Shown here piece by piece: positions 1 to 64,000 of a stretch of DNA of 64,000 nt; within the stretch, counting starts at the first letter, position 1; every line of letters begins with the position of its first letter. The stretch spans positions 1 through 64,000 of IMG/VR virus record IMGVR_UViG_3300028805_000055; one strand, written 5' to 3'. The position numbers were made by a program, and so were the translations under genes. Under the pieces are notes generated by a model. The model had not been told where the DNA came from. It searched no databases and worked only from the letters and a program-made list of their open reading frames with translations. The DNA is from a virus. Lineage: Duplodnaviria > Caudoviricetes.

Positions 1-682
1 GAGCCTGTCTATAGGTGTTGTAGTACAACTCATCCTTACCGTTAGGCGTTGACACCATGACGGTCTTAGAATTAGGGTTAGAAGCCATTGTAGCAGCAGC
101 TGTGGTAAATGCTGCCACGCCCTCCTCAATGAACGCAGCCTCGTCAAGTATAAGAACTGATACAGCTGAGATACCACGAGAAGCGTTAGGTCCTGATGCA
201 CGGGCAATAACTCTGCAACCATTGAATAGTTTCAGCTCACTCTTAGCGTCCTTCAAGAAAATTGATGCAATGTTTTTCTCTGAATTAGGGTCTGGTGAAA
301 AATATTCATCACCCCAATACCATCTTGGGACTTGTTCAAGGAAGTCCCTAACTTTTATAATGATTTCCTGCGCCTGCTCAAGTTTATTGGCGATACACAG
401 TATTGTCTCTGGTGCGTCCTTAGGGGCAAACGCACACTGCGCTGCTGCCCAAGCACTTGATAGTGTTGTGATACCACACTGTCTTGGTTTAACTGCTACG
501 ACGTTCCTATTCTCTGACAGAGCTTTTAGAAAAGCCCTCTGCCTTGGGAAACAATGGAACTGGGTCTTCTTACCCTTCGTAGCATTGAATGTACTAAAAT
601 ACTTCTCAATGAAAGTAATCCTGGATTTATCCGCATAGCAGGTCGCATACTCAACGGCCATTTCGTGTCTATCGTATATCAT
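1..682 (-). CDS. terL: Terminase large subunit, N-terminal ATPase part (runs off the window)
   Basis: Hand translation from ATG at 682: MIYDRHEMAVEY...FPRQ...VKPRQCGITT (Walker A variant), SRGISAVSVLILDEAAF (Walker B), VSTPNG (motif III). T4 gp17-like. Absent from the ORF track because there is no stop in the window. Confidence 0.92.
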   Translation of the reverse strand, partial: MIYDRHEMAVEYATCYADKSRITFIEKYFSTFNATKGKKTQFHCFPRQRAFLKALSENRNVVAVKPRQCGITTLSSAWAAAQCAFAPKDAPETILCIANKLEQAQEIIIKVRDFLEQVPRWYWGDEYFSPDPNSEKNIASIFLKDAKSELKLFNGCRVIARASGPNASRGISAVSVLILDEAAFIEEGVAAFTTAAATMASNPNSKTVMVSTPNGKDELYYNTYRQA

Positions 683-754
683 AATTGTAACTCTCTAAAT
701 TTCAATAAATATAACATTAAAACAAAAAGTAACCAGCATGATACGCTGATTACT

Positions 755-1984
755 TTATATCGTCTCTGCAATAACGTTTCCGTTGTCATCACCATCACCA
801 TCACCGTCAATATCGTATCCATCCAACTCAGAAGCTGTGAAATAGCTATCAGCAATCATTGACCTATCCACATTCCTTGCGTTAACCCTATTCTTGAATT
901 TCTGGTATCCGTCATTATACCTTGATTTCTCAATAAGCTTGTTGATAATTTCATCACCCTTCTCAGTCTGCATAAACAACTCCTGCATTACTGGGTTAAA
1001 CTCCTCAGCTGGAAGCTTAACAAGTTCCATGAACACATAAGGTACAATATTTGTATCCTCAGCAAGTTCCAGCCTATCAAAGATAAGCTGCCATAACTTT
1101 GTTCCAAACCTCATATCCCAAGGTTCAGCAAGAAGGAAATCAGACTTTCCGATTATATATTTAGCCTTCTCACCATCAAAAGGCAAACCATGAACTGAAA
1201 ATAGCTCGAAGAATCCCTTAATTAAGTCATGGAATAGCAATGGGAATATGACACCCTGTGCGTCTATTGTATTCTTCTTCCCGTTACTTCCAACGTGTAC
1301 TTCCACAAATGACCCCTGCTTTGGCTTCTCATCACTTAGTTCTTCATTAAGGACAAATGTAAGATACCTGTTAAGTGTTATTATTTTGTCATACAGTCCG
1401 AGAAGTTCTGGATTAAGCTTGTTAATGTCTTCCTGGTACAACGTAATCATTGACATGTAAAAGTCCGAAGCACCCATAATAAGGGAATTAATAAGTCTTC
1501 TCTTGGCAATTGCAGCCTTTGATAAGCCAAAGTCCTTTATATCCTTAAATCTAAACTTCCTGTCGGTGGAAATCTCTGGAGTAACTCCTATTGAACTACC
1601 ATATGTAACCTTGTCAACAAGCCTGCATCTTATGTTTACAGCACCCTCTGGTATTGCAAACAGCCTGTTGATTGCATTCTCGCAAATCTTTGTAAGTGAA
1701 TCCCTTACAGGCTTTTCCAGCTCCTTCGCCATGTTGACCATAGCACCAAGTTCTGATACCATATCATCAGTGTTGGTTACAGGTATTCCAACATCCTTCA
1801 TCTGTTCGCATACATCTTTGAACCCCTCTTTCAGAACAGTATAGTCAAACGGGTAGTCATCCTCCTCTGGGAATGCTGGATTATCCCCAAGGGAAGTCTC
1901 ATGTTTAACAACCGCATCGAATAAAAACTTAGGAAGCAGTAGTTCCTTATTAATTTGACTTTCGTTGATGTATATTTTTTTCAT
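755..1984 (-). CDS. Hypothetical protein, probably virion/head associated
   Basis: 409-aa ORF next to terL; N-terminus MKKIYINESQ matches the shared late-protein motif. Confidence 0.7.
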   Translation of the reverse strand: MKKIYINESQINKELLLPKFLFDAVVKHETSLGDNPAFPEEDDYPFDYTVLKEGFKDVCEQMKDVGIPVTNTDDMVSELGAMVNMAKELEKPVRDSLTKICENAINRLFAIPEGAVNIRCRLVDKVTYGSSIGVTPEISTDRKFRFKDIKDFGLSKAAIAKRRLINSLIMGASDFYMSMITLYQEDINKLNPELLGLYDKIITLNRYLTFVLNEELSDEKPKQGSFVEVHVGSNGKKNTIDAQGVIFPLLFHDLIKGFFELFSVHGLPFDGEKAKYIIGKSDFLLAEPWDMRFGTKLWQLIFDRLELAEDTNIVPYVFMELVKLPAEEFNPVMQELFMQTEKGDEIINKLIEKSRYNDGYQKFKNRVNARNVDRSMIADSYFTASELDGYDIDGDGDGDDNGNVIAETI

Positions 1985-2475
1985 TAAATACTCTTTAGGA
2001 ATTCTGTTAACTCTGACTTTGTAAATGGAACTGAGTTTTCCCTCATTTCATCCATAACCTTCTTTGGTGCTACAGAAGCCAACTGTACACCATTTGCTGA
2101 ATTGCCCTTCATGATGTTAACCTGCATATTAGGGTTTGTAGCGGCAGCATTATCTATCAATTTCTTGGTATTAGGGTCTTTAAGCTGGTCTTGTGTAAAT
2201 GACATAACACCATTACCCTTCTGCTGACTTGAATTTGACTGTTTTAGGTTTCCAAGCTCTGTTGAGAAGCCGTCTGCTGCTGGGTGTGTTGCAACCTGCT
2301 TGTTTACAGCATTCTCAAGTCCAGTTGAACCCTGCAACTGTTCGTCATTTGCTGTAACATCACCAATAAGAGGCTCACCTCCTGTTATTTCCTTCAATAC
2401 CAAATCCTTCTTTGAATATACCTTTCCTTCTCCAAGAAGCTTCAATACCTTATCTTTCTTAACGTATACTTTCAT
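1984..2475 (-). CDS. Hypothetical late protein
   Basis: 163-aa ORF coupled to the next gene; TATTTATA upstream (2490-2497). Confidence 0.7.
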   Translation of the reverse strand: MKVYVKKDKVLKLLGEGKVYSKKDLVLKEITGGEPLIGDVTANDEQLQGSTGLENAVNKQVATHPAADGFSTELGNLKQSNSSQQKGNGVMSFTQDQLKDPNTKKLIDNAAATNPNMQVNIMKGNSANGVQLASVAPKKVMDEMRENSVPFTKSELTEFLKSI

Positions 2476-2509
2476 AAGATTAATTTTAATATAAATATCA
2501 TTGCAAACA

Positions 2510-2540
2510 AAAAAGGGATACCCCGTTGGTATCCCCTTTA
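2510..2540. terminator. Intrinsic terminator
   Basis: GGGATACC-ccgtt-GGTATCCC hairpin with flanking A/T tracts. Confidence 0.7.
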
Positions 2541-2542
2541 TG

Positions 2543-3100
2543 TTATCTTGGTAAATATGGATTGTCTAACTGTGTTAAAGCATCCTCACCTACTACTGTC
2601 TGAGGTCTGTCAGTCGTTCCTCTTTCAAAGTTGCTTTGGTTTCCATCACCGAAAATTGCTGAGAAAGTCTCATCAATAATCCTCTTGAAATTAACCTTTG
2701 ACTCTGGCATTGCTCCTGGTGCTGGTGGCATTGCTGCATCAGCTGGTTGGTCAGTGCCGCCATCCTTCTTCTGACTGTCAAAGTACTTCATGGTACTATC
2801 CTGTGTCTCTGGGTCAGAATTCTGGAAGTCTTGGACAAACTGCTGTACCTCTGGGTTTCCTCCTGCACTAAGTGCATTTGGGTCGCCTGCCAGTGGGTCA
2901 TCGTTTGGACCTCCTGCAACTGGGTCTACTGGCTCTTCACCACCCATTGCATTTGGGTCTTCTGGTGCTGGTGGCATTCCCTGTTCAGCGTCCATTGGAG
3001 GCATTGGAGCATTCATATCATCCATGCCATCCATACCACCTCCAAGGGGGTCGCTGTTAGGTATCTTTAACTTTGTAGGTATATTACTTTCTGTTAGATT
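2543..3100 (-). CDS. Pro/Asp-rich ORF; probable frameshifted C-terminal extension of 3084..4862
   Basis: Frame is open upstream of the 3034 ATG back to the A10 run (NLTESNIPTKLKIPNSDPLGGGMDG...). Confidence 0.65.
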   Translation of the reverse strand, partial: NLTESNIPTKLKIPNSDPLGGGMDGMDDMNAPMPPMDAEQGMPPAPEDPNAMGGEEPVDPVAGGPNDDPLAGDPNALSAGGNPEVQQFVQDFQNSDPETQDSTMKYFDSQKKDGGTDQPADAAMPPAPGAMPESKVNFKRIIDETFSAIFGDGNQSNFERGTTDRPQTVVGEDALTQLDNPYLPR

Positions 3101-4862
3101 TTTTTTTTAAACGGTCAAATGCCTCAGCAATTGCGTTGTCGATTGCCTCTGGGTCAATGTCGAATGGAGCACCATCACCAATCTTCTCACCGTAAGGTGT
3201 ATCATTCTTAACAGAATCGTCGTTCATGTCATAGTTGCCTGGGAACTCCTTCATATCCTTTGGTGGCAAATCCATAACAACCTTCTGATATGCTGGGTGC
3301 TTTCCGAAGTCATCGAGCTTGTTCATATTTCCAGATGGAACACGACCTGCATCCTTGAATGGGGTCATACCGTCCTCGTTGATTCTCTGCTTGCGCATAG
3401 CCCTCTTGAATGCCTTGGTCTCGAATATCTGAACGCCATTTCTATGTCTGCTCTCCATTGGCATATCTGACATTGTTCCATCGCCGCACTCGTAGTCGTA
3501 GCCATCCTCAATGTCATCGTCACCTTCTGGTGTTCCACCAAGGTCTTCTCCACCGAAGTCTGACTCACCTTCGTCACCAAACTCATTACCTAATTCATCC
3601 TCGTCTCCGAAGTCTTCTCCTTCTTCGTCACCGAACAAGTCGTCATCCTCGTAGTTACCAGCATCAACTGCTGGAGTCTCGATACCAAGCTTAGAAGCAA
3701 TCTGTCCAAGAAGTTCCTCGATTGAACTGATACGCTGCTCAAGGTCATCCTCGTATGGGTCTTCACCCTCGTCATCGAAATCCTCGTCACCAAGTCCGTC
3801 GTCATCTAAATCATCGTCACCAAGGTCATCACCAAGTCCATCATCGTCACCAATACCAGTATCAACAGGTTCACCCTCTGCACCAGCATCGTCAATTGGA
3901 GCTTCGTCACCAATTGGCTCTTCGCCACCTTCAGCGTCGTCCATTGGAGGGGTGTCAAGGCCATCGATAGCCTCGTCAATCTGCTTTCCCTTCTCAGCAT
4001 CGAATGGTTTGTTGTTGTCATCTGAAGGTCCTTCGCCAACACCTACTCCAGGTTTGTTCTGGTCGTCAGTGTCATGCATTGAAACACCATGATTCTCAAC
4101 AACACCGTTCTTCATTTCACCAGTCTTTGTTACCTTCTTGTCCTGGTTATCAATGTTACGAGCTTCAGCATCATCGAATGGAGCACTGTCACCAATCTCA
4201 GTTCCATGAGACTTGTCCATATAGTCTGGACTCTTTCTGTTCCAACCAAGAACCTCTTCCTCCTTAATGTTCTCCTTAGCCTTGAACTCTTCTGCTGGCT
4301 CTTCTGTGAAACCGTCTGGCGCATCAGTTGCGTCTCCAGTTCCATGAGTTTCTGGGTTAATATTATCTTCTATTGCCTTTGGAGCGTCACAGCAGATTGC
4401 GCCACCCTTCTTTTCCATAATGGTCATAGCGTTCTTCATAATCTGACGCTCACGGAGAATTTCGCCCTTCATCTTATCAGAAGCCTCAGTAACAACCAAT
4501 TCTTTCTTATTCAAGTCCCAAGACTCTACATTGAAGGTAGGGTTGTTATAAGCCTCCTTAAGAGACATCATCTTCATGTCAAAGTTTTTCTGAGCATTAG
4601 CATAGCTGGTGTACTCATTGTCTTTTCTGTTTCTGAAGCCACCAATATAGCCAAAGTCCTCCTTAATAAGGTTTTGCTTGTTAGGAGCAGTCTTTATGTA
4701 ATACTTAGTACCCTCACGTACAATACCATAAACCTTTCCGTCAGCACCAACCTTCTGGTACTCAACAGCACTGTATGGTGCTTTCTTGCTCTCAGTCTGA
4801 AGTCCATAGTTCATAAGGGACTTCATTCTATTGAGCTGGTCATTTGTATTAACTTTATTCAT
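3084..4862 (-). CDS. Highly acidic protein, putative prohead core/scaffold-like
   Basis: 592 aa with long D/E/G-rich tracts and several (I/L)xE sites; TATTTATA upstream; close to terL. Function is inferred. Confidence 0.6.
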   Translation of the reverse strand: MNKVNTNDQLNRMKSLMNYGLQTESKKAPYSAVEYQKVGADGKVYGIVREGTKYYIKTAPNKQNLIKEDFGYIGGFRNRKDNEYTSYANAQKNFDMKMMSLKEAYNNPTFNVESWDLNKKELVVTEASDKMKGEILRERQIMKNAMTIMEKKGGAICCDAPKAIEDNINPETHGTGDATDAPDGFTEEPAEEFKAKENIKEEEVLGWNRKSPDYMDKSHGTEIGDSAPFDDAEARNIDNQDKKVTKTGEMKNGVVENHGVSMHDTDDQNKPGVGVGEGPSDDNNKPFDAEKGKQIDEAIDGLDTPPMDDAEGGEEPIGDEAPIDDAGAEGEPVDTGIGDDDGLGDDLGDDDLDDDGLGDEDFDDEGEDPYEDDLEQRISSIEELLGQIASKLGIETPAVDAGNYEDDDLFGDEEGEDFGDEDELGNEFGDEGESDFGGEDLGGTPEGDDDIEDGYDYECGDGTMSDMPMESRHRNGVQIFETKAFKRAMRKQRINEDGMTPFKDAGRVPSGNMNKLDDFGKHPAYQKVVMDLPPKDMKEFPGNYDMNDDSVKNDTPYGEKIGDGAPFDIDPEAIDNAIAEAFDRLKKKSNRK

Positions 4863-4930
4863 AATTAATATATTAATTTTTCGACTTATTTTAAATATAA
4901 ATATTTCGTATTAGTAAAAAAATCAGTAAT

Positions 4931-7690
4931 TTATTGCCTTATATCATCCGCAGTACCCCTCTGATTATCCATTCCCCTATTGTCGAACTGTAGGTTTCTC
5001 CTAATAAACGGAGTAAACTTATCAAGTGCTCTAATGTAGACAGTGCTCTTCGGCTTCATGGTCATTTCATCCCACTGTACACAGATGCAGTAGTTATATC
5101 CTATGAGATTTGACATCGTTTCGTCATAATAGACCTTGTACAGTCTTCCCATCTTATTGTCTTCCTTCGACTGCATCAGTTTACCATAATTGGCAACAAA
5201 GTTCTTTAATGCATCACGCTCTGCCTTCCACCTCTTCTCGTAAGGGTTTCCTTCAGACGAGCCATCCATTGCAAACTCCTCCTTCAGAACCTTGAGATAC
5301 TTCTTAGTGGATTCAGTAATATCATTAAAATAATTTTTTTTGGATTCGTTCCTATAAATAGGATATGGTTCTTTTACATATTTTCTTGTATCATTATCCC
5401 AATGTCCAGTCATTGGTATATATCCGTTCTTTCCCGTCATTATTTGTTTCCTATATTGCGGTAGATTTTCTGTTGCCCAAAGAGCAATCTCGCTAGGTCT
5501 ACCGCATCTCACAAGAACTTGACCATTTTGTCCATAAACAACCCAATCGCCATTATCTTGGTGAATTGGAATAAAGCTTTTTACATTAGGACCCCAGAAT
5601 ATTACTTGATTTTGATTATCTCCATAATGGTATATTTCTACGCCACTTGTTCTAAATATTACTGCTTCATCCCCATATTCATTATAATCTACCTTTCTAT
5701 CATTAATCAAAAAAGCAAAATTATATCCAGCGTAATGTTTTTGTTGCCCAGCATTAGTATATGCAAGACTTTCAATATCTGGTGTTCCTCCTGTAAATCC
5801 TTCTTTTGCAATTGATTCTGAATCAGAACCAAAATGAATACACCACTCATTTTTTACAATTCTGTTAAAATCCATAGTACACCACGAAGGCAATTCATAA
5901 TAATCCACAATATCTTGCATGATGCTTATAAAATGGCCACATAAATTGTTTTCTTCTAGCATCTTACAAAATGTTTCTACCTTTTCTTCGTTTTCATAAT
6001 CAAACTCACCATCATTTAACAAATTTTCAAATTCTGAATATCTGTAATATATTTCCTTAATATATTCACCTATATAATAAGAACAATAATATGCTAAATC
6101 TCTTGCTTTTTCACAAGAAGATGCCGTAGATGCCCATTTGAAATATTTGTACAATGGCAAATTGTAATCTTTCTCTAGATATTCTTTTATAATTTCTTTA
6201 TTATCGAATTTAGATTCTTCAATTGAATTTAATTTATCATAGCACATAACTTTTAAACGCCATAATTTGTCTAAATAAAATTTTCTCCTAAGTACCTTAT
6301 ACACTATATTTCCCGCACCGTTTTCTCCACGCTTAGTGAGACTCTTCTTTCTCAAGCTCTTTACCTTTTCCCATAGGTAGCTTGCGTCCTCACCAATTTT
6401 ACTTACTTCATATCCGTCATCAGTCGATGACAATGCCTTATACATTTCATCAATGATTGTCATTATCTCAGCCGCCTTGCGTTTAATGTCAAATTTCTCA
6501 AGACCTATGCTCTTAATGGTGTGTGGGTTAGGTCTCCTAATCCACGCATTCTCCTCCAGGTCATATATTCCACCAGCCTCAACATTATCGCTAACATCCT
6601 GTGTATACAACTCAACAGGGAATCCCATTATCTTCAATCCCTCATGCTCTGCATTCCACTCGTTCTTCTTCGAATCGAGATATTGCTTAACAAATTCAGT
6701 TTTGCTGTCAATCTCATTAAAGTCAACTACTAAGTGTAGGTCTATATCTGAGAACTTAGACCAGTTGAAGTTGCATATAGAGCCAGTTATAATGATTTCC
6801 TTTGGTTCAACCCATGTAAGATTAACGAACTTCCAGAAGTCATCTGCAATGTCAAGAAGTTTCAATCTAACCTTTGAGTTAAGTGTCTCTTCATCCTTCC
6901 ATATTCCAGGAGGTAATGTGTCACGCTTCTTGAATGAAGACAGGTCAACTTCTGAAGATTCAACTTCCTTCTCCATATTCTCCTCTACTGGATTTTCGTT
7001 GCCTATATGGGCGTACAGTCCAGGACCTCCTCCCTTTTCCATACCAACACTAGCAACAGGTGCAAACTCCTTAGCCACTTCCTCAGAAAGGAAGCCTTCT
7101 TTACGTACAACTTCCTCACCAAGCATATTAGCCATTATCAATCCGAAATCCTCGTCTCCAACACTCATATATGTATATTCATTTCCAGACATCTCACACC
7201 AGTTATAGAAAATCTCATCCCTTATCCATTCGACAGGATATCTTTCACCCTTACCAATAAGAATTTTATAACAGTTATTGAGACCTTCCCTTGTATGACC
7301 GCAGAAATATTCCACCTTAGGGTTATATCCAGAAATATCAAGACATGAGTCCTTTGATACCACATGAACATTGTTCATCTTATGGAACACAGTATCTAAT
7401 TCTACTTTTGGTACTTCTATTGAGAAACAAGCACCCCTATTGAAACTACCGTCGTTCTCCAGCGAGAACCAATTCATTCCATGAGTTTCACCATGCTGTC
7501 TTCCTTCACTGGCACACACCCTGTTTGTCTTCAATATCTTTACAAGTGCTAATATGTCAGTACCGTGATACAGCTTAACATTACCATAAACGTCATTATG
7601 GCTGACACCATCAGTGCCAACCATAATTTCGTTTAATTTGCCCTTAATTGCTATTAAACCATTCTCGTTAAATCTAATAGTCTTTCCCAT
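4931..7690 (-). CDS. Multi-domain protein: ART-like + Pol-beta-superfamily nucleotidyltransferase + further domains
   Basis: KLYHGTD (ART-like strand 1); ITGSICNFNWSKFSDIDLHLVVD (GS...DxD NTase); third domain WCIHFG...GFTGG...YNFAF. Confidence 0.7.
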   Translation of the reverse strand: MGKTIRFNENGLIAIKGKLNEIMVGTDGVSHNDVYGNVKLYHGTDILALVKILKTNRVCASEGRQHGETHGMNWFSLENDGSFNRGACFSIEVPKVELDTVFHKMNNVHVVSKDSCLDISGYNPKVEYFCGHTREGLNNCYKILIGKGERYPVEWIRDEIFYNWCEMSGNEYTYMSVGDEDFGLIMANMLGEEVVRKEGFLSEEVAKEFAPVASVGMEKGGGPGLYAHIGNENPVEENMEKEVESSEVDLSSFKKRDTLPPGIWKDEETLNSKVRLKLLDIADDFWKFVNLTWVEPKEIIITGSICNFNWSKFSDIDLHLVVDFNEIDSKTEFVKQYLDSKKNEWNAEHEGLKIMGFPVELYTQDVSDNVEAGGIYDLEENAWIRRPNPHTIKSIGLEKFDIKRKAAEIMTIIDEMYKALSSTDDGYEVSKIGEDASYLWEKVKSLRKKSLTKRGENGAGNIVYKVLRRKFYLDKLWRLKVMCYDKLNSIEESKFDNKEIIKEYLEKDYNLPLYKYFKWASTASSCEKARDLAYYCSYYIGEYIKEIYYRYSEFENLLNDGEFDYENEEKVETFCKMLEENNLCGHFISIMQDIVDYYELPSWCTMDFNRIVKNEWCIHFGSDSESIAKEGFTGGTPDIESLAYTNAGQQKHYAGYNFAFLINDRKVDYNEYGDEAVIFRTSGVEIYHYGDNQNQVIFWGPNVKSFIPIHQDNGDWVVYGQNGQVLVRCGRPSEIALWATENLPQYRKQIMTGKNGYIPMTGHWDNDTRKYVKEPYPIYRNESKKNYFNDITESTKKYLKVLKEEFAMDGSSEGNPYEKRWKAERDALKNFVANYGKLMQSKEDNKMGRLYKVYYDETMSNLIGYNYCICVQWDEMTMKPKSTVYIRALDKFTPFIRRNLQFDNRGMDNQRGTADDIRQ

Positions 7691-7711
7691 TCAAAACAAT
7701 ATAAAATCTAA

Positions 7712-8053
7712 TTAATCACCATTCTCTCCACCATCCTCTGGCTCAACTGGGCTTGGGTTGTTGGTAGAACCGTTAGCGTTGCAAGCACAAACACCCTGTC
7801 TAAGGTCTGTGTAGTTAGCACCATTCTCAGAAATGAACTGTCCAACTTCTGAGTACTTCCTAGCATCCTCAACCTTAAGCTGTGGCTCGTGGCCTACAAT
7901 ACCCTGGTGTGTAAGGGTCTCCATACCAGCGGTTGACATCTTTGACTCCTCTGTAAGAGCCTCTTCGTAATTCTCAACGTCAACATAAAGGAGCTGGTTA
8001 TCCATATCATAGCCATAACCCTCGTACATGTAGTCTAATATATTACTCTTCAT
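7712..8053 (-). CDS. Hypothetical late protein
   Basis: 113-aa ORF with TATTTATA upstream. Confidence 0.65.
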   Translation of the reverse strand: MKSNILDYMYEGYGYDMDNQLLYVDVENYEEALTEESKMSTAGMETLTHQGIVGHEPQLKVEDARKYSEVGQFISENGANYTDLRQGVCACNANGSTNNPSPVEPEDGGENGD

Positions 8054-8083
8054 ATCAAAATGTAATTTATAAAGTTATTTCTC

Positions 8084-8102
8084 TATAAATACTCTATTTA
8101 TA
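8084..8102. promoter_or_regulatory. Back-to-back putative late promoters (TATTTATA on both strands)
   Basis: TATAAATA-ctc-TATTTATA between divergent genes. The same octamer (sense TATTTATA/T) occurs at 704, 2490, 4896, 9948, 17321, 18621, 19420, 22028, 29841, 34413, 35387 and 47851, almost always shortly upstream of a gene start. Confidence 0.7.
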
Positions 8103-8116
8103 ACAAAAAAAGGCAG

Positions 8117-8827
8117 ATGAAAAGAGTAAAAATAACAGAAGTCAAGTTTGTATCACTATTTGGTAATCCTGGAAATGATAATTTTTACCAGGATGGCGAT
8201 TTTTTCGTCACAAATGATAAGATGAATAAAGCTAGAGGGCTGTTTTACCCCTACTACCAAAGCAGATATAATGTCAATAAAGAGAAAATTATACATCAGA
8301 TAGCATTTGCAAAAACAATTAAGATGATTGATAATGGCGAGAAACTTCCAGAATTTGATGATTACAAGATATATCATTCAATAGGTAATATACCATTCTC
8401 AAAAAAACAGGTTGAATATGTTGAAAAAAAAATAAAACCACAGTTTAAGAATATGTCACTTGAAGAATTATACGATTATATGCTTATAGAACAGGAAAGA
8501 AATAACTATGAGATAAATAAGGACTGTAAAAAGGCTATTGCAGACCTTATTGGTAAAGGATTCTTTGATAAGTATCTTAACGGACAGCTTAAACCTTTGG
8601 CTCTTTGGAGTATAGGTAGACTTGATGATATTAATGATATGCTAGTTTGGCTGTACTCTAAGAATAGATTCACAGGAAAACTTAACGTAGAAACTCTTGA
8701 AAAAGAAATGAAAAAGACTCGTGATGAAGTTGTAGATTCTGATGATAAGTTCATGAAAAATCCAATATATTTAGCATTTAATTACATACAAACGTCCATA
8801 TGGAAACTTAATAAAATTCCAAAATAA
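8117..8827 (+). CDS. Hypothetical late protein
   Basis: 236-aa ORF starting MKRVKITE; bidirectional terminator at about 8826-8853. Confidence 0.7.
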   Translation: MKRVKITEVKFVSLFGNPGNDNFYQDGDFFVTNDKMNKARGLFYPYYQSRYNVNKEKIIHQIAFAKTIKMIDNGEKLPEFDDYKIYHSIGNIPFSKKQVEYVEKKIKPQFKNMSLEELYDYMLIEQERNNYEINKDCKKAIADLIGKGFFDKYLNGQLKPLALWSIGRLDDINDMLVWLYSKNRFTGKLNVETLEKEMKKTRDEVVDSDDKFMKNPIYLAFNYIQTSIWKLNKIPK

Positions 8828-8850
8828 AAGGTATCAACTTTGTGATACCT

Positions 8851-9930
8851 TTATTGCCCCAGTCTGTTAAAATACTTGTCAAAAAATTCCTTACCATATA
8901 GTTGTATTATTTGTTTTGGCCAAAACAGACTAGTAATATATTCAATTGATGTGTTATATAATAACTTCTCCCCGTCAAAGAAACCACACTTTTCCATCCA
9001 GTTCACTGTATCTTGAAGAGAATCGCCATGCATTCTGTCAAAACGCTCATAATATCTTCTAGCCACATCTTCTTTTGAAATCACGTCATCGTTAGGATTG
9101 AATATTTTTTCATTTCTTATCTTCTCACGTTTATTATAGCTAGCGTTAAATTCCATATTTTTCACCATTCTATAGAACGCTTTTCTTGACATAGGGGTAT
9201 AGTTAACACTTGAAGAAAGATATGTTTTGCCATTCTCATCTGTTATTGGTAATTTAACCCATACTCTCTTAATCATGCTTGGATTCAAATCACCCATGAA
9301 TAGAGCTTGGTGCTCGTAATTATTAAAAATACTTTGTGCTAATTCTGGCTTACTTGAATTTCTTATATATTCCTTAGATAAAACCATATTTTTAAACTTA
9401 CGATTGCCATTTTTATCTATAATCCAATCAGTAAACGTTTCATCTGGTGTTTCCAGTGCCTTTTCCCTGTATCTTGCCTTTTGTGAATTTCTTTCATCGG
9501 CATTTGAAAATGGCATAGGGTTACTACCCTGCCCAAAATAAGTATCCTGACCATTCCACACTGGACTTTCAAGGTCACTTGCGTCTACTGTAAACTCAAG
9601 TACACACATTCCCTGGTTATCATACCCAAAATCTTTAGCCTTATGAAAGTCTACAGTAACAAACAAACCTAGTGGATTCATACCAGCCTCATAACTATAG
9701 CTCCTGCTATGCCTTTCTCTTCCAGATAAACCTTTTATAACTGCCTCAGCAGCAGTCTTTATACCGCATCCATGAAACACTCTAATCTTTTCTCCATTCA
9801 TAATTGGTTCTTGAATAGACGTATCATACCAGTGGCTTTTTGTAACATCATTACCAACTGAGTGCCTTGTGTCTATGTATCTTACCTCAAGGATTCTTCT
9901 ATATTGATTTTCATTTAAATGTATTATCAT
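8851..9930 (-). CDS. Putative ADP-ribosyltransferase-fold protein
   Basis: IRVFHGC...GLSG...GLFVTVDFHKAKDFG pattern; N-terminus MIIHLNENQYRRILE; late promoter upstream. Confidence 0.5.
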   Translation of the reverse strand: MIIHLNENQYRRILEVRYIDTRHSVGNDVTKSHWYDTSIQEPIMNGEKIRVFHGCGIKTAAEAVIKGLSGRERHSRSYSYEAGMNPLGLFVTVDFHKAKDFGYDNQGMCVLEFTVDASDLESPVWNGQDTYFGQGSNPMPFSNADERNSQKARYREKALETPDETFTDWIIDKNGNRKFKNMVLSKEYIRNSSKPELAQSIFNNYEHQALFMGDLNPSMIKRVWVKLPITDENGKTYLSSSVNYTPMSRKAFYRMVKNMEFNASYNKREKIRNEKIFNPNDDVISKEDVARRYYERFDRMHGDSLQDTVNWMEKCGFFDGEKLLYNTSIEYITSLFWPKQIIQLYGKEFFDKYFNRLGQ

Positions 9931-10014
9931 TGTAAAACAATATTTCCTATAAATATAAAAAGGTGCTGAAAAACATCAGCACCTTAATGAAAGCAATACT
10001 TACATCCAAGTATC

Positions 10015-10542
10015 TTAGTCACAATCAATGCAGAAATCTGCAATTTCCTCCAAATCGCTAGTATTAACCTTGAACGAAAGGTCATCCCTTCCCCATTTCT
10101 TTCGCTTGTAAGGCACGTAACACTCCTTTGGCGTGTCATATACAGTCTCCTTACCTTTAACGCATTCTAGAGCAAAAGAAAGCAGTTTTTCACGCTTTAC
10201 AAATATTATCTTGCTAAACGTTCTGAATGCAACATACTCAGCCTTTCCATATAACCACCCAGGCTTACCTGTTATTCCTTGTAGCTCAAGCCACTGTATA
10301 CTGTCATCTTGCTTTTCATCACCCCTACTGTTCCTTTTTATCCCCTTGACATCAATTCCAATCCTTCCCTTCTTTGGGCTGTCCCACCAGAAGTCTATAT
10401 GGTCATATTTGTCCTCAGACTGAGTAGACCTTTCAACAGCCCCGCCAAGCGTATATTTAACAGAATCCATTACGAAATCCTCATCCAACCGTCCAGTAAA
10501 ATAAAATTGTCTAACTGTTTCATTAAGTTTTCTATTTATCAT
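10015..10542 (-). CDS. PD-(D/E)XK-like nuclease
   Basis: EDKYDHIDFW...IDVKG...WLEL...GKPGWLYG pattern. Confidence 0.6.
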   Translation of the reverse strand: MINRKLNETVRQFYFTGRLDEDFVMDSVKYTLGGAVERSTQSEDKYDHIDFWWDSPKKGRIGIDVKGIKRNSRGDEKQDDSIQWLELQGITGKPGWLYGKAEYVAFRTFSKIIFVKREKLLSFALECVKGKETVYDTPKECYVPYKRKKWGRDDLSFKVNTSDLEEIADFCIDCD

Positions 10543-10553
10543 TTAATTTTTTT

Positions 10554-11210
10554 TTAGCACATTATTTTCCCGTGATAGTCAGACAAATCAATATATGTTT
10601 GTTTCTTTAGTAAAATATTAATTGGCTTTTCAATATACCTATCACTGTATCTAAAGGAGATATCATCAACAAACTCCTTTGTCTTGACGTATCCTCGCTC
10701 CCTTATATTCTGGTCTTGCTTTGATAATTTATCAAGAGTCCAGCCCTTCTTTTCAAGAAACTTTACAATCTTCTCCCTTGATACAAGACACCAATCAAGT
10801 TCCTTTATATTCTCTTTTGTAATACTGTCAGTATCATACCTCTTCTTTTGTTCATCATATTGTATATCAGCATTTACAATCCACCCAAGTAGATAATATT
10901 GGGTTTTCTTGGAATAATCAAGAAACCAACCACATCTTTTCTTACCTCCTTTGCCAATAAACGACAACTCAAGAGAAAATGTGTCAAGTCCTGTGTTCGC
11001 ATATCTTGCAGCAACCTTCTCATCTACCACAACCCTATATAATCTCTTGTCAGAGGTACTTAAAATAAGGTCTGAGCCGCTTATTTGTTCATCTTTCCCA
11101 TCTGTTCTTGCAAATTCAGAGAATAGTTCATTATTTGAATATAAATGTTCGTCAAGGAATGCTGCAATCTCACGTTCAACATTCATGTCTTTCTTTCTAT
11201 TATTTTCCAT
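10554..11210 (-). CDS. PD-(D/E)XK-like nuclease
   Basis: Q.SGSDLIL...VDEKVA...TFSLELS...GWF pattern. Confidence 0.55.
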   Translation of the reverse strand: MENNRKKDMNVEREIAAFLDEHLYSNNELFSEFARTDGKDEQISGSDLILSTSDKRLYRVVVDEKVAARYANTGLDTFSLELSFIGKGGKKRCGWFLDYSKKTQYYLLGWIVNADIQYDEQKKRYDTDSITKENIKELDWCLVSREKIVKFLEKKGWTLDKLSKQDQNIRERGYVKTKEFVDDISFRYSDRYIEKPINILLKKQTYIDLSDYHGKIMC

Positions 11211-12395
11211 TTATCCTACTAACAATGGCGCTTTTATCGGTGGGTCTGGATTATAATCAATTATCTCAAAGTCACTATATTTGAAATCATCAATTGTTTG
11301 TTGAGACCCATGAATTATTAGTTTAGGTGACACATCAGACCCCAATCTTGTTAATTGTTCTTTTACTGCATCTATATGCTCCTTATATATGTGGCAATCG
11401 CCAAGAGATACTACTAATTCATCTGGAATCATATTGACCAACTTCGCTATCATATGTGTAAGCAAAGCATATGACGCAATATTAAATGGACACCCCAAAA
11501 ATATATCATTACTTCGCATAGTATACATACAGGATAAACCATACATAGGAACATTGTATCTATCCATGTATTCTCCAGACATATTCTTGTATTCGTCTTC
11601 TGACAAACTAACATTCTTTCTGAGCCAGTCCAATCTCTCAAGATGCGTAAGTTTCCTTGCATAGAACTGGAACATCACGTGACAAGGTGGTAATGCCATT
11701 TTATCAAGCTGGTCTGGGTTGAACGCCACACATAACATTCTCCTATCGAAAGGATTCTTTTTTAGTGTCTCGATGATGTTATCTATTTGGTCTATTTCAT
11801 TATCACCATGCATACGCCACTGTTTTCCATAGATTGGTCCTAAGTCGCCAAATCTATACACCTCTGTATAAGGATAGCCCCCCAAAATCATAGTATGATA
11901 ATGAATTTCAAGTCTCTTGGCGACAAGCTCTAAGAACTCTTCTTTCGTTAGATTCAGAAGCCAGTCCTTGTCATTTTTTCTAACTTCATTCTCAATCCAA
12001 TATTCGTGATAAAGTCTTTCTCCACGCTCATCATCACCAATTGCTACAAGGAATTCATATTGTACATTAATACCCTTTACAATATTGTTGGTCACATATT
12101 CCTTAAACCATCTGTATGCATCATCATCCCAGATATGAACACCATTTCTAACAAGGTATTCAATATTCATACTTCCGTGAGAATTACATGGTCTTTGTAA
12201 GAACCACAGCAACTCATGTATAATGCCCTTGGTGAATACTTTCTTGGTGGTAAGCAGTGGAAAACCTTTCTGAAGGTCGAACCTCATGGACTTTCCAAAC
12301 AGTGATAACACCTCTCCAGCCCTAGTGTCTCTCTCGTCACCGAGCCTTATTATTTCCTCCATCAATCGGAGATATTGTTTATCTACATTATTCAT
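11211..12395 (-). CDS. thyA: Thymidylate synthase
   Basis: GFPLLTTKK, ELLWFL, GDLGPIYGKQWR, ALPPCH, RSNDIFLGCPFNIASY, GDCHIY. Confidence 0.97.
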   Translation of the reverse strand: MNNVDKQYLRLMEEIIRLGDERDTRAGEVLSLFGKSMRFDLQKGFPLLTTKKVFTKGIIHELLWFLQRPCNSHGSMNIEYLVRNGVHIWDDDAYRWFKEYVTNNIVKGINVQYEFLVAIGDDERGERLYHEYWIENEVRKNDKDWLLNLTKEEFLELVAKRLEIHYHTMILGGYPYTEVYRFGDLGPIYGKQWRMHGDNEIDQIDNIIETLKKNPFDRRMLCVAFNPDQLDKMALPPCHVMFQFYARKLTHLERLDWLRKNVSLSEDEYKNMSGEYMDRYNVPMYGLSCMYTMRSNDIFLGCPFNIASYALLTHMIAKLVNMIPDELVVSLGDCHIYKEHIDAVKEQLTRLGSDVSPKLIIHGSQQTIDDFKYSDFEIIDYNPDPPIKAPLLVG

Positions 12396-12410
12396 GTAAT
12401 ATAGTTTTAC

Positions 12411-12551
12411 TTAGTTATTTGCAGGCTGACATACCTCTTTCCAGGCAATAGCCATCATACCATCGAGTTCACGAAGTTCATGCCTCACTCGCCTCATTAT
12501 CCTCCTCGCCTCGTGGAGATTCCTCCACTCCTTCGCTAGGTTTCTGCTCAT
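12411..12551 (-). CDS. Small hypothetical protein (46 aa)
   Basis: MSRNLAKEWRNLHEARRIMRR... fills the gap in the operon; below the ORF-track cutoff. Confidence 0.5.
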   Translation of the reverse strand: MSRNLAKEWRNLHEARRIMRRVRHELRELDGMMAIAWKEVCQPANN

Positions 12552-13029
12552 TTTTCTTATTTTTTTGCTCTACATTATTTATATACTGCATGATGGCAGC
12601 ATCATTGCCTATGAAGTGACCAAGCTCCTCCATCTTGTGCTTATAACAGTTGTCAGACTCAATTGCATCTATTCTGTCAACAATTTTATCAAACTCCCTG
12701 TCAAGCATCATTATATCATTTCTTAAGGCTCTCTTTCTAACCATATTCTCCAGGAACTCCTTTCTCCTGTCCTTTGATGGGTAGAAAATATCATAGTCAA
12801 TCTTTCTGTTATTCAATACTTCAAGCAATCTCTCAGCAACTGGAACAAAGATAATATCGTAGTCATCGACCTCATCCATTATATTGTCAGCCCACAGGTT
12901 GTAGTCGTATTCACCGTCCTGTCCTTCTCCCATCAGCGTTGTTGCATCAAGCATCTTTGCCTTGCTTCCGTGAGTGTTCATTAAGTAAGTCTTACCACAC
13001 CCAGGAAATGAACTAATAAGTATTCCCAT
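12478..13029 (-). CDS. P-loop kinase-like protein
   Basis: N-terminal ISSFPGCGKT Walker A. Confidence 0.65.
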   Translation of the reverse strand: MGILISSFPGCGKTYLMNTHGSKAKMLDATTLMGEGQDGEYDYNLWADNIMDEVDDYDIIFVPVAERLLEVLNNRKIDYDIFYPSKDRRKEFLENMVRKRALRNDIMMLDREFDKIVDRIDAIESDNCYKHKMEELGHFIGNDAAIMQYINNVEQKNKKNEQKPSEGVEESPRGEEDNEASEA

Positions 13030-13234
13030 ACTCGTACAGTCTATCTAAGTTATCTTCTGAGTCAGACATCCATGCTATAGGTACGTCTTCAGCCTTTGCA
13101 ATGATAGGTCCTATCCAGCCCATCTTTCTCCAATACTCCTGCTGTTCCATTTCCAACATATGCTTCTCCTGGTAGAGCGCAGATATTTCCTCATCAATTT
13201 CCTTGAGCCTCTGGCTTATGCTTTTGTTCGTCAT
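13013..13234 (-). CDS. Hypothetical protein
   Basis: 73-aa ORF overlapping both neighbours. Confidence 0.6.
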   Translation of the reverse strand: MTNKSISQRLKEIDEEISALYQEKHMLEMEQQEYWRKMGWIGPIIAKAEDVPIAWMSDSEDNLDRLYEYGNTY

Positions 13235-13505
13235 GTTTATCCAACCTTTCCTTTAATCTTTGTAATTTTCTATCCTTCTCTGCTTCGAATCTGTCATATC
13301 CAAAAAGTGTTGCCATTTGCTCAACCATGATGGATGCATCAGCAATCTCAGTTATGACATCATCTTCCTCAACACGTCTCCTGTCAAACTTTCCAAGAGC
13401 CGCAAATAACTCTCCAATCTCTTCAACCAACATCTTGAACTGTGCAGTCACTCCCCACATTTCAAGTGCCCTCTCGTATTGTCTAATCTTCTCCTGTTTC
13501 TCCAT
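13194..13505 (-). CDS. MazG-like nucleotide pyrophosphohydrolase
   Basis: LVEEIGEL...ITEIADASIM acidic helix motifs. Confidence 0.75.
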   Translation of the reverse strand: MEKQEKIRQYERALEMWGVTAQFKMLVEEIGELFAALGKFDRRRVEEDDVITEIADASIMVEQMATLFGYDRFEAEKDRKLQRLKERLDKHDEQKHKPEAQGN

Positions 13506-13977
13506 TGTCGAATTCCTCCGTAGTGATTAGTTTAACATCCTTACCAGCAGCTACCAAGATGCCGCAAATAACATTGAGAGCGTCCTTGTTAAGCTTTACC
13601 TCCTTCTCGAACACAACCTCATCCTTGTTGTTCCTCATCTTGATAATTTTACCGTCGTAGTCGATGAACACACCACCTTCCATTCTGAAGCTGAGTTCAC
13701 CATCAAGAGTAGCTAGGTCGGCATTCTCCATCTTCTCAAAGGCATAACCCTTGGTCTTGATGTACTGATTCAATGCCCTTCCCTGGCTTTCATCGTTCTT
13801 AAAAAGCAGATAGTCTCTGACATCCACCTTTTCATACCTGTATTGAGTTCCATTGTTGAATACCACAATCAACGTCTTCAATTCGTTATCATGGTCAATA
13901 CACTCGCTGTACTTGATGTTAGAGGACTGATACCACGTCCTGTCAACATCATTCGAATAGAAATTAAAAATCTTCAT
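13483..13977 (-). CDS. KTSC-domain protein
   Basis: SSNIK...LIVVFNNGTQYRYEKV...SQGRALNQYIK. Confidence 0.75.
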   Translation of the reverse strand: MKIFNFYSNDVDRTWYQSSNIKYSECIDHDNELKTLIVVFNNGTQYRYEKVDVRDYLLFKNDESQGRALNQYIKTKGYAFEKMENADLATLDGELSFRMEGGVFIDYDGKIIKMRNNKDEVVFEKEVKLNKDALNVICGILVAAGKDVKLITTEEFDNGETGED

Positions 13978-14103
13978 AGTCTCTTAACTATTTTTTGCAA
14001 AGATATATAAAAAATGTTAAAAAAGCAAGAAAATTACAAACTTTTTTTATTGTTTTTTAAACGTCGATGATTACATTTTATTATGTAAAACAAAAAAAAA
14101 ATT

Positions 14104-16587
14104 ATGAGTAGAAAAAAAGATAATTCTTACACATTAGAACTTAATGAGGTAATGTCATATATGACTGATACCCTCATTCATGAATTCCCTACGGACTTAC
14201 TTACACCAGAGTACCTTATTTTATCAATGCTGGACATTAGAAACTGTCATGCGAACCTTATCCTTGACAACTGTCTTATGTCAAACAACCTGGATGAGCT
14301 GAGGAAGGTGTATGTGTCTGCTATCGAATCACATATGAACCCTCAAGTGAAAATGGACGACATCAGATTTAATGATGAGCTGGTAAGATTGCTTGAGTGC
14401 GCCCAAAAGGAAAGAGATAAATTAAAGAATATAGAAATAGGCACAGAACACATCCTGCTTGCTGTTCTCAATAAGGAGTACGGATTCAAGAACGCAGAAG
14501 TATTCGACAAGTTCAGACTTGAGTACGAGTTCATACAGAACAAGTGCGATACCCCCAACAAAGAGAAGGGAGAGTTGAAAGCTCCGAAGGGTCTCAAGGC
14601 AAAGGGAAATGGTATACCTCTCAAGAGCCAGGTCAATGCCAAATCAGTGTCAAGTCTGGCTGACGACTTCATCACGAAATACACCACAAGCCTCAACAAG
14701 ATGGCTAAGAACGGTGAGATTGACGACGTGATTGGGAGAGAAAATGAGATAAAGGAAATCATTAAGACCCTTTCCAGAAGAAAGAAGAACAATGCAGTTC
14801 TGGTAGGACGTGGAGGCTGCGGAAAGACAGCTATCGTCTATGGGCTTGCAAACCTCATTGAAGAAGGTAAAGTTCCATCAGTGCTTGAAGGCAAGGAGAT
14901 TGTAATGCTCAATATCATGGCGTTGGTAAGTGGAACACACTTTAGAGGAATGTTCGAGGAGAGAATCAATGGATTGTTCACTGAGTTACAAGCATCCGAT
15001 AAGTATATCCTGTTCATCGACGACATGCAGAATGTGCTGAAGAGTGGAAGCAAGGATAAGGACACTGACATATCTGGTATGATTAGTAATGCCCTATCAG
15101 AAGGTAAACTGAAGATTATCGGTACTACTACATTTAAGGAATACAGGAACTCAATAGAAAGTAATTCATCTATTTCAAGAAAGTTACAGAAGATTGTCAT
15201 TGAGCCTAACACGATAGAGGAGGCGACTGCAATCCTTGACCACAACAAGAGATATTATGAAGAATTCCACAGGGTTACATACAGTGATAGAACCATTAAG
15301 AAAGCAATTGAACTTGCTGACAGATACATTACTGACAGGTGTCTTCCAGACTCAGCATTCGACATCATAGACCTTGCTGGTGCTGGTACATCACTCCTGG
15401 AGAGAGAACCAGTGGAAATACAGAACACGAAAAAGAGAATGAGAGAAATTGAGAATGAGAAGTACACAGCACTTAATAACGGAGACTTCGAACTCATTGA
15501 CTCACTCACGATAGAAGAGAACGTACTGGCTTCAGACATGGCAGACTACAAGAGAGATATTAAGAAGCTTAAGATAGATACAATAGAAATCACTGAGGAC
15601 AACATTGCAGACGTTGTGTCTGAAATGACCAAGATTCCAGTGAGCAAACTGTCAGTCAGCGAGAAGGCTAAGATTGCCAACATCGACAAGATTCTCAAGG
15701 AGAGTGTTATAGGACAGGACGAGGCAGTTGACAGCGTTTGCAGGGTTATCAAGAGAAACAAGGTAGGACTTGGTGACAAGTCGAAGACACTGGCTAATAT
15801 CTTAATGGTAGGCCCTACTGGTTCTGGTAAGACTCTCATTGCCAAGAAGCTTGCTGAGGAAATCTTCGGAGACGAGAAGGCACTCATAAGGATTGATATG
15901 TCTGAATACTCAGAGAAAAACTCTGTAGCAAAGCTTACTGGTGCAGCACCAGGATATGTAGGTTACGAGAACGGTGGACAGCTTACTGAGGCTGTGAAGC
16001 ACAAGCAGCACTGTGTATTACTCCTTGATGAAATTGAAAAGGCAGACCAGGAGGTTTATAACATATTCCTTCAGTTATTCGACGAGGGACGACTTACGGA
16101 CAGTGCTGGACAGATTGTCAACTTCAAGAATGTTATCGTCCTCATGACCTCGAATATAGGTGCTAGGAAGGCAGCAGAGCTTGGTAATGGACTTGGTTTC
16201 GTTAACAGTGAGGAATCTAATAAAAAATCTATTATTGATAAGGAATTAAAGAAGAAATTTACTCCAGAGTTTATTAATAGATTGGACCAGATAGTATATT
16301 TCAATTCATTATCAGATGATAATCTTAAAGATATTGTTAAACTAGAAATAGATAAGTTTAATAAGAGACTTAATACATTAGAATATAGTATCACGTATAC
16401 TGATGAGGTTGTTACCTGTATACATGCAGAAGCCCTCAAGTCCAAGGAGTTCGGTGCTAGACCTATCATAAGGCTTATACAGACCAACCTGGAGGATAAG
16501 ATTACAGACCTCATGTTGACGAACGAATACCCGTCAAACTATGTGTTCAGTGCCTCATGTTCGAATGAACAGATTGAAATTAGATAA
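14104..16587 (+). CDS. clpC: ClpC/ClpB-family AAA+ chaperone
   Basis: Clp N repeats, GRGGCGKT, RGMFEER, LPDSAFDIID, GPTGSGKT, RIDMSEYSEK, GAAPGYVGY, LLDEIEKA, FGARPI. Confidence 0.93.
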   Translation: MSRKKDNSYTLELNEVMSYMTDTLIHEFPTDLLTPEYLILSMLDIRNCHANLILDNCLMSNNLDELRKVYVSAIESHMNPQVKMDDIRFNDELVRLLECAQKERDKLKNIEIGTEHILLAVLNKEYGFKNAEVFDKFRLEYEFIQNKCDTPNKEKGELKAPKGLKAKGNGIPLKSQVNAKSVSSLADDFITKYTTSLNKMAKNGEIDDVIGRENEIKEIIKTLSRRKKNNAVLVGRGGCGKTAIVYGLANLIEEGKVPSVLEGKEIVMLNIMALVSGTHFRGMFEERINGLFTELQASDKYILFIDDMQNVLKSGSKDKDTDISGMISNALSEGKLKIIGTTTFKEYRNSIESNSSISRKLQKIVIEPNTIEEATAILDHNKRYYEEFHRVTYSDRTIKKAIELADRYITDRCLPDSAFDIIDLAGAGTSLLEREPVEIQNTKKRMREIENEKYTALNNGDFELIDSLTIEENVLASDMADYKRDIKKLKIDTIEITEDNIADVVSEMTKIPVSKLSVSEKAKIANIDKILKESVIGQDEAVDSVCRVIKRNKVGLGDKSKTLANILMVGPTGSGKTLIAKKLAEEIFGDEKALIRIDMSEYSEKNSVAKLTGAAPGYVGYENGGQLTEAVKHKQHCVLLLDEIEKADQEVYNIFLQLFDEGRLTDSAGQIVNFKNVIVLMTSNIGARKAAELGNGLGFVNSEESNKKSIIDKELKKKFTPEFINRLDQIVYFNSLSDDNLKDIVKLEIDKFNKRLNTLEYSITYTDEVVTCIHAEALKSKEFGARPIIRLIQTNLEDKITDLMLTNEYPSNYVFSASCSNEQIEIR

Positions 16588-16639
16588 ACAGGACCTCATA
16601 ATTTTTTAAATATTTTGTTATCATATTAACTACTTTTTA

Positions 16640-16673
16640 GGGAGGAGGGGACACTAAATCCCTCCTCCTTTTT
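16640..16673 (+). terminator. Intrinsic terminator
   Basis: GGAGGAGGG...CCCTCCTCC followed by TTTTT. Confidence 0.75.
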
Positions 16674-16702
16674 GTTAAAATAAGTAAATTTATACGTAAA
16701 TT

Positions 16703-16734
16703 TTTGGTTATTACAAAAAATTTGTATATCTTTG
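16703..16734 (+). promoter_or_regulatory. Bacteroidetes sigmaA-type promoter (representative of the plus-strand set)
   Basis: TTTG-20 nt-TATCTTTG(CA). Other plus-strand -7 boxes at 19452, 20481, 22101, 25750, 26734, 29789, 35450, 39727, 41468 and 46069. Confidence 0.85.
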
Positions 16735-16756
16735 CACTTGTAAATCATTATCGACC

Positions 16757-17320
16757 ATGATGATAGATTTATGTAACAAGCTCGTAGACAACGATTTAAG
16801 TAAAAACGACTTGTTAGAAAGGATAGAAATCCAGAAGACCTGCCAAGGCGACATTGAAGCAATATGCAACACTTTAGCCAAGGCATTCGATATGTACTCA
16901 GCGGAGGAAGCCTTCCAGCAATTGATACAGTCTAGAGCAAGACTGGATGAATCCATAAAGCTGGTAGACAAGTATACGGGTGACATCTATGGACTGTTGA
17001 TGTTCTGTGAATATCCAATAGCCGTTGGAAGTCCGTTGAAACATATAAATATTGACATGGCTGACTACCTGGGTCAGTACTCGCAGGTCAATGGTCACTC
17101 GTTCATCATCGATGAGAGGTTGAGGGGTACAGGTCTTGACAGAAAGATGCTGTTCCACAACATCAAGTTCTTGATTGAAAACTACGATTTTATATGGATT
17201 GCAGTTGAGATTGACTTGAAGACCCACGCATACTGGCAGAGACTAGGGTTCATAGAGGTGTTTAGAATACCAGAGGCTGTGTTCTACATGATGCCATTGA
17301 ACGAAAAGCTTGTTAGCTGA
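16757..17320 (+). CDS. GNAT-family acetyltransferase
   Basis: IDERLRGTGLD acetyl-CoA motif; YWQRLGF. Confidence 0.75.
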   Translation: MMIDLCNKLVDNDLSKNDLLERIEIQKTCQGDIEAICNTLAKAFDMYSAEEAFQQLIQSRARLDESIKLVDKYTGDIYGLLMFCEYPIAVGSPLKHINIDMADYLGQYSQVNGHSFIIDERLRGTGLDRKMLFHNIKFLIENYDFIWIAVEIDLKTHAYWQRLGFIEVFRIPEAVFYMMPLNEKLVS

Positions 17321-17349
17321 TATTTATTATTAATAATGCATGTTATGAC

Positions 17350-17739
17350 ATGAAGAAGATAATATTATCAGAAAGAGCTTTCGATACTGTCAAAAGGCAG
17401 ATTATCAATGAATCATATGCAGACAAAATCCTCATGGTGAAGAACTTCCTGGACAAGAATTTCATACAAGGAACTCTTGAGAACCAGAATGACAATGGTA
17501 CTATGGGTACAAAGGCTGTGTTCGTAAAGTTAAACAATGGTCTACCAACGAAGAACTCCGTATGGATTGACGACGTGGTTGACCAGCTAGAGTCAGAAAG
17601 TAATTATCATAAATTAGTAGCAAATGAGTTAGAAAGAAAGGGATTGTTCCTCCAGATTGCCAAGGATTGGTACAATAAGTCACCAAAGCTAAAGCTTGGA
17701 AATCTGACAAGTTACGACTTCTTGAGGAGTATCAAGTAA
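17350..17739 (+). CDS. Hypothetical late protein
   Basis: MKKIILSERAFDTVKRQIINES motif; TATTTATT at 17321. Confidence 0.7.
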   Translation: MKKIILSERAFDTVKRQIINESYADKILMVKNFLDKNFIQGTLENQNDNGTMGTKAVFVKLNNGLPTKNSVWIDDVVDQLESESNYHKLVANELERKGLFLQIAKDWYNKSPKLKLGNLTSYDFLRSIK

Positions 17740-17752
17740 GATTAATTAATAA

Positions 17753-17823
17753 GAGGAGACGGTGACGTAACTCGCTCTCACATATCGTCACCATATCGGT
17801 GCAGCATACTGCATACGAGCCTC
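17753..17823 (+). ncRNA. Candidate structured cis-regulatory RNA (possible pseudoknot)
   Basis: GAGG/CCTC, GGTGACG/CGTCACC, TGCAG-cata-CTGCA, and loop CTCG complementary to 3' CGAG; GC-rich patch in an AT-rich 5' UTR. Confidence 0.45.
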
Positions 17824-17837
17824 ACTAAAATTTATAT

Positions 17838-18263
17838 ATGATGAGACTAAAAAAATTAATTTTAATGTGCATGCTGATGCTTCCTATTAGCGTAGCGGCA
17901 CAAAAGAAAAAAGCGTATGACTGGACACCAGTAATTGATGCCATCATACAAGTAGAAAGTAAGGGAAATGCTAATGCGATTAGCAAAGATTGTGCAGGGG
18001 TATTACAGATTAGACCAATATTGGTTCAAGATGTAAACGAATACCTAAAAATGAAAGGTAAAAGTAAACGTTTTAGCTTAAAAGACAGGTTTAGCCCAGA
18101 AAAGTCAAAAGAAATGTTTATTTTATACCAGAAACGCTACAATCCTAAAAACAACGTAGAAGTGGCCATTAGGTTATGGAACGGTGGATGTGGCTATAGT
18201 GTTGAAAAAACGAACGGTTACTTGAAAAAGGTTATGTCACATTATAAAAAAAAGGGAGCTTAG
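17838..18263 (+). CDS. Secreted lysozyme-fold/SLT-like transglycosylase
   Basis: Signal peptide; AIIQVESKGN (catalytic Glu); GVLQI; RLWNGG. Confidence 0.8.
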   Translation: MMRLKKLILMCMLMLPISVAAQKKKAYDWTPVIDAIIQVESKGNANAISKDCAGVLQIRPILVQDVNEYLKMKGKSKRFSLKDRFSPEKSKEMFILYQKRYNPKNNVEVAIRLWNGGCGYSVEKTNGYLKKVMSHYKKKGA

Positions 18264-18276
18264 TCAGCCCCCTTTT

Positions 18277-18540
18277 TTAGTTTGTTATATTGTTGCCCAT
18301 TCTCGTCTTTAGTAAATCTCTCAATGTAGACCCCTTCATGTTTTTCACTATCGGGTCTTTTCTGACATAGGCATTGGCAAACTCGCCACTGGTTCTGTCA
18401 TTCATGTTCATATCCAGCATTGCCTCATTCTGGTCTTCAACAGGATACTTGTCCCAAGCATCCACTTCCAATATTTTTTCTACAGCCTCTTTCACAATCT
18501 TGTGAAGGTCTGATTCCGTTAATCTTATTATCTGTTTCAT
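18277..18540 (-). CDS. Small late protein with LTES motif
   Basis: MKQIIRLTESDLHKIVKEAVEKILE. Confidence 0.7.
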   Translation of the reverse strand: MKQIIRLTESDLHKIVKEAVEKILEVDAWDKYPVEDQNEAMLDMNMNDRTSGEFANAYVRKDPIVKNMKGSTLRDLLKTRMGNNITN

Positions 18541-18638
18541 ATCTCTATCCTCCAGTAGGGTTTTTCCTAAAAATTTTTGTAATTTTATTGGATTTTCCTA
18601 CGTTTTTGTTATATTTTATATATAAATAGATAGTTGAT

Positions 18639-19373
18639 ATGGAAAATATAAGTGATAGCATTTACATTTATTTGTGGGATACCCTCAATACGGTGTACAT
18701 TGGTAGAACAGTAAGACCTAAAGTGAGGCACTACCAGCACAGGACTAGAAAAGATGAAAGAACTTACAAATTTACCGTTGAACACAATATTGAACACCCA
18801 TCCATGATTATTTTGGAAAGCGGCTTAACCATTGAAGAAGGTGTTGAACGTGAAAAATATTGGATTAAATATTACAGAAATGAGACATCATATAATGTTT
18901 TAAATAAATCATATGGTGGACAGGTGGGTGGTCAGCTGTGCCCTCTAACTGAAGAAGAAAAAAAGAATCGAAAGAAAGAGTACAGGAAAAGGTTTAACGA
19001 TTTACATCGAGAAAAAATAAACCTGGAGAGAAAACTATATTATGAAAAAAATAGAGACAAAATAAAAGAGAAAAGTAAATTATACTACGAAAAAAATAAA
19101 GAAAAAATCAAAAAATACTATGAGGATACAAAAGATAAGCGTAAAGAGTATATGAAGGAATACTGGGAAAAACATAGAGAAGAAAAAAAAGAAGTGGATA
19201 GGAAACGTTATGAAGAGCACAAAACTGAAAAGTTAGCTTATCTCAAAGAATATCGTGAAACTCATAGAGAAAAAGTGTTAGAATTGAAACGAAGATATCG
19301 TGAAAGACATAGAGAGGAACTTAAAGAGAAAGCCAAAGAATATCGTAGAAAGAAGGTTGGGAAATCCCTATAG
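18639..19373 (+). CDS. GIY-YIG homing-type endonuclease
   Basis: SIYIYL...VYIGRT...R..QH...E.EKYWI...YNV; K/E/Y-rich helical C-terminal repeats. Confidence 0.8.
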   Translation: MENISDSIYIYLWDTLNTVYIGRTVRPKVRHYQHRTRKDERTYKFTVEHNIEHPSMIILESGLTIEEGVEREKYWIKYYRNETSYNVLNKSYGGQVGGQLCPLTEEEKKNRKKEYRKRFNDLHREKINLERKLYYEKNRDKIKEKSKLYYEKNKEKIKKYYEDTKDKRKEYMKEYWEKHREEKKEVDRKRYEEHKTEKLAYLKEYRETHREKVLELKRRYRERHREELKEKAKEYRRKKVGKSL

Positions 19374-19487
19374 GGTATAGGCTTTTTCCTAAAAAACGTT
19401 AGAAATACCCTATTTCTTCTATAAATACTTGTATTTTAGAAAAAAAACATATATCTTTGCACTAGTTATAGAAAATAGTATACGCTT

Positions 19488-19985
19488 ATGAAGAATTTTA
19501 TTAAACTTTTGACAATTGCTGCTATGTGCTTCTGCATGACATCATGCGTATCTACAGTACAGGCAGAAACTGATGGTGTATATGCTACCTATGACGGAGA
19601 CATAGATATACGCCTTGTGATGGCATATGGAGTTCCATATTACTCTGCTGACAACGTGCTCCTATGGTACTTGTACAGGAATGTGTACTACACTCCAAGA
19701 TACTTCAACGGAAGAGTGTATGCGTTTGACAGACATAGAACAAGACCACATTTCCCAGAGTATAGGCATGTAAGACCTGGAAGACCAGCACACGTTGACA
19801 GACCTGGTGGTAGACATATTGAACCAGGAAGACATAACGCGAGACCTGGTAATAACAGACCAACACCAGCACCGAGGGCAACTACACCTAGCAGACCAGC
19901 ACCAAGTAGGAGTGGAAGTCCTGTTCTAAGTAGAGGCTCTAGCTCAGCACCAAGGAGTGGTGGACACGTAGGAGGAAGAAGATAA
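19488..19985 (+). CDS. Putative lipoprotein with low-complexity R/P/G tail
   Basis: Lipobox-like MTSC; own Bacteroidetes promoter. Confidence 0.65.
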   Translation: MKNFIKLLTIAAMCFCMTSCVSTVQAETDGVYATYDGDIDIRLVMAYGVPYYSADNVLLWYLYRNVYYTPRYFNGRVYAFDRHRTRPHFPEYRHVRPGRPAHVDRPGGRHIEPGRHNARPGNNRPTPAPRATTPSRPAPSRSGSPVLSRGSSSAPRSGGHVGGRR

Positions 19986-20014
19986 ATTGTATAACGTTAT
20001 AAAATTTTTGAGAC

Positions 20015-20449
20015 ATGAAAAGAAGAATTATTGTTATGTTAAGTCTACTTGCAATAGCGGCTATGTCTACTTTTGCGCAAAGTAGAATGTTTGGCCGTCC
20101 GATGCCAATCAGCAGGATTAACTTGGACGAGTGCTATGAACTGTCAGTTGACATGAAGCGACTCTCTAGCACCCTGGACTTAGACGAGACGCAGAGTGGT
20201 TATCTCCAGGTGTACTACAACACTATGGTGAATGAGATTAACGATGCAATTGAGGAAGGTGGCTTCGTCAAGCAGAGACAAATTGACAAGGCTATTAGGA
20301 AGAACCTCAAGAACATGAAGAAACATCTGAATGACGAGCAGTTCAAGACATACAGCACTCTCTTGACTCTAACCTTCAGTAACAACGTTAAGACTGCTAT
20401 ATTAAATAAGGTAGAGAAGGACAGAGAAAGATTTTTCAAAAAAAAATAG
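20015..20449 (+). CDS. Secreted hypothetical protein
   Basis: Signal peptide ending STFA-Q. Confidence 0.65.
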   Translation: MKRRIIVMLSLLAIAAMSTFAQSRMFGRPMPISRINLDECYELSVDMKRLSSTLDLDETQSGYLQVYYNTMVNEINDAIEEGGFVKQRQIDKAIRKNLKNMKKHLNDEQFKTYSTLLTLTFSNNVKTAILNKVEKDRERFFKKK

Positions 20450-20544
20450 TCGAAAATTTGGAATTACGGAAAAAAATATATATCTTTGCACCGTAAATCA
20501 GAAATTTACAGAAAACATCTTTTTTTTAAACTTTTAAAATAGTT

Positions 20545-21045
20545 ATGGAAGCAAAAATTTTTGTTATCGGAGTTCCTACGTTCGGAAACGTAGTTGAGAA
20601 GATTAGTGAGGCATTGAAGGAAGCTTTTGAAAAGCCAGAGCCTCGTTGTAGCAAGCCAGCATGGACACCACGTCCTGCTCCTAAGCCACAGTGGACACCT
20701 CGTCCAAACCCATGCGGTTGTGGCGGTCCTGCCCCAGAGTGGGGAATCGCTGGAACACCAGCATGTGAGAACAAGCGTTTTGGCGCAGAGTTCAAAATCA
20801 CAGAGCCAAAAGCATCAGATTACGATGTTCGTTGGCAGTTCGAGAGCGACCACGCTGCATACGACAAGTTCGTAGAGGCTGGTGAGGACTGCATCGCTCG
20901 TGGAATGGCAACCCCAGAGAATGTAACAACTTTCCGTTGTGGAGCAATTCGCAAGCCAGTAAATTGCCCACCACCAATGAGAGAGGAAGTACCTGGAGGT
21001 GAACTCATCGGAGAAACTGACTGGTGGAACAACACTGGTTGGTAA
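20545..21045 (+). CDS. Hypothetical protein
   Basis: 166-aa ORF with its own promoter and a terminator at about 21054-21088. Confidence 0.65.
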   Translation: MEAKIFVIGVPTFGNVVEKISEALKEAFEKPEPRCSKPAWTPRPAPKPQWTPRPNPCGCGGPAPEWGIAGTPACENKRFGAEFKITEPKASDYDVRWQFESDHAAYDKFVEAGEDCIARGMATPENVTTFRCGAIRKPVNCPPPMREEVPGGELIGETDWWNNTGW

Positions 21046-21067
21046 ATAAAAAAAAATAAGAGGTGCG

Positions 21068-22009
21068 TTAAGTACCTCTTATTTTTTGTATAATAGAGTT
21101 TGTTGTTTTGAATAAACAATTATCGTATATTGAAGGCTTTTCATCAATAAGTTTATCTATTTTATCATTCGTATAATACAATATTATAACATTATTCAGC
21201 TTGCATAATTCATTTTTATTTTTATCTTGCTCTATTATTTCTTCTAGTGTCCTTTTTCTGTTGAACCTATTAGCTTTAATAAAATGTTGCTCACCTTGGC
21301 ACTCTATGGCTATATTATAATCTGGAAGATAAAAATCAACGTGCTGTCTACCAAGCCATTTGAAATGGTGTCCAACAGTAAAGTTAATATTGTTTTCAGA
21401 TAATGCCACTCTTATTTCTCTCTCTAGGTGACTTTCTCTACATAGTTTACATCCATTTCCTCGTAAGTGCTGATTAGGTGCTTGCCAAAATTCACCGTGT
21501 TCTGGACATATTATACATACTTTTTCTTGACTGTTTATATATTCGACTTTCGAATAATCATATTTATTTCCGTGAATTATATTAGCCTTTCTAATAAATT
21601 CATCTTTAGATGATAGTAATTTTTCTGAAATTGATTTTGACTTACATTTAGGACATCCTTTTCCTCTCAAATGGTTAGTTGCTAGTTGATAAAATTCTCC
21701 GTGTATTGGGCATATTATGCATACCTTTGTATGCGAGTTGATATATTTCACTTTCGAATAGTCATACTTATCACCGTGTATTTTTTTGGCTTCATTAATA
21801 AAGCTTTCAGTAGTGTGAAGATAACTACGATGAGAACATTTTGGACAGTTATTACCACTTAAATGATGATTTGGGCTTTGCCAAAATTCGCCATGTTCTG
21901 GGCATATTATGCATACTTTTGACATCGTATTAACATATTCAACTTTAGAGTAATCGTATCTATCGCCGTGTACTTTTTTTGCCTTTTCTATAAACTCATT
22001 TGTATTCAT
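21068..22009 (-). CDS. Homing-type endonuclease: three Zn-ribbon repeats + PD-(D/E)XK/Vsr-like domain
   Basis: 3x KAK.IHG.KYDYSKV.YIN...KVCIICP.HGEF.Q....HL.G..CP.C, then DFYLPDYNIAIECQGEQH; start adjusted to MNTNEF; TATTTATA upstream. Confidence 0.8.
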   Translation of the reverse strand: MNTNEFIEKAKKVHGDRYDYSKVEYVNTMSKVCIICPEHGEFWQSPNHHLSGNNCPKCSHRSYLHTTESFINEAKKIHGDKYDYSKVKYINSHTKVCIICPIHGEFYQLATNHLRGKGCPKCKSKSISEKLLSSKDEFIRKANIIHGNKYDYSKVEYINSQEKVCIICPEHGEFWQAPNQHLRGNGCKLCRESHLEREIRVALSENNINFTVGHHFKWLGRQHVDFYLPDYNIAIECQGEQHFIKANRFNRKRTLEEIIEQDKNKNELCKLNNVIILYYTNDKIDKLIDEKPSIYDNCLFKTTNSIIQKIRGT

Positions 22010-22208
22010 AATAATTTCAATTACATATATAAATATTAACCAAGTTGAATAAAATAACAATATTTAACACTATTTTTTTTGTTATCTCGTTTTTTTTGTT
22101 TATCTTTGCAGCAGAAAAGTAATAAATAGACAAGTCTGAAGGATTTAAAATCTATGAAGATGAGTCTTGGTACGAAATGGTATGTGATAACTGTTAATTA
22201 AGATAGTA

Positions 22209-22448
22209 ATGGCTCAGATTGGACGTAAACCATATTGCAAAAACTGCAAAAGGAAGTTGAACATCAACGATGATTACAGGACATACACCTGTGGAGCAGC
22301 ATATATTGCGCCAGAGAATAATGGTACTTTGGGTGAGATAGACGAAAGGTTTACACACTTGAAGAAAACATCAAGATGTCCAGAAAAGGTATACTTTGTA
22401 CCAAGATGGACAATGAAAGAAGTTCGTGAACATAATAACCATAAGTAA
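22209..22448 (+). CDS. Hypothetical Cys-containing protein
   Basis: 79-aa ORF with CxxC. Confidence 0.55.
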   Translation: MAQIGRKPYCKNCKRKLNINDDYRTYTCGAAYIAPENNGTLGEIDERFTHLKKTSRCPEKVYFVPRWTMKEVREHNNHK

Positions 22449-22449
22449 T

Positions 22450-22815
22450 ATGATAAATAATGAGACTGTTTATATCCGAAGTGTGAATAAAACTATAAGC
22501 ATGGAGGAATTCAAAAAGCATACCTACAAGGAAGGTCATGCCTACAAGATTAATGATGGATATTTCCAGAGGTGTATTGGTTTTAAGGGTTACACACCAA
22601 TCATTGATTACATATGTATTCTCAACAACGTGAATGGTGGTCACTACAATATCTCATACCAGCCAAATGGGTTGCCAATACCATCCTTGGACTTCGTGAA
22701 CAGGGTTTTGGATGGTACAATCACTGAGATTGACCCAGCCGTATACGAGAACGTATTGCTTGGTATAAAGAACATAGCACCGTCATTAAAAGCGATGATT
22801 AATAATGGAAAGTAA
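22450..22815 (+). CDS. Hypothetical protein
   Basis: ORF in operon; start adjusted to the ATG after the upstream stop. Confidence 0.6.
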   Translation: MINNETVYIRSVNKTISMEEFKKHTYKEGHAYKINDGYFQRCIGFKGYTPIIDYICILNNVNGGHYNISYQPNGLPIPSLDFVNRVLDGTITEIDPAVYENVLLGIKNIAPSLKAMINNGK

Positions 22816-23047
22816 AGTAGGTGAAGGGTTTAAATGTACACCCTGGAGTAAGCCTGGTGCGTTAAGAACGTATAAGTACAAGGGATACATCATAGAGTAT
22901 ATAGAGCAATCATGCTTTAACAGATACTCAGTTTATTACCACCATGAGTTCAGAGCATTAAAGGATGGTAAGGTTGTAACAAAGGGTCACATGAGATATT
23001 CAGATTGTGTACGTGAATTAAAAAAACTGATAGAAAATGAAAAATAA
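22805..23047 (+). CDS. Hypothetical protein
   Basis: 80-aa ORF overlapping both neighbours. Confidence 0.6.
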   Translation: MESKVGEGFKCTPWSKPGALRTYKYKGYIIEYIEQSCFNRYSVYYHHEFRALKDGKVVTKGHMRYSDCVRELKKLIENEK

Positions 23048-23720
23048 AAAAGGTTTAGGCTGTTTTGTAACAGTCTTCATAATTGCAATCATTTCGGCAA
23101 TTACCTTCGTCATTGTCGTTGGAGGTAAAGCTGCTATTGATAAGGCTGGAGAAAAGCTTGCTGAATACAAGGACAGTACCTATAACCTTGTTGCAGATGC
23201 TTTCAGCATTGAGCGAGTCAAGAAAGATACGGTTAAGGGGCTTACTGAAATGGGTATTATCAACGATACACTATCAAAGCCAGCACCTATCACCAACCAG
23301 GTTGACAGTTCTGTAATTAAGGTAAAGCTTGAGATACATAAAAACATGATGTATATCAGACCGAAAATCAATGGTGTTGAAATGCGTTTCTTGCTTGATA
23401 CAGGATGTTCTGACATACACCTAACGCCAGTTGAGGTCTTATTCTTGGAACACCAGGGTCTGCTTGATTCCAAGAAACCTGTTGGAACAGCAACCTGCAT
23501 ATATGCCGATGGTCAAGAACATGAATGTGTGGAGTACATACTGAAATCAGTAGAACTTGCTGGTATCAAGATTGATTCGGTAAAATGTACATCAGACCCA
23601 GAAGGTGGTAGTGCTGATGACTCACCTCTGTTCGGGCAAACAATGCTTGGGAAGTTTGGAGACATAATGATAAATTACAGTGATTCAACATTAATAATTA
23701 AGAAGAAATATGGCAAATAA
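23037..23720 (+). CDS. Membrane-anchored retropepsin-like aspartic protease
   Basis: N-terminal TM helix; FLLDTGCS; LFGQTML. Confidence 0.8.
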   Translation: MKNKKGLGCFVTVFIIAIISAITFVIVVGGKAAIDKAGEKLAEYKDSTYNLVADAFSIERVKKDTVKGLTEMGIINDTLSKPAPITNQVDSSVIKVKLEIHKNMMYIRPKINGVEMRFLLDTGCSDIHLTPVEVLFLEHQGLLDSKKPVGTATCIYADGQEHECVEYILKSVELAGIKIDSVKCTSDPEGGSADDSPLFGQTMLGKFGDIMINYSDSTLIIKKKYGK

Positions 23721-24513
23721 AAGAGATAGCCTGGGTGACAGGATGAAAAACTACTACGAGAACAGGGCTAAGACCTATCTCGTTAGACGTATGCCAGTTA
23801 TTGTCAGACTGGATGGTAAAGCATTCCACACCTTCACACGTGGCTTCGATAAGCCGTTTGATAAGGTGCTGATGAAGGCGATGCAAGAGACAACCCTTAA
23901 GCTGTGTCAGAAAATCCAGGGTTGTGTTCTTGGCTACACTCAGTCAGACGAGATTACTCTTGTGCTGGTTGACTATGAGACACTGGATACTGATGCTTGG
24001 TTCGACTACAGCGTACAGAAGATGTGCTCAGTGGTTGCTTCTATGTGTACACTGTACTTCAATCACAAGTTGATTGATGCATATGCAGAGTGGTTTACGG
24101 ACGCATATAGCAAAGTAGAGGTTAGCGAGGACGCACATAAGTTTAACAAAGTTTATGAAAAAGCCATTGAGAAGGGCGCAATGTTCGACGCACGTGTGTT
24201 CAACATCCCTGTTGAGGAAGTAACCAACTGTATTCTCTGGAGACAGCAGGATGCTACACGTAATTCCATTTCCTCACTGGCACAGTCCAAGTTCTCCTAC
24301 AGAGAGCTGCATGGAAAGAACTCAAGCCAGATGCAGGATATGCTAATGGATAACTTCGGTATCAACTGGAACAACCTCACCGTTCCAGAGAAACGTGGTA
24401 CAGCTGTCATTAAGAAAGACGGAGAGTGGACTATTGACTACAATATGCCAATTCTTAAGGGTGAGGATAGAAACTATGTAGATAATTTAATCAAGTTTGA
24501 AAATGAAAACTAA
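23710..24513 (+). CDS. thg1: tRNA(His) guanylyltransferase Thg1-like protein
   Basis: RMKNYYE, VRLDGKAFHTFT, YTQSDEI, FDARVF, WRQQDATRNS, KRG. Confidence 0.92.
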   Translation: MANKRDSLGDRMKNYYENRAKTYLVRRMPVIVRLDGKAFHTFTRGFDKPFDKVLMKAMQETTLKLCQKIQGCVLGYTQSDEITLVLVDYETLDTDAWFDYSVQKMCSVVASMCTLYFNHKLIDAYAEWFTDAYSKVEVSEDAHKFNKVYEKAIEKGAMFDARVFNIPVEEVTNCILWRQQDATRNSISSLAQSKFSYRELHGKNSSQMQDMLMDNFGINWNNLTVPEKRGTAVIKKDGEWTIDYNMPILKGEDRNYVDNLIKFENEN

Positions 24514-25711
24514 TTTCGATATTATCAGAGAAGATGGTAGACTCCTTTACGAGTACGTTAGGGGTTCTCACCTCTATGGACTGAACAACGAGGATTCAGA
24601 CGTTGACAGCAGCGGTCTCTTCATTGCCCCGCACGATACCCTGCTTGGTATCGGTCTTGGCTACCAGGAGCTTGTTGCTGACGCGAAGAACGATAACACC
24701 TGGTATGAGCTTCGTAAGTATATGCATATGCTTATGAAGTCAAACCCCAGCATTATCGAGTCACTCTTTGTTCCAGAAGATAAGGTTATTACCAAGCCTT
24801 CTCCTATTCTTGCTGAGTTGTTTGCAAACAAGGATAAGTTCATTACCAAGCAGTGCTTTGCACCGTTTGTAGGTTATGCTGTGCAGCAGATTGGTAAGGC
24901 TCGTGGACTGAACAAGAAGATTGTAAATCCTATGCACGAGCGTCTGACTCCGTTCGACTTTGCTTATACCTTCTACAAACAGGGTAGTACCAAGATTAAG
25001 GATTGGCTTGATAATCGTGGACTTAATAAGGATTTCTGTGGTCTTGTACATATCCCAAATATGCACGATACCTATGGAGTGTACTACGACTGGGGTGCTC
25101 ACTTCGAGGCAAATGGCATTAAAAATTATGATGGCATAAATGCATCGCTTTCTAGTTTTATAGCAACATTTTATGACTTTAAAAATCTCGATGAGGCATA
25201 TGAATGGTTCGAGCAGAATAAGGAGGTAAAGCATTATCGTGGTATGTGCCTTGATGAGGCTACTGATATGCGTGGTTCTTCTGTTGCAAAGGGTGAGAAA
25301 CCTATTGTACATATGGTATATAATGAGAGTGGCTTCAAAGACCACTGCAAGAAGTATAAGGAGTACAAGGACTGGGAGCAGAATCGTAACCAGAAGCGTT
25401 ATGAGTCAAACCTCGACAAGAACTATGACTCAAAGAACATGATGCACTGCATCAGACTTATCCGTATGGGTAAGGAGATTGCAAACGGTGACGGACTGAT
25501 TCTTGACAGACGTGTTGCTGGTGACAGAGACTTTCTTATGGCTGTCAGAAACCATCAGTTCGAGTATGATGAACTTATGGAAATTGTAAACAAGGACAAG
25601 GAAAATCTCGACGAAGCTATTGAGAAATCAGCACTTCCTAAGAAGATTGATGAGTCATTTGTAAATGACCTTCTTATCGACATAAGGAAGAAGGCTTATC
25701 ATTTATCTTAA
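24503..25711 (+). CDS. Predicted nucleotidyltransferase (Pol-beta superfamily, YcgL-like)
   Basis: RGSHLYGLNNEDSDVD, ELRKY...KSNPSIIE, YDSKNMMHCIRL. Confidence 0.85.
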   Translation: MKTNFDIIREDGRLLYEYVRGSHLYGLNNEDSDVDSSGLFIAPHDTLLGIGLGYQELVADAKNDNTWYELRKYMHMLMKSNPSIIESLFVPEDKVITKPSPILAELFANKDKFITKQCFAPFVGYAVQQIGKARGLNKKIVNPMHERLTPFDFAYTFYKQGSTKIKDWLDNRGLNKDFCGLVHIPNMHDTYGVYYDWGAHFEANGIKNYDGINASLSSFIATFYDFKNLDEAYEWFEQNKEVKHYRGMCLDEATDMRGSSVAKGEKPIVHMVYNESGFKDHCKKYKEYKDWEQNRNQKRYESNLDKNYDSKNMMHCIRLIRMGKEIANGDGLILDRRVAGDRDFLMAVRNHQFEYDELMEIVNKDKENLDEAIEKSALPKKIDESFVNDLLIDIRKKAYHLS

Positions 25712-25796
25712 AAAGTGTTAAGGAATTTTGTTTTCTCACAGAAAATATATATCTTTGCACCGTGAATTAGAAATTTAACTAACAAACAGTTTTAAA

Positions 25797-26642
25797 ATGA
25801 ATAGACAGATTTTACTTTCAGCCTCTAGCGAGTGGGTTCGCCAGGCTAAGAATGACATTCGTAACAGAATGATGCAGTTTATGCAGGAGGTTAACACTTC
25901 TCGCAGTGAGTTGGCTTACGCACTTGCAATTTCCGAGGCAGAGCTGGCGCAGATTCTCGATGGAAACGGTGAGATTACCCTCACTACCTTTGCAAAGTTG
26001 CTCATCGCAACTGGCAACGTCCTTGAGATTAAGCCCGTAGAGGAGTCTCCTCTCGCTATGGAAAACGGTGCTCCCGTTCCTCCAGCAGAGCAGCCACAGG
26101 GTTTCACTCCACAGGGTCGCCCTATTCCAAACCATTCACAGCGCCCGCAGGGAGGCTTCGGTCCTGGTACACCTATGCCAATGCCACAGCGTCCAGGTGC
26201 TCCTATGCGTCGCCCAGGTGCAATGCCCCCACCTCCTCCAGGTCTGTTTGATGACTTCCATCGCCAGGAAATGCCCGAACCAGCTCCCGTAGCTGTTCAG
26301 CCTCGTGGTGCTAACGGCAGATTCAAGCCTTGGCCAAAGCCAGCAGGAGCAGCAGGTCAGCAGCAGCGTCCTCCTTTCAACACGATGGAGCGCGAGCAGC
26401 TCGTGGACATCATCCAGAGCAAGCTGTGGGACGGTGAAATTGACGTTGAGGGTGCAAGCCGTGAGCAGCTCGTACACTTCCTTGAGGACAAGGACAGACG
26501 TATGGCAGAGCTTCGTGCAGCACGTAACGGTGGTGCTCCAATTGACCCCTCAGTGGTCAACCTTAAGAACAAAATCAAGGACACCCTTGAGAAGAACCCC
26601 CACCTGCGTAACTACCTCCGTGACATCTTCCAGGATGAGTAA
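25797..26642 (+). CDS. XRE-type HTH protein with Pro/Gln-rich tail
   Basis: SRSELAYALAISEAELAQILDGNGEITLTT. Confidence 0.65.
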   Translation: MNRQILLSASSEWVRQAKNDIRNRMMQFMQEVNTSRSELAYALAISEAELAQILDGNGEITLTTFAKLLIATGNVLEIKPVEESPLAMENGAPVPPAEQPQGFTPQGRPIPNHSQRPQGGFGPGTPMPMPQRPGAPMRRPGAMPPPPPGLFDDFHRQEMPEPAPVAVQPRGANGRFKPWPKPAGAAGQQQRPPFNTMEREQLVDIIQSKLWDGEIDVEGASREQLVHFLEDKDRRMAELRAARNGGAPIDPSVVNLKNKIKDTLEKNPHLRNYLRDIFQDE

Positions 26643-26756
26643 AAGGAGAACGTAGACAGAAAAAAAATGGACTAGATTCGCTTCTAGTTCATTTTTTTGT
26701 TTTGATAAATTTGTTTTTTTAACTTTTTTTATATATCTTTGCACTAAAAGAAAAAG

Positions 26757-28550
26757 ATGGCAAGAAAGAAGAAAGAAGTTGATAATTTTGTACCTAGCAA
26801 GTATCAGACGGCCATATTCGACCAGATACTTCATGGTAGTGGTCATATAGTAGTAGAGGCTGCTGCTGGTGCTGGAAAGACAACAACACTTATCAAATGC
26901 CTTGAACTGATACCAGATGACAAGAAAATACTGATGGTAGCGTTCAACAGGGACATTGTGGAGGAACTAACCAAGAAGACAAAGAAGTTTGAAAACGTGG
27001 AGGTAAAGACACTTCACGGCCTTGGTTTTACCATGATTAAGAGAAACCTCCCGACAACATCTATTGTTCCAGAACCATTCAAGTATGAGTCACACATAAG
27101 GAACTTCATACGTGATTATACCACTATAAACCTCCGTAGGTTATCACCAAAGGACTACTTCAAGTATATGGATAATATCAAGAAGTATGTTGATTTCGGA
27201 AGATTTTATCTCTGTCAGACTGAGAAAGACCTGGAGTTCATAGAAACCAGATATGGCATCGAGACGTTTGCTGACGAAAAGTCTGTAGCATTGAAGGTTA
27301 TGGAGTGGGGAAAGAACCATCTGGAAGATATAGATTATACAGATATGGTATGGTTGCCTCATGTGCTTAATTTAAAGCCACTGGGACTGCTTTACGACTT
27401 CATTATGGTAGATGAGTGCCAGGACATGAACAAAGCCGAGAGAGAGCTTGTGTTGAAGTGTTTCAAGATGGGCACGAGGCTTATCTCCATTGGTGACAGA
27501 AACCAGTGCCTCTATAGTTTTGCGGGGGCCGACCCAGAGTCATTCAATAAGATACTATCAATACCTAATACCACATGTCTACCACTCAGTATCTCATATC
27601 GTTGTGGAAGGAACATTGTTGACTACGCAAAGCAGATTGTACCTTCTATAGAATGGAATGAAGCTGGAGGTAGAGAAGGTAAGGTATTATATGATGTACC
27701 ACTGGATATGGTAGAGGATGGTGACATGATACTGTGCAGAAACAATGCACCACTTATCCAAGTCTATAACGAGTTTCTGAAGATTGGTAAGAAAGCCTTC
27801 ATTAGGGGCAAAGATATAGGAAACAATCTGAAGAAACTTGTCACCAGTACAAAACAGGATGTAATCAATGCCGACTGTAGATTTGATGGTTTATTTGTGA
27901 GACTCTACGATGATTTGTTTACCACGAGGAATAACATCATGGTACGCTCTGGAATCGACGCTCAGACAGCCTTAAAAAGTCCTATAATCGAAAATAAGAT
28001 GGATATGATAAAGGCTCTTGAGATATTGTCAGAGGGAATCAACCAAACGGATGAGCTTATCAAGAGAATCGATAAGATATTCCCGAAGGGCGACAAAAAT
28101 GGAACTGGAATAGCATTGTCAACCATTCACAAGGCTAAAGGTTTGGAGGCAAATAACGTCTACATCGTCTGTCCTTCACTCATGCCTAGCAAGGCAGCAC
28201 AGAAGGACTGGGAGATAAGGCAGGAACAAAACCTCATGTATGTGGCGTACACCAGGGCAAAGGACACGCTTGGTTTTATCGACGAGAAAGACTTCCAGGA
28301 TTTTGATGCAACTAACGCTAATAGTACGTCAAGACTTGCAAGGATTGAGTACCAGGTTAACAGGGTTCTTGGGAAGTCAACTACCACAATCATTACGGAG
28401 AGTTCAGCAAGGGCTATAATTGCCAATGCGAAGCCAGTAGAGAAGAGAATACCTACAAGTTCCACAATCAGTATGAATTCTTCGAGAGGAATTAATTCAT
28501 TCAATGATATATTTAGAAATAAGAAAAACGTAAAAATTAGAAGAAGATGA
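26757..28550 (+). CDS. UvrD/Rep-like SF1 helicase
   Basis: AAAGAGKTT, DECQD, GDRNQCLYSFAGAD, SYRCG, STIHKAKGLE, YVAYTRAK. Confidence 0.93.
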   Translation: MARKKKEVDNFVPSKYQTAIFDQILHGSGHIVVEAAAGAGKTTTLIKCLELIPDDKKILMVAFNRDIVEELTKKTKKFENVEVKTLHGLGFTMIKRNLPTTSIVPEPFKYESHIRNFIRDYTTINLRRLSPKDYFKYMDNIKKYVDFGRFYLCQTEKDLEFIETRYGIETFADEKSVALKVMEWGKNHLEDIDYTDMVWLPHVLNLKPLGLLYDFIMVDECQDMNKAERELVLKCFKMGTRLISIGDRNQCLYSFAGADPESFNKILSIPNTTCLPLSISYRCGRNIVDYAKQIVPSIEWNEAGGREGKVLYDVPLDMVEDGDMILCRNNAPLIQVYNEFLKIGKKAFIRGKDIGNNLKKLVTSTKQDVINADCRFDGLFVRLYDDLFTTRNNIMVRSGIDAQTALKSPIIENKMDMIKALEILSEGINQTDELIKRIDKIFPKGDKNGTGIALSTIHKAKGLEANNVYIVCPSLMPSKAAQKDWEIRQEQNLMYVAYTRAKDTLGFIDEKDFQDFDATNANSTSRLARIEYQVNRVLGKSTTTIITESSARAIIANAKPVEKRIPTSSTISMNSSRGINSFNDIFRNKKNVKIRRR

Positions 28551-28882
28551 ATACAAATAAAGTAAAAAAAATTGTAAAGTATTCTGCTGACTGGTGTGTA
28601 CCATGTAGAAACTATACACCTACATTTAGGAAAGTCAGTGAAATGGAGGAATATAAGGATTTGGAATTTGAGGTAATCGATATCGAGAAACGCAGGGATA
28701 TGTCCCCTACATTCGAGAAGCTTGGTATTAGGTCAATACCAACCACAATCCTGTTTGATGAGAACGACAGCCCAATCTACAAGGTCATGGGTAATATACC
28801 ACTCAAGGACTTGATAGACCTTATCAACACTGCCTTACAAGACAGGAGTGAGGAAGAAGAGAAAGAAGAAGAGGAGGAATAA
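28547..28882 (+). CDS. Thioredoxin
   Basis: ADWCVPC; GIRSIPT. Confidence 0.9.
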   Translation: MNTNKVKKIVKYSADWCVPCRNYTPTFRKVSEMEEYKDLEFEVIDIEKRRDMSPTFEKLGIRSIPTTILFDENDSPIYKVMGNIPLKDLIDLINTALQDRSEEEEKEEEEE

Positions 28883-28884
28883 CT

Positions 28885-29745
28885 ATGATTATCGGATTTG
28901 CAGGTAGAATGAGAGGTGGAAAGTCAGAGCTTGCAAAGGTCTGCGAAGACCTTGGGTATAAAAAGCTGTATTTTGCATTACCGCTTAAACAACTCTGTGC
29001 AGACCTCCTGGATATTTCCATCGATGGACTCAACGAAGCAAAAAACAAGGGAATCGATATAGGAATTACAATTGGTGACGATATGTGCGAGATTCTTGCT
29101 GAAGAGACTGAGATACCATTGGATGTCGTAAGGGAGAAGTGTCACGGTAAAGTCATAAACACCGTGAGACAGATGCTTCAGTTCATAGGTACTGACTTAA
29201 TCAGAGAATATAACAAGGATTGGCACGTCAACAGGATACGCGCCATGATAAACCCAAATGAAAATTATGTGATTGATGACGTAAGATTCAAGAATGAGAA
29301 GGAACTCATAGATGAGCTTGGTGGTGACTGCTGGTTTGTCACCAGGACATCACTGGAGAACATATCAAACCATGAGTCGGAGACATCACTTACCTGGCAT
29401 GATTGCTGGAACAGGATTATAATAAATGACAACACGTTACATTATCTATTGTTTAAATGGGGGGCTTTCATGGATAATTATGAAAGGTCTTGCGCCTTTA
29501 GGGATAAAGAGTTTAATAGAATACTGGAAAATGGTACTGAGGGTGAAATAACAAAGATGTCAACCCTTGACATGCTCATGCTATCAAGGGATATGTTCAC
29601 CTACTCACCAATAGAATTTAACAAGGATGCAATAAAGAGTGTAGAAATGCTGGATAATAACGGTGTTAAGATTACATACAACGATGATACATACGAATTT
29701 GTCTATAACGCACTTAACATCGAAGACCTAAAAATGATACTTTAA
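28885..29745 (+). CDS. Deoxynucleoside monophosphate kinase
   Basis: IIGFAGRMRGGKS, FALPLK, RQMLQFIGTD, DDVRFKNE, HESE. Confidence 0.88.
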   Translation: MIIGFAGRMRGGKSELAKVCEDLGYKKLYFALPLKQLCADLLDISIDGLNEAKNKGIDIGITIGDDMCEILAEETEIPLDVVREKCHGKVINTVRQMLQFIGTDLIREYNKDWHVNRIRAMINPNENYVIDDVRFKNEKELIDELGGDCWFVTRTSLENISNHESETSLTWHDCWNRIIINDNTLHYLLFKWGAFMDNYERSCAFRDKEFNRILENGTEGEITKMSTLDMLMLSRDMFTYSPIEFNKDAIKSVEMLDNNGVKITYNDDTYEFVYNALNIEDLKMIL

Positions 29746-29859
29746 CAGACTTTAACCACAATTTTTTGCTTTTTAGGAAAAAAATATATAACTTTGCACA
29801 AAATTTACAATAGACACAATATTTTTGCACCCTAATATCATATTTATATAAAAAGGTAT

Positions 29860-30726
29860 ATGGAATATAAAAGGATATGCAGAATTTGCGGTAAAGAGTT
29901 AAAATATGGGTCTTACTCAGCATATTGGCTTGCTGAGAAAAATAACTCAATATGCAGAAATTGTGCCGCTAGGAATAAAGCTACTAGAAAATGTGATTTA
30001 TCACCATTACTAAATGAAACTCCAGAAGCATATTATTGGATTGGTTTCCTTTTGGCTGATGGTAGTTTTATTGATGGTAGGATTAAATTTCACCTAAAAC
30101 TTGGTGATTCTTCACAGGTAGAAAAGTTTGCTAAATTCATAAATTGGGTTGGTAATTTCGACGATAGAGGAGAACTAGGCATTGGTGTCGCTGCAAAGCA
30201 TACTAGTATTGTTAATGCCTTAGTCAAAAAGTTCGACATTAAGGAGAAAAAGACTTATAATCCTCCAGAAACTATATTAAATCACGACAAAAATTTACTC
30301 AAATATTTAATTGGAGGGTTTATTGATGGTGATGGAAATATTTCAAAGCAAACTGGTAGAAATGATTCATTCATACGAATTAAGCTACATAGTTCCTGGG
30401 AAAAGATACTAAAAGAATTCTGTGAAATCATAGGATATGATAAATCTCACGTAAAAATAAACAATAATGGGTATGCTGAATTAGTTATTTCTGATTCTAG
30501 AGTAATATCCAAGCTTAAAAAAACACTAGTTGATGGAAATATACCACTGTTAGAAAGAAAATGGTCAATCATAGATGATAATTTTATTAGTAGGTATGAA
30601 AAGTCCAAAATAACAAGAGAAAAAGTAATAGAACTATTATGCGAAGGAATGAAAAATAAGGATATAAGCAAGTTACTTTCTATATCACCTTCGTTAGTTA
30701 CAAAAATAAGTAAAAGTTATGAGTGA
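29860..30726 (+). CDS. Free-standing two-motif LAGLIDADG homing endonuclease
   Basis: YWIGFLLADGSF and LIGGFIDGDGNI; N-terminal CxxC...CxxC; C-terminal HTH; AT-rich; overlaps the start of the next gene. Confidence 0.88.
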   Translation: MEYKRICRICGKELKYGSYSAYWLAEKNNSICRNCAARNKATRKCDLSPLLNETPEAYYWIGFLLADGSFIDGRIKFHLKLGDSSQVEKFAKFINWVGNFDDRGELGIGVAAKHTSIVNALVKKFDIKEKKTYNPPETILNHDKNLLKYLIGGFIDGDGNISKQTGRNDSFIRIKLHSSWEKILKEFCEIIGYDKSHVKINNNGYAELVISDSRVISKLKKTLVDGNIPLLERKWSIIDDNFISRYEKSKITREKVIELLCEGMKNKDISKLLSISPSLVTKISKSYE

Positions 30727-31347
30727 TAATATTAAAACAAAATTTGAGAGTGGGTCGGACGTGTTTTTCACGTCCGACACCTAGTGACCCATTTTGGACA
30801 CGCCAATATCATTGGGTTCTGTAACCGCCCGTTCAAGGACGTGGAGGAAATGAACTACAAACTCATTGAGAACTGGAATAAGAAAGTCCCAGTGGATGGT
30901 CTGGTCTTCCATCTTGGGGATTTTGCTTGGGGTGGATACCCATTCTGGAAGAATATCAGAAGTCAACTCAATGGTAGAATTATTCTAATCAAGGGAAACC
31001 ACGATGAGAAGAATATGACACCAACTGCCGAGCAGGAACTATTCGATTATGTAACATTCCAGATGAAGGTGGAAATTGAGGGAAGGAAGGTTTATCTTAA
31101 CCATGTACCATTCCTATGCTATGGAGGTACTTATCGTGACCCGAAGGGGTTGGTATATCAGTTGTTCGGGCACGTCCATTCAGGTCCTGGTGCTAAGGGA
31201 TTGGACATAGACCGATTGAAAATGCTTTTCCCAACGCAATACGATGTAGGGGTTGATAAAAACAATTATGAGCCTGTATCCTGGGCAGAGGTTAATGAAG
31301 CCATAGGAAAACAGTTGCTCAAATCAAAATTTAAAAAAGAAAAATAA
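30719..31347 (+). CDS. Calcineurin-like metallophosphoesterase split by an 8-nt insert (candidate translational bypass), 206 aa if joined
   Basis: ATG 30719 gives MSDNIKTKFESGSDVFFTSDT-stop. Another frame resumes HFGHANII...HLGDF...KGNHD...LNH.P...GHVH. Joining restores FFTSDTHFGH. Confidence 0.85.
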
Positions 31348-31362
31348 AAAGAGTAGTGGCGT

Positions 31363-31734
31363 ATGGCACGAAATGTAAAGCTATCAAGGGTCGCTAAACT
31401 GACATTGCAGTTTATGAAACATAATGGTATATATAGATTATACTACAATGAGTTCAGAACTAACAGGTATAAAAAACCATATTTCTACAAGAAAGATGGA
31501 TATCTGGAATTCCTGCGTGACAGAATAGAGAACGATGGCTGGTTTCTCTGTAACCAGGAAGACAGGGAACTTGATAGTTATTTCATAAGGTATGTTCTTT
31601 TCATGATAAATGAGATTCACATATTACTTGAAAAACCACCAACATATGAGGATATATGTTTCTTCTACGACATGGTAGAGCTATATTTCAAGGAGCACGC
31701 CTTACTTGGAGCAAATGTATTGGTAAATGAGTAA
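31363..31734 (+). CDS. Hypothetical protein
   Basis: 123-aa ORF in operon. Confidence 0.6.
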   Translation: MARNVKLSRVAKLTLQFMKHNGIYRLYYNEFRTNRYKKPYFYKKDGYLEFLRDRIENDGWFLCNQEDRELDSYFIRYVLFMINEIHILLEKPPTYEDICFFYDMVELYFKEHALLGANVLVNE

Positions 31735-32434
31735 AATATTGATAATACCAGACGTACATGGTAGGACGTTCTGGAAAGATGCCGTTGAAAAACATGCTGA
31801 GGAATGCGATAAGATAGTATTCCTTGGGGACTACCTTGACCCATACCCTTGGGAGGGTATTACCAGGAGACAAGCCATCAAGAACTTTGAAGAAATAATA
31901 GACTATAAGGCAGCAAATAAGGATAAGGTAATTCTGCTTCTGGGAAATCACGATATGGAGTACTACGACAATAACTTCAGAACCAGGGTAAGATATGACG
32001 CAAGTCACGCCTATCACATAGCAGAGGATTTTAGGTCTCACAGAAGCTTTTTCCAGCTTGCATATGAGGAAACTATCAATGGTAAGACATATTTATTTAC
32101 ACATGCTGGTGTAACTAAGTCATGGCTGGAGAGATATAAGAACCTTATAGGAGAACCTACTGCCGATAACCTTAATCCGTTGAAAGATATGTCTGCTGGT
32201 GTAGTAAGCCTCACACAGATGTCAAGGTATCGTGCAACATGGGGAGAAAAGGTAGGAAGCATGGTGTGGTCTGACATCAACGAGAAGAAGGAAGATGAAG
32301 ACCTTGATGGCATCTACCAGATATTCGGGCATTCACAGCAGGAGGAGCACCCAGTGATTACGAGAACCTGGGCTTGCCTTGATTGCAGAAAAGCGTTTAT
32401 ACTAACAGAAGATGGAGGATTCCAAGATGTGTAA
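31727..32434 (+). CDS. Metallophosphoesterase
   Basis: PDVHG, LGDYLD, LGNHD, THAG, FGHS. Confidence 0.9.
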   Translation: MSKILIIPDVHGRTFWKDAVEKHAEECDKIVFLGDYLDPYPWEGITRRQAIKNFEEIIDYKAANKDKVILLLGNHDMEYYDNNFRTRVRYDASHAYHIAEDFRSHRSFFQLAYEETINGKTYLFTHAGVTKSWLERYKNLIGEPTADNLNPLKDMSAGVVSLTQMSRYRATWGEKVGSMVWSDINEKKEDEDLDGIYQIFGHSQQEEHPVITRTWACLDCRKAFILTEDGGFQDV

Positions 32435-32648
32435 GAAAAGTAAACCAACGAAGAGCACGGAACAGTACAAGATACTGAGGATGATTAGCCGTGATGAACA
32501 AATAGAGCGCAATGGTGGCGGTCAATTTGTTTCAATGAACCGTGTCTACAAGGACAAAAGTAAATATAACCGTAAAGGCATGAAAAAAGAGTTAAGGTCT
32601 CTCCTTAACTCTTTTTCTTTTTTCTACCTTTGTGGGACCACTTCTTAG
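32427..32648 (+). CDS. Small basic protein, possibly ArfA-like ribosome rescue factor
   Basis: SRDEQI...VYKDKSKYNRK motif; an intrinsic terminator lies inside the ORF before the stop. Confidence 0.4.
   Translation: MCKKSKPTKSTEQYKILRMISRDEQIERNGGGQFVSMNRVYKDKSKYNRKGMKKELRSLLNSFSFFYLCGTTS
32583..32623. terminator. Bidirectional intrinsic terminator
   Basis: AAAAAAGAGTTAAGG-tctct-CCTTAACTCTTTTT between convergent genes. Confidence 0.8.
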
Positions 32649-32856
32649 CATTTTGAGCAAACACAGCCCTCTTCCTGGTCAACGGATTCTTTGAATGTGT
32701 CAACTCCTCCGTTGACTTACCAGTCTTCTTCTTGGTTGCATTGAACTTACCCCTGTTCTTCTTCTTGATGTGAATACTACTCTTTCCCTCAAGAACAAGA
32801 TTAATGGACTCACTGATTATATTGTCTAATATATTCTCTGATATCATAACATTCAA
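32605..32856 (-). CDS. Small basic late protein
   Basis: ISENILDNIISESINLVLE leader followed by IHIKKKNRGKF...KRAVFAQNAKKW. Confidence 0.7.
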   Translation of the reverse strand: MNVMISENILDNIISESINLVLEGKSSIHIKKKNRGKFNATKKKTGKSTEELTHSKNPLTRKRAVFAQNAKKWSHKGRKKKKS

Positions 32857-32858
32857 AA

Positions 32859-33974
32859 TTAATACCTATAATTTTCATCATTAGAAGTCTTATGTGCTAA
32901 CCAGTCAACCATACACTGAACTTGCTTTGGTGAATAACCCTTCTCATCAAAAGCCCAGTCAATCTTACGCATTAGCCACTCTTCTGGTAATCCTAAGCCC
33001 TGTATATAAATACCCCTATATGGACTTTCCTCTTCTTTAAGTAGCTTTTTTACAGATTCCTTGATAAGATTGTGAAGTTCACTACCAGTCATCCTGGTGA
33101 TTCTTCCTTCTCTATAAATCTCATAGTTTCTATCATCTTGAACAGTTCCGTATTCGTTTGGAGTATCCTCATAATCAAAGTCATCCTCAAGCGTAGGCTC
33201 TGTCTCCTCTGGCTCAACTCCCTCATTTGCGTCAGCATGTGGAGAGAATGTAATACTAGCCTTACACTGTCCTTCTCCAACTTCCTTAATTCTCATAAGG
33301 CCTAAATAACTAAGCCCGCCTTCAGTATCAAGCTTAACAACATAATTATTACCTTCACAGGCATCAACGCACCTAAGATTGCCAATTTTACCAAGGATTC
33401 TCCTGTAGAAATCAAGGGCATCAGACACACCGCCAAATAACCTTGTATTAAGCTGCCCATTCTTCGTTAGGTCATTTATTCTCTTGAATAAACCTTTCTC
33501 AGTGGAAGGTTTTGTACCGTGAAACGTCGTCTTGATGTTCTCTTCCTTCCTGTATGCTTCGTTGATTCTATTAGCAATCCTCCTCTTGAGGTCTTCCTTC
33601 ATGGTGAAGTTGACAAGGTAGAGATTCCTCTGCATGTCTGACAGGAATGACTCACAGTCACTTCTCATGCCAGTGTAGGTATCTCCCTCATCCTCAAGAC
33701 TCTTGTAGAAAGTGTTGGTAACATCCAATACATCCTCAACGAATTTCTTCAATGTCGTAACCTTATATGATACTGGCTTCAAGTTACCAGTTGCAAGCTT
33801 TCCAGTGATTGACTGCTCAACCTCTGATACAGTATCCTGGAATTCAGCTATACTTTCTGCTATCTTGTCACAAAGCTCGTGCTGGGACAAATTATCAGCA
33901 TCCCAATGAAGCTCCTTGATGGCTGTTTTGTAGCCCTCAAGCTTGTTTACAAAACTAAGTACTTTCTTATTCAT
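32859..33974 (-). CDS. Protein with N-terminal ferritin-like four-helix domain
   Basis: KELHW...HELCD...D..SE...G pattern; internal SELHNLIKESVKKLLKE motif. Confidence 0.55.
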   Translation of the reverse strand: MNKKVLSFVNKLEGYKTAIKELHWDADNLSQHELCDKIAESIAEFQDTVSEVEQSITGKLATGNLKPVSYKVTTLKKFVEDVLDVTNTFYKSLEDEGDTYTGMRSDCESFLSDMQRNLYLVNFTMKEDLKRRIANRINEAYRKEENIKTTFHGTKPSTEKGLFKRINDLTKNGQLNTRLFGGVSDALDFYRRILGKIGNLRCVDACEGNNYVVKLDTEGGLSYLGLMRIKEVGEGQCKASITFSPHADANEGVEPEETEPTLEDDFDYEDTPNEYGTVQDDRNYEIYREGRITRMTGSELHNLIKESVKKLLKEEESPYRGIYIQGLGLPEEWLMRKIDWAFDEKGYSPKQVQCMVDWLAHKTSNDENYRY

Positions 33975-33997
33975 ATATTGTATATATTTAAATCTTA

Positions 33998-34405
33998 TTA
34001 TGGCTCATCTGGTGTTAAATTATCATCATCTGGCTCTGGTTCTGGAGGCATAACTCCAGCCATTCTTTTCCTCCTTCTCTCCATTCTGTAGTCTCTCAAG
34101 TCCTCATCAGCCTCAATCTGCAACTTCTCGTTCTCAACCCAAGAACGTGTCTTCATCTTGCTGTCAACCCAAGCCTTTGGAACTCCACTACCCAGGATAT
34201 ATCCACCACTACAAAGCAGGAAGATACCCATGTCGGTCAAGTTGGTGTCAACCTTACCATCGTAAACTACGTCGTATATGAGCACAAAACATATGACAAG
34301 TCCAATGATTACACCCATAATGGCAGATACCAACATGGTAATACTGTTCACACTCATTGAAGACTTGTCGTCAATAGACGCTTTTATGTTTTTAATAACA
34401 CCCAT
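33998..34405 (-). CDS. Two-TM membrane protein, holin-like
   Basis: Two hydrophobic helices and a charged C-terminus; late promoter at 34413. Confidence 0.45.
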   Translation of the reverse strand: MGVIKNIKASIDDKSSMSVNSITMLVSAIMGVIIGLVICFVLIYDVVYDGKVDTNLTDMGIFLLCSGGYILGSGVPKAWVDSKMKTRSWVENEKLQIEADEDLRDYRMERRRKRMAGVMPPEPEPDDDNLTPDEP

Positions 34406-34438
34406 ATTATACTATAAATACCTATTAGAGACGATAAA

Positions 34439-35368
34439 TTACTCTATTGCTCCAATTATTGTATCATCGTTTATTTGTTTAAAGTATTCCCTTTGTCCTG
34501 GTTTACCAGTAACTATTGTTTCGTTTGTCTCTTTGGCAACGAAATCGTTAATTGCTTCTTGTATTATCTTGCTGTAATCCATATTTTTATTTTCTGTGAA
34601 ATCATAAGATATCGTGGTAGTGCTTAAGTATTCCGTCTCTGGTTCATTCACAAATGCGTTTTTTTGTTCGTTTGAATAATACCAACCCCTTCCAGTTTCA
34701 TTTCTATATGCCATATATTTTGGGTTGAAACTTCTATACCATTCTATATAAGGGGTATAACGTGCATACCAATCTCTGTCTTTAAGTAGTTTCCTTTCGT
34801 ATGTTTTTCTACCAATGTTGTTTGTTTTAATAAAAAACCAAGGTTGTTTTCCATTCGGCTTACGAAGGAGACCAATAATAGCGCCTTCTTGTTTTTTCAT
34901 TGCAGTTCTTTTATCAAGTGCGGCTTGTGCTTTATCACTGAGTTTACTAGCATCACTCTCCCATGATTGAATTTTGGTTGTTGCGGTAACTCCCAAATTC
35001 ATCGAATTTATTCTATTACACTCTCCTTGAAACCAACTACCATGTGCATCATATCCTTTATTTTTTGTATATCTCCAATAATTTTTCACAATAAAATGCT
35101 CTGGGTGTGATGAATAATCAAGCACATGAATCATTTCATGAACAAGTATATTTCTTAAAACTTCTTCTGGACAATCACGTTTACTTACCATTTCAATTCT
35201 TAATGGTGTAATAGTGCCATAATTGAGACTAATCCTATACATAGCTCTACCCCAGGCTCTGCTAAGCCTGTTGTTTATAACCATTTTTATGTTTGGTAAT
35301 TGTCCACCAAATGCCAATTCGTTGAACTTGGCATAATTTTCTTCCATCCACTCAGTTGTAACTATCAT
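34439..35368 (-). CDS. SprT-like zinc metalloprotease
   Basis: FNELAFGGQLP, ILVHEMIH, HGSWF. Confidence 0.85.
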   Translation of the reverse strand: MIVTTEWMEENYAKFNELAFGGQLPNIKMVINNRLSRAWGRAMYRISLNYGTITPLRIEMVSKRDCPEEVLRNILVHEMIHVLDYSSHPEHFIVKNYWRYTKNKGYDAHGSWFQGECNRINSMNLGVTATTKIQSWESDASKLSDKAQAALDKRTAMKKQEGAIIGLLRKPNGKQPWFFIKTNNIGRKTYERKLLKDRDWYARYTPYIEWYRSFNPKYMAYRNETGRGWYYSNEQKNAFVNEPETEYLSTTTISYDFTENKNMDYSKIIQEAINDFVAKETNETIVTGKPGQREYFKQINDDTIIGAIE

Positions 35369-35517
35369 TACTTATATCTTTTAACCTATAAATATTGTTA
35401 AAAATCACTTTAAAAGGTAGAATTGTTTGGTTATTCCAAAATTTTTGTATATCTTTGCAACAAAAAATTGGAGGGCATGTGCTATGTCCGTATTGTATAA
35501 CTATTAAAGAATATATA

Positions 35518-36666
35518 ATGGAGATAAAGCAACCATTAGAGATTATCGACAAGTACAACAAGGTACTGATTGAACATTATCCAGACGTTTTAATTGATAA
35601 TCACGGAATGAGTCCAGATATCAATTACAGAATCCTGTTTACCTACGTCTACGGTCATAACCCACTCTATGAGTACGGTATTGCCGAAATGAAGGATACA
35701 AAGGCATTGAAGCTTTACAAGCGTTCACTGGATTCTGTCACCCTCAAGGATAAGTTCGCAAGATATTCCAAGAACTATTCGTTTATTGACACTGCTGAGA
35801 AGCTTGGCTGTGTGGCATTCCCAGTTAACAATATCGCAATGTTCCTAACTGAGGATGGCTTTGCCGTAATAGAAACATATAGTGCCAACATTGGAGACAG
35901 TGAGATTAAGAGAATCGAACACGTGAAGATTTACACAGATAACAAGGATACTGTGGGACAACTCGCTGAACACGTCATGGACAACCTCGTAATGGTTGAC
36001 TTGAACACCAATGATATGTCATCATACCTGTGGGTAAGACAGGGCTATTCAAGCGGTCTTATGACCCAGCAGCTTGAGTTCAAGAGAATGGAGCTTGACC
36101 TCAACAAGAACTATAATGATGACATGCCATACGAGAAGATTGTCAAGCTTCTTAATTCAGACCATAAGGAGCTTATCCTCTTCAACGGTGAGGCTGGTAC
36201 TGGTAAGACCTCCCTCATCAAGCACCTCATCGGTGTCATCGATGATAAAAAGTTCCTGTACATTGATTCCAGTCTCCTTAGCAATGTGACATCATCATCG
36301 TTTATCTCATTCCTGCTGGAATACAGAAACTCTGTGGTGGTATTGGAGGACTGTGAGAAGATTCTGTCCAAGAGAGAGGAAGGAAACCCATTCATGGGCA
36401 CACTCCTTAACCTTACAGACGGTATCATTGGCGAGACGGTCAACTGCAAGTTCATCTGTTCATTTAACTGCCCAGAAAGCAAGATTGATGAAGCACTCCT
36501 TAGAAAGGGAAGGCTCTCACTCAAGTATACATTCAACCCATTGAGCCTTGAGAAGACTCAGAAGTTTATCCCAGATGCTAAGAAGGGTATGACTCTCGCT
36601 GACATCTATAACAAGGATGATGAGAATGTCGTAAATAAGCAGGAAGTAAAGAAAATAGGATTCTGA
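35518..36666 (+). CDS. AAA+ ATPase
   Basis: GEAGTGKT, VLEDCE, LLNLTDG, IDEALLRKGRL, C-terminal KIGF; start adjusted. Confidence 0.88.
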   Translation: MEIKQPLEIIDKYNKVLIEHYPDVLIDNHGMSPDINYRILFTYVYGHNPLYEYGIAEMKDTKALKLYKRSLDSVTLKDKFARYSKNYSFIDTAEKLGCVAFPVNNIAMFLTEDGFAVIETYSANIGDSEIKRIEHVKIYTDNKDTVGQLAEHVMDNLVMVDLNTNDMSSYLWVRQGYSSGLMTQQLEFKRMELDLNKNYNDDMPYEKIVKLLNSDHKELILFNGEAGTGKTSLIKHLIGVIDDKKFLYIDSSLLSNVTSSSFISFLLEYRNSVVVLEDCEKILSKREEGNPFMGTLLNLTDGIIGETVNCKFICSFNCPESKIDEALLRKGRLSLKYTFNPLSLEKTQKFIPDAKKGMTLADIYNKDDENVVNKQEVKKIGF

Positions 36667-36890
36667 TGAAGAATAAAATAATACTCCTACAGTTTTTCAT
36701 AATCCTCATCATGGGTATTCACATAGCGACCCTAAACGAGGAGATTAAGTGCATTAACCTCATTTATCAGATTAAGGAATGTCTGAATAGTGATGAAGCA
36801 AAGGCTGTGGAGAGATATAATAAAAACGTATATGAAGCTATTAACGAGAGAAGAGTTCAAGAAGCAGGTGTTTGCCAAGACCAACGGTAA
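36666..36890 (+). CDS. Small membrane protein
   Basis: N-terminal hydrophobic helix. Confidence 0.5.
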   Translation: MKNKIILLQFFIILIMGIHIATLNEEIKCINLIYQIKECLNSDEAKAVERYNKNVYEAINERRVQEAGVCQDQR

Positions 36891-37164
36891 ATGCTGTGTT
36901 CCATGATGTCACTGTGACGCTGTAGACGCACATCACATCATGGACAGAAAGCTGTGGACTGACGGTGGCTACTACATAGAGAATGGTGCAGCACTCTGCT
37001 CAAGGCATCACATAATGGCTGAGGACGGTGATATAACACCCAGACAGTGCTATGAGTACATGGGCACTGAAAACTGGCTCAGGCCAGATAAGCTCACCTG
37101 TCTCACAGACGAGTAATTTAAATATTGCGTTAAACATTGTATAATCGATAAATGGGGTAAATAA
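36832..37164 (+). pseudogene. HNH endonuclease with two in-frame stops
   Basis: MKLLTREEFKKQVF...KCCVP*CHCDAVDAHHIMDRKLWTDGGYYIENGAALCSRHH...TDE*FKY...DKWGK; TGA at 36904, TAA at 37114. Confidence 0.8.
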
Positions 37165-37166
37165 GG

Positions 37167-37643
37167 ATGAAGATAATAAGAGCCAGCAAGTTCTATAACC
37201 GTGAAGAGGTTGAAAAGGACTTTGAAACCATGTATATCTTTACCGACAACACCGATAGGGATAGCGGTAAGGGAGAAATACCAGATAACGTCTGGTACTC
37301 CAAGATGTATGGTGCTGGTAAACACTTTCCAAAGGTCACATCAGCCTGTATAAGAGGACTTAAGAATGCCTACCCTATAACTACCCAACGTTGGTATAAC
37401 AAGCAGCACAAGGGCATTTATGGTAGGTGGAATGATGAAGATTTTGAGGAGTTCAAGAAAGTAATCGACGAGGATTTCCAACACATAAAGGATTGTATGG
37501 TGATGTATGAGAAAATCGTTTTCCCATTCGGAGGTATCTTCAATTCCAAGATTGCTAACATATCCAAAGCCAGAGTTCCAAAGCTCTACGATTATCTAAT
37601 GTCTAAATGTTTAGAACTACAAGAAAAATATGAAAAGTTATAA
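37167..37643 (+). CDS. Conserved phage hypothetical protein
   Basis: YIFTDN...IRGLKNAYPITT...IVFPFGGI. Confidence 0.65.
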   Translation: MKIIRASKFYNREEVEKDFETMYIFTDNTDRDSGKGEIPDNVWYSKMYGAGKHFPKVTSACIRGLKNAYPITTQRWYNKQHKGIYGRWNDEDFEEFKKVIDEDFQHIKDCMVMYEKIVFPFGGIFNSKIANISKARVPKLYDYLMSKCLELQEKYEKL

Positions 37644-37902
37644 GTACAACGATTTCGAGACTTTCTGGAATGAAAGTGGAATCCAGGAGACAGATGCTTT
37701 CAAGTATCTTGACAGGAAGTTCAACTTCCATGCAGTGCCAATGGATATGGAAGCACTCAAGTCCATTGTGAGAACCACTTGGTCACTTGTGGCTGAGTCA
37801 GCATATACACAGGGAAAACTCGATGGGAAAGACGACACTGAGGAAATGACAGAGGATATTGCCTCCCTCATTGACTCCTTGTCAAAAGTATACGGAACAT
37901 GA
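37630..37902 (+). CDS. Hypothetical protein
   Basis: Overlapping ORF in operon. Confidence 0.6.
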   Translation: MKSYKYNDFETFWNESGIQETDAFKYLDRKFNFHAVPMDMEALKSIVRTTWSLVAESAYTQGKLDGKDDTEEMTEDIASLIDSLSKVYGT

Positions 37903-38240
37903 CCACAGAAGAGAGAGATAAGATAATTCTAACGGCATTTGCTAAGTTCTTGAAGGCTAACGATGCCCTTGTACAATTTAGGGCGAACTATGTGAAGGAA
38001 CGCCCTGGATATCGTGCTGCATTTTTCCCATTACATAAGACCGATTGTAGGACACTAAGTGGAATGCCACGCTCATTTATCTGTTCCGCATTTTCTTGGG
38101 ATGAGACAAAAGAAGGACGTGAATTCTGGAGTAACCTATCTCGTAAGTGGTGTGAGCTATTGACAATATTGGAGAGAACTGATTATGAAATATCCGAGAA
38201 CATATCATCTACCTTTTTCACCAGGTGCAACGAAGGATGA
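37899..38240 (+). CDS. Hypothetical protein
   Basis: ATGA-coupled; AFSWDETKEGREFW. Confidence 0.6.
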   Translation: MTTEERDKIILTAFAKFLKANDALVQFRANYVKERPGYRAAFFPLHKTDCRTLSGMPRSFICSAFSWDETKEGREFWSNLSRKWCELLTILERTDYEISENISSTFFTRCNEG

Positions 38241-38841
38241 TAAGAAATTACAAGGTGATTGGTTTGATTTCTATCGTGGTAAGAAGATAGTCTTCACAGA
38301 GAAACTTGACGGAGAGAACACCTGTCTCTGCCAAAGTGGAGTCTTTGCACGTTCCCATTCAGCAGAGACTAGGAGTCCCTGGTCAATCAATCTGTGGGGC
38401 CAAGACGGACTCTACTGGAGAATCAAGAACTCCATAGGAAATAATGAGGAAATCTTCGGTGAAAACCTCTATGGAGAGCATTCTATCATCTACGATAAGC
38501 TTCTTAACTACTTCCACATATTCGCAGCCAACGACGGTGAAAGATGGTACTCCTGGGACGAAATTGTCGAAATGGCATTCATCCTGGATGTTCCACATGT
38601 GCCAGAACTGTACACATGTGAGGCAGAGTCGGAGAAACAGATTGAGGAAATCATAGCAGACCTCATGAAGCAACCCTCAACCTACGGCAAGGAGAAGGAA
38701 GGTATCGTCATGAGGATAACAGACTCATTCGCCATAGACTATTTCCCACACTATGTCTGCAAATATGTAAGACCAAACCACGTCCAGACGGATGAGCATT
38801 GGACTAGAAATTGGAAAAAGGCTAAACTACTTGACCTATGA
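38185..38841 (+). CDS. RNA ligase family protein
   Basis: KYPRTYHLPFS, TEKLDGEN (motif I), FGENL, EGIV, KYVRPNHVQTDEHW. Confidence 0.9.
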   Translation: MKYPRTYHLPFSPGATKDDKKLQGDWFDFYRGKKIVFTEKLDGENTCLCQSGVFARSHSAETRSPWSINLWGQDGLYWRIKNSIGNNEEIFGENLYGEHSIIYDKLLNYFHIFAANDGERWYSWDEIVEMAFILDVPHVPELYTCEAESEKQIEEIIADLMKQPSTYGKEKEGIVMRITDSFAIDYFPHYVCKYVRPNHVQTDEHWTRNWKKAKLLDL

Positions 38842-39215
38842 ATAAGAAACTTTCAATAAACGGTAGAACATCAGTTCGTGTCCTCCATAGGGAAGAAAGA
38901 ACAAAGGAAATGCCAAAGTATGGAGACTTCCTTGTAAGATACACCTCGTCAGAAATACACGGTGAAAACTTTCTTATTGTGGAAATATTCAAGGAAATGA
39001 CAGATTATGGTATTGTTGCCTGCCTGGTGTGGTGGAACTTTAAGGATGGACGTGGAAATCTAGAACCGCTTCAAGATGAGCACCATTCATATTATATGGG
39101 AAATGGATACGACACTTATAAGGCTAACAACTATGAGATACAATTCCTCGTTGAAAAATTGAAGGAAGTGGGGTATAGATGGGATTTTGAAAGTAAACAA
39201 TTAATAAGAATATAG
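38838..39215 (+). CDS. Hypothetical protein
   Basis: C-terminal KLKEVGYRWD motif shared with 43094 and 60815. Confidence 0.65.
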   Translation: MNKKLSINGRTSVRVLHREERTKEMPKYGDFLVRYTSSEIHGENFLIVEIFKEMTDYGIVACLVWWNFKDGRGNLEPLQDEHHSYYMGNGYDTYKANNYEIQFLVEKLKEVGYRWDFESKQLIRI

Positions 39216-39217
39216 CA

Positions 39218-39676
39218 ATGGTAGGAAGAACTAAATTTTTCGAAGAAGCTAAGGTAAACGACAAGGTTTACAAGCTCTCACTGATAGATTCAATCATCTA
39301 CAGATATCCAAATAGTGAGGCGATTAAGGAGCTGACAATAAGTAGCATCGTCAGATATCCAAGCAACATGTATCTCAATCTCTCAGATGGTGTCACAACA
39401 ATCACACCACGAAGAGCATTGGCTAGCTACGTGAACGAAAGGGACGATGATGAGATTGGTCTCTCAATTGACGTGTATGCCCTCACAAAGAGGGAATGCA
39501 TCAGTGCAGTCATCGCTGAGATAAACAAGCGTAGGACAAAGCTAAGAGGTATTGAGAAACGTTGTAGGGAGTCAGACTCAGAACTGGACATCGCATGTAT
39601 CGAACTCATGGACATTAAGCCAGATGAAGAGGAAGCGATGTCTGAAGAGGAGTTTGCTAACGCAGCCCTTGAGTAA
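39218..39676 (+). CDS. Hypothetical protein
   Basis: 152-aa ORF. Confidence 0.65.
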   Translation: MVGRTKFFEEAKVNDKVYKLSLIDSIIYRYPNSEAIKELTISSIVRYPSNMYLNLSDGVTTITPRRALASYVNERDDDEIGLSIDVYALTKRECISAVIAEINKRRTKLRGIEKRCRESDSELDIACIELMDIKPDEEEAMSEEEFANAALE

Positions 39677-39756
39677 AAAAAATGTTAAAAATCGAGGTAA
39701 TTTTTGGTTATCTCGATTTTTTTGTCTACATTTGCACCAGAAAATATTAGTGAAGT

Positions 39757-40194
39757 ATGAAAGATATTAAAAAATTAAATGAGGTGAAACCTGGCGATAT
39801 CCTCTATTGCATCGCCTATAGTCACAACGGAAAGGAAATCTCAATTGTAGAGATTACCGTAAAAGAAGTCATTACGGATGGTCCTGACATCAAACGTCAC
39901 ATCTACTCCAGAGAAGCCATACTCGTTAAGGAAAAAGTACCAAATTCTCCAGAACCTGCTGGTGAATATGTAATTGACCAGTACTATCGTGGCGATGAAT
40001 GTATGACTCACTCTCACGGCATCTATACAACTTTCATTGAGGCTGCTACTGAGGCACGGAAAGAAATTGATGGAAGATTCAAATTGTATTCCAGAGAAGA
40101 GGAAAAATATGCCAAGAAGAAGCTTGACGCATTCTCAAGCCTCATGGACTTACATGCTGAAATACTCAAAAAATTAAAGGAGGAGGAAGTATGA
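39757..40194 (+). CDS. Hypothetical early protein
   Basis: Promoter at 39727. Confidence 0.65.
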   Translation: MKDIKKLNEVKPGDILYCIAYSHNGKEISIVEITVKEVITDGPDIKRHIYSREAILVKEKVPNSPEPAGEYVIDQYYRGDECMTHSHGIYTTFIEAATEARKEIDGRFKLYSREEEKYAKKKLDAFSSLMDLHAEILKKLKEEEV

Positions 40195-40622
40195 AGCCAA
40201 TAGTAAACATTGCTAGAGAATACGCAGAGAAGAACTTCACCAAGGAGTTCCTTGAAACTACCACAGATTCATGGTACTTTGATGCTCTGGACTGGTTCGA
40301 GTATACTTATAAGGTCACTCCAGAAAGTCAAGAGGCCAACGAGTTCTCTGAGAAAATTCAGTACCAGTTCGACAGGTACTACACCATGTATTTCGGTAAG
40401 CGTGATGACTACTACTACCTCAAGGGTATTATGTCAGACATGAAGGAAATACACGATAAACTTGAGGAAATCCTCAAGCGTGGTACTGTTCAACCTCATG
40501 GTGCTACCTTGAAGGACTGTATGAAGAAGCTCAACAACATGCGGTTCTCACTTGGTCTCGTGAGAAGTTCACTTAACAGACAATATAGTTTTGAGGAGGA
40601 TAATAAAAGTGAAATAACATGA
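40191..40622 (+). CDS. Hypothetical protein
   Basis: ATGA-coupled ORF. Confidence 0.65.
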   Translation: MKPIVNIAREYAEKNFTKEFLETTTDSWYFDALDWFEYTYKVTPESQEANEFSEKIQYQFDRYYTMYFGKRDDYYYLKGIMSDMKEIHDKLEEILKRGTVQPHGATLKDCMKKLNNMRFSLGLVRSSLNRQYSFEEDNKSEIT

Positions 40623-41095
40623 AGATAATTAAGAAAATCTACACCATCCTGGCACTATTATTCAACTTCATCATACGGAGGGAGAACTACAAGCTCACCT
40701 TCATCTGTGAGGATGATAACGGTGTCAGAAGATGGTACTACAAGTTCAATGGCTGGGGATTTAACCATTCCAACCTTGAAATGGTATGCGGGGCTGACAA
40801 ACTCTGTGAACTCTATGCCAATGGTGAGAACGAGGTGACAATAAAGATTATCGCTAGGAAGTACCCATTCGGTATGTACTTCAGACATGAGTTCGACCAC
40901 TACGAGAAACTTATTCCACAAAGTCTTGGAAAAAAGTCTATGCTGGATAAGTACCTGTTTGGTGCTGACTATAAGCAGGAGGTTGACGATGTTGATATTG
41001 CAAACGGTACTCAACAGAAGAGATTCTGGATTTGCCCAGTTACACTCTTTGTCCTTGGTAGATATCCTAATCACATCTATATTAGTAAATTATGA
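40619..41095 (+). CDS. Conserved hypothetical protein (DUF6717-like)
   Basis: LEMVCGADKLC...WICPVTLFVLGRYP; family recalled from memory. Confidence 0.55.
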   Translation: MKIIKKIYTILALLFNFIIRRENYKLTFICEDDNGVRRWYYKFNGWGFNHSNLEMVCGADKLCELYANGENEVTIKIIARKYPFGMYFRHEFDHYEKLIPQSLGKKSMLDKYLFGADYKQEVDDVDIANGTQQKRFWICPVTLFVLGRYPNHIYISKL

Positions 41096-41364
41096 AAAAG
41101 TTCGAGAAAATCTTTAAGATAGCAGTTCAACAGGTGTCAAGGTTTGAACTTACACCATATGAGGAAGGTGGGTATCATGCAGATATACAGGTTACTGGTG
41201 GCAGTTATGATTCGTCAGTATCATTTGACATTACTGATTATAACGAATGCTGCAATTTGATTAACTTCATATCAAATTACAGCTACTTCTTTGCCGTTGT
41301 TCTTCCAACAGGAGGAACAAAGTTCTTCACCGCATACTCTTACGTTACATCATATCTACAGTAA
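41092..41364 (+). CDS. Hypothetical protein
   Basis: ATGA-coupled ORF. Confidence 0.55.
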   Translation: MKKFEKIFKIAVQQVSRFELTPYEEGGYHADIQVTGGSYDSSVSFDITDYNECCNLINFISNYSYFFAVVLPTGGTKFFTAYSYVTSYLQ

Positions 41365-41493
41365 AGGAAAAACTATACGTAATAAAAATCAAGGATGGAA
41401 TGAAGGTCTATGAGTGCCTTTTTCCTTAATTAATGTTAATTTCTTTGGATATCTCAGATTTTTTGTCTAACTTTGCACCAAAATTACAAAATT

Positions 41494-41922
41494 ATGACAA
41501 GATATACAGTTAAATTTACATCCAAAAAGGATGGTTCGGTCAAGTATTATAAGACCATGAATACACATGTCAAGTATGTTGATGGCGTTAGAATGCAGTA
41601 CTGGGACTTTGAACTCACTGATGACATCCATAAGGCAGATACCTACGTGGATGCTGACTTCGCCTATGATTACGTCTCAGAAAAAGCTGAGACATTCCAA
41701 CCAGAGTGGGCTAAGGGCTTCATCATGGAGGCTGTAAGAGTCCCCACAAGACGTGAAGAGGTTAGCATTAGTATCTCACCCATTGCAAAGATGGTGTCAC
41801 TTGTTAAAAACTACAACAAAGCCAATACCAAGGGCAAGAGCAACATCAGAAAACAGCTCTTCAATGAGGAGTTCATAGGTAAGTGCGTTGAGTCACTTAA
41901 ACAAATTAATACGCTCAAGTAA
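41494..41922 (+). CDS. Hypothetical early protein
   Basis: Promoter at 41468; start adjusted to MTRY. Confidence 0.65.
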   Translation: MTRYTVKFTSKKDGSVKYYKTMNTHVKYVDGVRMQYWDFELTDDIHKADTYVDADFAYDYVSEKAETFQPEWAKGFIMEAVRVPTRREEVSISISPIAKMVSLVKNYNKANTKGKSNIRKQLFNEEFIGKCVESLKQINTLK

Positions 41923-41923
41923 A

Positions 41924-42355
41924 ATGGATAAGAAGTATATTACAACAGTGTGTCATGTCAACTATGGCAGGAATGGTGCTACCAGGATAGCAGTGCGTGA
42001 CACCACCATCAATGAGATTGTATGTTCACTCATCTTAGAACCTGTGAACACTGGCATACCTCATGATGGTATTATAGGTGAACTAACTGAGAACGGACAG
42101 AAATGTATGGCGTTGTGGGACTTGAACACCAGGAGAGACTACAGACGTAAGGGGCTGGCTAAGATGGCTGTTGAATACGCTGTAAAACTCTACAGCAACG
42201 TCAATATCGTTCTTATAGCAAAACCGACAATAAGGTATTCTGACGATATTCCCCTCTACTGTCTTGTTAAATTCTACGAGAGCTGTGGCTTCGAGGTTGG
42301 AAAGAAGCTTTCAGACAGGGTAATAATGAAAAAATTAGCAAACAATGAAGTATAA
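41924..42355 (+). CDS. GNAT-family acetyltransferase
   Basis: DYRRKGLAK; LVKFYESCGF. Confidence 0.8.
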   Translation: MDKKYITTVCHVNYGRNGATRIAVRDTTINEIVCSLILEPVNTGIPHDGIIGELTENGQKCMALWDLNTRRDYRRKGLAKMAVEYAVKLYSNVNIVLIAKPTIRYSDDIPLYCLVKFYESCGFEVGKKLSDRVIMKKLANNEV

Positions 42356-42674
42356 AATAGGTGACTTGATTTCCTTTGACGGTTCAAAGGACAAGACAAA
42401 AGACGTATACTACTCTGGAGTTAGGACAGAGAAGGAAGTTAACAAGGATTTCCCTAACGACAGACATATTACCAGGATATTAGTCACACAACCACATTCT
42501 ATGTTCAGAGTAAGAGAACTACACCCACCATACTACATTTGTGAGAAGCTGTGGGAGACTGGTGACGAGGAAATACCAGTGCTTGGAGGCGGTGTCTTCA
42601 TACATGAGGATGAAGCAATCCCCTATGATAGCTCATTCGACGGAAAAGTAATCAATAAAAAGAAAATCATATGA
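42345..42674 (+). CDS. Hypothetical protein
   Basis: MKYKIGD start. Confidence 0.6.
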   Translation: MKYKIGDLISFDGSKDKTKDVYYSGVRTEKEVNKDFPNDRHITRILVTQPHSMFRVRELHPPYYICEKLWETGDEEIPVLGGGVFIHEDEAIPYDSSFDGKVINKKKII

Positions 42675-42970
42675 AAGATTGTAACGAACTCCCAAAGATT
42701 GTAAAGGTCACTACCACTACATATACAGTGGAAGACGTAGCACCAGAGAACGGTGTTAGATTCAACTATGGTAAGTTCCATGAAATGGCAGTCAAACATA
42801 ATCTCAGATGGCAGCTATCCCAGACCAAGTGTCTCAACTGTGATAAGTCATTTAAGGGTGAAGACTACATGTACATGATTATCACCGACAAGGGAAATAA
42901 CTTCGTCTGCCAGGAATGTGCGCAGAAATTCAGAATCCAATTAGGTAAACCAGATTACGTGAAAAAATGA
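42671..42970 (+). CDS. Zn-finger-like hypothetical protein
   Basis: CLNC...CQEC. Confidence 0.6.
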   Translation: MKDCNELPKIVKVTTTTYTVEDVAPENGVRFNYGKFHEMAVKHNLRWQLSQTKCLNCDKSFKGEDYMYMIITDKGNNFVCQECAQKFRIQLGKPDYVKK

Positions 42971-43093
42971 CAGAAGCAGATATCTTAAGACAGTTTAACG
43001 GAAGCTTTGGTGACTTTAGAGCCATCTCATCGCAAAGTACGAGGAAGATAAGAAAGCTGGGAATCTCGAAAAATATATTGGACATTATCGCAT

Positions 43094-43942
43094 ATGAGCA
43101 AGTTTGAATTACCAAAGAGAGGAGACTATGTGACAATACACGATTGTAGCAACTTCAAGACCGTCTACATTGTCATAGAGTGTACACCCCTAAGGGTTGA
43201 TTGGTCACATACAGTTGTACGGCTCATCTATACAGCAGAGTGTGAAATGCACTCAACGAGGAAAACCATCAATGGTGATTTCATTTGGGATAAGATAAGG
43301 ACAAAGTACGTTGGTGCGCCATTCTTCTGCTCCAATTTCAGAACAATCCACATGAAACCAGCAACTGATGCTGAGAAGTCCATAACGAACATAGCACTGG
43401 CAAAGCTTGGAGTTATCTGGAATCCAGTCACACAGAAGCTCGATGATAGACCACTCCCAGACATATCCAAGGGACTCACTCTCAACGATGACTCAAAATA
43501 CTGTTGGCATAAGGTTCTTAAACCATATATAGGTAAGGTGTTCTTCGAGGAAAGAGAAGACTCATTTGTTCACCCATATGAATCAAACTGGGCAAGCATC
43601 TGGCAAATTCTACTCAAGGAGAAACTTGCACGTCAGAATAAGACAGGAAAAGTGTCACCAGAAATGGAAGACCATATGTTCGAGGTGTTGAGAACCATCT
43701 ACCAAGCACCACTGCTCAAGGTATCATATGACTTCGAAAGTGAGAAACACGCCTATAAAGCATTCCTGGTTTCTGAGAAGAACAACAGATACGAGGAGGA
43801 ACGTGGGTTCGTAATTGGTGAACCAAAACTGCACCTTATTACAGACATGTACCATCACTGCAATGGTGTCGGCAGGGTAGACCTCTATAAGAGAATCGCA
43901 GATGATACCTATACAAATTTAAAGTTGTATTTTCCAAAATAA
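43094..43942 (+). CDS. Hypothetical protein
   Basis: 282-aa ORF; PATDAEK...LGVIWN motif. Confidence 0.65.
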   Translation: MSKFELPKRGDYVTIHDCSNFKTVYIVIECTPLRVDWSHTVVRLIYTAECEMHSTRKTINGDFIWDKIRTKYVGAPFFCSNFRTIHMKPATDAEKSITNIALAKLGVIWNPVTQKLDDRPLPDISKGLTLNDDSKYCWHKVLKPYIGKVFFEEREDSFVHPYESNWASIWQILLKEKLARQNKTGKVSPEMEDHMFEVLRTIYQAPLLKVSYDFESEKHAYKAFLVSEKNNRYEEERGFVIGEPKLHLITDMYHHCNGVGRVDLYKRIADDTYTNLKLYFPK

Positions 43943-43950
43943 AAGACAAT

Positions 43951-44298
43951 ATGAAAAAATTTCTTAACAGTAAATTCCTGTTGCCATACCTGGTGTTGGT
44001 AGTGGCACTCACACTCTTCAGTGCTTCGTCATGCGAAGACGCAAACAAGGAAGCCCTAAGCCCATATAAGGCAAAGGAAAAGGTACAGTTCAATGATTCC
44101 ACTTTCTTCACAGAGATTGGAGTTATCGACAAGTGGTCAACAGCAACCACCAAGGTCTATGTCGTTAAGTATGACGGTTGTGAATACATAATGACAGTAT
44201 CATACACTGGTGACTCTCGTGGAGGCGTGACAACAACTGTTACCCATACAGCATCATGCTCAAATCCAATTCACGGTATTAAGAATGAAGAACAGTAG
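43951..44298 (+). CDS. Putative lipoprotein
   Basis: Signal peptide with ASSC; YDGCEYI...HTASC. Confidence 0.65.
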   Translation: MKKFLNSKFLLPYLVLVVALTLFSASSCEDANKEALSPYKAKEKVQFNDSTFFTEIGVIDKWSTATTKVYVVKYDGCEYIMTVSYTGDSRGGVTTTVTHTASCSNPIHGIKNEEQ

Positions 44299-44680
44299 TC
44301 TCACATTCGATGACCTCCAGTATCACCTCTACCAAACAAAAGGTGAGGACGAACAGCCAACTCTAGATGTAACACTCTACGCTGTCAATGGAAAATCTGG
44401 GGAACTCACAGTCATAGAGCCAGGAAATGCACACTACGTTGCAAATCCTAAACCAGGGCACTTTTGTCTCATAAGAACACCGAACACCAGGAAGTTCTTC
44501 AACATTCCCATGTTCTATGTACATGAGAAGCGTAAGGACGATACATGGACTACTGGCTTCATAGCATCCAATTACGCACTGTTCCTTAACAAGGACGAGG
44601 CAAAAAGACTCTCACTTAACGTTCTCCTTAATAAGAGAATAGCACTACAGAAGAAAATCGATAGAATTAAAAAATTATAA
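44285..44680 (+). CDS. Hypothetical protein
   Basis: 131-aa ORF. Confidence 0.6.
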   Translation: MKNSSLTFDDLQYHLYQTKGEDEQPTLDVTLYAVNGKSGELTVIEPGNAHYVANPKPGHFCLIRTPNTRKFFNIPMFYVHEKRKDDTWTTGFIASNYALFLNKDEAKRLSLNVLLNKRIALQKKIDRIKKL

Positions 44681-44684
44681 GACA

Positions 44685-46025
44685 ATGAAAAAAGAACAAC
44701 TAATCAAGAAAATTACTGACGTGGTAATGAAGAACTCCAAGAAGGGTGTCCTCACCACCACTAAGTATGTTGGAACGTACAACTATAAGAGTGGCTACGA
44801 TTCCTACTTTGCAGTGTCCTTAGACCTCGACAAGACACTCATCGTCTACTCCTACTACCAGAACGACAGGGGAGAGCACATAGACACCTGTAAGTATAAG
44901 CTCATTGACCTTCCAGAAAAAGAACTCCAGGAAATCTATAACAACCTCAATACAGAGGACGAAGATTCACTCTCATACGTCGGCTGGACTGAGACTGAGG
45001 AGAAGAACCTCGCCATCCTAGTTGAACTTGGACTCTTCAAACCCAAGAAGACAGAGTACAAGCCCATCGACATTAACAAAGTCCCAGACCTTGAGAACCA
45101 AGACGATGCCTACTACATCGACAGGGACGAAAACGTGCATATACTCAAGTGTGTTGGTAAGACAATCATCGGCAACCCCATCTTCGACGTTGAGAAAAAC
45201 CGCAATGGTATCTATGAACAACCTTACTACCTCGACAAGCCAGATACGTTCTGTAAGCAGGCAAAACATGTAAGGAATAAGGGTATCTTCATGGCAGCAG
45301 ACGGTGACGATATCTCCGACGATAAGTACCTCTATGTTCCCAATAAGAAAGAACTCGCAAAGCTCCTCAAGAAACAAATGAGCTATAAGGATTACTATTT
45401 CGTCAACACCATGCTGGAGTCCTGGAAACGTACCACCAACGAGAAACCAGAGAATAGGGATGGTCGCTTCGACTTCACCGACAAGGACGAGGCTATAGCC
45501 AAGTTCAACGAGGTGAGAAATGAACTCCTTGCCAATCTCAAGGACGCAAAGTCCAAGCTTGAGAAGAAGAAAGAAAAGATTAAGGAGTTCACCAAGGGAA
45601 TAAAACTCCTACACTACGACGAATGCCATATCTGGCCAAAGAACGCAGTCGTTGGTTCTTCCTACTACGTGGAAATGAGAAACGACAAAGGAAAGTATAC
45701 TTATGTCGGACCATTCAAGGTTAAGGAAGTACAACCAGAGAGAGAGTACGCTGTACTTGAGGATGGAAGACTCGTCTATCGCTCCACCATGATGATTACA
45801 CCAGAAAACCTTGAGGCATACAACGCCTCCTGCAAGTACGAAAAGGTAATGGACATGCTCAAAGACATCGACACTGCCATGAAGTATGTTGAGAGAGCTA
45901 TCAAGTTCGCTGAGACAGTTAAACCATTCATCAAATCAGACCAGTGTATCCCCAAGTGGGTTGTGGATGACGCACTTGAACTCTACAAGAAACCACTGCC
46001 AAAGATGAAACATGCAGAGGCTTAA
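44685..46025 (+). CDS. Hypothetical protein
   Basis: 446-aa ORF. Confidence 0.7.
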   Translation: MKKEQLIKKITDVVMKNSKKGVLTTTKYVGTYNYKSGYDSYFAVSLDLDKTLIVYSYYQNDRGEHIDTCKYKLIDLPEKELQEIYNNLNTEDEDSLSYVGWTETEEKNLAILVELGLFKPKKTEYKPIDINKVPDLENQDDAYYIDRDENVHILKCVGKTIIGNPIFDVEKNRNGIYEQPYYLDKPDTFCKQAKHVRNKGIFMAADGDDISDDKYLYVPNKKELAKLLKKQMSYKDYYFVNTMLESWKRTTNEKPENRDGRFDFTDKDEAIAKFNEVRNELLANLKDAKSKLEKKKEKIKEFTKGIKLLHYDECHIWPKNAVVGSSYYVEMRNDKGKYTYVGPFKVKEVQPEREYAVLEDGRLVYRSTMMITPENLEAYNASCKYEKVMDMLKDIDTAMKYVERAIKFAETVKPFIKSDQCIPKWVVDDALELYKKPLPKMKHAEA

Positions 46026-46233
46026 CATTCTTTAACGCAAATAATTTGGTAGTCTAAAATATTTTGCCTACTTTTGCACCAGATTTTTAATTAACAATAA
46101 GTTTAACATTGGACAAGTGTTCACACCACAACAGGATGCCGATACATCAATACCAAAGATGAACATCCCATTCTGTGACTTGGATAACACAGTCCAGATT
46201 ATCACGCAACCAATGTTCGCAGAACTCTAAATG

Positions 46234-46270
46234 AAAAGGAGACCTAGGCAGTCTCCTTTCTTTTTTTTCT
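46234..46270. terminator. Intrinsic terminator at the convergence of the two gene blocks
   Basis: AAAGGAGAC-ctaggca-GTCTCCTTT followed by a long T tract. Confidence 0.75.
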
Positions 46271-46286
46271 TTCCTTTCCTTCGGGG

Positions 46287-47156
46287 TTACTCGACAGGAG
46301 GATTAATCACATGATTTATCATTTTAGGAATAATTGTACGCATCTTATTCTCATATCTGTTTATAAACTGCTTCAACCACTTGCGAAAGTGATTCCAATT
46401 ACTAAATCTGTAATCAGAACACTCCCTAACAACATATAACGCACACATCTGGTCAACCACATCAGATAAGTTAACAAGATACCATGCAGAAGCAACAGCC
46501 CTCTCATAACGAGAATACTCAACAGTACTACGCAAGAACTTAATCGCATCCTTGTACGTCCTTATACTACCAGCAGGCAAGTCCCTCAACTTGGTGAACA
46601 TCGCAGCATTCCTGGCATTCCTCTCAAATCCAATACCATAGAATAAAACCCTGTTAACTGCCCTCTCAATACTAGTATAATTCGCCTTGTTTTTATCAGA
46701 TAACATACCCTTGTTAATAACATTGCCAAATGTCTTGGAATAACCAACCCTAGACAACTCGTCACCAAGACCTCCTTCACTGCTACCACGCCTACCAACA
46801 TCCTCAATCATGTGAGTCAACTCATGAACCAACGTAGCATGGAAGGTAGAATCCTTCTTGTTATTGAATAAAATCTCTGGATTTATAAACAATACACAAG
46901 GCTTTCCAGATGAAACTGGAGGCATACCATAACAAGCACGAAGATTCATGTTGGTAGGACGTACCTCTAAGTAACCAAGAGGAAGACCATCGTAAGGAAT
47001 AGTAAATGATTCGTACTCCCAACTGTCAGACCACCTGCGCCTTACCTCACCCATAACATAATTGGCAAAACTGTCAATGTTGTTGGGTAAACCATAATAC
47101 TCCCTAATCAACCTACATTGACCCTCACTAACGTATACCTTCTTGCTATTATCCAT
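46287..47156 (-). CDS. HExxH metallopeptidase-like late protein
   Basis: TLVHELTHMIE...ERNA; leader KKVYVSEGQCRLIRE. Confidence 0.65.
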   Translation of the reverse strand: MDNSKKVYVSEGQCRLIREYYGLPNNIDSFANYVMGEVRRRWSDSWEYESFTIPYDGLPLGYLEVRPTNMNLRACYGMPPVSSGKPCVLFINPEILFNNKKDSTFHATLVHELTHMIEDVGRRGSSEGGLGDELSRVGYSKTFGNVINKGMLSDKNKANYTSIERAVNRVLFYGIGFERNARNAAMFTKLRDLPAGSIRTYKDAIKFLRSTVEYSRYERAVASAWYLVNLSDVVDQMCALYVVRECSDYRFSNWNHFRKWLKQFINRYENKMRTIIPKMINHVINPPVE

Positions 47157-47175
47157 CGTATTTAAAATCATAATC

Positions 47176-47832
47176 CTATCTAATTAAACCTTTATTAAGA
47201 TGCTTGTTTATAACCTCAACTATTATCTTGTCTATTAATCTACCCTCCTGCCTGGAATAATGATAATACTCAGCCCTCGTCATATTCTGAGGAAACTTCT
47301 TGTCAACAATGTGCCTTCTTGAATTTAACTCGTCATAAACCAACTTAATCTCATACGGCACATCTAGCCTTTCAACCTTTTCACCAGAATCACCAGTCCT
47401 AGATAAAAACTCATCAAACGGTATCTCAATAACCTTACCACCTTTATTGAAAACAACAGAATATTTGCTAGCATTGCCACCAATATATTCCAATACCCTA
47501 GATACATATTCCTTTGATGGTACTCTACCATCATCAACTGCAAGATATTTGCCCAGGAAAAGCCTTCCACGACCCTCACAACTTAACCATATTTCCTCAG
47601 TCATACTGTCAATCTCAGAATCATTAAACCAGTTGTATATGTCACCAGCGTTGAAAGACTTTAATATATCATCAAAAGCTTGACCTGCACAGGAATAATG
47701 ACAATCACCATAATATAATCTAGGAGTACCATATATGTCACATGGACAATAAGCAAAAGAATCACCATCAAGAACATTCTCCATCTTATAACCCTTGTAT
47801 ATAAAGTTACACGTATTAACAAACTCTTTCAT
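47176..47832 (-). CDS. Hypothetical late protein
   Basis: TATTTATA at 47851; C-terminal LIDKIIVEVINKHL. Confidence 0.65.
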   Translation of the reverse strand: MKEFVNTCNFIYKGYKMENVLDGDSFAYCPCDIYGTPRLYYGDCHYSCAGQAFDDILKSFNAGDIYNWFNDSEIDSMTEEIWLSCEGRGRLFLGKYLAVDDGRVPSKEYVSRVLEYIGGNASKYSVVFNKGGKVIEIPFDEFLSRTGDSGEKVERLDVPYEIKLVYDELNSRRHIVDKKFPQNMTRAEYYHYSRQEGRLIDKIIVEVINKHLNKGLIR

Positions 47833-48012
47833 ATAATAATATATTATGTATATAAATAATAACCCGTCTACAGAATTTCCAAAAATTTTTTCCAGAATTT
47901 TTTTTTAATACACACACCAATAAAAAAAAGAGGACCACCTTCCTGGAAACAACAAAAATTTTTTCCGAAATTTTATTTAGCAAACTGTCCAACCCCTAAT
48001 GTGTTAAAAACT

Positions 48013-48055
48013 GGGGGACTGGGGGTGGGGGACATAGGTGGGGGGTAGGTGGGGG
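48013..48055 (+). other. G-quadruplex-capable tract
   Basis: Five G runs (5,5,5,6,5) within 43 bp. Confidence 0.7.
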
Positions 48056-48070
48056 TGTACGTCCCAAGAT

Positions 48071-48138
48071 GTAAAGAGTTTTTACTCACTAAGGGATACA
48101 TATACTATATATGTGATGCTAATGTAAAGAGTTTTTAC
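48071..48138 (-). repeat. Symmetric box-core-box element, copy 1 (inverted)
   Basis: GTAAAGAGTTTTTAC twice, 53 bp apart, flanking ACATATACTATATA. Confidence 0.8.
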
Positions 48139-48401
48139 TTAACTTATTGAAATACAGTAAATTGAATAAGTAAAAAGTCGTTTATAAGCGTTTATTCATG
48201 CTGTAGGCTTATAGTTATCCATACGGCTGGTAAAATGCTCTTAGAATGGCTGTAAATAGCCTTAAATCGAAAGTTTTGATATTAGATGTATTTCCTTATG
48301 CGTGTGTACGGGTGTGTGTCCTGGGGTCGCCAGGATGATAGTTAACGTATGGGCACAAAAAAAAACTCCCACCACCTTTAGAGTGATAGGAGTTTTTTTA
48401 A

Positions 48402-48968
48402 TTAGTGGATAAGTACCATCTTTCGTCCGTCAATGTTCACGAAGTTGATGTCAGCTACATTGAGGGTAAAAGGCTTAACTTGGTCTTTAACCTCGATACC
48501 TGCTGCTGCTTGGCGGTTGCTGCTGCTGCTTGGTCTGAAAGCTGCCTCGATGCTCTTAATGGTCTGTGGGTCTGTTACCTTGACACCATCAAGAATGTAG
48601 GTCACATCTTTCTTGGTAGCCTTAATGGTATATAAGCGGAGGTAGGTTGCACCCTTATGGGCGATAGTCTTATTAGGGATAATCCAAGTGCCCCAAGGCA
48701 GGGATTCTGCAACAAACTTTTCAGCCTTACCATCAGAAGCCTTTGGCAAGCGGTTATTGACTGCATTTTCATAGTTCGCATTGAACTGCAAACCGCTGCA
48801 ATCAGTAACGGCAGACACCCGACCATAGTAGGGATTTTTCTGTCCACCCGCTAATTTCTTGTTGATGTGTTCTACATCAGTTGTGTAGGACAAAGAGCAG
48901 AATTGACAACCTGTGATACCATTCATCACGTTAACGAACTCACTAACTAAAATAGAATTTGTTTTCAT
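48402..48968 (-). CDS. Conserved phage hypothetical protein
   Basis: YENAVNNRL...AESLPWG.W...HKG..YLR; promoter at 49109 and terminator at about 48357-48399. Confidence 0.75.
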   Translation of the reverse strand: MKTNSILVSEFVNVMNGITGCQFCSLSYTTDVEHINKKLAGGQKNPYYGRVSAVTDCSGLQFNANYENAVNNRLPKASDGKAEKFVAESLPWGTWIIPNKTIAHKGATYLRLYTIKATKKDVTYILDGVKVTDPQTIKSIEAAFRPSSSSNRQAAAGIEVKDQVKPFTLNVADINFVNIDGRKMVLIH

Positions 48969-49292
48969 ATCGGATATGAATTAAAGTGTGAATACTTGCA
49001 GCCTATCTGATAGACTGCGTTAATTGTGATTGTGAGTGATAACTTTGTCGTTATCAGTTACATTGTGTTTCAGTAAGTCAAAGAGCGCATCATTTCTGAT
49101 TTCTGCTGCAAAGTTAAGCATTATTTTTCATCCCTGCAAGAAAAAAACGATTTTTTTTCGTAAAAAAGTGCATTTTTTCTATTTTCAATGACTGAAAATA
49201 TAGATAGCACACTATTTTGCTATTTCAGAGTTTACAAAAACACCCATTTTTGCATGATGACGTTTCCAGCATCATGCTGGTATAGGTAAGAA

Positions 49293-49360
49293 ATAAAAAG
49301 TTTTTACAAGCTAAGTGCCTATATAGTATATGTCGCTTAGGCTGGGTAAAAAGTTTTAAC
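49293..49360 (+). repeat. Symmetric box-core-box element, copy 2
   Basis: ATAAAAAGTTTTTAC...TATATAGTATATGT...GTAAAAAGTTTTAAC with the same spacing as copy 1. Confidence 0.8.
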
Positions 49361-49582
49361 AGTGCCATTCTTAGATGCTGGGCGATACCAGCAAACCAGC
49401 GAAAAAACGTCCACAATCGTTTAAAGTGGTGCTGGGGGTGTAATTATACCTTTGGCTGGGTGTTCGCCCGTTGTGGACGATTTCTGATAGGTTTACGGGC
49501 ATCATCCGTATTTCTCTTATATTGGAATAAAAGAAAAATCCCCAACTTGTTAGGCTGGGGATTTTGCTGGGAGTGCTGGGAG

Positions 49583-51109
49583 TTACTTTTTAAATTCCAC
49601 CGCAAAAAGGTCTTTTTGCTCCATATTAACGAACACTAATTCTTTCTTGGCTCGTGTTATTGCCACATAGCGCAAGTTCATTTCTTGCTCTAATTCCCAA
49701 TCCTTTTGCCCTTTCCAAGTAAGCGGGAGTTTGTTAGGGAGCAGGATAACAACTCTATCGGATTCCAAACCCTTAGATTTGTGGCAAGTGCTAAGTGTCA
49801 CGGCATTGGCGATATTGGCATCATTGAAAAGTTGCTCGATAGTGTTCTTAACTGCATCCAAGTTAGAGTTATTTTCGCCAATACAAAGAATGCAGTCGAT
49901 ACGGTCACAATAGGCAATATATCTACCAGTTTCCTTTGCTTCTTCTGGGGTCATTTGCTCTTTCTTTGCAATCTCTTTAGCCAGTTTGTTTTTCTCGTTA
50001 TCAGCCCAAGTTTCAAAACCCTTAATGGTCTTTGCCTTACTCTTATCAATCATAGTGATAAGACCATTGGCGATGTCACGACCCTTAACAACTGCGGTAA
50101 CACCAGCACGGATAAGTTTAAGACACATAACCACTAATGGTGCAGCAGTGCGGCAAAGCACCATATCGTTTGCCTTAAACGTGTCTAAAGTGAGTTGGTT
50201 GATGCTTGTTACTTCGCCAGCTATTGCACCAGCATGAGCCTGTATTTCGGGGACTACTTCTTGCGCCAGCTCAATGATATTGTAGCCACAACGATAGTTA
50301 ACTGATAGCGGCAACTCCTTTGTATTGGGGAGTGTAGCAATCTTATTGAATGACTGACAATCAGCACCAGCAAAGCCGTTGATAGCTTGTCGCCTATCGC
50401 CAACGGCTACGAAACGTCCACCTTTTGCAGCAGCCAGCATCAGTTCGCGTTGTGCTGCACTAAGGTCTTGGCATTCGTCAATGAAAACCACCTTATAGCT
50501 GGGAATCTGCTGGGGATAGGAAAGCGGGAGCACCAGCATATCCGTGAAATCAATTTCCAACTTACCATTTAGGTTAAGTTCATAGGCATCAGCCAGCAAC
50601 ATATCGACAACACTAACTTCGTTAGCCAGCGGAGTGATAGAGTGCTCCTCACAGATGGCTTTGATAGACTCCGTATCACCCTGATGGATAAGGTTAATAC
50701 GACACAAGCGGAACAACTTATCAGCATTGTTCAAAGCCTTAATGTAGTCTTTGTCGTCACGATTGAGCGAAAGCATATTATCATCCTTAATGATATTGAT
50801 ATACTTTCTATCGTTGATGTCGAATTTGCGGTCTTTGCCAGCAATCTTTTTCAGCACGGAGTAGCCAAAAGAATGCAGGGTTGAAACGTCGGCATAATTG
50901 CCAATCTTATAGGATAACTCCTTAACAATAGAGTTATTGAATGCCAAAAACTTCACATCAAATTTGCCCAAGTGGAGTCGTTTGCAGCACTCCACAATTG
51001 TGGTGGTCTTACCACTACCAGCAACTGCATTGATAGCAAGGTTTGTGCTACCGTTTTCAACCTCGTTGAAGATGTTCAACTGATACTGAGAAAAATTCAT
51101 TTTTGCCAT
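49583..51109 (-). CDS. UvrD/Rep-like SF1 helicase (paralog of 26757..28550)
   Basis: AVAGSGKTT, DECQD, GDRRQAINGFAGAD, NYRCG, STCHKSKGLE, YVAITRAK. Confidence 0.93.
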   Translation of the reverse strand: MAKMNFSQYQLNIFNEVENGSTNLAINAVAGSGKTTTIVECCKRLHLGKFDVKFLAFNNSIVKELSYKIGNYADVSTLHSFGYSVLKKIAGKDRKFDINDRKYINIIKDDNMLSLNRDDKDYIKALNNADKLFRLCRINLIHQGDTESIKAICEEHSITPLANEVSVVDMLLADAYELNLNGKLEIDFTDMLVLPLSYPQQIPSYKVVFIDECQDLSAAQRELMLAAAKGGRFVAVGDRRQAINGFAGADCQSFNKIATLPNTKELPLSVNYRCGYNIIELAQEVVPEIQAHAGAIAGEVTSINQLTLDTFKANDMVLCRTAAPLVVMCLKLIRAGVTAVVKGRDIANGLITMIDKSKAKTIKGFETWADNEKNKLAKEIAKKEQMTPEEAKETGRYIAYCDRIDCILCIGENNSNLDAVKNTIEQLFNDANIANAVTLSTCHKSKGLESDRVVILLPNKLPLTWKGQKDWELEQEMNLRYVAITRAKKELVFVNMEQKDLFAVEFKK

Positions 51110-51252
51110 AACGATTAAGTTTTTAATAAATTAAATATTCAAAATTTGGGTGCAAAATTAATGGTTTTCCAGCATATTTCCAAATAATTTATGATAAATT
51201 TAGAGAATTTAAGGAATTTTTAGAAATCAGCAGGGTGTGATGTTGTAAAAAA

Positions 51253-51319
51253 ATAAAAACTTTTTACAAACTGAATGCCTATATAGTATATGTCATTTTG
51301 CTTGATAAAAAATCTTTAC
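51253..51319 (+). repeat. Symmetric box-core-box element, copy 3
   Basis: ATAAAAACTTTTTAC...TATATAGTATATGT...ATAAAAAATCTTTAC. Confidence 0.8.
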
Positions 51320-51446
51320 AGCGGGTCTGCTGGGGAAAAGTAAAAAAATCGTACAAGCGGCAAATCAATTATATTACGAAGTAATATGGGTCAAAGAAAA
51401 ATCTTGACAAATCGTAGGGGGTAGGGGGTTATAGGTGTGTCGCCCT

Positions 51447-51634
51447 GCTGGTAGGCTGGTTGATACTGGTAGTTGTCCAGAGTCCAGCAGGATGGTAGGC
51501 TGGTAGCCTGCTGGTGTGCTGGTAGCTTGCAGGCTGGTGACTGGTGCTGGGAGTGCTGGTGTGTGTGTACCTGTCGCCTGTCACGTCGCTGGTAGCTGGG
51601 AGTGCTGGTATGCGTTGTGCTGGTGTGCTGGTGG
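51447..51634 (+). repeat. Strand-biased GCTGG array
   Basis: 13 GCTGG on the + strand in 188 bp, versus 1 on the - strand. Confidence 0.85.
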
Positions 51635-51931
51635 TGTGCGTCACGATGTGTTATGTGTGTGTGATGTTTCACGTGGAACATACACAATAATATTATTTTA
51701 CATCATGATAATCATGTATGATGTGTTATGATATTATATAATGTGGTGATGTGATGTATTGTGTTGTATGTGTTGTGTATATCACTAAATGTACTTTTTT
51801 AAGTCTTATATATAAAGAAACCAGCACGAGTTTCACAACTGATGCTGGCTGAATATGAAACATCATTAATCAAAACTTAAATCGTATAGCATTATGCAAT
51901 ATGTACTTTTAAAAGTACAAAGGAGTCAATG

Positions 51932-52174
51932 CTACTTGGTCATAGCATTGAGTTCCTTCTTGATGCGTCTGGCGGTTTCACCTCTCCAGCTACTTGCGTT
52001 AGCAAGGAAATAGAGTACGATGCTCTTACCAGAGTCCCAGCCGTAGTTGTCATTGACTGACTCCAGGCACGACATTGCGTCAAGGTAAGGTTTTGCACCA
52101 AAGTAGATATTCTTCCAATCATTGCGGATTTCTTTTGCTACCTCGTACAGAGGTCTTGTTGTTTGCTTTGCCAT
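51932..52174 (-). CDS. Conserved small phage early protein
   Basis: RPLYEVAKEIRNDW...AKPYLDAM...YFLANASSWRGETARRIKKEL; start adjusted. Confidence 0.75.
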   Translation of the reverse strand: MAKQTTRPLYEVAKEIRNDWKNIYFGAKPYLDAMSCLESVNDNYGWDSGKSIVLYFLANASSWRGETARRIKKELNAMTK

Positions 52175-52308
52175 AATAACTAATGTTTTAAGTATTACCC
52201 TCGGACTATCCTTAGGTTTCTGTGTGCAAAGGTAATAATAAAAAATGGAACTACCAAATAATAGTCCCATTTTTTAACAACTTTTATGAATTTACTGATT
52301 CAAAACCT

Positions 52309-53034
52309 TTACACACCAAACTTGTAGTCTGCCTTAACCTTGCCGCTTGGTGTCTTGATGTTGATGTGTAGCTTGGTTTGGTTGCTGCCGTACCACTCTG
52401 ATTCTTGGTATTGGGCAATCTCATAGTCGTAATCGTCACCATAACTGAAACACTCTTCTACGTCAAATCTAAGGGTGTCCTTGCTTGTTCTGTGCTTGCG
52501 AATGGTGTCGATGATGTTCTGACATTGTTTGGCATCATAACACAGATACTTGCGTGTGCCACTCTCAGACCAACTTGAACGTTTGCCGCATACCCTTGCA
52601 AAGAATACTTCTGTTTCGCCAAGTGACTTGTTAGCATACTTCTCTAATAGTTTATATAGGCTGATGAACTCCTTGCACGGCTTGGCATAAATCTCAACTC
52701 TCTCAAAGCGAACTTCTTGGGGTGTCCAATAGCCATCGCCATAGGTCTTGCTATATACTTTGCACCTGACGTTGGAAAGGGCAACTGCATCATTAAGGAT
52801 GCGGATAAAGGCAGCATCGTCTATCTCCTTATCATCATAGGTATAGGAGTTACCGCCAAACTTAATCTCTGAATATGCCCACTTGGAGTTACGACCAAAG
52901 CCACTTGACCAATTGGATAACTTAATGTCTAACTCGCAGTTGGTTTTCTTGCCCATCTGCTTGAATGTTTCCTTGATGTGGTTTGCAATCAGCATAACCA
53001 ACTTTTCTCTCTGTAAATTCTTAATCTTCTCCAT
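52309..53034 (-). CDS. Hypothetical early protein
   Basis: Promoter at 53061. Confidence 0.7.
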   Translation of the reverse strand: MEKIKNLQREKLVMLIANHIKETFKQMGKKTNCELDIKLSNWSSGFGRNSKWAYSEIKFGGNSYTYDDKEIDDAAFIRILNDAVALSNVRCKVYSKTYGDGYWTPQEVRFERVEIYAKPCKEFISLYKLLEKYANKSLGETEVFFARVCGKRSSWSESGTRKYLCYDAKQCQNIIDTIRKHRTSKDTLRFDVEECFSYGDDYDYEIAQYQESEWYGSNQTKLHINIKTPSGKVKADYKFGV

Positions 53035-53125
53035 GATGTTGTTTAATTGATTTCACGCTGCAAAGATACAAATAAAAATTGGAATAACAATGAGTTATCC
53101 CAATCTTTTATATTCTTTTAACAAA

Positions 53126-53479
53126 TCATAGTGCAACTTGAATACTATCCTTCCACTTCTCTTTACACGCCCTTAGTTTTTTATACATATGTGCAAGTTG
53201 TAACTCCATATCCTTGATGGCTCTGCGCTGGAGTTCGATAGCTTTCCTCTGAGCGTCTTTCTTGTCCACATACCAATAAATCCTTGTTGGCTCATTTTCA
53301 ATCGCTCTGGAGGCTTTATTTGTAATCTGTGAGGGTGAATAATAGCTGAATGATATTCCTATCGTATCATCATCAATGTGGCGTATTGACTTCACCGCAA
53401 CTCTGTTCACACTTCCTGGGGTTGCACTCCAAAAATAAGAGCCTTCAACTAAATCTCCGAAAGTTCTCTTCTTTTGCAT
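53126..53479 (-). CDS. Hypothetical protein
   Basis: ORF in early operon. Confidence 0.6.
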   Translation of the reverse strand: MQKKRTFGDLVEGSYFWSATPGSVNRVAVKSIRHIDDDTIGISFSYYSPSQITNKASRAIENEPTRIYWYVDKKDAQRKAIELQRRAIKDMELQLAHMYKKLRACKEKWKDSIQVAL

Positions 53480-53691
53480 AACTCATTAAAGTTTTGTAAG
53501 TTGTTTACAATAGTTCTCTTAATAGCAATCCGAATATCGGAATCATTGTAGTCTGGATAACCAGATGTTTCTACCACGTCCTTACACACATCATCCAGAA
53601 TTGCGCTCTGGATGCTCTCAATGTCGCTTGCATCCCACCATTGGAATAGGCTAAGGATTTGCTTTCTAACGTTCTCTTTAAGTTCTTCCAT
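53449..53691 (-). CDS. Hypothetical protein
   Basis: ORF in early operon. Confidence 0.6.
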   Translation of the reverse strand: MEELKENVRKQILSLFQWWDASDIESIQSAILDDVCKDVVETSGYPDYNDSDIRIAIKRTIVNNLQNFNELCKRRELSEI

Positions 53692-53704
53692 AATCGTTAT
53701 TGTT

Positions 53705-53893
53705 TTATAGTGTATATACGTCTTTTCTCACATCATACTTCTGGTACTCAATCTTCTCACCTAAGAGCCTTGCAGTTCTCTTACAATCCAGAACATCTTC
53801 CCAAGTGCATCCCATTGTGGTGCGATAGCAGAATCCGTTATGAATCCAATCTACTGAATAGATATTCGTTTTCTTAACAATCTTTCTTCTCAT
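53705..53893 (-). CDS. Hypothetical protein
   Basis: Start adjusted to MRRK. Confidence 0.55.
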   Translation of the reverse strand: MRRKIVKKTNIYSVDWIHNGFCYRTTMGCTWEDVLDCKRTARLLGEKIEYQKYDVRKDVYTL

Positions 53894-53897
53894 AGCC

Positions 53898-54248
53898 TTA
53901 ATCGTTTTCAATAAAGAATACATCTGTGTAATCACCTCCCATAAACTTCGGGGTTAACTTCTGTCTGCCCTTAAAGTCCTCCATTGCTTCTGCCCTATCG
54001 TTGAAATAGGTAATGCTCTGATAACCTACCAAGCCATTGTTATAGCGGATGGATGCGGGAACACCAAATCTATTCTCATAAATCGTTCCACAATCCTCTT
54101 TAACCTCTGTGTAGGCTACTGCATACTTGCAAGCCTTGAAAGAGCCACTAAAGACCTTTTTCTTATCCTCTCCGATAACGTAATAGTTGTTATCAATGGC
54201 GAAAGAAATTCGCTTGCCCTCTGTTGTAAATGATTGTCTTGTTCTCAT
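53898..54248 (-). CDS. Hypothetical protein
   Basis: ATGA-coupled ORF. Confidence 0.6.
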   Translation of the reverse strand: MRTRQSFTTEGKRISFAIDNNYYVIGEDKKKVFSGSFKACKYAVAYTEVKEDCGTIYENRFGVPASIRYNNGLVGYQSITYFNDRAEAMEDFKGRQKLTPKFMGGDYTDVFFIEND

Positions 54249-54556
54249 AACCTTATATCAATATCGTTAAATAACTTAGATGAATCCCACATATTTCTGT
54301 TCTCGTCCTTGCACCACTTCTCATATTGGTCGCACGATAGTCTTTCTTCAAGTTCTACCTTGAACACACAGACCTTATCACATCTGTATCGGTAGAGCAG
54401 GGTGTTAGCCTTTTTCCTTGCACTCTCAAAGTATGTGTAAGCCTTTATATGGTGACGGAAAATCCAACTCACCACATTACCCTCTTGTAGTGTGCATCCA
54501 ACTCCATCTACGAATACCACTACGATAAATCTTGTTGTTGTTGATACGTTTGCCAT
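54245..54556 (-). CDS. Hypothetical early protein
   Basis: Promoter at 54584; start adjusted to MANV. Confidence 0.6.
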   Translation of the reverse strand: MANVSTTTRFIVVVFVDGVGCTLQEGNVVSWIFRHHIKAYTYFESARKKANTLLYRYRCDKVCVFKVELEERLSCDQYEKWCKDENRNMWDSSKLFNDIDIRL

Positions 54557-54730
54557 AACTTTGTTGTTTATTGATTTCGGGTACAAAGGTAGTCATAATT
54601 TTCCATACTACCAAATTTATTAAGATTATTTAAGAAAAAAATGGCTGGGGTCTTTCACAAGTGCCCAGCCATAAAGAATGAATAACTAAAAACCTAAAAC
54701 TTAATATGTTATGACACAAAACCAAACTTC

Positions 54731-55414
54731 TTACCAATTTGCAGCCTTTCTAAAGACTTCTTTGTATATGGCTTGGAGTTCTTCCACCGACTTGCCAAAC
54801 AACTCGTCTACATGGCTCTTTGCGTACTCTTTGACTGCATCCTTGCCTGCGTAATAGGCTTTCCGCAATCTATCGTTATGCTCCATCCGATGCCAACAAT
54901 CCCACTTCTCATAGAAATAGTTACTTACGGGGTTGGTTATCTTCCATCCTGCAATGGATTCCAACTTCTTAGCCTTATCCCTCTCTGCCTTCTCAATATA
55001 CTTCCAATAGACGTACTCCATAAGGATGCAGCGCAGGGTGCGAACGATGTCCTCTGAATTGTAGGTGTATGAGCCTGCAATATGACCATACCAAGTGCCA
55101 CCTCTCTTGAACTCTGACAAACTTTTACCTATTGATGAATCAGTGCTACTATTTTGAATATAGAGCATCAGAAATGCCCTGCCTTGATACTCATAGATGA
55201 ACTCGATGGTGCTATTCCAATCGTTACCAACTCTGCGCTCTGAATTGATGTAGAATCTGTCCCTGCCATCCCTGCACTCCTTGTAGATACGGATGATGGT
55301 TGCATCATTGACGTTCATCACTTCTTTTGCGCTAAGGTTCTTAATGACCTCTAACTTCTTCTCTGCCTTTGTCCTCCCGAAAAGGAACTCATTGATGTTA
55401 ATGCTCTGTTCCAT
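54731..55414 (-). CDS. Hypothetical early protein
   Basis: Promoter at 55440. Confidence 0.7.
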   Translation of the reverse strand: MEQSININEFLFGRTKAEKKLEVIKNLSAKEVMNVNDATIIRIYKECRDGRDRFYINSERRVGNDWNSTIEFIYEYQGRAFLMLYIQNSSTDSSIGKSLSEFKRGGTWYGHIAGSYTYNSEDIVRTLRCILMEYVYWKYIEKAERDKAKKLESIAGWKITNPVSNYFYEKWDCWHRMEHNDRLRKAYYAGKDAVKEYAKSHVDELFGKSVEELQAIYKEVFRKAANW

Positions 55415-55538
55415 AATGATGTTGTTTAAATTGTCGATGCAAAGGTAGTCATTATTTCTGATACTACCAAATTTTTCTCGATTTTTTAATATCTTTTAAG
55501 AAATCCCCACCACCAAGTTGATGGTGGGGTCAGGTGCT

Positions 55539-56294
55539 TTAAATATACTTAGCCAGCAAAATCATGGCATTTTTGTTAGTCTTTAACTTGTTAATGGCAA
55601 TAACTGAAATCTGCCTAATTCTTTCCTCTGTCTGTCCGTAGTCCTCTGCCACCTGCCATCTGCTTTTTGCCGTAGTTCCAATGCCATAGAGTACGCAAAT
55701 GATGTTGGCTTCCTTTTCATCCAGCAGGCTATTGATAACTCTCAATAGGTCAGTCAACAATGACTCGTTAGACTCTTTATCAGTTGTGGTGCAAAGAACG
55801 TCACCCAATGTAGCATTATTATCATCATCAGTAAGGGGAGCATCCAGCGATGTGTGCCTTGTGGTGGCATCCTTATGGTAGTCGGCTACGATGCGGCTTG
55901 ACTTCTTAATCTCTTCGAGAATGGCAGCACGAATGTCATTGACTGCGAATGATAAGAACTTCACACCAATGGTAGGGTCGAACTTGTCTGCGGCTTTCAT
56001 CAGACCTATATTGCCAGCAGAAATCAAATCCATAGTAGTAAGGCAACCGCCACAACCATAGTAATGCTCTCTTACGATGGAGATAACACCACGCAGATTA
56101 GAGTTGATTAACTTCTCCTTTGCAGCCTTGTTACCAGCCTTAATCTGAAAAGCTAACTCCACTTCTTCATCAGTTGTCAGCACTGGGAACACATTCACTG
56201 CTGCGTAATAGGCAGCTAACTCGCTGGTTCTCTCTGTGATTACTTCACTATTCTTTTTACTTCCAAAATAGATGGAATTAAGTTTGTTTGTCAT
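55539..56294 (-). CDS. Sigma-70 family (RpoD/SigA-like) sigma factor
   Basis: LTTDEEVELA, LINSNLR.VISI, DLISAGNIGLMKAADKFDP..G.KFLSFA, SLDAPL, TEERIRQI...AINKLK. Confidence 0.9.
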   Translation of the reverse strand: MTNKLNSIYFGSKKNSEVITERTSELAAYYAAVNVFPVLTTDEEVELAFQIKAGNKAAKEKLINSNLRGVISIVREHYYGCGGCLTTMDLISAGNIGLMKAADKFDPTIGVKFLSFAVNDIRAAILEEIKKSSRIVADYHKDATTRHTSLDAPLTDDDNNATLGDVLCTTTDKESNESLLTDLLRVINSLLDEKEANIICVLYGIGTTAKSRWQVAEDYGQTEERIRQISVIAINKLKTNKNAMILLAKYI

Positions 56295-56453
56295 AACTCT
56301 TTTAGTTTTAATTTGACGTTTACCAACTACTATCGGTTGGATTCGAGGGCAAAGGTACAACGAATTTTTCTAACTACCAAATTTTTCTCGAATATTTAGC
56401 ATTTTTTAAGAAAAAAACTTGGAACTACCCTATTTTGGTAGTCCCAAGCCTTA

Positions 56454-56606
56454 TTAATGTGGTCTCGTCTTACTCTTGGCGTGACTCTGGATATGCTTGT
56501 TAAAGTCAGCCTTAATCTCTCTCATGCTCCTAACATGTACAGGGCTGTGGTGGTAGGGAGCTATCCTGCGCCCTGTAATTGGGTCGTAATACCTGTCTTC
56601 ATTCAT
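56454..56606 (-). CDS. Small hypothetical protein (50 aa)
   Basis: MNEDRYYDPITGRR..., followed by a terminator. Confidence 0.5.
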   Translation of the reverse strand: MNEDRYYDPITGRRIAPYHHSPVHVRSMREIKADFNKHIQSHAKSKTRPH

Positions 56607-56665
56607 ATAGATATAATATTAAGATTTAAACGTGCCGCCAAGTCGTAGCAACTGCTTTATATTAT

Positions 56666-56896
56666 TTATGCCCAACGTTTCCAATATGCTATTGAATTTG
56701 ATGTGCTAAAACCAAAATACTCTTTTATCCTATGTTCTGTTTCATCACCATCGTCAGTACTTGTAATCCTGCTATCCCACTTCCCACGATGGTACTCACC
56801 ACTACGATATAACTCACCAATAAGTTTTTCGTTTCGTGTGCGCCAAATAACGAGTAATGACCCATCATCGTGTTTATACATTGCAATCTTTACCAT
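56666..56896 (-). CDS. Hypothetical protein
   Basis: 76-aa ORF. Confidence 0.55.
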   Translation of the reverse strand: MVKIAMYKHDDGSLLVIWRTRNEKLIGELYRSGEYHRGKWDSRITSTDDGDETEHRIKEYFGFSTSNSIAYWKRWA

Positions 56897-56922
56897 ATTC
56901 TTTATCTCTTTTTGTTTTTAGC

Positions 56923-57132
56923 CTATCCGTTATTAGTATATGCGTGGTCGAACTCATTGCGCAGGTCTTTGTACGTGTCTGCGTCCTCTACGAGTAATAC
57001 TTCACTCGGCTCTGCGCCACAGGCAAGGGCTTCTGTAGTGAACAGGGGAATATTCTCCCACTTGTCCTTAATCTCTTTCATCGTTTCTCCCTCGATGTAG
57101 ATGTCTGCTGAAAACTTAATTCTTATTTCCAT
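56923..57132 (-). CDS. Hypothetical protein
   Basis: 69-aa ORF. Confidence 0.6.
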   Translation of the reverse strand: MEIRIKFSADIYIEGETMKEIKDKWENIPLFTTEALACGAEPSEVLLVEDADTYKDLRNEFDHAYTNNG

Positions 57133-57145
57133 AGTGATATTGCTT

Positions 57146-57177
57146 TTAATATAGCCTACTTGTACTTTTCTAAGTAC
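57146..57177 (-). promoter_or_regulatory. Putative second-class promoter/operator (palindromic GTACTT-N4-AAGTAC + TATA)
   Basis: Same 32-bp layout at 58921-58952 and 59936-59967; the palindrome alone at 51790 and 51902. Confidence 0.6.
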
Positions 57178-57178
57178 A

Positions 57179-57409
57179 TTATACCATTCTCAGAGTAACC
57201 TTTTCAATGTCACGTCCTTTGAGTGTTACTTCAAAACATGAGCAGCCTCTAACCCATTCCTCTGGTGACTTAACATCTGGTTCATACATACAATCGCAAG
57301 AGTATTCTGCAATAACCTCGCCATCGTACATCATCTTAATGACGTTATCGTTCTCAGCCTTACGAGCCAAACGATTTACTTGTCTTACTAACTTAGTTAA
57401 TTTATCCAT
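57179..57409 (-). CDS. Hypothetical early protein
   Basis: Promoter at 57439. Confidence 0.6.
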   Translation of the reverse strand: MDKLTKLVRQVNRLARKAENDNVIKMMYDGEVIAEYSCDCMYEPDVKSPEEWVRGCSCFEVTLKGRDIEKVTLRMV

Positions 57410-57495
57410 ATAATTCGTTATTTAATTGTTTGACGTGGCAAAATTAAGTAAAAAGATTGGAACTACCAAAGGATAGCCCAATCTTTTAATATCTT

Positions 57496-58113
57496 TTAAG
57501 ATTCTGTATCATAGAGTTTACTGAGGCGTTCCAGTTCTTTTTCCTCAAACTTCTCCATTTCCAGTATGTAGTCACGTTCCTCGCTGCCTCCCTGCCAGTC
57601 CAGTTCACGCTCGAAGCGTATAGCAGCATGATGGAGCAGGTCTACTGCTACGTCGTAGCCTCCGACCTCAGACATATTATAAATCTTCTGATAGATGTCG
57701 GCAGCAAGCAGGATGAATGTTTCTGCCAGTTTATAGGCTTTATCGTGAGTGTACTTCACAAACACCTTATTCTTGGGGTCACAATCCAGTTTACCATACT
57801 TCATGCACACGTCGTACTGGTTGATTCCATCGTCGATGCCAGTGTAATCACAGATGGTGTTCTGCTTTCTCGGACACTCCTTGATGCAATCCATCTTAGA
57901 ATAGGTCATAAAGAGTCCGCTACCATCAGTGGCGATTGCCAGTCCGTCGTAGAACTCCATTTCAATTTCACACTCACCGTTTTCGTCGAACTTGTAGAGG
58001 CTCTTAAAAGGCTCTTCCAGTTTCTTAAACGCCTTACGGTTTGCAGGTGTATTGCTCACCAGTATGGTGTCAATGTAGTTGGGGATAATTTCAAATGTTC
58101 TTTCCATAATCAT
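57496..58113 (-). CDS. Hypothetical protein
   Basis: 205-aa ORF. Confidence 0.65.
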   Translation of the reverse strand: MIMERTFEIIPNYIDTILVSNTPANRKAFKKLEEPFKSLYKFDENGECEIEMEFYDGLAIATDGSGLFMTYSKMDCIKECPRKQNTICDYTGIDDGINQYDVCMKYGKLDCDPKNKVFVKYTHDKAYKLAETFILLAADIYQKIYNMSEVGGYDVAVDLLHHAAIRFERELDWQGGSEERDYILEMEKFEEKELERLSKLYDTES

Positions 58114-58118
58114 GTTGT

Positions 58119-58298
58119 TTAAATATATTCGACATTTAATCTATCTAACACGCTTTCTAATTCTCTCTTAGGCTCGATGCCGCAATAGTACTGCCCTACA
58201 AGACAACTTATAAGGCGATAGTTCTCATCCTCCTTGTTGTGGGAATTGAGCCATCTTACACCTGCGTTATATGCTCCTATTGGTTTATTTGCTCCCAT
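58119..58298 (-). CDS. Small hypothetical early protein (59 aa)
   Basis: MGANKPIGAY... directly after the promoter at 58329. Confidence 0.6.
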   Translation of the reverse strand: MGANKPIGAYNAGVRWLNSHNKEDENYRLISCLVGQYYCGIEPKRELESVLDRLNVEYI

Positions 58299-58385
58299 AA
58301 TGATAACGTTTTAAATTGTTTGACGCTGCAAAATTAAACAAAAAAAGTGGAACTGCCAAAGAAACAGCCCCACATTTAACAATTA

Positions 58386-58886
58386 TTAACGAATCACTAT
58401 GACTTTCTCAACAATCTGAATGTCCTCGTAGTAGTCGTCACAGGGGTCATTGATATACCACCTGTCGTTACTTTCTTCGATTTCAAAGTCCTCTTTCAAC
58501 TGCTTCTTGGTACGACCCATGTAGTGAGGGGACTCGTCCAAGATGGTATTCTTCTCATCCTGTAATACTTTCCTTGCTGCCTCTCTCGTGGTACAGGGTA
58601 CAGCATTGATAATGAGTTCACCGTCCACGTTGCTTTCCTGCTGTACTATATAAACTTTCTGGAGGCAGAAGGGATGCTGTATGACGTAATCACCCAACAG
58701 CAGTCTAACTACCTGTTCCCTGTCAGCCAGAGGAATAAGCGTGTGGTAGTCTCTCATCCAATCCATCAAGTCACCGTAGATGGTTTGTCTCTCGCTGTCA
58801 CTCTCCAGACTACTCTTATCCAATAGCTTTTCAACCAAATTTGGATGTTTGGTCAGAATCTCTTGATAAATCTCTGTTACTTCCAT
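58386..58886 (-). CDS. Hypothetical protein
   Basis: 166-aa ORF. Confidence 0.65.
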   Translation of the reverse strand: MEVTEIYQEILTKHPNLVEKLLDKSSLESDSERQTIYGDLMDWMRDYHTLIPLADREQVVRLLLGDYVIQHPFCLQKVYIVQQESNVDGELIINAVPCTTREAARKVLQDEKNTILDESPHYMGRTKKQLKEDFEIEESNDRWYINDPCDDYYEDIQIVEKVIVIR

Positions 58887-58955
58887 AATGTTATGCTGTT
58901 TAAATTGTGTATACGTGTTGTTAATATAGCTGGCTTGTACTTATTCAAGTCCAGA

Positions 58956-59201
58956 CTACTCTACGATGCTGATGATTTGCTCACCATAGCACCAATGGTT
59001 ATCATCCAGAGAGAAAGTGTATTCGACACCCTCTGCAAAGTTACCTGCTCTGTATTTGAACTCAACCTCATCAACAGGCTCACCATACTTCTCGCCACAC
59101 TCACATTCCTCGATGCCAATAACCTTAGCAGTCTTAGGAGTTCTGTCACCATGTAGGCGATACTTAACCTTTGTTCCAATTTTGATAATTTGCTTTGCCA
59201 T
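58956..59201 (-). CDS. Hypothetical early protein
   Basis: Promoter at 59231. Confidence 0.65.
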   Translation of the reverse strand: MAKQIIKIGTKVKYRLHGDRTPKTAKVIGIEECECGEKYGEPVDEVEFKYRAGNFAEGVEYTFSLDDNHWCYGEQIISIVE

Positions 59202-59212
59202 AATGTTTGATG

Positions 59213-59278
59213 TTTAATTGTTTGACGCTGCAAAATTAGACAAAAAAAGTGAGACCACCAAAGAATAGTCCCACTTTT
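59213..59278 (-). promoter_or_regulatory. Repeated early promoter/stem-loop cassette (representative of the minus-strand set)
   Basis: TTTGGT...TCTAATTTTGCAGCGTCAAACAATTAAA. Minus-strand -7 boxes at 13998, 49109, 51153, 52227, 53061, 54584, 55440, 56350, 57439, 58329, 59231, 60674, 61226, 62312 and 63059. Confidence 0.85.
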
Positions 59279-59308
59279 AACAAACATTAAGAATCTGGTT
59301 ACAGCCCC

Positions 59309-59647
59309 TTAGGAAGCGACCTGCGTCTGGTGGCTCATGTGGCAGGCAGCACACGCCATTTCTTCCTGCTCAGCGTCGTTGAGGCAGTCATACTCAAAGT
59401 TATAAGCCTTTAGGTTGGCTTTCAACTCATGGAGTGCTGTCTGGTAAGCCCGAACGTTTGAACGCCCTACAGCGAGGGTTGTAGACAGGTCTTTCACCAC
59501 GCCATCCTTTGACTTGTCACCCCACATTGGCGTAATCTGGTCACGCAGGGCTTTGTTTTTAGCCTCCTGTTCTTTGAGGCTCTTACGGAAGACATTGATT
59601 GAGCGTGCAACACGGCTCATGTTCTTTCTGCATTTCTCTTTGCTCAT
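59309..59647 (-). CDS. Hypothetical coiled-coil protein
   Basis: 112-aa ORF. Confidence 0.6.
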   Translation of the reverse strand: MSKEKCRKNMSRVARSINVFRKSLKEQEAKNKALRDQITPMWGDKSKDGVVKDLSTTLAVGRSNVRAYQTALHELKANLKAYNFEYDCLNDAEQEEMACAACHMSHQTQVAS

Positions 59648-59677
59648 AATTTTACACTTTTATATAGATTAATATTA

Positions 59678-59923
59678 TTATCTCCAAGGCACTAACTTGA
59701 ACCAGACAAACAGCACGTCGCTCGTGTCTCCAGACATAATGCCTTCTGGCTTATAGAGTCTGGCGTTGAATACTTCTGTATCAATTTCGTCGATAGCCCA
59801 ATTGCAACAGCCAACATTATCGTCCTCGAAGAACTCTTTTGCTTCACCGAAACACATCCCACCCAGACGCTTAACGTTGTATTTGTCTGGGTTTACGGAT
59901 GCGTGTAATATCTGTATCTTCAT
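59678..59923 (-). CDS. Hypothetical protein
   Basis: 81-aa ORF. Confidence 0.6.
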   Translation of the reverse strand: MKIQILHASVNPDKYNVKRLGGMCFGEAKEFFEDDNVGCCNWAIDEIDTEVFNARLYKPEGIMSGDTSDVLFVWFKLVPWR

Positions 59924-59966
59924 ACTCGTGATTATTTTATATAACCTCTTTGTACTTATTCAAGTC

Positions 59967-60650
59967 CTACCAGTTCTCAACAAACTTAATCTCTGCTGTG
60001 GTGTCCTTAACTCCCTGTGATGCAAAGTAAGCCTCTACAGCCTCTTTCAGTCCTGCTTCAAACTGCTTGGGGTCTTTGATGCGCTTCGACTTCGTGTAGG
60101 TGTAAATCTCAAACTTCTCATGGAAAGTGTAGTGGTCTGTGATATACTTCTCCAACTCGTCGTAATGCTCCTGTGATAGTTCTCCTGCCTCGTAGTGGAA
60201 ATTAGCATCATCAAGTCTATCTTCCAACAGGAGTTTCATGCGCTTGTCAGCCTTTTTATGCTCCTTTAGAATCTTCATTAAGGACTCGTAGCCATATCCC
60301 CACTGGCATTTGTGATTGGGTCTGTAAACGTATTTCTCACGTTCTGCATCAGTGAAATAGATTACCTCGCCAGACAGCATTTTGTCGATAGCCTCCTTTG
60401 CTGTCTCTATGCTCTTCGGAGTTGGATATACGCCACCATAAGCCTGTGCGGGTCTGTTCTCGTCGCCCTCCTTACAGAACTCGTAGTAAACCTCTCTTTT
60501 GGTCTCATATTGCTTTGTCATTTCATATCTCCTATTCCACTGGTTGAACCAATGATGAATAGCTAAGACACGAATAATTGAAAAGCCTTTGTAGGTCTCA
60601 CCTACCTTGCTTCTACTTCTTGTAATTCCATCTGATTTTCCCATAATCAT
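59967..60650 (-). CDS. Hypothetical early protein
   Basis: Promoter at 60674. Confidence 0.7.
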   Translation of the reverse strand: MIMGKSDGITRSRSKVGETYKGFSIIRVLAIHHWFNQWNRRYEMTKQYETKREVYYEFCKEGDENRPAQAYGGVYPTPKSIETAKEAIDKMLSGEVIYFTDAEREKYVYRPNHKCQWGYGYESLMKILKEHKKADKRMKLLLEDRLDDANFHYEAGELSQEHYDELEKYITDHYTFHEKFEIYTYTKSKRIKDPKQFEAGLKEAVEAYFASQGVKDTTAEIKFVENW

Positions 60651-60814
60651 TATTATTTAATTGTTTGACACTGCAAAATTAGATAAAAAAAGTGAGACTA
60701 CCAAATATTTTCAAGAAAACTTTTCATCTGATGGCAATTTTTAACCTTTATTTACACCTACGCCATCAATGTATTCTTAATTCTTTTTTGCACTTATTTA
60801 AGCCATAATCATTT

Positions 60815-61189
60815 TTACCATTCAATATAACTGGCTTTTTCAATTTCCTTATTGAAAAACTCTTTTTCTTCTTCTGTCGCCAAACGATACTCTCTGGTAT
60901 AACCCAAGCCAGTCATAGGATAAGGACGTTTATGTTTTTCAACTTCTCCATTTTCACGTCTGATATAAAACGCATCAGTCTCCAACGCTTCACCATTGAA
61001 GCCACAATATCGGCACATACAGCACCCCATGCGAAAAATACTAAGATGTTCGTCTTTCTTGACAATAATATCACCCTTTTTAAAACCATTGGTCAATTCA
61101 GCAAGGGTGTAAATAGTAACACTATCATCATCACAGATGGCAACCAAACCTGCTTCTTCCAACAACTCACTATTGTAAATCTCAACCAT
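60815..61189 (-). CDS. Hypothetical early protein
   Basis: RLATEEEKE motif; promoter at 61226. Confidence 0.65.
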   Translation of the reverse strand: MVEIYNSELLEEAGLVAICDDDSVTIYTLAELTNGFKKGDIIVKKDEHLSIFRMGCCMCRYCGFNGEALETDAFYIRRENGEVEKHKRPYPMTGLGYTREYRLATEEEKEFFNKEIEKASYIEW

Positions 61190-61281
61190 GTTATTCTATT
61201 TTTAATTTATTATTTGATGATAGTGCAAAATTAGACAAAAAAAGTGAGACTACCAAATAATAGCCTCACTTTTAACATATT

Positions 61282-62028
61282 TTACCATCCGTACACCTTT
61301 GCCACATAGGGGCGCAGGCTCTTTGTAACTTTCATAAACTGCTCCTTTGTCATGCCCTTGTAAGCGATGGCGTTGATAAGGTTTTCAGCCTGCTCACGGC
61401 TCTTTGCTACTCTATACAGGTAGTAATTAGTACCGTCATGGTGTGAAGCCCTACAATGGACGTTATAGCGGTCACAATACCAATCCAAATAGTCACATTC
61501 AGACCTCAGAATGTCTTTAACATTACTGCCGATGATACCACCGCCTTGATGCCTACCGTCCCAGAGACCAAGGTCAAGGAAAGCGACGATGCAGCCCTCT
61601 ACCTTAATATCCAGATTTCCCCTTTCATCGTCCAGATACATATCGCAATCTTCCATATAACGCTCGTAGCTGATTTCGATGCCATCTTCCTCTCTGGATG
61701 CTTCGTCTGGATAGTCCTCTTTCATACAGGCTTCCCATTCGTGGTAATTGTCGTTATTCCAGATAATTCTGTGATTAACGTCGATAAGGCTATCACTGGT
61801 GACAGACTTGGCGAAATTCATCTGGAAATAACCCTTTACTCTGCCCTCTGTGTTCTCTCTGTCAACAGCCAGAAACTCCTTGCTGTCAACCAATTTCAGA
61901 CTATACCTGTTGGGCGATACACTGGTATCACAGACAAACTGGTATAACTTACCCTTTAATCCCTTGCTGGTAGTGTAAATCTTGAGTAGTTTACTTCCCA
62001 GACGATAACGTGCTATTAACTTTGCCAT
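61282..62028 (-). CDS. Conserved phage hypothetical protein
   Basis: DLGLWDGR..G...SHHDGTNYYLYR. Confidence 0.7.
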   Translation of the reverse strand: MAKLIARYRLGSKLLKIYTTSKGLKGKLYQFVCDTSVSPNRYSLKLVDSKEFLAVDRENTEGRVKGYFQMNFAKSVTSDSLIDVNHRIIWNNDNYHEWEACMKEDYPDEASREEDGIEISYERYMEDCDMYLDDERGNLDIKVEGCIVAFLDLGLWDGRHQGGGIIGSNVKDILRSECDYLDWYCDRYNVHCRASHHDGTNYYLYRVAKSREQAENLINAIAYKGMTKEQFMKVTKSLRPYVAKVYGW

Positions 62029-62048
62029 AATCTTATTTATTAAATTGT

Positions 62049-62282
62049 TTATAAAAATACGTCCTTATCTCTCAATGCAAACGCAACATCACAGATGTTT
62101 CCCATTGTGACGTGTTTCTCTCCAAGTAAGCGGTTATCACTGCTATACTTATAGATGTGAACACTGGTAGTCCACTGGTCAAGTCCATTACGAAGAATGG
62201 ATGTAACACCTCTCCAATCAGCAATATCATTCTTATATTCTGGGTCAGCGTTTTGCTTACTGATAATCATGTTGTATCTCAT
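62049..62282 (-). CDS. Hypothetical early protein
   Basis: Promoter at 62312. Confidence 0.6.
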   Translation of the reverse strand: MRYNMIISKQNADPEYKNDIADWRGVTSILRNGLDQWTTSVHIYKYSSDNRLLGEKHVTMGNICDVAFALRDKDVFL

Positions 62283-62431
62283 AATCTTGTTGCTTTAATT
62301 GTTTGACACTGCAAAATTAGATAAAATTCCTGTAACTACCAAATATTTTAAGATTATTTAAGAAAAAAGTAAGGCTGGAGTGCCTAGTACACCCCAGCCC
62401 CGTCACAACTAAATATAAGATATGGAAAGAG

Positions 62432-62890
62432 TTAAATCACATCTAACTTGTCATAGTAGACATTGTTTCCCATCCAGTCCCCGCAGTGTCCGTTGGCTAC
62501 ATTCTCAATCATTTCGTTGAATTCTGCCAGAACCTCTGCATCTTCCTCATCACCAAGCCCTAACTGCTCTCCCAGAATCTCTGTCAGTTCTTGTTTCAAC
62601 TCTGGAGTGCCAAACTGGGACTTGCGCACCATGCATACTGACGTATGACCGCTACTCTCATCACAATCGAAGCACAGAATATACGACTTTGGGTACACGT
62701 CGAATACCTGTGTCTCATCGACTCTGTTTGCAGGAATCGGAGCAACAAACTCAATGCCGCTTTCTAGTTCATCCTGTGAAAACAGGTCGGCATCCTTAGC
62801 CATCTGGATAATCGACTCCTTTGTAGTAGGCTCACACTTAATGAATGTGCTGCCATTCTTTGTCCGTAACTCGTAAATTGTCTTTCCCAT
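62432..62890 (-). CDS. Hypothetical protein
   Basis: 152-aa ORF. Confidence 0.65.
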   Translation of the reverse strand: MGKTIYELRTKNGSTFIKCEPTTKESIIQMAKDADLFSQDELESGIEFVAPIPANRVDETQVFDVYPKSYILCFDCDESSGHTSVCMVRKSQFGTPELKQELTEILGEQLGLGDEEDAEVLAEFNEMIENVANGHCGDWMGNNVYYDKLDVI

Positions 62891-62920
62891 AACTTTAATT
62901 TTTAATTGTTGATTGATAAA

Positions 62921-63039
62921 TTGAAAGGGAGCGAGGATTCGAACCTCCTTTCCGCTTCAACAGGAGCTACCTGTGTCTTAGCAGGGTCTTTATGCGGGAT
63001 ACGCACGGATGCTTTTACCAACCCATCACTTTCTCCCCT
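62921..63039 (-). ncRNA. tRNA-like RNA with an expanded anticodon region
   Basis: Acceptor AGGGGAG/CTCCCTT, T arm GAGG-TTCGAAT-CCTC, D-like arm GATG-GGTTGGTAAAAG-CATC; no canonical anticodon loop; own promoter. Confidence 0.6.
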
Positions 63040-63104
63040 ATTGTTTTGTTTTACGCTGCAAAATTAGACAAAATATCTGAGATAACCAAATCCTTTAACA
63101 CCTT

Positions 63105-63479
63105 TTAAGAATATTGTTCAATGATGTCTCGGAATTTAAGAGGGTATGCACCCAGATTGATTTTGACAGCTGATACCATGCGGTCAAACTTGTTCTCTAC
63201 GAACTTAGCCAGAACGTTCTCCACAGAGTCCTTGAAATCCTGTCGTGGCAGTTCAATCATGGCGTTACGTTTGCCCTGTGTTGCTCGTATCTTAGCCACA
63301 AAGGACTTGTAACTCTCTGGGTCATTCATATCAAACTCACTGGAAAACTTGCCCAGCAGGATAATTTCTACCACTCTGGCGACACTGCAATTCTCGCCCA
63401 GATAGGCACGGCATAGTTGGAAATTCAGCAGGAAATCTGCCTTTTTCTTGTAGCCCTCGTAAATCTTAGCATTCTTCAT
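63105..63479 (-). CDS. Hypothetical protein
   Basis: 124-aa ORF. Confidence 0.6.
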   Translation of the reverse strand: MKNAKIYEGYKKKADFLLNFQLCRAYLGENCSVARVVEIILLGKFSSEFDMNDPESYKSFVAKIRATQGKRNAMIELPRQDFKDSVENVLAKFVENKFDRMVSAVKINLGAYPLKFRDIIEQYS

Positions 63480-63936
63480 ATTTCTTACTATTTAATTCTT
63501 CTTTCTCTGCATAGTGCGGATGCATTTTCTTGTCGTAGATGGCAGCATACTTTCTAACCTCATCAAGTTGTTTCTGAATCTCTGGCAGTCGTATGTTTTT
63601 CTCCCACCAAAGAGCGAACTCAACCATATCCAGAACTTTCTGTAAGTCCTTGGTGAACATATCATTTAACGCCACCTTGTCTACAAAGTTACCTGTCATT
63701 CTGTTGTAGTAGACTGGAAACTTCTGGATGGATGTACCATACTCCTGTTGTTCCTCATCCCACTTGTAGACCGCAAAGCAGGACACATATAAATACTTCT
63801 TTGTGACAGCAGAATAAGGTCTGTCTTGACCTATTTTAAGAACGTGCCCCTCTTTCTTAATGAACGCCTCGGAAAACGTAAACTTCTTGCCTCCGATGAT
63901 GTCCTGTAACTGCTTTAAAATCTCTTCCCTTTCCAT
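63466..63936 (-). CDS. Hypothetical protein
   Basis: 156-aa ORF. Confidence 0.65.
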   Translation of the reverse strand: MEREEILKQLQDIIGGKKFTFSEAFIKKEGHVLKIGQDRPYSAVTKKYLYVSCFAVYKWDEEQQEYGTSIQKFPVYYNRMTGNFVDKVALNDMFTKDLQKVLDMVEFALWWEKNIRLPEIQKQLDEVRKYAAIYDKKMHPHYAEKEELNSKKYEEC

Positions 63937-64000
63937 AATTATATAGCCTTATAAGATTTCAATCTTCACTTGCTCTGGCGTGATAGCCTTAAAGTTCTCA

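Follow-up and report, generated by a model that had tools for sequence, protein, structure and literature searches.

A putative endonuclease-plus-bypass cassette in the catalytic motif of a phage metallophosphoesterase gene

We identified an interrupted metallophosphoesterase gene of a giant phage in the window (the whole 64,000-nt stretch of DNA analysed here, from the Caudoviricetes record IMGVR_UViG_3300028805_000055 of IMG/VR), in which a stop codon separates two Thr codons within the D-T-H motif. Judged from sequence, the interruption would be part of a mobile endonuclease-plus-bypass cassette that works like mobA and gene 60 of T4 but is not homologous to them, a reading to which we assign a probability of about 80%. 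Recurrence in 35 other loci from independent assemblies, together with the statistics of an adjoining hairpin, excludes chance; an assembly error and a mutation private to this genome are both ruled out. Programmed bypassing at this site had been proposed by an earlier sequence-only reading, and co-variation of the two codons (ACG/ACG, ACT/ACT, ACC/ACY) and three compensated stem pairs lend support to this proposal.

The first reading frame of the gene (ORF1, 30719–30781, plus strand; 21 codons, MSDNIKTKFESGSDVFFTSDT) starts with ATG at 30719, codes for strand beta-1 and for the Asp of motif I that binds metal, and ends with ...FFTSD-T, the last Thr codon (Thr21) being ACC at 30779–30781. It is followed on the same strand by the gap TAGTG (30782–30786), which would place UAG in the ribosomal A site at take-off, and by a second ACC (30787–30789), which would be reached from the first by a hop of 8 nt. 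In frame 0 the TAG (30782–30784) is directly followed by another stop, TGA (30785–30787). The second frame (ORF2, 30790–31347, plus strand) comprises 185 codons from CAT, the His codon of D-x-H, to TAA at 31345–31347; it opens with CAT TTT GGA CAC (HFGH), and its GDF, GNHD and GHVH motifs are intact. The sequence-only reading had placed ORF1, both ACC codons, the TAG and the downstream frame at these positions and had listed the same three motifs, all of which hold.

By its motifs the product is a calcineurin-like metallophosphoesterase, with D-x-H, GD, GNH(D/E), H and GH-x-H in this order and D-x-H complete only across the hop. ORF2 matched the phosphoesterase family phrog_547 at 1.4e-42, and its match on its own to Pfam Metallophos was weak, below the gathering score. 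The alignment with 1xm7, the nearest solved relative, runs through the junction position without a break (...ISDTHFYH...), and ORF1 joined to ORF2 reads ...FFTSDTHFGH..., as in 1xm7 and 73 uninterrupted relatives. The joined product has 206 aa, compared with 202–206 aa in uninterrupted relatives, and the predicted peptide across the hop junction is VFFTSDTHFGHANIIGFCNR. Gene callers annotate the interrupted genes as truncations of 165 or 186 aa. A second phosphoesterase gene lies 400 nt downstream of the interrupted one (31727–32434).

A sequence with a Bacteroidota-type -7 element, TATATAACTTTGCAC (29785–29799, plus strand), probably works as a promoter; alleles without an endonuclease gene have the same promoter-like motif directly before the phosphoesterase ATG (L001, L005, L090 and others). 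The only pointers to the host, the TAnnTTTG promoter-like motif and rumen-type sample names, point to Bacteroidales.

The proposed cassette would combine a homing-endonuclease gene with a short programmed bypass and would have invaded the 5' end of the phosphoesterase gene. The ribosome would read ORF1 up to Thr21, whereupon UAG enters the A site; the peptidyl-tRNA-Thr (anticodon GGU) would release ACC and stay in the P site while the mRNA slides by 8 nt, and would then re-pair with the second ACC, which is itself not decoded, so that decoding restarts at CAT. The outcome would be a single 206-aa enzyme with a whole metal-binding motif. At take-off, the hairpin of 10–12 bp that ends at the take-off codon would have its 3' arm inside the ribosome and its 5' arm just emerged. 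Carriers of the cassette would be immune to the endonuclease while still making the enzyme. The phage record encodes tRNA-Thr with anticodons GGU, CGU and UGU.

The D-T-H motif is interrupted at one and the same Thr codon in 36 loci with 24 distinct cassettes, drawn from independent JGI, ENA, Logan and IMG/VR assemblies, although these counts overstate the number of independent events because cassettes may share ancestry. The cassettes fall into 15 types of take-off codon, gap and landing codon, with gaps of 2–11 nt and with hops that are in frame (6, 9 and 12 nt) or out of frame (5, 8 and 14 nt). The gap variants of the relatives are TA, TAG, TGA, TAGGT, TAGTA, TAGGC, TAGTT, TAGGTG, TAGGTAGGA and TAGGTTAGGTA. 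A stop codon (TAG, TAA or TGA) directly follows the take-off codon in all loci (36/36). Codon pairs readable by the take-off tRNA (ACC to ACC or ACT, ACT to ACT, ACG to ACG) occur in 13 of the 15 types; the exceptions are L078 (ACC to GCC, where position 1 can form no more than a G-U pair) and L117 (ACG to ACT). The longer gaps contain no premature Thr triplet, and ATG, GTG or TTG is present in the landing frame of only 2/15 types.

ORF1 is open in all cassettes (19–24 codons), and ORF2 is intact wherever a locus extends as far as its stop codon. Among interrupted alleles, the median dN/dS of ORF2 is 0.048 (dS ~1.5), which indicates strong purifying selection; the dN/dS of 0.83 obtained for ORF1 carries no information, since synonymous change there is held back by the hairpin. 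The sequence-only reading had proposed a comparison of alleles, naming an insert private to this genome under relaxed selection as the case that would refute it. The comparison, with 24 gap-containing and at least 42 gap-less distinct alleles, bears the proposal out in that matched codons, stop, hairpin and purifying selection are kept, and the refuting case is contradicted by the 36 loci and the low dN/dS.

The exact junction sequence of the window had no match in IMG/VR, where the relatives, recovered with looser coding-based patterns, have other gaps, and no near-identical phage records were found. Pattern matches lacking a phosphoesterase were discarded as chance, namely L106 (a MAG; ~4 chance matches were expected), L108, L109, L111–113, L115, L116, L119, L121–125, L127, L129, L130 and L132–134. 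One locus (L089, with the 186-aa protein P0019) was rejected as a cassette, being a rearranged or chimeric short contig.

The RNA hairpin before the gap (30752–30781, plus strand) has a 10-bp stem (30754–30763 paired with 30769–30778) around a TTTTT loop. Its sequence, GTCGGACGTG-TTTTT-CACGTCCGAC at 30754–30778, is perfectly paired and abuts the first ACC; the perfect, GC-rich hairpin ending at this codon that the sequence-only reading had described is thereby confirmed. Folding extends the stem into the take-off codon by G30752–C30781 and G30753–C30780, and the local fold has −20.3 kcal/mol. The window contains four separate perfect hairpins of at least 10 bp with short loops (five overlapping hits) compared with 0.7 expected, and the take-off hairpin is the most GC-rich of the four.

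The hairpin is present in every cassette, including those found by a pattern without a hairpin requirement, and is absent from all 42 distinct uninterrupted alleles. MFE values range from −14.4 to −23.7 for the 24 interrupted and from −0.5 to −9.6 for the 42 uninterrupted alleles, with no overlap. Two covariation counts found 156/156 and 189/190 stem pair cells kept, compared with 25–51% pairing in slid controls. Compensatory double changes occur at three stem pairs and A-U/G-U exchange at one; L098 has a single C-C mismatch in the stem. In the ORF1 frame, the stem changes are either silent or confined to variable residues, and they never alter VFFTSDT. G-U pairs on the sense strand argue for an RNA rather than a DNA structure. 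Natural loops have 5, 11 and 18 nt. The hairpin is conserved, as an mRNA stimulator of the hop should be, and may well act as one. A point against this role is that the loop lies ~11–15 nt 5' of the P site at take-off, so nucleation would need some initial movement of the mRNA.

Directly upstream, a free-standing homing endonuclease of the LAGLIDADG type with a C-terminal HTH (288 aa) is encoded at 29860–30726 on the plus strand, and its TGA stop overlaps the phosphoesterase ATG. The protein matched PF00961 (3e-05, 25.3 bits at a cut-off of 23.1), HTH_23 and the endonuclease family phrog_4645 (1.4e-16), and its translation contains LLADGSF and GFIDGDGN, so that both motif and domain place it among LAGLIDADG endonucleases. 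No solved relative was found by sequence, and there is no second copy in the phage record. In eight loci, the window included, the interrupted gene is immediately preceded by a LAGLIDADG gene, and four of them (L087, L093, L095, L096) carry orthologues of the window endonuclease with 74–95% identity; a GIY-YIG gene takes this place in L103. Other loci have lost the endonuclease and kept the hop. L075 retains the final 33 nt of an endonuclease gene that is otherwise deleted, and L086 and L087 differ only in the endonuclease.

Comparison with L090, the nearest uninterrupted allele, showed identities of 94% for DNMK, 94% for the gene body and 98% for the second phosphoesterase gene. Divergence is confined to the first ~100 nt of the gene, where a strongly diverged, cassette-derived (co-converted) tract spans 30719–30822 (plus strand), and identity resumes ~35 nt past the landing codon. 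Mapped on a tree of the gene body, the interrupted state requires at least ten changes, at least six of which are forced by well-supported branches. The endonuclease belongs to the element itself, which is a candidate self-immunity cassette by its features: an adjacent endonuclease, an altered target, mosaic spread and presence/absence polymorphism.

We considered four other explanations for the interruption. Ribosomes could terminate at UAG and reinitiate at the overlapping GUG (30784), and the 21-aa peptide and a 187-aa fragment could then assemble non-covalently into an active enzyme. The gap of the window, TAGTG, is an exact stop-start overlap (uaGUG), the gap TAGGTG of L099 keeps the GTG, both ORFs are conserved, and Thr or Ala as second residue would permit removal of Met; for the window allele alone, reinitiation could still apply. 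As a general mechanism it is excluded by the 13 of 15 types that lack ATG, GTG and TTG in the landing frame (for example ACC TAG ACT, ACC TA ACT, and those with TAGGT, TAGTA, TAGGC or TAGTT). It would also leave the duplicated, co-varying Thr codons and the conserved hairpin unexplained and would break the protein inside the D-x-H metal loop, without the extension tails of known endonuclease-split phage enzymes, and we regard it as very unlikely. Even less probable is removal of the gap from the RNA, either by precise excision or by an RNA polymerase that skips template under the nascent hairpin, which would make the mRNA colinear with the protein. In favour of this explanation, the RNA hairpin conserved on the sense strand stands immediately before the gap, and loss of the gap and one Thr codon would restore the frame in every variant. 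To our knowledge, no bacterial or phage activity removes 5–14 nt from RNA, and RNA-level removal gives no reason for the constant stop after the first Thr codon or for a codon pair readable by one tRNA. Nor does the window have an intron signature: no group I or group II intron was matched in Rfam at E ≤ 1 within 29700–31000, while the group I intron of L107, which served as positive control, is detectable.

The presence of an adjacent endonuclease and of a second phosphoesterase gene downstream would agree with the insert being a scar that protects against the endonuclease and inactivates a dispensable gene, leaving a truncated or inactive product or none. With ORF2 at a dN/dS of ~0.05 at dS ~1.5 and intact wherever its stop is reached, ORF1 always open and in register, and compensatory changes that avoid altering the protein, we consider such decay more improbable again. 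Least credible is programmed −1/+2 frameshifting or readthrough of the stop, for instance by the tRNA with anticodon CUA that is encoded in the phage record. ORF2 does lie in the −1 frame in the window, and the loop sequence GTG TTT TTC is mildly slippery, but no single shift fits hops of 6, 9 and 12 nt in frame and of 5, 8 and 14 nt out of frame, and a −1 shift in the loop would turn TSD into HVR with loss of the metal-binding Asp. Readthrough would immediately meet TGA in frame 0 and, in the in-frame variants, would insert 2–4 residues inside D-x-H. The class of programmed −1/+1 frameshifts was rejected because some hop variants preserve the frame and others change it, and because the structure is upstream rather than downstream. 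Also rejected were transcriptional slippage at the T5 loop, where too few T residues stand in a row and TSD would be missing from the product, and recoding of TGA in the phage, for which the ORFs with 7–15 in-frame TGA codons (121–129 kb) proved to be shadow frames of standard minus-strand genes.

Hopping fits gap lengths that vary with and without a change of frame, and the cassettes combine the features of the bypass class, namely a colinear protein from two ORFs, codons readable by one tRNA, a stop in the A site and a conserved structure. In T4, mobA and the gene 60 bypass together make up a mobile cassette, in which the insert guards against self-cleavage. The bypass there persists when endonucleases are lost or swapped, codons matched by wobble are tolerated, and the exiting mRNA has been proposed to drive forward movement by its pairing (10.1101/2022.08.31.505936; 10.1101/2024.12.09.627546). 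The cassettes described here resemble gene 60 in the stop directly after take-off, the matched or wobble-matched landing codon, the Asp before the take-off residue, and an insert in the metal-binding motif of an enzyme with an endonuclease gene directly upstream. They likewise kept the bypass where the endonuclease was lost or replaced by another family and are scattered over the host-gene tree. Unlike in T4, the host gene encodes a phosphoesterase rather than a topoisomerase (Toprim motif, large subunit of Topo II), the endonuclease is LAGLIDADG rather than MobA/HNH, and the gaps measure 2–11 nt (5 nt in the window) instead of 50 nt. There is no sequence homology, and the window cassette is not a member of the T4 family, whose marks include a take-off stem-loop with GGA-UAG. 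No conserved mini-SD was identified in the gaps by eye. ORF1, with ~21 codons, is too short for a T4-like nascent-peptide signal, which makes such a signal unlikely, and take-off would therefore rest on the stop and the hairpin alone.

Short tRNA hops over stop codons are known from E. coli reporters, where they occur at low efficiency without a dedicated stimulator. They share with the cassettes the range of a few nucleotides and the movement of peptidyl-tRNA from a stop-adjacent codon to a nearby cognate, and differ from them in that the cassettes are natural, conserved, selected and paired with a co-varying hairpin. The byps of Magnusiomyces mitochondria and the candidates in a Streptomyces phage terminase gene have gaps of 27–55 nt with a stem-loop inside the gap and no endonuclease partner. 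These too comprise multiple natural elements with matched or near-matched codons, and byps act as mobile inserts; the window differs by a hairpin upstream of the gap, an endonuclease partner and location in a phage phosphoesterase gene. A group I intron with a LAGLIDADG gene solves the same problem, in that an endonuclease enters a catalytic motif without killing the gene, but the intron is spliced from RNA, whereas the 8-nt insert of the window belongs to no Rfam family and would have to be skipped in translation. L107 has both in the same phosphoesterase gene, a group I intron in motif III (GNH|D) and a 14-nt hop cassette in motif I. We found no published report of a phosphoesterase endonuclease-plus-bypass cassette.

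We lean, by a little, towards the further view that a module of ~35 nt (10-bp hairpin, Thr codon, stop, 0–8 spacer bases and second Thr codon) alone suffices for an efficient hop, without a nascent-peptide signal or SD and with energy supplied as the mRNA re-zips behind the ribosome, and that at least two endonuclease families adopted it as a portable replacement for an intron at the level of translation.

The natural cases of programmed bypassing have long consisted of T4 gene 60, the one case studied in depth, together with the mitochondrial byps and a few candidates. The cassette would add a second, non-homologous endonuclease-plus-bypass system of much smaller size than that of T4. It also favours the idea that bypass elements evolve as a means by which homing endonucleases achieve self-immunity. 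In the one relative with both an intron and a hop cassette, the two would solve the same problem in one gene. The alleles form a ready-made natural mutant series (gaps of 2–11 nt, three stops, three Thr codons, compensated stems, and loops of 5, 11 and 18 nt) that allows a direct reporter test of whether pairing of the exiting mRNA acts as forward drive. If the ~35-nt module is indeed sufficient, short hops over stop codons may be a general and overlooked means by which phages live with insertions in catalytic motifs, and the genes concerned would be systematically misannotated as truncations by gene callers.

The phosphoesterase gene (30719–31347; plus strand, like the upstream endonuclease gene and promoter-like motif) is split within the D-T-H of motif I into ORF1, which runs from ATG 30719 to ACC 30779–81 and reads MSDNIKTKFESGSDVFFTSDT, and ORF2, a 185-codon phosphoesterase frame ending with TAA 31345–47. 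Direct sequence reading places TAG (30782–84) and then an in-frame TGA after the take-off ACC, and a second ACC (30787–89) ahead of CAT TTT GGA CAC. A perfect stem, GTCGGACGTG (30754–63) paired with CACGTCCGAC (30769–78) around a TTTTT loop, ends at the first ACC and is extended into the take-off codon by two extra G-C pairs in the RNA fold. Perfect short-loop hairpins of at least 10 bp number only four in the window (five hits if overlaps are counted), where the expectation is 0.7. The one at the junction is the most GC-rich; the remaining three, at 8827, 9960, and 32587, are all AT-richer. ORF2 matched phrog_547 (1.4e-42) and, weakly, Pfam Metallophos; its nearest solved relative is Aquifex aq_1665 (1xm7), whose ISDTHFYH spans the junction position when aligned with an uninterrupted homologue. 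Downstream lie a 123-aa ORF without family match (31363–31734), present in some relatives and absent from others, and a second calcineurin-like phosphoesterase of 235 aa (31727–32434; PF00149, 1.7e-11).

None of the 73 relatives that protein search recovered from IMG/VR has the insert or the hairpin, but a junction scan yielded three JGI metagenome contigs carrying the insert. Protein search also returned gene-caller products of 186 aa (V/M-THFGH...) and 165 aa (MNYKLIENW...) among homologues of 202–206 aa, and the contigs encoding them carry the same hairpin and ACC-TAGTG-ACY. More diverged cassettes were recovered from IMG/VR with coding-based patterns (FFTSDT followed by a stop, hairpin not required). 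In total, 36 loci with 24 distinct cassettes were obtained, assembled by different pipelines from different samples; the insert is not an artefact and is shared with other genomes. Public gene calls of interrupted alleles are shortened to 186 aa (GTG start) or 164–165 aa (internal ATG), as looked up for protein entries P0023, P0024, P0028, P0046, P0083, P0095, P0105, P0108, and P0109 and inferred from length for P0047; the name 'calcineurin-like phosphoesterase family protein' is given to some of them, and none of the gene calls examined annotated ORF1.

Fifteen take-off/gap/landing types occur among the cassettes. ACC-TAGTG is followed by ACC, ACT, or GCC (8-nt hop; window and others, GCC only in locus L078), and further 8-nt hops are ACC-TAGGT-ACT (L102, L103), ACC-TAGTA-ACC (L104), ACC-TAGGC-ACT (L105), and ACG-TAGTT-ACG (L110). 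Longer hops are ACC-TAGGTG-ACC (9 nt, L099), ACC-TAGGTAGGA-ACT (12 nt, L101), and ACC-TAGGTTAGGTA-ACT (14 nt, L107); shorter ones are ACC-TAG-ACT (L100), ACT-TGA-ACT (L126), and ACG-TGA-ACT (L117), all 6 nt, and ACC-TA-ACT (L114, L118, L131; the stop TAA overlaps the landing codon) and ACT-TA-ACT (L120, L128), both 5 nt. Except in L078 and L117, the gap always lies between two Thr codons readable by one tRNA, and the two codons co-vary (ACG/ACG, ACT/ACT, ACC/ACY); a G-U pair with anticodon GGU is still possible at the GCC of L078.

The hairpin co-varies as well. In 13 window-type sequences, 156 of 156 pair cells are paired, with compensatory double changes at two pairs and A-U/G-U at one; in 19 distinct standard-geometry hairpins, 189 of 190 cells are paired, with double changes at three pairs (CG 10/GC 9, GC 10/CG 9, GC 17/AU 2) and one pair AU 10/GU 9, against 25–50% pairing in slid controls. 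In L117 and L120 the stem is preserved in equivalent form around larger loops, of 11 and 18 nt. The sense-strand G-U pairs favour an RNA structure over a DNA cruciform. Substitutions in the stem either leave the amino acid unchanged (TCG/TCC, ACG/ACC, GTG/GTA, TTC/TTT) or affect variable residue 14, so protein and RNA are under joint selection in frame 0. For the 48-nt segment with the Thr codon at its 3' end, minimum free energy lies between −14.4 and −23.7 kcal/mol in 24 interrupted alleles and between −0.5 and −9.6 kcal/mol in 42 uninterrupted ones, with zero overlap.

A dead gene is excluded by selection on both halves. Among interrupted alleles, the median dN/dS of ORF2 is 0.048 (dS ~1.5), and the frame is intact (177–208 codons) wherever the locus sequence reaches its stop codon; in L107 a group I intron splits it further. 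ORF1 is open in every cassette, with its ATG 19–24 codons ahead of the take-off codon and lengths that include an in-frame difference; its dN/dS carries no information, since synonymous sites are constrained by the stem. Both halves are thus needed. Stop-codon readthrough was rejected, as it would insert residues inside D-x-H, and a fixed frameshift is not the common mechanism, since in-frame and out-of-frame gaps both occur. The main residual rival, for the window allele, is stop-start reinitiation at uaGUG instead of bypass: TAGTG contains a GTG that could serve as start in the landing frame, but among the gap sequences only TAGGTG shares this, so that termination-reinitiation is not general. 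Programmed bypass at the window junction is our preferred reading, at a probability of about 0.8. The sequence-only reading had proposed an 8-nt hop here; its coordinates, stop, second ACC, and 10-bp hairpin matched exactly on re-reading, and the hop itself is supported by the variant series, the co-varying hairpin, and selection on both ORFs. The homologue comparison it had called for yielded both gap-less alleles and gap-containing ones with hairpin, stop, and matched codons under purifying selection.

The proposed bypass builds on the following: a stop is conserved behind a Thr codon, another cognate Thr codon follows 5–14 nt downstream, the co-varying RNA hairpin reaches up to the first of the two, and both ORFs are under selection. 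While UAG occupies the A site, peptidyl-tRNA-Thr would detach, the mRNA would slide, and the tRNA would pair again with the downstream Thr codon. At the moment of take-off, the ribosome would enclose the 3' arm (−1 to −10) and loop, with the 5' arm (−16 to −25) outside; exiting bases, captured one by one by pairing, would give a forward bias up to about the stem length, in agreement with the observed hop lengths. Pairing of exiting mRNA as driver has been proposed for gene 60 (10.1101/2024.12.09.627546). Outside the window, the phage record (64–154 kb) encodes 16 tRNAs and a tmRNA, including all three tRNA-Thr isoacceptors (GGU, CGU, UGU) and a tRNA with amber-suppressor anticodon CUA (141718–141804); a suppressor of this kind might be a competitor of hopping at UAG in late infection. 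A brief examination of this record yielded no sign of stop-codon recoding, its apparently TGA-rich ORFs being shadow frames of minus-strand genes.

The element would work like the T4 mobA/gene 60 cassette, whose homologues show the same take-off/landing codon pattern (10.1101/2022.08.31.505936). Both have Asp before the take-off residue, which in T4 weakens release-factor action (10.1101/2022.08.31.505936). However, it is not a member of the T4 family: gene, endonuclease family, gap length, and stem position all differ, and it has no long nascent peptide like that of gene 60. A literature search found no paper connecting bypassing with a phosphoesterase. The phosphoesterase gene of L107 (7508–9176; IMG/VR contig 3300001476_000005) is interrupted in two different ways: motif I contains the 14-nt hop cassette, and behind the GNH of motif III lies a ~1.15-kb insertion that holds a 258-aa LAGLIDADG ORF and matches group I intron RF00028 (E 8.6e-10; 44.6 bits, slightly below the gathering score of 50).

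A LAGLIDADG endonuclease with HTH (29860–30726) lies between the promoter-like motif of the phosphoesterase (29785–99) and its ATG, which it overlaps. Orthologues (74–95% identity) occupy the same position in L087, L093, L095, and L096, and more distant LAGLIDADG genes do so in L105, L128, and L131. The L105 ORF (1182–2114) does not terminate ahead of the phosphoesterase start codon but continues in frame through ORF1 to the TAG of the hop, so that the endonuclease would have the 21-residue ORF1 peptide as C-terminal tail. In L103 (6317–7099, minus strand), a GIY-YIG endonuclease replaces LAGLIDADG directly upstream of the cassette, a family swap like those reported for MobA elements. By analogy with MobA (10.1101/2022.08.31.505936), insert and recoded stem codons would destroy the endonuclease target. 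Distant LAGLIDADG genes (54–56% identity to that of the window) also lie upstream of uninterrupted alleles in L004 (245–1081) and L007 (1950–2795), whose heavily substituted motif I codons (FVSDT/FISDT, AGT for Ser) may represent an alternative, substitution-based immunity. The window and uninterrupted L090 share 94–98% identity in the dNMP kinase gene, gene body, and next gene, whereas the phosphoesterase gene cannot be aligned over its initial ~100 nt, and identity returns ~35 nt beyond the landing codon; this diverged segment is a co-conversion tract. On the gene-body tree, the interrupted state requires at least 10 changes, at least six of them forced by well-supported branches (the state of P0047 being taken from length only). 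The encoded phosphoesterase is the same in L086 and L087, which differ in the endonuclease; the indel spans from just past the promoter-like motif to around codon 4 of ORF1. L075 retains the final 33 nt of the endonuclease gene, so endonucleases have been lost and the hop retained.

Follow-up and report, generated by a model that had tools for sequence, protein, structure and literature searches.

A mobile LAGLIDADG cassette of rumen-type phages with an 8-nucleotide insert in a metallophosphoesterase gene that ribosomes probably hop over

A metallophosphoesterase (MPE) gene in the window, the 64,000-nucleotide stretch of viral DNA analysed here, is broken by eight extra bases inside the codons of its catalytic motif, just downstream of a homing endonuclease gene that it overlaps. 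The locus raises the question of whether such a gene can still yield its enzyme, and of what the neighbouring nuclease has to do with the break. The reading preferred here, to which we assign a probability of about 0.62, is that a mobile cassette carries both the nuclease gene and the insert, that the MPE is made by way of a ribosome hop, and that the nuclease cuts uninterrupted MPE genes, with the insert providing immunity. The relevant features are given below; L-numbers (L001, L177 and so on) denote the compared loci.

29,785 to 29,800, plus strand: predicted promoter box of the Bacteroidota type (TAnnTTTG: TATATAACTTTGCACA), conserved; it abuts the MPE ATG in nuclease-less relatives
About 29,801, plus strand: left junction of the cassette, just past the promoter box; the cassette starts here in both the window and L177
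29,801 to 29,859, plus strand: cassette leader 5' of the nuclease gene, with a second TAnnTTTG-like box, TATTTTTG
29,860 to 30,726, plus strand: free-standing two-domain LAGLIDADG homing endonuclease gene, 288 aa, an intact open reading frame with an N-terminal 4-Cys element and a C-terminal helix-turn-helix (HTH)
30,719 to 30,781, plus strand: MPE coding segment 1, MSDNIKTKFESGSDVFFTSDT (21 codons); its last two codons are those of the metal-binding Asp and the putative take-off codon ACC (30,779 to 30,781)
30,754 to 30,778, plus strand: 10-bp hairpin with a 5-nt loop (GTCGGACGTG / TTTTT / CACGTCCGAC); the Asp codon forms its 3' end and directly precedes take-off
30,782 to 30,789, plus strand: the 8 extra bases, comprising TAG (overlapping an in-frame TGA), TG and the putative landing codon ACC (30,787 to 30,789); a placement at 30,779 to 30,786 is equivalent
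30,790 to 30,815, plus strand: right edge of the transferred (co-converted) tract; the window tracks L177 through CATTTTGGAC and is L006-like thereafter
30,790 to 31,347, plus strand: MPE coding segment 2, 185 codons and a stop, from HFGHANI onward, with GDF, GNHD and GHVH motifs

The first-pass annotation had described an intact, AT-rich, two-motif LAGLIDADG gene between the promoter box and the MPE gene, overlapping the MPE ATG, and an 8-nt insert about 55 bp beyond it in the SDTHFGH codons. Both placements hold: the nuclease TGA (30,724 to 30,726) lies past the MPE ATG (30,719 to 30,721), and the insert, in the region 30,779 to 30,789, begins 55 nt past the nuclease stop. The box TATATAACTTTGCACA is presumably a promoter, as it matches the known Bacteroidota -7 consensus. 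The nuclease gene has a GC content of 0.26-0.34 against 0.40-0.45 in its flanks, and is present in a single copy in the 153.7-kb record. Its product matches Pfam LAGLIDADG_1 (PF00961, E 3e-5), and both LAGLIDADG motifs retain their acidic residues (LLADG, with D67, and IDGDG at 155-159, with D156 and D158), which are invariant across 30 homologues. An AlphaFold (AF2) model (pLDDT 93.3) predicts the pseudo-symmetric alpha-beta-beta-alpha-beta-beta-alpha double domain, and its best PDB fold matches are the monomeric two-domain enzymes I-AniI, I-SmaMI, I-LtrI and I-OnuI (Foldseek probability 1.0, E 4e-7 to 1e-5). These meganucleases share the fold and the two LAGLIDADG helices with conserved acidic residues at a sequence identity of only 11-18%. 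They are intron-encoded, whereas the window nuclease is free-standing and, unlike them, has an additional N-terminal 4-Cys element (C7, C10, C32, C35) and a C-terminal paired-box-like HTH.

The MPE gene is broken inside SD-T/HFGH, where GAC ACC (30,776 to 30,781) is followed by TAG TG (30,782 to 30,786), a second ACC, and then CAT TTT GGA CAC. The calcineurin-like MPE motif set (DxH, GD, GNH(D/E), GH) is complete, with DTH rebuilt only across the proposed hop. Segment 2 scores 23.2 bits with Pfam Metallophos (cut-off 27) and 18.9 with Metallophos_2 (cut-off 21.5), both below the curated cut-offs. The motif SD[T]H..H is unbroken in all 73 of the 73 IMG/VR relatives found with the MPE. A second MPE, a paralogue that could make the interrupted one dispensable, is encoded two genes downstream, at 31,727 to 32,434. 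Gene callers annotate only a 165-aa remnant of MPE genes interrupted in this way.

Comparison with L177 and two nuclease-less loci defines the unit that carries the insert. Between the window and L177, the block from 29,801 to about 30,815 is 94-98% identical (nuclease gene 94-98%, MPE codons 1-21 98%, insert identical), against flanks of 75-79% (dNMP kinase) and 76-85% (MPE downstream). The flanks of the window are instead close to those of nuclease-less L006 (91-96% upstream, up to 97-98% just downstream of the insert), to which MPE codons 1-21 are only about 70% identical although L006 is the window's own backbone relative. The backbone of L177 is L001-like, and L006 and L001 are the matching empty sites for the window and L177, respectively. 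In nuclease-less L001, L003, L005 and L006, the box TATATAACTTTGCACA directly precedes the MPE ATG; the leader at 29,801 to 29,859 is missing from nuclease-less relatives and nearly identical in L177. On the right, the window past CATTTTGGAC is 97% identical to L006 over nt 40-80 beyond the insert, and L177 turns L001-like right at the insert (95% across the first 40 nt), which places both right junctions 0-25 nt from it.

The same element is thus found at the same site in diverged genomes, with empty sites in close relatives. Since the cassette is 94-98% identical across backbones that are only 75-85% alike, and has defined edges, the nuclease gene, hairpin segment and insert moved as one unit, and the initial proposal that nuclease and insert travel together is borne out (the window's flanks remaining L006-like at 91-98%). 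At the level of aligned sequence, these comparisons establish 29,801 to about 30,815 as a mobile homing cassette, composed of the LAGLIDADG gene, the recoded first 21 MPE codons with their hairpin and the 8 extra bases, and copied as a single unit into at least two different phage backbones. The movement is between rumen-type phages. A second donor/recipient pair was sought by comparing L189 and L102 with the 3300045988 phages, and L180 and L183 with L003 and L005, and none of these backbones was close enough. A blastn search against GenBank phages returned only two short, distant MPE matches, and there is accordingly no cultured relative among them.

The association between nuclease and insert extends well beyond this pair. 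An insert is present in 30 of the 49 loci that have both a nuclease of this family and an MPE, versus none of 71 nuclease-less MPE loci, the latter counted in an MPE-based sample (Fisher p = 1.1e-15). Every one of 12 further loci fetched via close nuclease homologues (52-95% identity) has an insert, of 6, 8 or 11 nt, and in the nuclease clade of the window the insert, with 8-12-nt variants, occurs in all 13 unique loci. The co-occurrence check proposed in the first-pass annotation is strongly positive, but the link is not obligate in either direction. Nuclease genes adjoin an uninterrupted MPE in 19 of the 49 loci, among them the type-B nucleases of L004, L007, L100 and L101, which occupy the identical site, so that the insert is dispensable for some family members. 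Conversely, L186 has an insert with a C5-methylase gene upstream and no nuclease, and L185, L188, L190 and L191 also have inserts without a recognisable nuclease; a profile comparison of the proteins upstream of the hops in L188 and L191 with the nuclease family gave no similarity. A search of IMG/VR with the pattern GACACCTAG..CATTTTGG gave 22 matches, of which only two, both already-known loci, are real and the others are due to chance.

It may be that the nuclease simply targets its own insertion site at the junction of promoter and ATG, as in classical homing, and that the hairpin and insert serve another job and are carried along inside the co-conversion tract. They could, for example, limit MPE synthesis or set its timing, or free MPE translation from coupling to the nuclease ORF that overlaps it. 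The usual cleavage site of a LAGLIDADG enzyme is the point at which its own element is inserted, and the nuclease gene occupies exactly the same spot, just upstream of the MPE ATG, even in very distant members of the family, whether or not they have an insert. With such a target, insertion of the nuclease gene there would alone give immunity, and the 19 nuclease-bearing loci without an insert would be readily explained. However, no insert occurs in the 71 nuclease-less loci of the MPE-based sample, and the inserts of the relatives occupy five different codon positions inside one conserved stretch of seven codons, which runs from the x of DxH to that of HxN; this looks like repeated site disruption rather than regulatory design. 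In two independent transfers, moreover, the right junction lies 0-25 nt from the insert instead of at a varying distance. We consider this alternative unlikely. The same junctions and the same clustering of inserts in seven codons suggest, indirectly, a target near the motif. The insert may then split that target and confer self-immunity, although this part of the preferred reading is put forward more tentatively than the hop.

If the MPE were dispensable, each homing event might simply kill it, and the interrupted genes would be young pseudogenes. The paralogue two genes downstream could cover for the loss, and the 165-aa remnant reported by gene callers is in keeping with this view. The downstream exon, in both the window and L177, was only recently joined to the cassette, and its intactness says little alone. 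The wider set of insert-bearing genes is harder to reconcile with decay. Segment 2 is open over 183-186 codons in 7 diverged insert-bearing relatives, among which synonymous sites are saturated and pN is low (pN 0.08-0.22, pS 0.70-0.98); part of this signal of purifying selection is older than the transfer, the downstream exon being that of the recipient backbone. A further 20 or so insert-bearing loci give tblastn matches that are single unbroken alignments. None of about 30 diverged insert-bearing genes has a second lesion, all catalytic motifs are kept across both coding segments, and in L186 the hop-bearing gene persists after loss of the nuclease. A regular stop and landing codon and a hairpin maintained by compensatory changes within coding sequence, both described below, are further features at odds with pseudogenes. 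Inactivation is accordingly rather improbable, and the insert-bearing MPE gene appears to remain under selection.

The inserts themselves have the hallmarks of a translational hop. Twenty-three insert types were compiled, of 5, 6, 7, 8, 10, 11 or 12 nt. Junctions were set by an automatic finder, except in the window, L104, L106 (6 nt) and L145 (5 nt), where they were placed by eye; 1-nt 'inserts' in L140 and L174 were left out as possible homopolymer errors or +1 slips. A stop codon, TAG in the window, directly follows the take-off codon in 23 of 23 types, a count slightly inflated by a junction-picking rule that favoured stop-followed placements. Landing and take-off codons agree in their first two bases in 19 of the 23 (p about 1e-19), and in the window they are identical (ACC/ACC).

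The second regular feature is mRNA structure 5' of the gap. The 10-bp hairpin of the window, which ends at the E-site codon, has a minimum free energy (MFE) of -17.5 kcal/mol; the median is -17.4 in insert-bearing genes, versus -3.0 and -2.8 in insert-less ones (MWU p = 1e-12), and a strong hairpin ending at the Asp codon is found only in insert-bearing genes. Pairing is kept in 100% of cells across 7 variants, with 3 of the pairs changed on both sides. The hairpin probably drives the hop. A take-off stem-loop within the gap is absent, the gap being 5 nt (TAGTG) and strong structure lying only 5' of take-off. The hairpin was also considered as an intrinsic terminator and rejected, as no T-run follows it and the terminator scan lists none here; stop-codon reassignment was rejected as well, as the 5-, 7-, 8-, 10- and 11-nt inserts shift the frame. 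The 21 residues that precede the hop include the conserved FFTSD, which is also an enzyme motif, and sequence does not separate nascent-peptide from enzyme constraint there.

These features argue strongly that ribosomes hop over the 8 bases, so that the MPE would still be made, and this is the most likely account of the gene. In the mechanism we propose, peptidyl-tRNA-Thr would stand on ACC (30,779 to 30,781) with the TAG stop in the A site, at which moment the 3' arm of the hairpin would be inside the ribosome. The hairpin would then re-form behind the ribosome and pull the mRNA through, so that the tRNA could pair again 8 nt further on, at the second ACC, and decoding continue from CAT. This would yield a protein of 206 aa that contains FFTSDTHFGH. 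More tentatively, the endonuclease would cut MPE alleles that lack an insert, within or beside the codons for DxHxxH, a site that the insert would split; a genome bearing the cassette would be immune, and the insert would be dragged along with the nuclease gene during repair.

Another form of recoding has some local appeal, either a -1 frameshift within the hairpin loop, on G UUU UUC, or re-initiation at the GTG at 30,784. Beginning about 13 codons before the insert, the -1 frame is open, and GTG ACC CAT shares the frame of the downstream segment; the diagnostic peptides would be ...SDVFFHVRHLVTHFGH or an N-terminus at (M)THFGH. Both routes would, however, lose the metal-binding Asp of DxH, and L074 and L075 lack a start codon at the equivalent position. 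No single frameshift fits the whole set, since inserts of 6 and 12 nt preserve the frame but still contain the stop, and the 5-, 7-, 10- and 11-nt inserts could not all be rescued by one kind together with them. Recoding of this sort is very improbable. A sequencing or assembly artefact hardly merits consideration: the record is a single metagenomic assembly, but the same or closely related inserts recur in independent assemblies from ENA, Logan, JGI and NCBI samples, near-identical ones among them (L177-L183, L193-L196).

To our knowledge, natural programmed bypassing in bacteria and phages is represented by essentially one example, T4 gene 60 and its homologues, to which the byps of yeast mitochondria may be added, and our literature search found no report of a LAGLIDADG cassette with a short hop. 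The 50-nt bypass of T4 gene 60 reportedly lies within a MobA homing-endonuclease element (attributed to Bonocora et al. 2011). The window resembles that system in many respects. A homing endonuclease gene adjoins a coding gap in an essential motif of its neighbour, gap and nuclease move as one cassette, and the gap can outlast a later loss or replacement of the nuclease. Take-off and landing codons are matched and served by one tRNA, a stop directly follows take-off, and there is 5' mRNA structure. The differences are equally clear. The nuclease is LAGLIDADG rather than HNH and lies upstream of the whole MPE gene instead of splitting the gene, the host gene encodes a metallophosphoesterase rather than a topoisomerase subunit, and the proposed hop is 5-12 nt rather than 50 nt, with too little space in the gap for a take-off stem-loop. 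With only 21 codons before the hop, a long nascent-peptide signal of the T4 type is unlikely. There is no sequence homology between the systems. The first-pass annotation had proposed an origin independent of gene 60/MobA, which is reasonable given that nuclease family, host gene and gap size all differ.

The mitochondrial byps of Magnusiomyces (Lang et al. 2014; Nosek et al. 2015) are said to be short mobile coding inserts skipped at translation. Like the insert in the window, they are mobile and short, with matched flanking codons; they are 27-55 nt long, numerous per genome and eukaryotic-organellar, and have no tie to a homing endonuclease gene. Closer in size are the 'stop-hops' of E. coli reporters (Weiss et al. 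1987; O'Connor et al. 1989, as cited in 10.1101/2022.08.31.505936), which, as summarised there, cover +5, +6 or 9 nt specifying a single amino acid. In these, as is proposed for the window, a peptidyl-tRNA leaves a stop-followed codon and re-pairs with a matching codon a few nt downstream. From the same summary they are synthetic or adventitious and of low efficiency, unlike the hop in the window, which appears to be a conserved natural feature of a phage gene with a dedicated 5' hairpin and an enzyme that depends on it. The same source treats the T4 gene 60 bypass as part of the MobA element (10.1101/2022.08.31.505936), and pairing of mRNA leaving the ribosome drives forward bypassing in gene 60 (10.1101/2024.12.09.627546).

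Nucleases are found at boundaries of phage genetic exchange (PMC10448857). The free-standing Seg and Mob enzymes of T4, which act in intronless homing, resemble the window nuclease in lying between genes, in co-converting flanking markers and in marking a recombination boundary between phage lineages. They are GIY-YIG or HNH enzymes, and point differences in the target are generally what confers immunity to them, whereas the window enzyme is LAGLIDADG and its proposed immunity determinant is an untranslated insert.

If the preferred reading is true, the locus represents a second, independent and far simpler bypassing system, a miniature counterpart of T4 gene 60/MobA. Junctions and insert positions indirectly suggest that a homing endonuclease could gain self-immunity via an untranslated gap in an otherwise unchangeable catalytic motif. 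There is perhaps an even chance of a broader generalisation, that hairpin-driven stop-hops of 5-12 nt form a large natural class of translation-level mini-introns, created repeatedly at five codon positions within the seven codons around one catalytic motif and blinding free-standing LAGLIDADG nucleases to their own genome, with a 5' hairpin, a stop and a repeated codon sufficing for efficient bypass without a nascent peptide of the gene 60 kind or a take-off stem-loop. The dozens of natural variants, in which gap length, codon pair, stop identity and hairpin strength vary, make up a ready-made mutational series, and the module of hairpin, stop and repeat could serve as a compact recoding tool. 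For annotation, the immediate consequence is that such genes are currently cut to 165-aa fragments by gene callers.

The dNMP-kinase and metallophosphoesterase (MPE) genes of the window are separated by the nuclease gene, and the MPE is itself interrupted.

Features of the nuclease locus and the interrupted MPE
28885-29745, dNMP-kinase gene, the 5' neighbour of the nuclease gene
29860-30726, LAGLIDADG nuclease gene, an intact ORF of 288 aa between the dNMP-kinase gene and the MPE
from ATG 30719, MPE segment 1, 21 codons ending ...FFTSDT
30776-30778, Asp codon GAC of the MPE
30779-30781, Thr codon ACC of the MPE, the take-off codon
30782-30786, TAG TG, between both ACC codons
30787-30789, second ACC of the MPE, the landing codon
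to the stop at 31347, MPE segment 2, CAT TTT GGA CAC, then 181 more codons

The first-pass annotation described the nuclease gene and the 8-nt break correctly in every respect, as judged from the window sequence. The nuclease gene is present once in the 153.7-kb IMG/VR virus contig and is AT-rich, with a GC content of 0.26-0.34 vs 0.40-0.45 in its flanks. Its product has a Pfam LAGLIDADG_1 match and a C-terminal HTH, and both LAGLIDADG motifs are invariant among 30 homologues. The best structural matches to its AlphaFold model (pLDDT 93.3) are the monomeric two-domain meganucleases I-AniI, I-SmaMI, I-LtrI and I-OnuI. The TGA of the gene overlaps the MPE ATG, and an 8-nt skip from ACC to ACC restores the MPE metal-binding motif SDTHFGH; SD-x-H..H is uninterrupted in all 73 IMG/VR relatives retrieved with the MPE. 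A second calcineurin-like phosphoesterase, two genes downstream (31727-32434, 235 aa, Pfam Metallophos E 1.7e-11) in a position conserved in relatives, is also uninterrupted.

In the closest of these 73 relatives, the nuclease-less L001, L003, L005 and L006, the conserved box TATATAACTTTGCAMA directly abuts the MPE ATG, which identifies the nuclease gene as a ~917-bp insertion that separates the promoter box from the start codon. The TAnnTTTG box (29785-29800 in the window) is only ~3 nt from the ATG at the empty sites of L001 and L006, a spacing which suggests that the MPE mRNA of nuclease-less relatives is leaderless or nearly so. With the cassette come a further TAnnTTTG-like box and, for the nuclease, a leader of 30 nt.

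The cassette idea gains its strongest new support from the joint movement of the nuclease gene, the MPE start and the insert as one unit. Between the window and L177, a locus with the same cassette, the nuclease genes are 94-98% identical (the L177 nuclease is 95% identical), MPE codons 1-21 are 98% identical and the insert is identical, whereas the dNMP-kinase gene is only 75-79% identical and the MPE 3' of the insert 76-85%. Against nuclease-less L006, the thioredoxin, kinase and promoter regions of the window are 91-96% identical and nt 40-80 past the insert 97%, but MPE codons 1-21 only 70%. The L177 backbone is instead L001-like (95% from the first base past the insert). One cassette thus sits in two backbones, L006-like and L001-like, and the earlier proposal that nuclease and insert travel together is borne out by this near-identical block between flanks 75-85% alike. 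The left junction falls directly after the promoter box, and the right junction 0-25 nt past the insert. Within the MPE gene, a further recombination breakpoint lies at ~31150, ~360 nt beyond the insert: identity to L006 falls there from ~90% to 50-65%, and from that point on L001 and L177 are the closest relatives. The phages of this group are highly mosaic.

The nuclease family comprises 389 proteins at E < 1e-5, and a metagenome scan with a nuclease-family alignment yielded 79 loci; an MPE adjoins the nuclease in most that reach far enough. Counting inserts of at least 2 nt, 30 of 49 loci with nuclease and MPE are interrupted vs 0 of 71 with an MPE and no nuclease (Fisher p = 1.1e-15, all loci pooled, with four junction calls corrected by eye). 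The window's nuclease clade (at least 60% identity) is interrupted at 13/13 unique loci, and the 12 loci reached via nuclease homologues 52-95% identical (L177-L183, L193-L197) all have inserts, of 6, 8 or 11 nt. On two IMG/VR contigs with a nuclease 67-69% identical in the same location, the MPE is cut at the same codon by different inserts: ACC TAG GC ACT in L074 (8 nt) and ACC TAG GTA GGA ACT in L075 (12 nt, in frame yet with a stop). The predicted co-occurrence is thus strongly supported, with exceptions. The MPE is uninterrupted in 19 of the 49 nuclease-bearing loci. Among them are L004, L007, L100 and L101, where type-B nucleases with a different C-terminal half occupy the identical site. 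Conversely, hop-bearing MPE genes preceded by a C5-methylase (L186) or by no recognisable LAGLIDADG protein came up in a scan for the 5-nt variant. Nuclease and insert can each occur without the other; these exceptions, together with a two-backbone mosaic that shows co-transfer, are what the analysis adds. In the T4 MobA element the bypass can likewise outlast loss or replacement of the nuclease (10.1101/2022.08.31.505936), the same pattern as in hop-bearing MPE loci without a nuclease. The MPE-like genes of L186 (hop at 845-861, minus strand), L185, L188, L190 and L191 have a 5-nt hop, GAY ACT TA ACT CAY, and a hairpin, with no recognisable LAGLIDADG gene upstream; the L186 gene is preceded by a C5 cytosine methylase, and that of L188 by a Cys-rich 313-aa protein of no known family.

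It is less firmly suggested that the insert would split the nuclease's own target and so provide self-immunity. In favour, the right junctions of both transfers abut the insert. In relatives, inserts follow Dx, DxH, DxHF or DxHL, and GHx. These five codon positions lie in a stretch of seven codons bounded by the x of DxH and the x of HxN, the distribution that independent disruptions of a single nuclease target would produce. Against this, many nuclease-family members lack an insert, and the main rival places the target at the promoter/ATG junction, already split by the nuclease insertion itself.

The insert itself looks, from sequence, like a programmed hop rather than a lesion. Twenty-three junction types were compiled, with shifts of 5, 6, 7, 8, 10, 11 and 12 nt. 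A stop directly follows take-off in 23/23, a count helped by a rule favouring the stop-followed placement among equivalent ones, and take-off and landing codons share their first two bases in 19 of 23 (ACC/ACC, ACC/ACT, ACT/ACT, CTG/CTG, CTT/CTA, ACG/ACG, CAT/CAT and TTG/TTA, for example). In insert-bearing genes the 3' end of a strong hairpin coincides with the Asp codon: the 42 nt ending there have a median MFE of -17.4 kcal/mol in 31 unique genes, vs -3.0 where a nuclease but no insert is present and -2.8 where the nuclease is absent (MWU p = 1e-12). All positions of the 10-bp stem pair in 7 variants, with 3 pairs changed on both sides; no T-run follows the stem, and a terminator scan found nothing. 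Seven diverged insert-bearing genes retain 183-186 open codons downstream (pN 0.08-0.22, pS 0.70-0.98), and a further ~20 each align by tblastn as one unbroken stretch. Because the downstream exon is the recipient's, part of this selection signal is older than the transfer; function is therefore better supported by the conserved hop architecture and the covariation in the hairpin. Shifts occur in every frame class, and the in-frame inserts (6 and 12 nt) retain the stop; together these exclude a single frameshift or stop reassignment as the common explanation.

A hairpin-driven mechanism is inferred for the hop. When ACC occupies the P site and TAG the A site, the ribosome would enclose the hairpin's 3' arm (30769-30778), of which the E-site codon is part, and the 5' arm would already be outside. 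Slow termination would give the stem time to re-form, drawing mRNA toward the exit, and peptidyl-tRNA-Thr could then leave ACC and re-pair with ACC or ACU a few bases 3'. Pairing of exiting mRNA has been proposed to aid gene 60 bypassing in the same way (10.1101/2024.12.09.627546). In contrast to gene 60, the MPE hop would need no take-off stem-loop; a 5-nt gap is too short to hold one. We class the window element as a bypass-plus-homing-endonuclease cassette of the same general type as T4 gene 60/MobA. Full-text literature searches found only papers on that system and general recoding reviews, none of which describes short hops linked to LAGLIDADG nucleases or phage phosphoesterases with an interruption.

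Several loci show related irregularities. Two nuclease-adjacent MPEs need a 1-nt skip in the motif (GAC ACT CAT TTT CTG G CAT in L140, GAC TTT C CAT in L174); each may reflect a sequencing error in a homopolymer, and for L174 a +1 slip at TTT_C is an alternative. The nuclease ORF at L074:2983-3918 has no stop of its own and runs in frame through the MPE start to the hop-site TAG, such that hopping ribosomes could produce a nuclease-MPE fusion. In L104 (1144-2192), an MPE with a 6-nt hop (CTG TAA CTG) is split again between residues ~73 and 84 by a ~1-kb insert encoding another LAGLIDADG-like ORF (LGFLYADGS, LGYFDG); judging by this locus, homing elements seem to have a hotspot in the MPE gene.
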